Shown here piece after piece: positions 1 to 19,341 of a DNA stretch of 19,341 nt. Positions within the stretch are counted from its first letter, which is position 1; each line of letters starts with the position of its first letter. The position numbers and the translations under genes are program-made. This stretch comes from Macrostomum lignano (lineage: Eukaryota), in assembly GCA_002269645.1 (NCBI GenBank), contig NIVC01001594.1, positions 1 to 19,341 on the forward strand, written 5' to 3'. The notes beneath the pieces were generated by a model. The model worked only from the letters and a program-made list of their open reading frames with translations. It had not been told where the DNA came from and ran no database searches.

Positions 1-2592
1 TAGCTTTGAAGACACTCTGAAGCATTAATGATTGCGTAGCTTTGAAGACACTCTGAAGCATTAACTGATTGCGTAGCTTTGAAGACACTCTGAGCATTAA
101 TGATTGCGTAGCTTTGAAGACACTCTGAAGCATTAATGATTGCGTAGCTTTGAAGACACTCTGAAGCATTAATGATTGCGTAGCTTTGAAGACACTCTGA
201 AGCATTAATCATTGCGTAGGCTTTGAAGACACTCTGAAGCATTAATGATTGCGTAGCTTTGAAGACACTCTGAAGCATTAATGCATTGCGTAGCTTTGAA
301 GACACTCTGAAGCATTAATCATTGCGTAGCTTTGAAGACACTCTGAAGCATTAATGATTGCGTAGCTTTGAAGACACTCTGAAGCATTTGATTGCGTAGC
401 TTTGAAGACACTCTGAAGCATTAATGATTGCGTAGCTTTGAAGACACTCTGAAGCATTAATGATTGCGTAGCTTGAAGACACTCTGAAGCATTAATGATT
501 GCGTAGCTTTGAAGACACTCTGAAGCATTAATGATGCGTAGCTTTGAAGACACTCTGAAGCATTAATCATTGCGTAGCTTTGAAGACACTCTGAAGCATT
601 AATGATTGCGTAGCTTTGAAGACACTCTGAAGCAGCAATGCGTAGCTTTGAAGACATCTCTGAAGCATTAATGATTGCGTAGCTTTGAAGACACTCTGAA
701 GCATTAATGATTGCGTAGCTTTGAAGACACTCTGAAGCATTAATGATTGCGTAGCTTTGAAGACACTCTGAAGCATTAATGATTGCGTAGCTTTGAAGAC
801 ACTCTGAAGCATTAATGATTGCGTAGCTTTGAAGACACTCTGAAGCATTAATGGCGTAGCTTTGAAGACACTCTGAAGCATTAATCATTGCGTAGCTTTG
901 AAGACACTCTGAAGCATTAATGATTGCGTAGCTTTGAAGACACTCTGAAGCATTAATGATTGCGTAGCTTTGAAGACACTCTGAAGCATTAATGATTGCG
1001 TAGCTTTGAAGACACTCTGAAGCATTAATGATTGCGTAGCTTTGAAGACACTCTGAAGCATTAATCATTGCGTAGCTTTGAAGACACTCTGAAGCATTAA
1101 TGATTGCGTAGCTTTGAAGACACTCTGAAGCATTAATGATTGCGTAGCTTTGAAGACACTCTGAAGCATTAATGATTGCGTAGCTTTGAAGACACTCTGA
1201 AGCATTAATGATTGCGTAGCTTTGAAGACACTCTGAAGCATTAATGATTGCGTAGCTTTGAAGACACTCTGAAGCATTAATGATTGCGTAGCTTTGAAGA
1301 CACTCTGAAGCATTAATGATTGCGTAGCTTTGAAGACACTCTGAAGCATTGCTGATTGCGTAGCTTTGAAGACACTCTGAAGCATTAATGATTGCGTAGC
1401 TTTGAAGACACTCTGAAGCATTAATGATTGCGTAGCTTTGAAGACACTCTGAAGCATTAATGATTGCGTAGCTTTGAAGACACTCTGAAGCATTAATGAT
1501 TGCGTAGCTTTGAAGACACTCTGAAGCATTAATGATTGCGTAGCTTTGAAGACACTCTGAAGCATTAATCATTGCGTAGCTTTGAAGACACTCTGAAGCA
1601 TTAATGATTGCGTAGCTTTGAAGACACTCTGAAGCATTAATGATTGCGTAGCTTTGAAGACACTCTGAAGCATTAATGATTGCGTAGCTTTGAAGACACT
1701 CTGAAGCATTAATCATTGCGTAGCTTTGAAGACACTCTGAAGCATTGCTGATTGCGTAGCTTTGAAGACACTCTGAAGCATTAATCATTGCGTAGCTTTG
1801 AAGACACTCTGAAGCATTAATGATTGCGTAGCTTTGAAGACACTCTGAAGCATTAATGATTGCGTAGCTTTGAAGACACTCTGAAGCATTAATGATTGCG
1901 TAGCTTTGAAGACACTCTGAAGCATTAATGATTGCGTAGCTTTGAAGACACTCTGAAGCATTAATGATTGCGTAGCTTTGAAGACACTCTGAAGCATTAA
2001 TGATTGCGTAGCTTTGAAGACACTCTGAAGCATTAATGATTGCGTAGCTTTGAAGACAATCTGAAGCATTAATGATTGCGTAGCTTTGAAGACACTCTGA
2101 AGCATTGCTGATTGCGTAGCTTTGAAGACAATCTGAAGCATTAATGATTGCGTAGCTTTGAAGACAATCTGAAGCATTAATGATTGCGTAGCTTTGAAGA
2201 CACTCTGAAGCATTAATGATTGCGTAGCTTTGAAGACAATCTGAAGCATTGCTGATTGCGTAGCTTTGAAGACACTCTGAAGCATTAATGATTGCGTAGC
2301 TTTGAAGACACTCTGAAGCATTAATGATTGCGTAGCTTTGAAGACAATCTGAAGCATTAATGAAGCATTGAAGCATGATTGCGTAGCTTTGAAGACAATC
2401 TGAAGCATTAATGATTGCGTAGCTTTGAAGACACTCTGAAGCATTAATGATTGCGTAGCTTTGAAGACACTCTGAAGCATTAATGATTGCGTAGCTTTGA
2501 AGACAATCTGAAGCATTAATGATTGCGTAGCTTTGAAGACACTCTGAAGCATTGCTGATTGCGTAGCTTTGAAGACAATCTGAAGCATTGAT
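1..2592. repeat. Tandem array of a 36-bp unit (TAGCTTTGAAGACACTCTGAAGCATTAATGATTGCG), ~72 copies, truncated by the left window edge; lies in a presumed CFAP47 intron
   Basis: Unit read directly and repeated head-to-tail without spacers; produces the 12-aa periodic ORFs INASECLQSYAI and SLMLQSVFKATQ on the minus strand; unique sequence resumes at ~2593. Confidence 0.98.
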
Positions 2593-2724
2593 TCAAAGAC
2601 ACGTGCGATAGTCACGATGTGCTAGTTTTGCTATCACCGAAACTGCAAAACACTATTATCGATTAATAACACGATAAGACACTATTGAAATGAAAAATTA
2701 TTCATTAAAACCGCAAATCTCCAG

Positions 2725-3107
2725 ACTCGGCCTCACCCGATTCGCATCGAACTCAGCTGGAGGTCGCTCTCACCGGCACCGCCCTGCCAATCCTTCTGCA
2801 AGTCTCGCCCAAGCCGGAGGTGAACTTCGGCGCTGTCCAGCTGAACAACCCAGCCGACGCGGCTTTCACGCTGGCCAACCAATCCGAGGACGGCCTACCG
2901 GTGCTTTTCGCGTTCCGCAAGATCGCCCACTTCAATGCCAGACCAGAGCGAGGTCAAATTGAGCCAGGCCGCGAGCTGCCAGTCAGCGTCACCTTCTGCC
3001 CGAGGCAGTTTGGCAACTTCGACGTCCAATTGGAGATCTGCATACTCGGCGAGGTGGCCGATGATAGGCAAGATCCGCTAACGAGACGACTCGATGTTAT
3101 CCATTCG
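2725..3107 (+). CDS. CFAP47: CFAP47 internal exon A (ASH/Ig-like repeat)
   Basis: Acceptor ctccag|2725, donor 3107|gtgagc; phase 1 in, 0 out; ..QLEVALTGTALPILLQVSPKPEVNFGAV..FRKIAHFNARPERGQIEPG..VTFCPRQFG.. Confidence 0.88.
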
Positions 3108-3303
3108 GTGAGCTCACATAGTAGAACCGTGCAGAAACATTCTCCAAACTTCAGTTTGAATTGGCGTGAAAAATGAAAGCTACTACTATTAGCCGTGTTT
3201 TTTAGTAGACAAGGTAGCTCTTGGATTATCTGTCAACCTCTTGCGGCTGTCACCTCGACTTTAACCAAATCTCAACCTCGCTTGTCACTCCCGCCCGCCA
3301 CAG

Positions 3304-3620
3304 GTGTTCATGCGCCTCTCCGGCTCCTGTCGCGTGTTCGGCACTCAGCCAGCCGGTCGCTTCAACCCCGGCATCACCCCGCTGGTGGCCAACGAAGTCG
3401 GCCTGTGCACCGACACCCGATTCGACGAGCTAAACGAACGGCCGGTGCAGCCTCCGCTGGCGGCGCTGGTGGCCCACACGGATGCCCGGCTGCATCGGCA
3501 CGCCGTCTCGGCCGACGAGGGCAGCGGCGGCGACGGCAAGCGTCGGAAACAAGCGCGCATCGCCTTCCCGAATGATCGAGCCGCCAGCCTGCGACCGTCG
3601 GAGCGGCACGTGGACTATTG
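3304..3620 (+). CDS. CFAP47: CFAP47 internal exon B
   Basis: Acceptor ccacag|3304, donor 3620|gtgagg; phase 0 in, 2 out; VFMRLSGSC..RFNPGITP..RIAFPNDRAASLRP. Confidence 0.9.
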
Positions 3621-3771
3621 GTGAGGATTGGCGCTGGGTCGTTAAAGTTCCCCTTGGACTGTCTATCCGAAGTACAGTACGCCTCGTATATTCCCAGCAG
3701 TCTAAACTTCATAAACTAAACTTCAGTAGTAGATCAGTTGCACTTAACCATCCCTCCCATACCAACTTCAG

Positions 3772-4028
3772 CACCCTGTTCACCAGAGTGAAGCGACACA
3801 ACTTCGTAGACCCGGACTATGCCTACGAAGACTCCGAAGTAGAGCGCGTCCGTCAGCACAAGCAGGGCTACGCCGATAGCCAGAGAAAGCGAACGGAGAA
3901 TCTCATTGTGTCTCAGCGGGACCGGCGATTGAAGCGGTTCGAGAATGACAGAGATATGGGCATGATTCCCGCCATGGGGATGAGGCCTGTCAAGCTGGGG
4001 CTTGAAGACCTGCGGCCTGATACGCCTC
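3772..4028 (+). CDS. CFAP47: CFAP47 internal exon C
   Basis: Acceptor cttcag|3772, donor 4028|gtgagt; phase 2 in, 1 out; TLFTRVKRHNFVDPDYAY..DRDMGMIPAMGM. Confidence 0.9.
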
Positions 4029-4061
4029 GTGAGTTGGAGGGAAGCATTGAATGGCTATGGG

Positions 4062-5240
4062 ATTTGTTTAGGTCGGGATGAGATTCCATTTATTAGCTAT
4101 GAGACTCAGTTAGGTAGATATGAGCTTAACTTAGGTGAGTATGAGATTCGGTATGACATTCAGTCACGGACTACTTAAGTATTACTAGTGGTCCTTGCAT
4201 TCAGTTAGTTAGGTAAGGGATTCGGTTGGTAGGTATGAGATTCGGTTAGGTAGGTATGAGATTCGGTTAAAGAGATTCGGTTGAGTAGGTATGAGATTCG
4301 GTTAGGTAGGTCTGAGATGCGGTTGGGTAGGTATGAGATTCGGTTAAGTAGGTCTGAGATGCGGTTATAGGGGTGAGATTCGGTTGGGTAGGTATGAGAT
4401 TCGGTTAGGTAGGTCTGAGATGCGGTTATAGGGGTGAGATTCGGTTGGGTAGGTATGAGATTCGGTTGGGTAGGTATGATATTCGATTATTCGGTTAGGT
4501 AGGTATGAGATTCGGTTGGGTAGGTATGAGATTCGGTTGGGTAGGTATGAGATTCGGTTGGGTAGCTATGAGATTCGGTTGGGTAGGTCTGAGATTCGGT
4601 TGGGTAGGTATGAGATTCGGTTGGGTAGGTCTGAGATTCGGTTGGGTAGCTATGAGATTCGGTTGGGTAGGTATGAGATTCGGTTGGGTAGGTATGAGAT
4701 TCGGTTGGGTAGGTATGAGATTCGGTTGGGTAGGTATGAGATTCGGTTGGGTAGGTCTGAGATTCGGTTGGGTAGCTATGAGATTCGGTTGGGTAGGTCT
4801 GAGATTCGGTTGGGTAGGTATGAGATTCGGTTGGGTAGGTATGAGATTCGGTTGGGTAGGTATGAGATTCGGTTGGGTAGCTATGAGATTCGGTTGGGTA
4901 GGTATGAGATTCGGTTAGGTAGGTATGAGATTCGGTTGGGTAGGTATGAGATTCGGTTGGGTAGGTCTGAGATTCGGTTGGGTAGGTATGAGATTCGGTT
5001 GGGTAGGTCTGAGATTCGTTGGGTAGGTATGAGATTCGGTTGGGTAGGTATGAGATTCGGTTGGGTAGCTATGAGATTCGGTTGGGTAGGTATGAGATTC
5101 GGTTGGGTAGCTATGAGATTCGGTTGGGTAGCTATGAGATTCGGTTGGGTACCAGGGGTAGCTATGAGATTCGGTTGGGTAGGTATGAGATTCGGTTGGG
5201 TAGGTATGAGATTCGGTTGGGTAGGTATGAGATTCAGTTT
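4062..5240. repeat. Intronic 21-bp minisatellite (TATGAGATTCGGTTGGGTAGG); near-perfect core ~4505-5235 (~35 copies) with a degenerate left flank
   Basis: Unit read directly; gives the 7-aa periodic ORFs RYEIRLG and MRFGWVG; lies inside the 4029-5708 intron. Confidence 0.97.
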
Positions 5241-5708
5241 TAAAGCTATGAAAGTTCAGCTATGTGATTTTGTATCAAATTCAACGCATTTCAGCGAATG
5301 CCAAGTTCACATATTATCATCCAGTCAGGCCAGGTTAGAGGTTCATCTAGGCTTTTGTGGATTTTTTTATTTTTACTCAAATTTTATCCATCCCTCTGCG
5401 CATAACTTTTTCACGGAATATGTATCGGATTTCACCTAAACACAATGCTATTTGTTGTATTTGTCACCAGAAGGGACTCTTGAAAATGGTTTACAATGGT
5501 CAGGAAATGAGTAGTTTGTTTACCTTTAATCAATGTTGCACAATATCGTGGGTCAGCTTGTCAACAGAAAAGTTTTTTTAATTCCCGAAATTACCCTTAC
5601 TGACTTTAGCGCATGTTTCACCTGTTTTTTATTTTTTGCTGACCAGCTCATTAAAAGCAGAAAATAGCAAAGCAGTAACCTCCTGCTATTTAATTCGGTG
5701 TTTTGCAG

Positions 5709-7125
5709 CTCCTGAGCCGCCAAACAAAGTGTTCCAACTGCTCAGCACCAAGGAGATCCAGGATGTCAAGGAGACAGCGGCCAACCAGACGGCCAAGGAC
5801 GGCCTGGGCGCGGTGCCGATGAGCCAGAAGGAGAAGGAGGAGTGCCGCATGCTGCTGCGGCCGCAAGAGCTACACCAGGTTGTCATCACCCCGGCACCAT
5901 CGATTTCGGCGTCGTCTGCCTTCGTTCCGTGGTCACCCGCGAGCTGATAGTGATGAACAACCTTGAGACGAGCATCCACCTGGTGGTGGAGATTGACTGC
6001 CGCGAGCTGCGCCACTCCAGCCCGCTCAGCCAGGTGGTGCCGCCCAAGTCCAAGGCTCTGGTGCCGCTAATCTTTGAGTCCGCCCTCCAGGGCCGATTCC
6101 AACGAAACGTCAGCTATGTGATCAACGGTAACTATCGAAATCACGTGATCGCTCTGGCCGAAGTTGTGCCCGTACAGCTTGAGCTGAGCACCCAAGAGCT
6201 CGAGGTCGTGCCATGCGAAGGCCAACCAGCTGAGGCTGGAATCCGGGGCGTCATCACCCTGTACAACCGGCTGAACCACCCGGCCGAGTTCAGCTGGGAG
6301 CCGGTGCTGAAGGAGCGCCAGCACACCGCCTTCTCAATCAGGCCCCGAGCCGGCGTGGTCGAAGCTTTCAAAGACATCGACTGCGAGGTTGTCTTTCGGC
6401 CGTCGTTCAACGCGCCAGACGAAGGCTACTTCCGATTGCACGTCGAGGGCGGAAACGATTTGAATTTAAAGTGCGTGGCCAAGTTTGGCCCCACAAACGT
6501 ACAGTTCGTCAATCGTCGCGTGATGTTTGGCTCGGTGCCGCTCAACATGACCACGGTGAAGAAGGCTGTCCTGGTGAATAATTCTCAGAACCACGCGTAC
6601 TTTCACGTGATCAACAGCAAGCCCTGGCCTGGCATGGAGCTCGAGCCGCTAAGCGGCGTTGTCCCAGTCGGCGGACAGAAAGAGATTCGAATCTCGTTTA
6701 CTCCGTCGGCTGTGTCAAAGTTCGACTGCGGCACTCGGGTCGCCATCCGCGGCTGGCGCGACCTGGAGCTGCGCATGGGCGGCACAATCCTGTCGCCGTG
6801 CGTCGACATTCCGTTAAAAGAGTTCAACTTTGATGGCGTGTACGTTGGCGCGAGCAAGTCGATCAGCTTCGAGCTGGTCAATCAAACGCAGACAGACTCG
6901 CGACTCGAGTTCGATTTGAAACGGTATCCGGACTTCTCGCTCGACTTCGGCGGTCGGGCGAGCCCAGAGGACCTGGCTAATCCTGGAGTTCACACGGTGA
7001 CGCTCCGTCCTGAGGAGACTTTAAAAGCTGTGCTCACTTTCCGGCCCAAGGAAGTGGCGTCTTACAGCTTTCTGATGCCGGTGGTAATCAACAACACTCG
7101 AGCGCCGAGTCCTGCCGCTACTCCA
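5709..7125 (+). CDS. CFAP47: CFAP47 internal exon D (several ASH/Ig-like domains); contains an apparent 1-bp deletion at 5889-5892
   Basis: Acceptor ttgcag|5709, donor 7125|gtaagt. Reads QKEKEECRMLLRPQELHQVVITP in one frame and GTIDFGVVCLRS..FSIRPRAGVVEAFKDIDCEVVFRP..FNFDGVYVG in another; the exon is exactly one base short of what the flanking phases (1 in, 0 out) require. Confidence 0.9.
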
Positions 7126-7279
7126 GTAAGTTGCTAATTCGTACAAAGTTAAGTTTGTACTGCGAGCTTGTATATATTAAAACAGAATTTGTACGACCTT
7201 ACTATCCCGCTTAAGTTGTAGATAGTGTATCGTAGTTGGAAGATTCATTATAAAATACACCAAACCATGCAAACCGTAG

Positions 7280-8730
7280 GTGCCTCCGTCGCCAGCGCCC
7301 ACCGTGAAGGACGGCATCAGCATGTCTCGCATCGACTCGGCCACGAGTAGCAGCAGCGGTCGCGTCGGCTGGACGCCTCACGTGCCCGTGGTGCAGACGC
7401 CCCGCAAGCTGGTCAAAGGCATCGCCCTGCGTCCGGTGCTGCGCCTCTCGCGTCGCGAGTTCGCCTTCCAGCTGGCGCCTGAGGCGCTCCAGGATCAACT
7501 GGACGCGCAGGTGTCGCCGACGCCACCGCCGTTGAACCAGGCGACACCGGCGAATAACCGTCTGCAGCTGCTGACACTGGAGAACACGGGAGACTCAGCC
7601 ATCACATGGGCTGTAGACCTGCCAAACAGTCAGAAGGCCCTCCGAGACTCCTGCTTCAGCCTGACTCCAATCGAGGGTACCGAAGCTGCGCCCGAGGAGG
7701 CGAGCAGCGAATCTGGACGTCGCCTTTTCGGCCGTCTCGAGCCCGCAGCCACAGTCACCCTGACCGTGCAGTTCTCACCAAGGAGCCCAGGCCAATTTAA
7801 AGCCCGTCTACCTGTGGTTATCAACGACGACTGGCAGTTCCCCTACGATCACCTGACCCTGCGAGGCGAGCTCACCTGGCCTAGCATCACTTTCGTTCCG
7901 CCGGCACTCACCCTGACGCCGTGCCCGCTGCACTCGGCCATCTCCGTGCAGTTCTCAATACTGGCTGCCAACTACGCTGCGCCCAGTCGGCTAGAATTCA
8001 CCTTGCCGCAGGTCGAAGCCGACGACGGTTCACCGATCAAACCGCTCCGCCTAGAATACATCGACGGTCGCGGACCGGATATTTTCCCGGCCACAAAAGA
8101 TCCTGACGCGAACGGTGGCGGAAGTGACGCTTCGTTGGCGCAGCTGATCGAGCTCAGGTGCCGCCTGACGTTCGAGGCCAGCACGCCGGTATCGATCAGC
8201 AAGGAGATCCTCTTCCAGGACAGCTTTGGCAACCAGACCCGACTTCCCGTCTCCGCCACCGCCGATAACTGCCTTCTGACACTCTACCCGTTCGTTTTGA
8301 AGCATCGAGAAGACTATCACATCGTGACTGAGCAAGGAAAACTACTCGAAGGTCGTCGAGCTGCTCAACAATTGCCAGCAACTGAAACTGGCGAGCCGCA
8401 GATGGTCGCCTGTCGAGCCGAGGATCTGTCGGGCCTGGCAGCTGCATCGAGCAGGCCGAGCACCACAGCGACCAGCTCCAATTTTGAAGACTCGAGCACC
8501 TCCTACGAGGAGACCCTGACAGAGTCGGCTGCATCCAACACGCCACGCGACGGCGCGGTGAACAATCCCGCGTCGAGTAGCAAAGCCACTGGGCAGTCGG
8601 GTCCGCACGTTCCCGGCATGGTTGGCAAGACCGGCAAAACCCGTTGGCCGGATCATGCCCTAACGGAGAGCAGCTCCGATGGCCTAGTGGATGAGAACTA
8701 TCACCTGGAACGGGAAGGACTGTTTTATCG
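7280..8730 (+). CDS. CFAP47: CFAP47 internal exon E
   Basis: Acceptor ccgtag|7280, donor 8730|gtgagt; phase 0 in, 2 out; VKGIALRPVLRLS..VQFSPRSPGQFKARLPVVIN..SATADNCLLTLYPF. Confidence 0.9.
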
Positions 8731-9338
8731 GTGAGTCGCTATTTTCAAATGTTGCCAGGCATTTTCTGCCAACGCTGCAAGTTAAGAAGAGTTAGTTTTG
8801 GTTAGTACCCAGCTACGAGCTAGATTTTCTGTGATAGAGGTAGCAACTCTAAGCTGCTGTAGAAATACAAGGTGTGAGTGGCAGCTCTGACAGTGTCAGT
8901 ACTTTACAACAGTGCTCGAGTACCGACTGAAAACAAATTCTTTGAAGAAAAATGTTTATATTTGAATTAGAGCCAATCGGAAATTAGATAGACTATCAGG
9001 AGACAACCCTGTTTCGGCTAGAGATTGTCATTGTTAAAGTACGCTTTTAGTTTCTAGTCAAGAGCTACGGGTAAGTTTCTAGTAGAACATTAGAAGTTTT
9101 CAGTTTTAGAAACTAATGGTAATCTGCAGCGCCCCCTGTTGATGAGCCAACAAAGAATAGAATTTTTTTAATAAAATACATGTAGCCTCTGACCTCTCAG
9201 CCTTGACGTCTCGGCAATCGTAGAAAAATACTACAGTAGGCTTGGAATAAACGTTTCTGGTGCTTTCGGTCTTAGATACTAGTCAGGGAATCTGGTCGAA
9301 CCGACAAAATCAATTGATGCTCTTCCGCCAACCCGCAG

Positions 9339-10005
9339 CGACATGCTGAGCATAGTCCAGCGCTGGTTCACCAACTACGGCTGGCCAGGCGGCCAGTTCC
9401 CCGTCACGGTGCCGAACAGCATGCGCAGCGGCCTGTCGCGGAAGCAGCAATCCGACGAGCAAGACGACAGTAGCAATCGAAAGAAGAAATCAACTACGTC
9501 GAACGACAAAGACGGTAACAAAGACGGAAACAACGCCGGTGGCAAAGGTGCCGCCCTTGACTCCGGCGGCGGTAAAAGCGAAGTGAAGACTATCTACGAC
9601 ATGATTACACACCTGTGCGGCAGGCCGGCCCCGGGCATCCCAATTAGCGCTGCTTTGCCCAGCCAGGCAGCCGAGCGGGTGAAGCAGATCTACTGGCAGC
9701 ACGCCACTCTGCTGACCTTCCTGCGCAGTCAGGGTGGCTGCTTGGCCTCAGTCCGGCCAGAGCATCTCATGGAGCCCAAGGACTACCGCTGTTGGAAGTC
9801 ACTTCAGGCTAAGAAGCCAAATTCTGCTGCAGAAGCTTCCGGCTCACCTGAGTCCATCGAAGATGACGGATTGGAGCCTTCGCCGGGTCGTCTGGTACGC
9901 GACGTTGAAGAGGCTGGACGCGATGAAGAGCTGTTCGAATGCGTTTCTAAACGGGCCTGGACAGATGTCCTGCTGCAGATACTCAAGACGCTGGTGTTGT
10001 ACAAG
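9339..10005 (+). CDS. CFAP47: CFAP47 internal exon F
   Basis: Acceptor ccgcag|9339, donor 10005|gtgagg; phase 2 in, 0 out; QRWFTNYGWPGG..GGCLASVRPEHLM..SKRAWTDVLLQILKTLVLYK. Confidence 0.92.
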
Positions 10006-10236
10006 GTGAGGATGGATATGCTTGGATCAAGGTACCTAAGTCGAATGAGAAAGTAAAAGCATTTACACGAGTAACTGTATGTAGCAGAGCTCACATATAA
10101 ATACCTTTGGTTACGTAGGTCAAAGGCGGAAAATTTTGAGTCAGATAGAAATGGATTTGATCAGTTAGGTCAATCAGTAAATATATTGGATCAGGTAGAT
10201 CAAACAAAGGAATTTTTTCTATTCTTTCTTCCCCAG

Positions 10237-10414
10237 GTGACACCGCGCAGCTTCAAGAACCTTCGCCAGCCGGACCCTCACATGCCGCTACCGAGCATCA
10301 GCCTGTCGCCATTGGCATCGAATGTGTACACGGTCAACGAGCGGATCTTGCTAGCCTGGCTGAACCATTTCTACGACAACTACAGGACAAAGATCTGGAC
10401 TGACGGAGACAAGG
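10237..10414 (+). CDS. CFAP47: CFAP47 internal exon G (start of the calponin-homology domain)
   Basis: Strong pyrimidine tract then ccccag|10237, donor 10414|gtgagc; phase 0 in, 1 out; SNVYTVNERILLAWLNHFY is a CH-domain helix A-type motif. Confidence 0.92.
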
Positions 10415-10656
10415 GTGAGCTTGAAAATCGAAAAGCCTCAAAATATCGCATCTTTCAGAATATTGGAATTATAAAAGAAATTTCACTCCGATGGCATTTT
10501 TCTAAGAGCTTTTTAAATCTTGTCAATCAATATTCATAAAACCGGTCTCTAGTGAGCTTCAAACGATTTTCTGATTTAGCGTCCTCCTTAAGCATTTGAA
10601 CACTGCAAACAATGAATTTGATCCCTACCAACACCTACCAACAATTCTTACTTCAG

Positions 10657-11811
10657 GCGGGGTACCACCCGCTCGATGGGTAATCAACTTCGACCACGAC
10701 CTCCTCGATGGCCTGGTCCTGGCTGCTGTGATTGGCGCCCACTGCCCCTACCTGATTGACAGTCATCTGCGCGGCATGTACACCGCCCCAAGCACTCCTG
10801 AGCAGTGCCTGCACAACTCTCTCCGAGTGGTCAACGCTATGCGTTTTGTTGGACTGGACTTCGACGTTCAAGCGCTTGACTTGACCGCTCCGAATCCGGT
10901 TCTGCTGATGCTGCTGTGCGTGTACCTGTACCAGACCCTGCCGCAGTACATCATCAAATCCAACGTTGACTTCTCCGGCGGCCTGCATCAGACCTGTTCG
11001 CGTCAGGTGACCTTGGTGAACCCGGTGGCGAAAACGCCGGCCTACCGGGCAGCCCTGGCCGGCCGGGACGCCGCCGACTTCTCCCTGCCGAAAGGCGACC
11101 TCGTCTCGCTGCCTCCCAAAGGCCGGGTGCCCGTCAGCGTGGAGTTTCGCTCCCGATTCCTTCGGCCAGCCGAGGCCGTCCTGCTGCTCATCGGCCGACC
11201 GTCCGGGCCGCATCAGGGTTCTACCCAGGTGTTTCGCTTGGTAACCCAGGTGAATTCTATTCAACCAATCAGCACGGTTCAGGTGGCATCTCATTGCTAC
11301 GAGTTGAAGCCGGTCAGACTAAATGTCGTCAATCCGTTCAACTGCGAAGCCGTATTCGCGGTGTCACTTGTCGAAGGCGGCACCGACCAGCTGCTGCTAA
11401 ATGCGTGCGAAAAGCGTCAACAACAGCAGCAACAGCAACAGCAGCAGGAGAGGCAAATCGAAAGGAAAAAGTCCAAGCAAGGTCCACCGCCGCCGCGCAG
11501 CGTGGACACCAAAGGCGCCCAGAGCCGCCCCGAGCCGCCAGTTTCTATGAAATCGTTCTTCTGTCACGTGCCAGAAATTCGACTGGCGCCGCGCGGCAGC
11601 GCCGAGATCGACATGAACTTCCTGCCGTTCCAGGTGGACAAGAAGCAGTGCTCAGTGGTGCTGCGCAACCCCACCGTTGGCGAGTTCGTCTACGGAGTCG
11701 AGGCGGTGGCGGACCTGCCCGTGCCGACAAGAATTCCAATGGAGGAGGCCAACGCAACGCCGGGTGCGCCGCCGACAAAGACCGTTCGAATCAGCAGCGC
11801 TGTTGCAGCTA
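10657..11811 (+). CDS. CFAP47: CFAP47 internal exon H (CH domain plus following Ig-like domains)
   Basis: Acceptor cttcag|10657, donor 11811|gtgagt; phase 1 in, 1 out; RWVINFDHDLLDGLVLAAVIGAHCPYL..PNPVLLMLLCVYLYQTLPQY..FLPFQVDKKQCSVVLRNPTVGEFVY. Confidence 0.93.
11418..11447 (+). repeat. CAA/CAG trinucleotide repeat encoding Q10 in CFAP47 exon H
   Basis: caa caa cag cag caa cag caa cag cag cag, in the CFAP47 frame. Confidence 0.95.
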
Positions 11812-11952
11812 GTGAGTCTTTGTTTTCTGTTTCTCATAGTGGCACTATTGATAGTATAAAGCAGACAAAAATTTACAATATTGTCCGGTAATTTTTCTGA
11901 TAGGAATGATTGACACATACTCCTCTGTAGTACATTTTGTAGTACAGTTATC

Positions 11953-12124
11953 ATTGTGTTTTAATTTATTTGAATCTCCTTAAGTTTGTACGTTCACTGG
12001 TTGCTACTTTTAGTAGGGACTATTGTGTTTTAATTTATTTGAATCTCCTTAAGTTTGTACGTTCACTGGTAGCTACTTTTAGCTACTTTTAGTTCACTGG
12101 TTGCTACTTTTAGTAGGGACTATT
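11953..12124. repeat. Intronic 69-bp tandem duplication (two copies plus a partial third)
   Basis: ATTGTGTTTTAATTTATTTGAATCTCCTTAAGTTTGTACGTTCACTGGT at 11953 and 12022; TTCACTGGTTGCTACTTTTAGTAGGGACTATT recurs at ~12093-12124. Confidence 0.93.
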
Positions 12125-12282
12125 TCAGTTTATCAAATCACACAGTGAGTTAACAGGAATTATGATGGTAACTTTAATTTACGCATTTGTCAGTTTTCGG
12201 CTTCCTTACTCGCTGGATCAAACCTGCCTACCTCAAAAACAGTTAATTAGAGGTTTACCTTCCCGCAAACGCATTCTCGCAG

Positions 12283-12566
12283 GCCGCGGTCAGAGCAGCG
12301 TTGTACACGATCACTCCATCGTGTACTGGCGCACCGAAGCCAACAAGGAGGTCAAGGAGGTGCTAAAAATTCCTCTAATTAACGAATACAAAGAGAAAGC
12401 ACTGCTCCAGGCGGCACAGCAGCATCTCAGCCTCAAGGAGGTGCAACGGCGTCGAGTGACGGGCACGCTTGAGTCTGGAACCCTCGTGGAGAAGGCCATG
12501 GAAATGCTGAGCGCTGTTGGCGTTGATGGCAAGAAACTGGAGAAGACTAACAGCTCGATTGAAAGG
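12283..12566 (+). CDS. CFAP47: CFAP47 internal exon I
   Basis: Acceptor tcgcag|12283, donor 12566|gtattt; phase 1 in, 0 out; LKIPLINEYKEKALLQAAQQHLSLKEVQRRRVTGTLES. Confidence 0.88.
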
Positions 12567-12661
12567 GTATTTAGCAGTTCTTTTTCAGTATCTTAATACT
12601 GCTTTGTTACTCAAAATCTACTTTCGATGCATCTAAAATTAGCTTTTTTATTTATTTACAG

Positions 12662-12785
12662 CGCAAGTTCCAGTTCAGCAAGGAGACAATCGACTTTCAA
12701 GTGGAGCTGGACTCTCATCACTTCCGTGCTCCATCCGTGATCAGCATTCCGCATCCTAGGAGCACTGATAATTCGTTGAAGAAAG
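12662..12785 (+). CDS. CFAP47: CFAP47 internal exon J (short, absent from the ORF track)
   Basis: Acceptor tttacag|12662, donor 12785|gtaaat; 124 bp, phase 0 in, 1 out, exactly bridging exons I and K; RKFQFSKETIDFQVELDSHHFRAPSVISIPHPRSTDNSLKK. Confidence 0.82.
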
Positions 12786-12905
12786 GTAAATCTATTTATT
12801 GATCTATTTTACTGCCGGTGAATGCATAGCTGAATGCATGATCTTGAGTGGTATTTGATCGTCGAATGAGCCGATTTAGGGCAGTCTTGGTCCGGATAAG
12901 AATTA

Positions 12906-15609
12906 GGGTCGTTCTCAAAGTTTAGTCGTAAGCAGTGAAACAGATCATAAGCAGTGATATCTTTGAAATCAACCTGAACTTTGATGTTATAGCTCGATAA
13001 TCGCACGAAAATACCCTCAGAGACTACATCTTTCACGTGGTTTTGATGTTAATCTCATCAGAGTGCGCTATTTCATTTTTCGATAATAACGCACGAGTTA
13101 TAATACCCACTTTAGAGAAGCTACATTCGTTCACGTGGTCTTATTAAAGAAGAATTGATAAATGTCAATAACTTTGTTAGCACAACCTAGAACCCATTTA
13201 ACTCTTTGGATTGCAAAGCAGAGATTGCTACGATTTTTGCTAGAAACGTAACATTATGAATGATAAAAAAATCCACTTTTAATTAATTTGTTCTGTTGAT
13301 AGAATACGCTAATAGCTGCGTTTTCTGCTGTTTTTTAAGAAAGATAGTCATATCTAACACTAAAGTATCAATTAAGGCAGTTTCATTCTATATTAAGAAA
13401 GAAAAGTTAAATAAATTCAATTTTAAGTTTTTTTCAATAGCACAAAATTAACCTAACAAAGAGAGATTTCGCTGACTACAACAAAGCAAGTAGCACCAAA
13501 GTTATTTTAATTTAAAGTCCTCATCTGTGGGATGAGAAAAAGTACCACTTTTTTGTCTCTAGTTATGAAAAAAAAATTTCTCAGCACATTGTTAGGTTTT
13601 TTGGATGTTTTTTTATGTACGCTCGTAATTTAGATGAATTTTTGCTATTGATCACCCAATATGTTAGTCAGAACAAACAGAATTTGATTTATGTAGATAA
13701 AATTGACTTTTTTTCTCTTAAAAACAGTCGTTTTTTGTTGTTTTCACACAATTTTTTCAACTGATTTAAAATTTGTATTGTAAGTTACAAGTAAACATAA
13801 TGAGTCAAAACAAGAGTAGAAGAAAGTAGTAGAAAGTAGTAGTAGAAGAAAGAGAGTAGTAGAAACTGAAAAGAAAATAAGAGTAACGAATAATAAAAAA
13901 GTTGCATGATTTGATTAGTCAAGAAATAGTATTAAAAAAATTTTGTATCTGATTTATTATCAATGAAATTAGCTGTCTGAAGCACAAAAAATTAATTTCT
14001 TTGAAACATTAAATTCATTCTCATATGTTCTGCAATTCATTAAAGATATACATGTAGCAACTTAAACATTCAGTTGATACTTTCCACCTTTGGATGCATA
14101 TAGCTACTAACAAGAAAAAAGACAAAAGAAAAAACTTAATTGCCATTGATGCTGGCAATGTAATATTAAATATGGTACAGAAAGATGGAATCTCTACAGA
14201 GTGCTGCCACACGAATTTTTGAAGTGTTTAACAGATAAGTCATGGCAGTACCATAACAGACATACTATATTTTATATTACTCTTCGATTGACAATTACGC
14301 TTTAGATATGTTTTAGATGATGATTTTCCATTGGGACTGACTCTATATACCGAGGCCAGACACAGTTAAGTGCGGCTGACAGCACTGAAGCGGCGGTTAA
14401 CAGAGAATGCGATGAGCTGTGGCCTGTGGAGACAGCCAGCTGATGTACGAGCATCAGTAGAAGGGAAAGACATCCAATAGTGTCTTGCTATTGGTTTGTT
14501 ACATGTACAGCGAACATCTACTTTTATTCTAATGTGATCGATTTAATTCTACTGACCCAATTGGCTAAAGCACTGTAAACTGCACACCTCTCGGACGGAT
14601 ATGTAATGCCATTTGCTGCACTTTTACCTGTTTCTCTGCCAGAACACCAGCATCATTGTATGTGCCACAATGCTAAGATGTGCAGTGGTCCTTTGGGTGT
14701 GGTTAGTTCTGCAGGCATCGACGTAATTTATCAAATGAGACGAATTGTATACCGAGCATTACAGCTAGTGCAGGGCCAGAATCGATTACAGAGGTTCGCC
14801 AGAGCAATTGCAGTGATCCATGTGGCTGCCGAGTCAGACGTCTGTAATAGGCTAATTAACTTACCAAGACCAAAGTATTTAATTTAAATTTATAAGCTGT
14901 TCTTTTAGTAGTTATGCAGCCTAATTACATAAGAAAATAGTATAGTAAAATAGTAAAATAGTATTAAAGCTATGTTGCAGAATATAAATGCTTGCTGAAG
15001 TATTTTTTTTTAAAAACGCAAGTCTGTTCGAAAAAAGATACATGCATTTTAGGTTTTAAAAGAAATGGCTTCCTAGCTCGTTTACTATATATATTCTAAT
15101 TCAAAAAAACTTTTAATGCTTTAAAAGACATATTTTGCAAGCCTAATTTTTAGCTAAACCAGTTTTGTATATTTTAAGCTTCATATTTCGGTGTTTAAGT
15201 ACAATAATTAAGTTCTTGAGTGGTACAATATCAATTAATTCGGGTGTTTCTTGTTACGCGATAATTTTAAATACAAGCAATTTATACGAAAAAAACAAAA
15301 TGTTGATTTAAAAATAACATTTTCTATTGAAATAATACTTATTAAATAGTAAACATAGAATAAAAGATGTATCTAATTCATAAAAAAATAAAAGAAAACT
15401 TGCATTATTTCACAATTTTTGGTCGTTTTATTTTCCGTTGCGAAAAATAACAAATTGCTAGATTTCGTCTTAAATATTTGGTTTCTTGTGGTTTTAACGG
15501 CAGTTTTTTAATTAAATTGACGAAAGAATCGTTTTTGCAAAATAATTACTTTATTCAAAAACTTTTTTTTCTGTACCAAAACATCATGACCTTAATTTGA
15601 GAACTACCC
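12906..15609. mobile_element. Probable non-autonomous or decayed cut-and-paste DNA transposon, 2704 bp; superfamily not established (termini fit Sola2-type GRG..CYC with a 4-bp TSD)
   Basis: GGGTCGTTCTCAAA (12906-12919) is a 13/14 inverted match to TTTGAGAACTACCC (15596-15609); ATTA flanks both ends (12902-12905, 15610-15613); removing it leaves a ~230-bp intron like its neighbours. No transposase ORF recognised. Confidence 0.62.
13814..13865. repeat. Purine-rich low-complexity tract (AGT/AGAA mosaic)
   Basis: gagtagaagaaagtagtagaaagtagtagtagaagaaagagagtagtagaaa. Confidence 0.75.
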
Positions 15610-15720
15610 ATTATAAGAACACCCATACAGATCATTCAAGCTTGGCTTGTACTTCACTCTTCTGATAACTACGAACATTTGTTTATAAAACTCGATAATC
15701 CGTCCCTGAAATTCCCTCAG

Positions 15721-16350
15721 ACCCGACTGTCACAACTTTCGACCTGCCGTTGGAGTTTCGTCCGAAGCGACCGGGCGTCTACCCGGTGACGATTATCTTG
15801 AAAGCCAACGACGATGTCAGGCTATTCCGCGTCGAATGCATCGTCATTCCGGAGGGCTTCTCGGCCGAGCTGCAATTCGAAAGTCCCGTCAATCAAGCCG
15901 TCCTGCAGAACATTCCCGTGATCAACCAGACTAAGGACGATTGGCGGCTGAAAGCGGAGATGCACGGCGTCAACTTCCACGGGCCGGACTACCTGCTGGC
16001 CAAGGCGTACAAAACCACCAGCTATCCGTTGACGTTTAAGCCGACGCACGAAGGCGAAGCCACCGGTCGGCTGCTGCTAACTAATTTGGACGACGGCACT
16101 GAGCACTGCTACGTCCTTGGCGGCATCGGTCGCAAGCCGCTAGCGTTGGACCATCTGGTGTTCGACTGCCAGGTTGGAGAGTCAATCACCCGAGTGGTGC
16201 TGGTGCCAAACAATTCCAAGCGGAAGCTGCTCTATCAGGTGGAGAGCAATCTGTCATTTGTTGGCGGCAAGAAAGAAGTGACGGTACTGCCGGGAAGGCA
16301 GGTTGAGTACACAATCGTCATTGCGCCGAACAAGAGAGGCAAATTTGATG
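15721..16350 (+). CDS. CFAP47: CFAP47 internal exon K
   Basis: Acceptor cctcag|15721, donor 16350|gtaagt; phase 1 in, 1 out; DLPLEFRPKRPGVYP..QNIPVINQTKDDW..YPLTFKP..GIGRKPLALDH. Confidence 0.92.
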
Positions 16351-16397
16351 GTAAGTATGGTATATTTTTACCGTATCTATCAAAAGTGGAATAAATA

Positions 16398-16403
16398 TTT
16401 ATT
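16398..16403 (-). promoter_or_regulatory. Candidate AATAAA polyadenylation signal of the nested TRPV-like gene
   Basis: TTTATT on + at 16398-16403, ~245 bp downstream of the TAG at 16650-16648; positional fit only, in AT-rich sequence. Confidence 0.35.
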
Positions 16404-16647
16404 GCTGACACAGATGAAAAAATATTGGAGGTAACTAATTTTGTATACTAGTAAAAGACTATAATTGGAAAAATAAGACACTATAATAGAATGAATTCTA
16501 CCAAAACTTATAGTGCGTCAATGGTAAAAAATAAGAATTTCAGAAGGTTTCTATCCGTGATGTTATAAGTACAGTTTATCCGTCTACAACTATTCTTGAC
16601 TGCAAAATTACAAAAAATGAAAAGTTAAAAGAAAATCTACTGAACAC

Positions 16648-18521
16648 CTACAGAACCTCTTTGATGACTTTCATAGACTTGCTGTTTAGGTGCAACGGCA
16701 TGCACAGATAAATAACCAGACGAGATTCGCGACCTCGCAACCGATTCACTAGCTGGTAGAGCCAGAAGTAGCTGGTCTCGGCGTACTCGCAGAAGTTCAA
16801 CTTCAACAGGTACTTGGCTTCTACGTCGTTGTCCATGGTTTCGCTGACCACCGATGACAGCAGGCCGGTGACGAAGTTGATGAACAGAGTGGGCACGAGA
16901 AGAACGAAGAAGAAATGTGTCACCAGCAGGTCGACTCGATCCGGCTGTGGTAGGAAAAGCCCGGTGTCCAAGACGTTCAGCGTCAGCAGAAACGACTGGT
17001 AGAATGATTCGGCGAAGCTGAACCGTCTCGCGCCGGCCTGGGTACCGCCGCTGCAGTTACCTGAAGTCGAGTCGGTTGGCCATACGAAACGGCCAGAAGC
17101 TTGGAATAGTCGGGCAAAAATGCTTAATAGTAGTATGTAGCAGAGAAGGAAATTGGCGAACATTGAAAAGCTCTTATAGAAACTATTGATAAACTTGGAC
17201 ATGACCATTGCTAGGCGACTTAAGACCAGAACAGACAGAATGCTAGCCAAGACGTAAAAGAGCATGATGCAGCCCATGAAGCTGCGTAGTCTATCAGCTC
17301 CGATAGACTTGCATACCGCTTCCGGACTGATACCCAAAAAGATAATTACAATAGCCAAGATTGCGGATGTTACATAGGGAACCTGCCAGCGCAGTGCGCT
17401 ATTCAGGCCTGTCCGAAAAAAGGACGGGTAGTTATTTGATTGCCGGTACTTCAATTTTCGTCTCTCGCCCAGCACACTAATGACAGCCTGCCAGGTGCTT
17501 GCAAACAAACTGTAGCCAACGATCACCAGAAATCCTGTCGGTAATCGCTGTCCATTGCTATTGTTGCACCTCTCAACCATGTAGTCGCCAACCTCGTAGT
17601 CAAAAAAGATAAGCGTCAGGCTGCAGTGCAGAATCCTTTCAACGAAGTACACAACTAGGAGCCAGGTGTTGCGCCGGAACAGCGCATCAATCCATGGGGC
17701 GATTAGCAAAGGTCGGCGGAAAATACCGATGGTTTTGAGATTCGCTAGGTTGGTCTCTCCGTACAGATCGTTCATGATGGACAGCGCAGTGAGGCTTCTC
17801 GTCGGCGAGGTGCTAACAGAGAATGACAGGTCCACCTGAACATGCTCCATCACTCCGGCGACTTTGGCCTTACTGTCCAGAGTATGCGACAGGTACATTA
17901 ATTTCTCAACCACAAGAACTTTGCCGCGGAATACGCCCCAATCCAGCGGTCGCATGCCAATGCAGTTCATAGCATGAGACATTCGATCCACCTGGTCTGA
18001 CGTAAACAACTCGGCCAGAAAGAAGCGCATGTAATCCATCTCGTTGTTAAGAAGCTCCAGTGCGTCGACCGGCCAGAGGACGTCTAGTCCAAGGAAGAGG
18101 ACGTGATAGCCATTAAAATCGAACTCGGCGATTTCGGCAAGGTCCAAATCTGAAGCGAATGCTTAATCAGCTGGCAGCAGCGCCTTGCGTTAAACATGAT
18201 GGCCATCAGAAATACGTTGGTTGGGTACGGGTGAGTTCTCGGTACGACGAAGTTGCCAAACTGAGTGCGCCGATATTCTTGGCCGCAGTGACGCATCTTG
18301 CTTGTTGTGTCCCAGCTCTTCAGGAACTTGCGCCATGCATCAACTCCCAGCCGATCAGCGAAGCCGCGCAGAGCTGTATCGTCATCTGATAGCAGACACT
18401 TGATAAGAAGCGGCCACTGCCTCTCATTTACGAAGTTACTGATGTCGTTGTGAGCGTTCTCAGGCTTGGGCGTCCAGCTGCCAGTAGCTGAAGCTGGTCC
18501 TACCTGAAAGAAGTGCTTCAT
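16648..18521 (-). CDS. Divergent TRPV-like cation channel (ankyrin-like repeats plus 6-TM and pore), nested antisense in the CFAP47 intron 16351-19016; one frameshift near 18163; ~624 aa if repaired
   Basis: Joins ORFs 18084..18578 and 16648..18147. Features: ankyrin-like NCIGMRPLDWGVFRGKVLVVEKLM and DFNGYHVLFL; pre-S1 PWIDALFRRNTW; a run of hydrophobic helices; pore helix/filter FAESFYQSFLLTLNVLD; S6 FFFVLLVPTLFINFVTGLLSSVVSE resembling TRPV LLMLNLLIAMM. First ATG at 18521 (aaaATG); the true start is uncertain because a phase-0 acceptor (ctttcag|18503) is also present. Confidence 0.78.
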
Positions 18522-19016
18522 TTTCAAGCAATGGTGGGCCTGATTCTGTTCAGTCAGTTCTACCGGCAGATATCCCAATAAACTTAACCTTGCCTTCTAT
18601 GAGCTTTATTTGATTCCATTAGCTAGTTATTTGCTCATCAAGTTTATCCTTATTCAAACAGAGCGCTGCTACTTGCTAAGTTAACAAGATTATGAGCGAG
18701 AATTAATCCATGTAAATCTGCATATTGGTTGGTTACTTTATTTGAATTGTTAGCATTCAGCTATTCCAATGTAAAATATTGCTCCAGAGTGATCAACGAC
18801 AAACGACATTTTCGCTTTGGCACACTGAACAATGAGTTTAATGCAAGAGTAAATAGACTAGACATGTTGCCATGACTTTGCCAAAATGAAGCTCATTCAT
18901 TCCGCTCTTATTTTTACTGTCATTTTACTCTCAGCTCGGGACGTTTACATTTAGCAACCACTGGCATGTGATAAAACCTTCACTATCGCTAAAAACACTG
19001 TACCACTTGTCACCAG

Positions 19017-19341
19017 GCGTAATTGCTTTCGTAGCCGACAAGGACCGCCTAGTCGACTACGACTCCGATGGCGAAGAGCTGCCACCAGTCGACGACAATC
19101 CTAGCACTGAGCACCGAGTTTGGTACAGCATGGAGCTCAGCGTGGCTCCGGGAGAGCCAATGGGCCGTCTCAACGTCACATGCCCGTGCTATCGAACCTG
19201 CGAAGTGGAATTCACGTCAGGAATCCCCTGACCGACAAGGAGATCGAGTTGGACGCAGAAATTCGCGGCGAGTCCCTCAGCGGCGAAAAAGTGCTGCGTT
19301 TGGCGCGGCCGCAGGTGAGAGGCGTCGACACAGGGACTACT
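19017..19341 (+). CDS. CFAP47: CFAP47 internal exon L; apparent 1-bp deletion at 19209-19210; 3' end uncertain (possible donor at 19315, or runs off the window)
   Basis: Acceptor caccag|19017, phase 1; GVIAFV..RVWYSMELSVAPGEP..CEVE then, after a frame change, VRNPLTDKEIELDAEIRGESLSGEKVLRL. A candidate donor cag|gtgaga sits at 19314/19315. Confidence 0.8.

Follow-up and report, generated by a model that had tools for sequence, protein, structure and literature searches.

A 2666-bp intron of the gene CFAP47 in Macrostomum lignano carries open reading frames on its opposite strand, which raises the question of whether an independent gene is nested there, what kind of protein it encodes, and whether it has anything to do with its host. 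The preliminary description of this DNA had proposed a nearly complete TRPV-like channel gene, interrupted by a frameshift and possibly tied to CFAP47 by regulation. We examined these points in the window, that is, the whole stretch of 19,341 nucleotides that was analysed.

A single-exon gene lies antisense within a CFAP47 intron

The host was recognised as CFAP47 by a match to PF24529 at E 3e-19, above the cut-off of that model, together with Ig-like ASH/CFAP65-type and CH domains, and its protein shares 49% identity with a CFAP47-like protein of Xenia. On the plus strand, exon K (15721–16350, start approximate, after CCCTCAG at 15720) encodes an Ig-like ASH/Cep192-type domain and ends with GATG before the donor GTAAGT. 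Exon L (19017–19314) begins after ACCAG, shows an apparent 1-nt frame break near 19207, and ends with CAG before GTGAGA. The intron between them (16351–19016, plus strand, 2666 bp) has an intact GTAAGT donor and CAG acceptor and AT-rich flanks (GC 0.27 and 0.38), and the host frame is kept across it, with a Gly codon split as G and GC. The coding region at 16648–18521 lies wholly within this one intron on the opposite strand, its 1874 bp occupying 70% of it. The antisense nesting between exons K and L, with most of the intron filled, was thereby confirmed for the coding part of the gene by the GT-AG borders, the preserved host frame, and the occupancy.

Two minus-strand open reading frames were found at the locus, 18578..18084 (164 aa) and 18147..16648 (499 aa). 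Translation of the upstream frame can begin at its first ATG, located at 18521 (MKHFFQ...), the same end coordinate as had been described before, and from there the gene runs to a stop codon at 16648–16650, giving about 622 codons in a single exon. The N-terminal coding segment (18156–18521, minus strand, frame A) comprises 122 codons from this ATG and holds the equivalent of TRPV ankyrin repeat 4 (ANK4), HPYPTNVFLMAIMFNARRCCQLIKHS. Its translation matched the N-termini of both M. lignano paralogues (tblastn E 1e-11 to 1e-12), and one relative, PAA64149.1 (P0002), likewise begins with MKH. The C-terminal coding segment (16648–18147, minus strand, frame B, 499 codons plus stop) contains the ANK5–6 equivalents, a beta-hairpin linker, pre-S1, S1–S6, a TRP-helix equivalent, and a C-terminal beta-strand.

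The longest open stretch measured 504 codons, whereas 2000 shuffled sequences reached 345 at most and averaged 119. GC3 was 0.62–0.64 in both frame segments (0.62 in frame A) against a GC of 0.27–0.38 in the flanking intron DNA, and the 1.87 kb contain no in-frame stop and a single lesion. An AATAAA hexamer at 16398–16403 on the minus strand, read from the sequence 245 nt past the stop codon and within the intron, is a candidate poly(A) signal for the nested gene, which would be transcribed from a promoter of its own within about 500 bp upstream. Rfam and tRNA scans over the whole window returned no matches, and a sigma-70 promoter and terminator scan was set aside as not applicable to a eukaryote. 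We consider it probable that a protein-coding gene in its own right, with a single exon, lies antisense in the CFAP47 intron and encodes a highly divergent channel subunit of the TRPV/TRPVL type.

A probable assembly error behind the frame break

The two frames are separated by an interval of 8 nt (18148–18155, minus strand), where homologues predict 6 or 9 nt, adjoining a TTT/AAA run. Frame A ends with ...NARRCCQLIKHS, and frame B resumes with (D)LDLAEIAEFDFNGYH. Because the M. lignano homologues are collinear across this junction, the two open reading frames were read as one gene with a single frame change, which agrees with the one frameshift proposed earlier; judged by homology, it is a 1-nt loss or a 2-nt gain. 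An intron in place of the frameshift was ruled out by the distance, since residues that adjoin each other in the homologues are here only 8 nt apart. At least two breaks of a similar kind, each of 1 nt, occur in exons of the host, near positions 5888 and 19207; the first of them lies in a CCCCGG run, where the alignment to orthologues is contiguous across frames. Given these similar breaks in the host and no excess decay in the nested gene, the break is probably an assembly indel rather than a lesion, and the nested gene is therefore probably intact.

A recent pseudogene, that is, a duplicated or retroposed copy in the CFAP47 intron that was inactivated when a true 1-nt frameshift arose between its ANK4 and ANK5 equivalents, would also account for the frameshift that the assembled sequence does contain. 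Such an origin would fit a single-exon gene located away from the tandem arrangement found in M. lignano, and the protein has TA for SP at a pair of neighbouring residues that hardly vary in the family, and it also departs from I679. Against this stand the codon bias, which is retained, the single lesion in 1.87 kb without any in-frame stop, and the occurrence of the same kind of break in conserved exons of the host. Over 53 conserved columns, moreover, the nested protein deviates at 12, as compared with 11 and 13 in its M. lignano relatives, so the deviation is no greater than in intact relatives. Neither a poly(A) tract nor a credible target-site duplication was found around the gene; a 17-nt flanking direct repeat (D2, 82% identity, 9-nt exact seed) was discarded as a footprint, being at chance level for 3 kb. 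We therefore regard a pseudogene as unlikely. Still less probable is decay of the whole locus: in a genome that is duplicated or polyploid, CFAP47 and the nested gene would both have become pseudogenes, and none of the three breaks would be an artefact. This would explain why about 10 kb of coding sequence within the window contains three frame breaks, and M. lignano does carry relatives of the gene as near-identical duplicates on different contigs (P0002 and P0021). However, every break involves a single nucleotide, and the one at about 5888 falls in a short homopolymer run; a single-nucleotide indel in such a run is the usual sign of an assembly error. There are also no premature stops, every exon has a strong GC3, and the splice sites are intact.

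Profiles and a bridging sequence link the nested protein to TRPV channels

Only 19 relatives of the nested protein were detected at E<=1e-3 among 1.84 billion (1.84e9) representative proteins. They are about 580–660 aa long and collinear with it, and the best one, from M. lignano, shares 34% identity. The nested gene is real and a member of a small uncharacterised family. The M. lignano paralogues (PAA64149.1 / A0A267ETJ5, A0A1I8HKA1, and A0A1I8HLH7) have the same architecture and length (623 aa), are collinear with the nested protein from MKH... to the C-terminal CxP strand at 28–34% identity (E 2.5e-65 to 2e-28), and are annotated merely as 'hypothetical protein' or 'Ion_trans domain-containing protein'. 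They form a tandem pair between Arv1 and UGGT, unlike the nested gene in CFAP47, and the upstream copy (in L001) aligns to the nested protein in one uninterrupted stretch. P0002 contains about 100 bp of intron sequence, whereas the nested gene has a single exon. With the open reading frame and with a profile of 13 sequences as queries, word-indexed homologue searches yielded a single match, P0001, which is a chimeric M. lignano model.

The 499-aa frame alone had no Ank, Ion_trans, or TRP match in Pfam, NCBIfam, or PDB (phmmer), and its PDB matches, to histone H2B at E>=0.02, were spurious. The Ion_trans and Ank models, suggested in the preliminary description as a check, thus failed to match the nested protein by itself, as did TIGR00870 'trp' (cut-off 498.75 bits). 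Four family members were matched by TIGR00870 at no more than 50 bits, below that cut-off; one member reached Ion_trans at E 1.5e-6, and two reached Ank_2. When 13 family members were combined into a profile (A1) and compared with PDB, the best 60 matches were all TRPV, led by TRPV3 at E 2.6e-22. The profile spanned TRPV3/5/2/6/4 over nearly their full length (E 1e-22 to 1e-14), and its alignment to TRPV3 ran from ANK4 to the C-terminal strand, starting at about residue 260 of TRPV3. With three bridging sequences removed (profile A2), matches to ankyrin-repeat proteins (E 9e-8) and to S3–S6 of TRPV5 (E 5e-5) were retained. One bridging member, P0015, which aligns to the nested protein at E 2e-6, by itself matched TRPVs in 51 of 51 cases (TRPV5 at 6e-12). 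The profile, bridge-sequence, and fold evidence, as distinct from single-sequence Pfam searches, supports TRPV channels as the closest characterised relatives of the nested protein.

The predicted fold is that of a shortened TRPV subunit

Hydropathy revealed six hydrophobic segments, with peaks at residues 163–181, 207–225, 256–274, 291–309, 327–345, and 412–430, and a 65-residue loop between S5 and S6. The transmembrane domain S1–S6 accordingly covers residues 163–430 (16858–17661, minus strand), as placed by hydropathy, AF2 helices, and the TRPV3 alignment. S4 (MGCIMLFYVLASILSVLVL) has basic residues at its ends only, so that the topology of the TRP superfamily is present: six TM helices, a re-entrant pore helix, and no arginine ladder in S4. 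The best-preserved ankyrin repeat (17863–17964, minus strand; residues 62–95 of the 499-aa frame, CIGMRPLDWGVFRGKVLVVEKLMY) corresponds to TRPV ANK6; it aligns to TRPV3, and profile A2 matched designed ankyrin-repeat proteins there at E 1e-7 to 1e-3. Equivalents of ANK4–6 alone align, short of the six repeats of a TRPV, and the roughly 95 residues upstream of the ANK4 equivalent leave room for one or two more at most.

An AF2 model (pLDDT 77.6, pTM 0.76) showed the six TM helices and the pore helix, although AF2 was trained on TRPV structures and its input alignment included the more TRPV-like members of the family; from the single sequence, the model was unusable (pLDDT 39). Its strands at residues 92–97 and 100–106 (a beta-hairpin, 92–106) and at 478–484 (C-terminal) are aligned to YGPVSSSLYDL and FRLCLRINE of TRPV3, so that the linker beta-hairpin and C-terminal beta-strand typical of the TRPV fold are both predicted. 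In Foldseek, every one of the best 50 matches of the model was to TRPV1-6 or Nanchung/Inactive, at query-normalised TM-scores between 0.50 and 0.61. The near-complete ankyrin and 6-TM channel gene described at 16648–18521 is hence borne out by the open reading frames, hydropathy, AF2 helices, and TRPV3 alignment.

By analogy with TRPVs, the product would begin with a shortened ankyrin domain (the ANK4–6 equivalents and perhaps one repeat more upstream), followed by a TRPV-type beta-hairpin linker and pre-S1, and then by S1–S4 lacking a voltage-sensing arginine ladder. S5, the pore helix, and S6 would form the pore module, with the filter LNVLD, Asp394 aligned to the aspartate in the pore of TRPV1/5/6, and Asn424 conserved in S6, and the C-terminal part would consist of a TRP-helix equivalent without tryptophan and a beta-strand. 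Solved TRPV structures suggest a non-voltage-gated channel that would assemble as tetramers with a ring of pore aspartates and conduct cations, probably including Ca2+.

Half of the TRP fingerprint is replaced

The TRP fingerprint consists of 12 residues (W F Y G F F Y N L I A W), and 95% of TRPs retain 9 or more of them (PMC9242649). The nested protein keeps 6 of the 12 (W152, Y167, F344, F386, F414, and N424) and has lost F434 (N160), G563 (S317), L678 (V426), I679 (T427), A680 (G428), and W697 (K445); the S4–S5 Gly, the L-I-A of S6, and the TRP-box Trp are replaced, as is the filter Gly. With only half of these residues kept, channel function is not guaranteed. In place of an IWKLQR-like TRP box with its invariant Trp, a helix is predicted (AF2, H441–459) that has K445 at the Trp position, followed by Y446, and no family member has Trp there.

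The pore helix and selectivity filter (16960–17019, minus strand; residues 377–396, SFAESFYQSFLLTLNVLDTG) were placed by the TRPV3 alignment. F386 corresponds to TRPV1 F638, N391 stands in place of the filter Gly, and D394 corresponds to the acidic filter residue (TRPV1 D646, TRPV6 D541). The Asn is invariant in the family, and D394 is conserved in 12 of the 13 members; P0002 has N at this position, where the nested protein has D. F386, D394, F414, and N424 are thus all conserved at TRPV positions.

Vertebrate TRPVs (TRPV3, TRPV5/6, TRPV2, TRPV4, and TRPV1) gave the best profile and fold matches. Shared with them are ANK4–6, the beta-hairpin linker, the pre-S1 Trp, S1–S6, the pore-helix Phe, the pore Asp, the S6 Asn, the position of the TRP helix, and the C-terminal strand. 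Protein identity to them, however, is 11–17%, and their genes are multi-exon, whereas the nested gene has a single exon. Where the nested protein has about three to four ankyrin repeats, 6 of the 12 fingerprint residues, the filter LNVLD, and K445/Y446, these channels show six repeats, all 12 residues, a G(M/L)GD or TIID filter, and an IWxLQR TRP box with Trp. Nanchung and Inactive of Drosophila were among the best fold matches (query-normalised TM-score 0.52–0.58) and were matched by P0015 at E 1e-6, yet their chains are much larger (882–984 residues) and no closer to the nested protein than vertebrate TRPVs. The earlier designation as TRPV-like therefore holds as far as profile, bridge-sequence, and fold evidence go, whereas the protein is not a canonical TRPV because it keeps 6 of 12 fingerprint residues, aligns over only about three ankyrin repeats, and lacks the TRP-box Trp.

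Membership in another TRP subfamily (TRPA, TRPC, or TRPN) or in a non-TRP 6-TM group, with a merely superficial resemblance to TRPV, is very improbable. The low fingerprint score would suit it, and Gly at the S6 position of TRPV1 A680 and the absence of a TRP-box Trp are both seen in TRPA1 (table, PMC9242649). Yet not one non-TRPV channel occurs among the best 60 profile matches, the 51 matches of P0015, or the best 50 fold matches, and the full-length TRPV3 alignment includes the TRPV-specific hairpin (YGP...YDL) and C-terminal strand (LCxxxxE).

TRPVL, known from cnidarians, annelids, and molluscs, is the sister family of TRPV; TRPVL and TRPS keep 7 of the 12 fingerprint residues, and TRPVL has the consensus W - N G F F W N F I A A, without a TRP-box Trp and with Asn near pre-S1 (table, PMC9242649). 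The nested protein resembles TRPVL in its degenerate fingerprint, its Asn near pre-S1, and its missing TRP-box Trp, as compared with the published table. Conversely, the TRPVL-type S6 motif N-x-F-I-A occurs in P0015 only, the nested protein having N-F-V-T-G and Ser at the G563 position. TRPVL is not reported from flatworms in PMC5196486, PMC9242649, or PMC12980990. On these sequence features, the nested protein may be a TRPVL member or part of a sister clade that has no name yet. A more tentative possibility is an undescribed TRPV-related subfamily apart from both TRPV and TRPVL, retroposed from an ancestral TRPV/TRPVL mRNA, as the intron-less structure would suggest, with rapid divergence and local duplication thereafter. 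Such a subfamily would be characterised by a length of about 600 aa, three to four ankyrin repeats, an invariant LN..D filter, and no TRP-box Trp. Introns are lacking from most of the genes that were looked at, and the family would be restricted to a small number of invertebrate lineages with sparse sampling. Classification of lophotrochozoan TRPs is unsettled, with unclassified TRPV/TRPVL-like genes in recent surveys (PMC12980990), and TRPVs have been retained in free-living flatworms and lost in parasitic ones (PMC5196486). The 19 representatives keep the TRPV fold with half of a supposedly near-universal fingerprint replaced, so the family offers a natural way to find out which of those 12 residues gating and permeation really require.

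Nesting and a possible ciliary link

A functional link between the nested channel and CFAP47, through a shared chromatin domain in ciliated cells or through transcriptional interference, had also been proposed. OSM-9/OCR-2 and Nanchung/Inactive are invertebrate TRPVs that function in sensory cilia, and CFAP47 is a protein of cilia and flagella; the argument from these two facts is circumstantial. Convergent antisense transcription in one intron would make interference physically possible. However, CFAP47 belongs to motile axonemes, whereas the cilia of OSM-9/OCR-2 and Nanchung/Inactive are non-motile, and antisense intronic nesting is common in animal genomes, usually without functional coupling. 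When all host exons were compared with loci L001–L003 by tblastn, no CFAP47 match was obtained, and no CFAP47 exons were present near the closest homologues (the M. lignano Arv1-UGGT tandem pair, P0019, and P0006) within the sequence covered. Since the homologue loci that were checked are not near CFAP47, the association is not a property of the family. We give the link a slim chance, and a ciliary regulatory connection is speculation. Nesting as such is ordinary and carries no regulatory significance on present evidence; most simply, it would be a positional accident of gene duplication or insertion. For annotation, the locus is an example of how nested, divergent, single-exon genes can escape notice, as domain scans of the single protein miss it and a probable assembly indel splits its frame.

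Nested channel gene in a CFAP47 intron

The plus-strand host was recognized as CFAP47, because it matched the CFAP47 domain PF24529 above the cut-off (E 3e-19) and was 49% identical to a Xenia CFAP47-like protein; its other exons encoded CFAP65-type, ASH Ig-like and CH domains. Both this identity and the 2666-bp intron proposed in the preliminary description were upheld. The intron spans 16351-19016 on the plus strand: exon K ends at 16350 (GATG/GTAAGT), exon L starts at 19017 after ACCAG, and a Gly codon is split between them (G/GC) with the frame kept. Antisense genes nested in introns are common among animals. The nesting of the channel gene in CFAP47 is ordinary, and a regulatory or ciliary link between the two genes is conjecture put forward in the preliminary description.

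Three-frame translation showed that two overlapping minus-strand ORFs, at 18578..18084 (164 aa) and 18147..16648 (499 aa; used here for residue numbering), belong to one gene in which the frame changes once. The first frame reads MKHFFQ...HPYPTNVFLMAIMFNARRCCQLIKHS and the second (D)LDLAEIAEFDFNGYHVLF..., up to the stop at 16648. Since the M. lignano homologues are uninterrupted across the junction (NAQKCLIYMNESGVDFSSIVEHGLNAYHHLF), the frame switch could be narrowed to 18148-18155, an interval of 8 nt in place of the expected 6 or 9; an intron at this site was ruled out, as 8 nt is too short. The ATG at 18521 is the first in the upstream ORF, and its MKH start is shared with the best homologue. 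The coding region coincides exactly with the previously described 16648-18521. Its coding signal clearly exceeds chance: the longest open stretch spans 504 codons and the best of 2000 shuffles 345, and GC3 is 0.62-0.64 in each frame segment, with 27-38% GC in the flanking intron DNA. A candidate poly(A) signal (AATAAA, 16398-16403) lies 245 nt past the stop.

Integrity of the nested gene

The single frame change could mark a recent pseudogene, a reading that we consider unlikely: the gene contains no in-frame stops, and the window protein deviates from conserved family columns at 12 of 53 positions, compared with 11 and 13 of 53 in M. lignano relatives, and at 3 of 23 positions in a second column set, compared with 3 and 4 of 23. 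Two similar breaks are seen in conserved exons of the host on the plus strand. At 5880-5892, inside a CFAP47 exon, an apparent 1-nt break occurs at ~5888 within a CCCCGG run; the alignment to the CFAP47 orthologues P0026 and P0022 is contiguous there (query 421 to 428, window 5887 to 5890) and passes from frame 2 to frame 1, and this break is probably an assembly indel. At 19200-19212, inside exon L, another at ~19207 separates ...RTCEVEFT from HVRNPLTDKEIELD... in a different frame, which runs to a CAG/GTGAGA donor (19314/19315). Breaks in both host and nested gene might instead reflect a whole locus decaying after duplication, which appears quite improbable; three single-base breaks in ~10 kb of coding sequence are better explained by assembly indels than by three independent lesions. 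An intact nested gene is thus the reading we favor as likely.

Affiliation with TRPV channels

The HMM search for Ion_trans and Ank suggested in the preliminary description found neither in Pfam with the window protein alone, which likewise gave no NCBIfam match and no channel in PDB. Hydropathy analysis revealed six TM segments and a long S5-S6 loop. When a profile built from 13 family members was run against PDB, the best 60 matches were all TRPV channels (TRPV3 at 2.6e-22; TRPV5, 2, 6 and 4 down to 1e-14); the alignment begins at TRPV3 residue ~260 (ANK4), covers S1-S6 and the TRP helix, and reaches the C-terminal strand. A narrow profile omitting the three most TRPV-like members still matched, at the repeat GLRPxELAV...AERLL, designed ankyrin-repeat proteins (E 9e-8), as well as S3-S6 of TRPV5 (E 5e-5). 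The relative P0015 served as a bridge: it matched the window protein at E 2e-6, and alone gave 51 PDB matches at E<=0.01, 51/51 of them TRPV, including TRPV5 (6e-12), Nanchung and Inactive. TIGR00870 'trp' matched four family members, far below its trusted cut-off. A confident AlphaFold2 model using the family alignment (pLDDT 77.6, pTM 0.76) had as its best 50 Foldseek matches in PDB only TRPV1-6 or Nanchung/Inactive (query-normalised TM-scores 0.50-0.61, 450-530 columns). Its beta-hairpin (92-106) and C-terminal strand (478-484), which align with YGPVSSSLYDL and FRLCLRINE of TRPV3, correspond to the elements that form the characteristic linker sheet in TRPV structures. Together, both profiles, the bridge sequence and the fold tie the family to TRPV, as the earlier label "TRPV-like" implied.

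Divergence from canonical TRPV

A TRPV3 fragment was added to the family alignment, and the 12-position TRP fingerprint of Cabezas-Bratesco et al. (PMC9242649) was read off in rat TRPV1 numbering. The window protein scored 6/12, compared with 12/12 in canonical TRPVs and 7/12 each in TRPVL and TRPS. W426 (window W152), Y441 (Y167), F591 (F344), F638 (F386), Y666 (F414) and N676 (N424) were kept, whereas F434 (N160), G563 (S317), L678 (V426), I679 (T427), A680 (G428) and W697 (K445) were lost. The filter reads LNVLD, with Asp394 at the position of TRPV1-D646 and an invariant Asn across the family in place of the TRPV filter Gly. Only equivalents of ANK4-6 align in the ankyrin part, with ~95 residues upstream of them, and the TRPVL-type S6 motif N-x-F-I-A, present in P0015, is absent from the window protein. 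We therefore file the protein in the TRPV/TRPVL group and not as a canonical TRPV; it could belong to TRPV, to TRPVL or to a new sister clade. The earlier observation was confirmed and its interpretation partly supported. The nested protein adds a new and highly divergent member to an already known kind of channel.

The protein may form a tetrameric, non-voltage-gated cation channel, with an outer pore lined by a ring of Asp394 side chains, S6 Asn424 as putative gating hinge, and a cytosolic skirt in which three to four ankyrin repeats would combine with the linker sheet.

Relatives and their loci

Only 19 relatives emerged when 1.84 billion representative proteins were searched exhaustively with phmmer. 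The best were three M. lignano proteins (28-34% identity) labeled only 'hypothetical' or 'Ion_trans domain-containing', and the remainder came from ENA, Logan and NCBI assemblies; aligned full-length relatives were ~580-660 aa and collinear. The family is small, already in databases and uncharacterised. P0002 (PAA64149.1) and a second, uncalled copy form a tandem pair between Arv1 and UGGT in M. lignano. The uncalled paralogue (NIVC01001778.1, 6080-7918) is uninterrupted and precedes the annotated P0002 gene by 2 kb, with a single gapped tblastn HSP of 531 residues and an in-frame N-terminal match. P0001 (UniRef A0A1I8H738, M. lignano; 732 aa) is a chimeric gene model of two consecutive channel copies, the first without S2-S5, the second without the stretch between S2 and the pore helix and ending inside that helix.

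CFAP47 does not accompany the closest relatives: tblastn with every host exon gave no match at the loci of P0002, P0019 and P0006. Several family members consist of a single exon, namely the nested gene itself, P0019, P0006 and the upstream copy in M. lignano, a structure compatible with spread by duplication or retroposition; in the window, the nested gene has neither a poly(A) tail nor a credible target-site duplication.

Repeats and composition of the window

A 36-bp minisatellite (TAGCTTTGAAGACACTCTGAAGCATTAATGATTGCG; ~66 copies, 96% identity, then variant blocks) occupies 1-2589 and produces long spurious minus-strand ORFs. Spurious ORFs also arise from a 21-bp minisatellite at 4199-5251 (GAGATTCGGTTGGGTAGGTAT; ~45 copies), located between CFAP47 exons and strongly skewed to G over C (up to 0.64) and to T over A. 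The CFAP47 coding exon at 10596-11891 contains a 10-glutamine run (EKRQQQQQQQQQQERQ) and, after it, a basic stretch of low complexity (11400-11460, plus strand). Between CFAP47 exons, 3.1 kb at 12600-15720 are very AT-rich (GC 0.29-0.38) and include an isolated plus-strand ORF of 93 aa (14606-14887).
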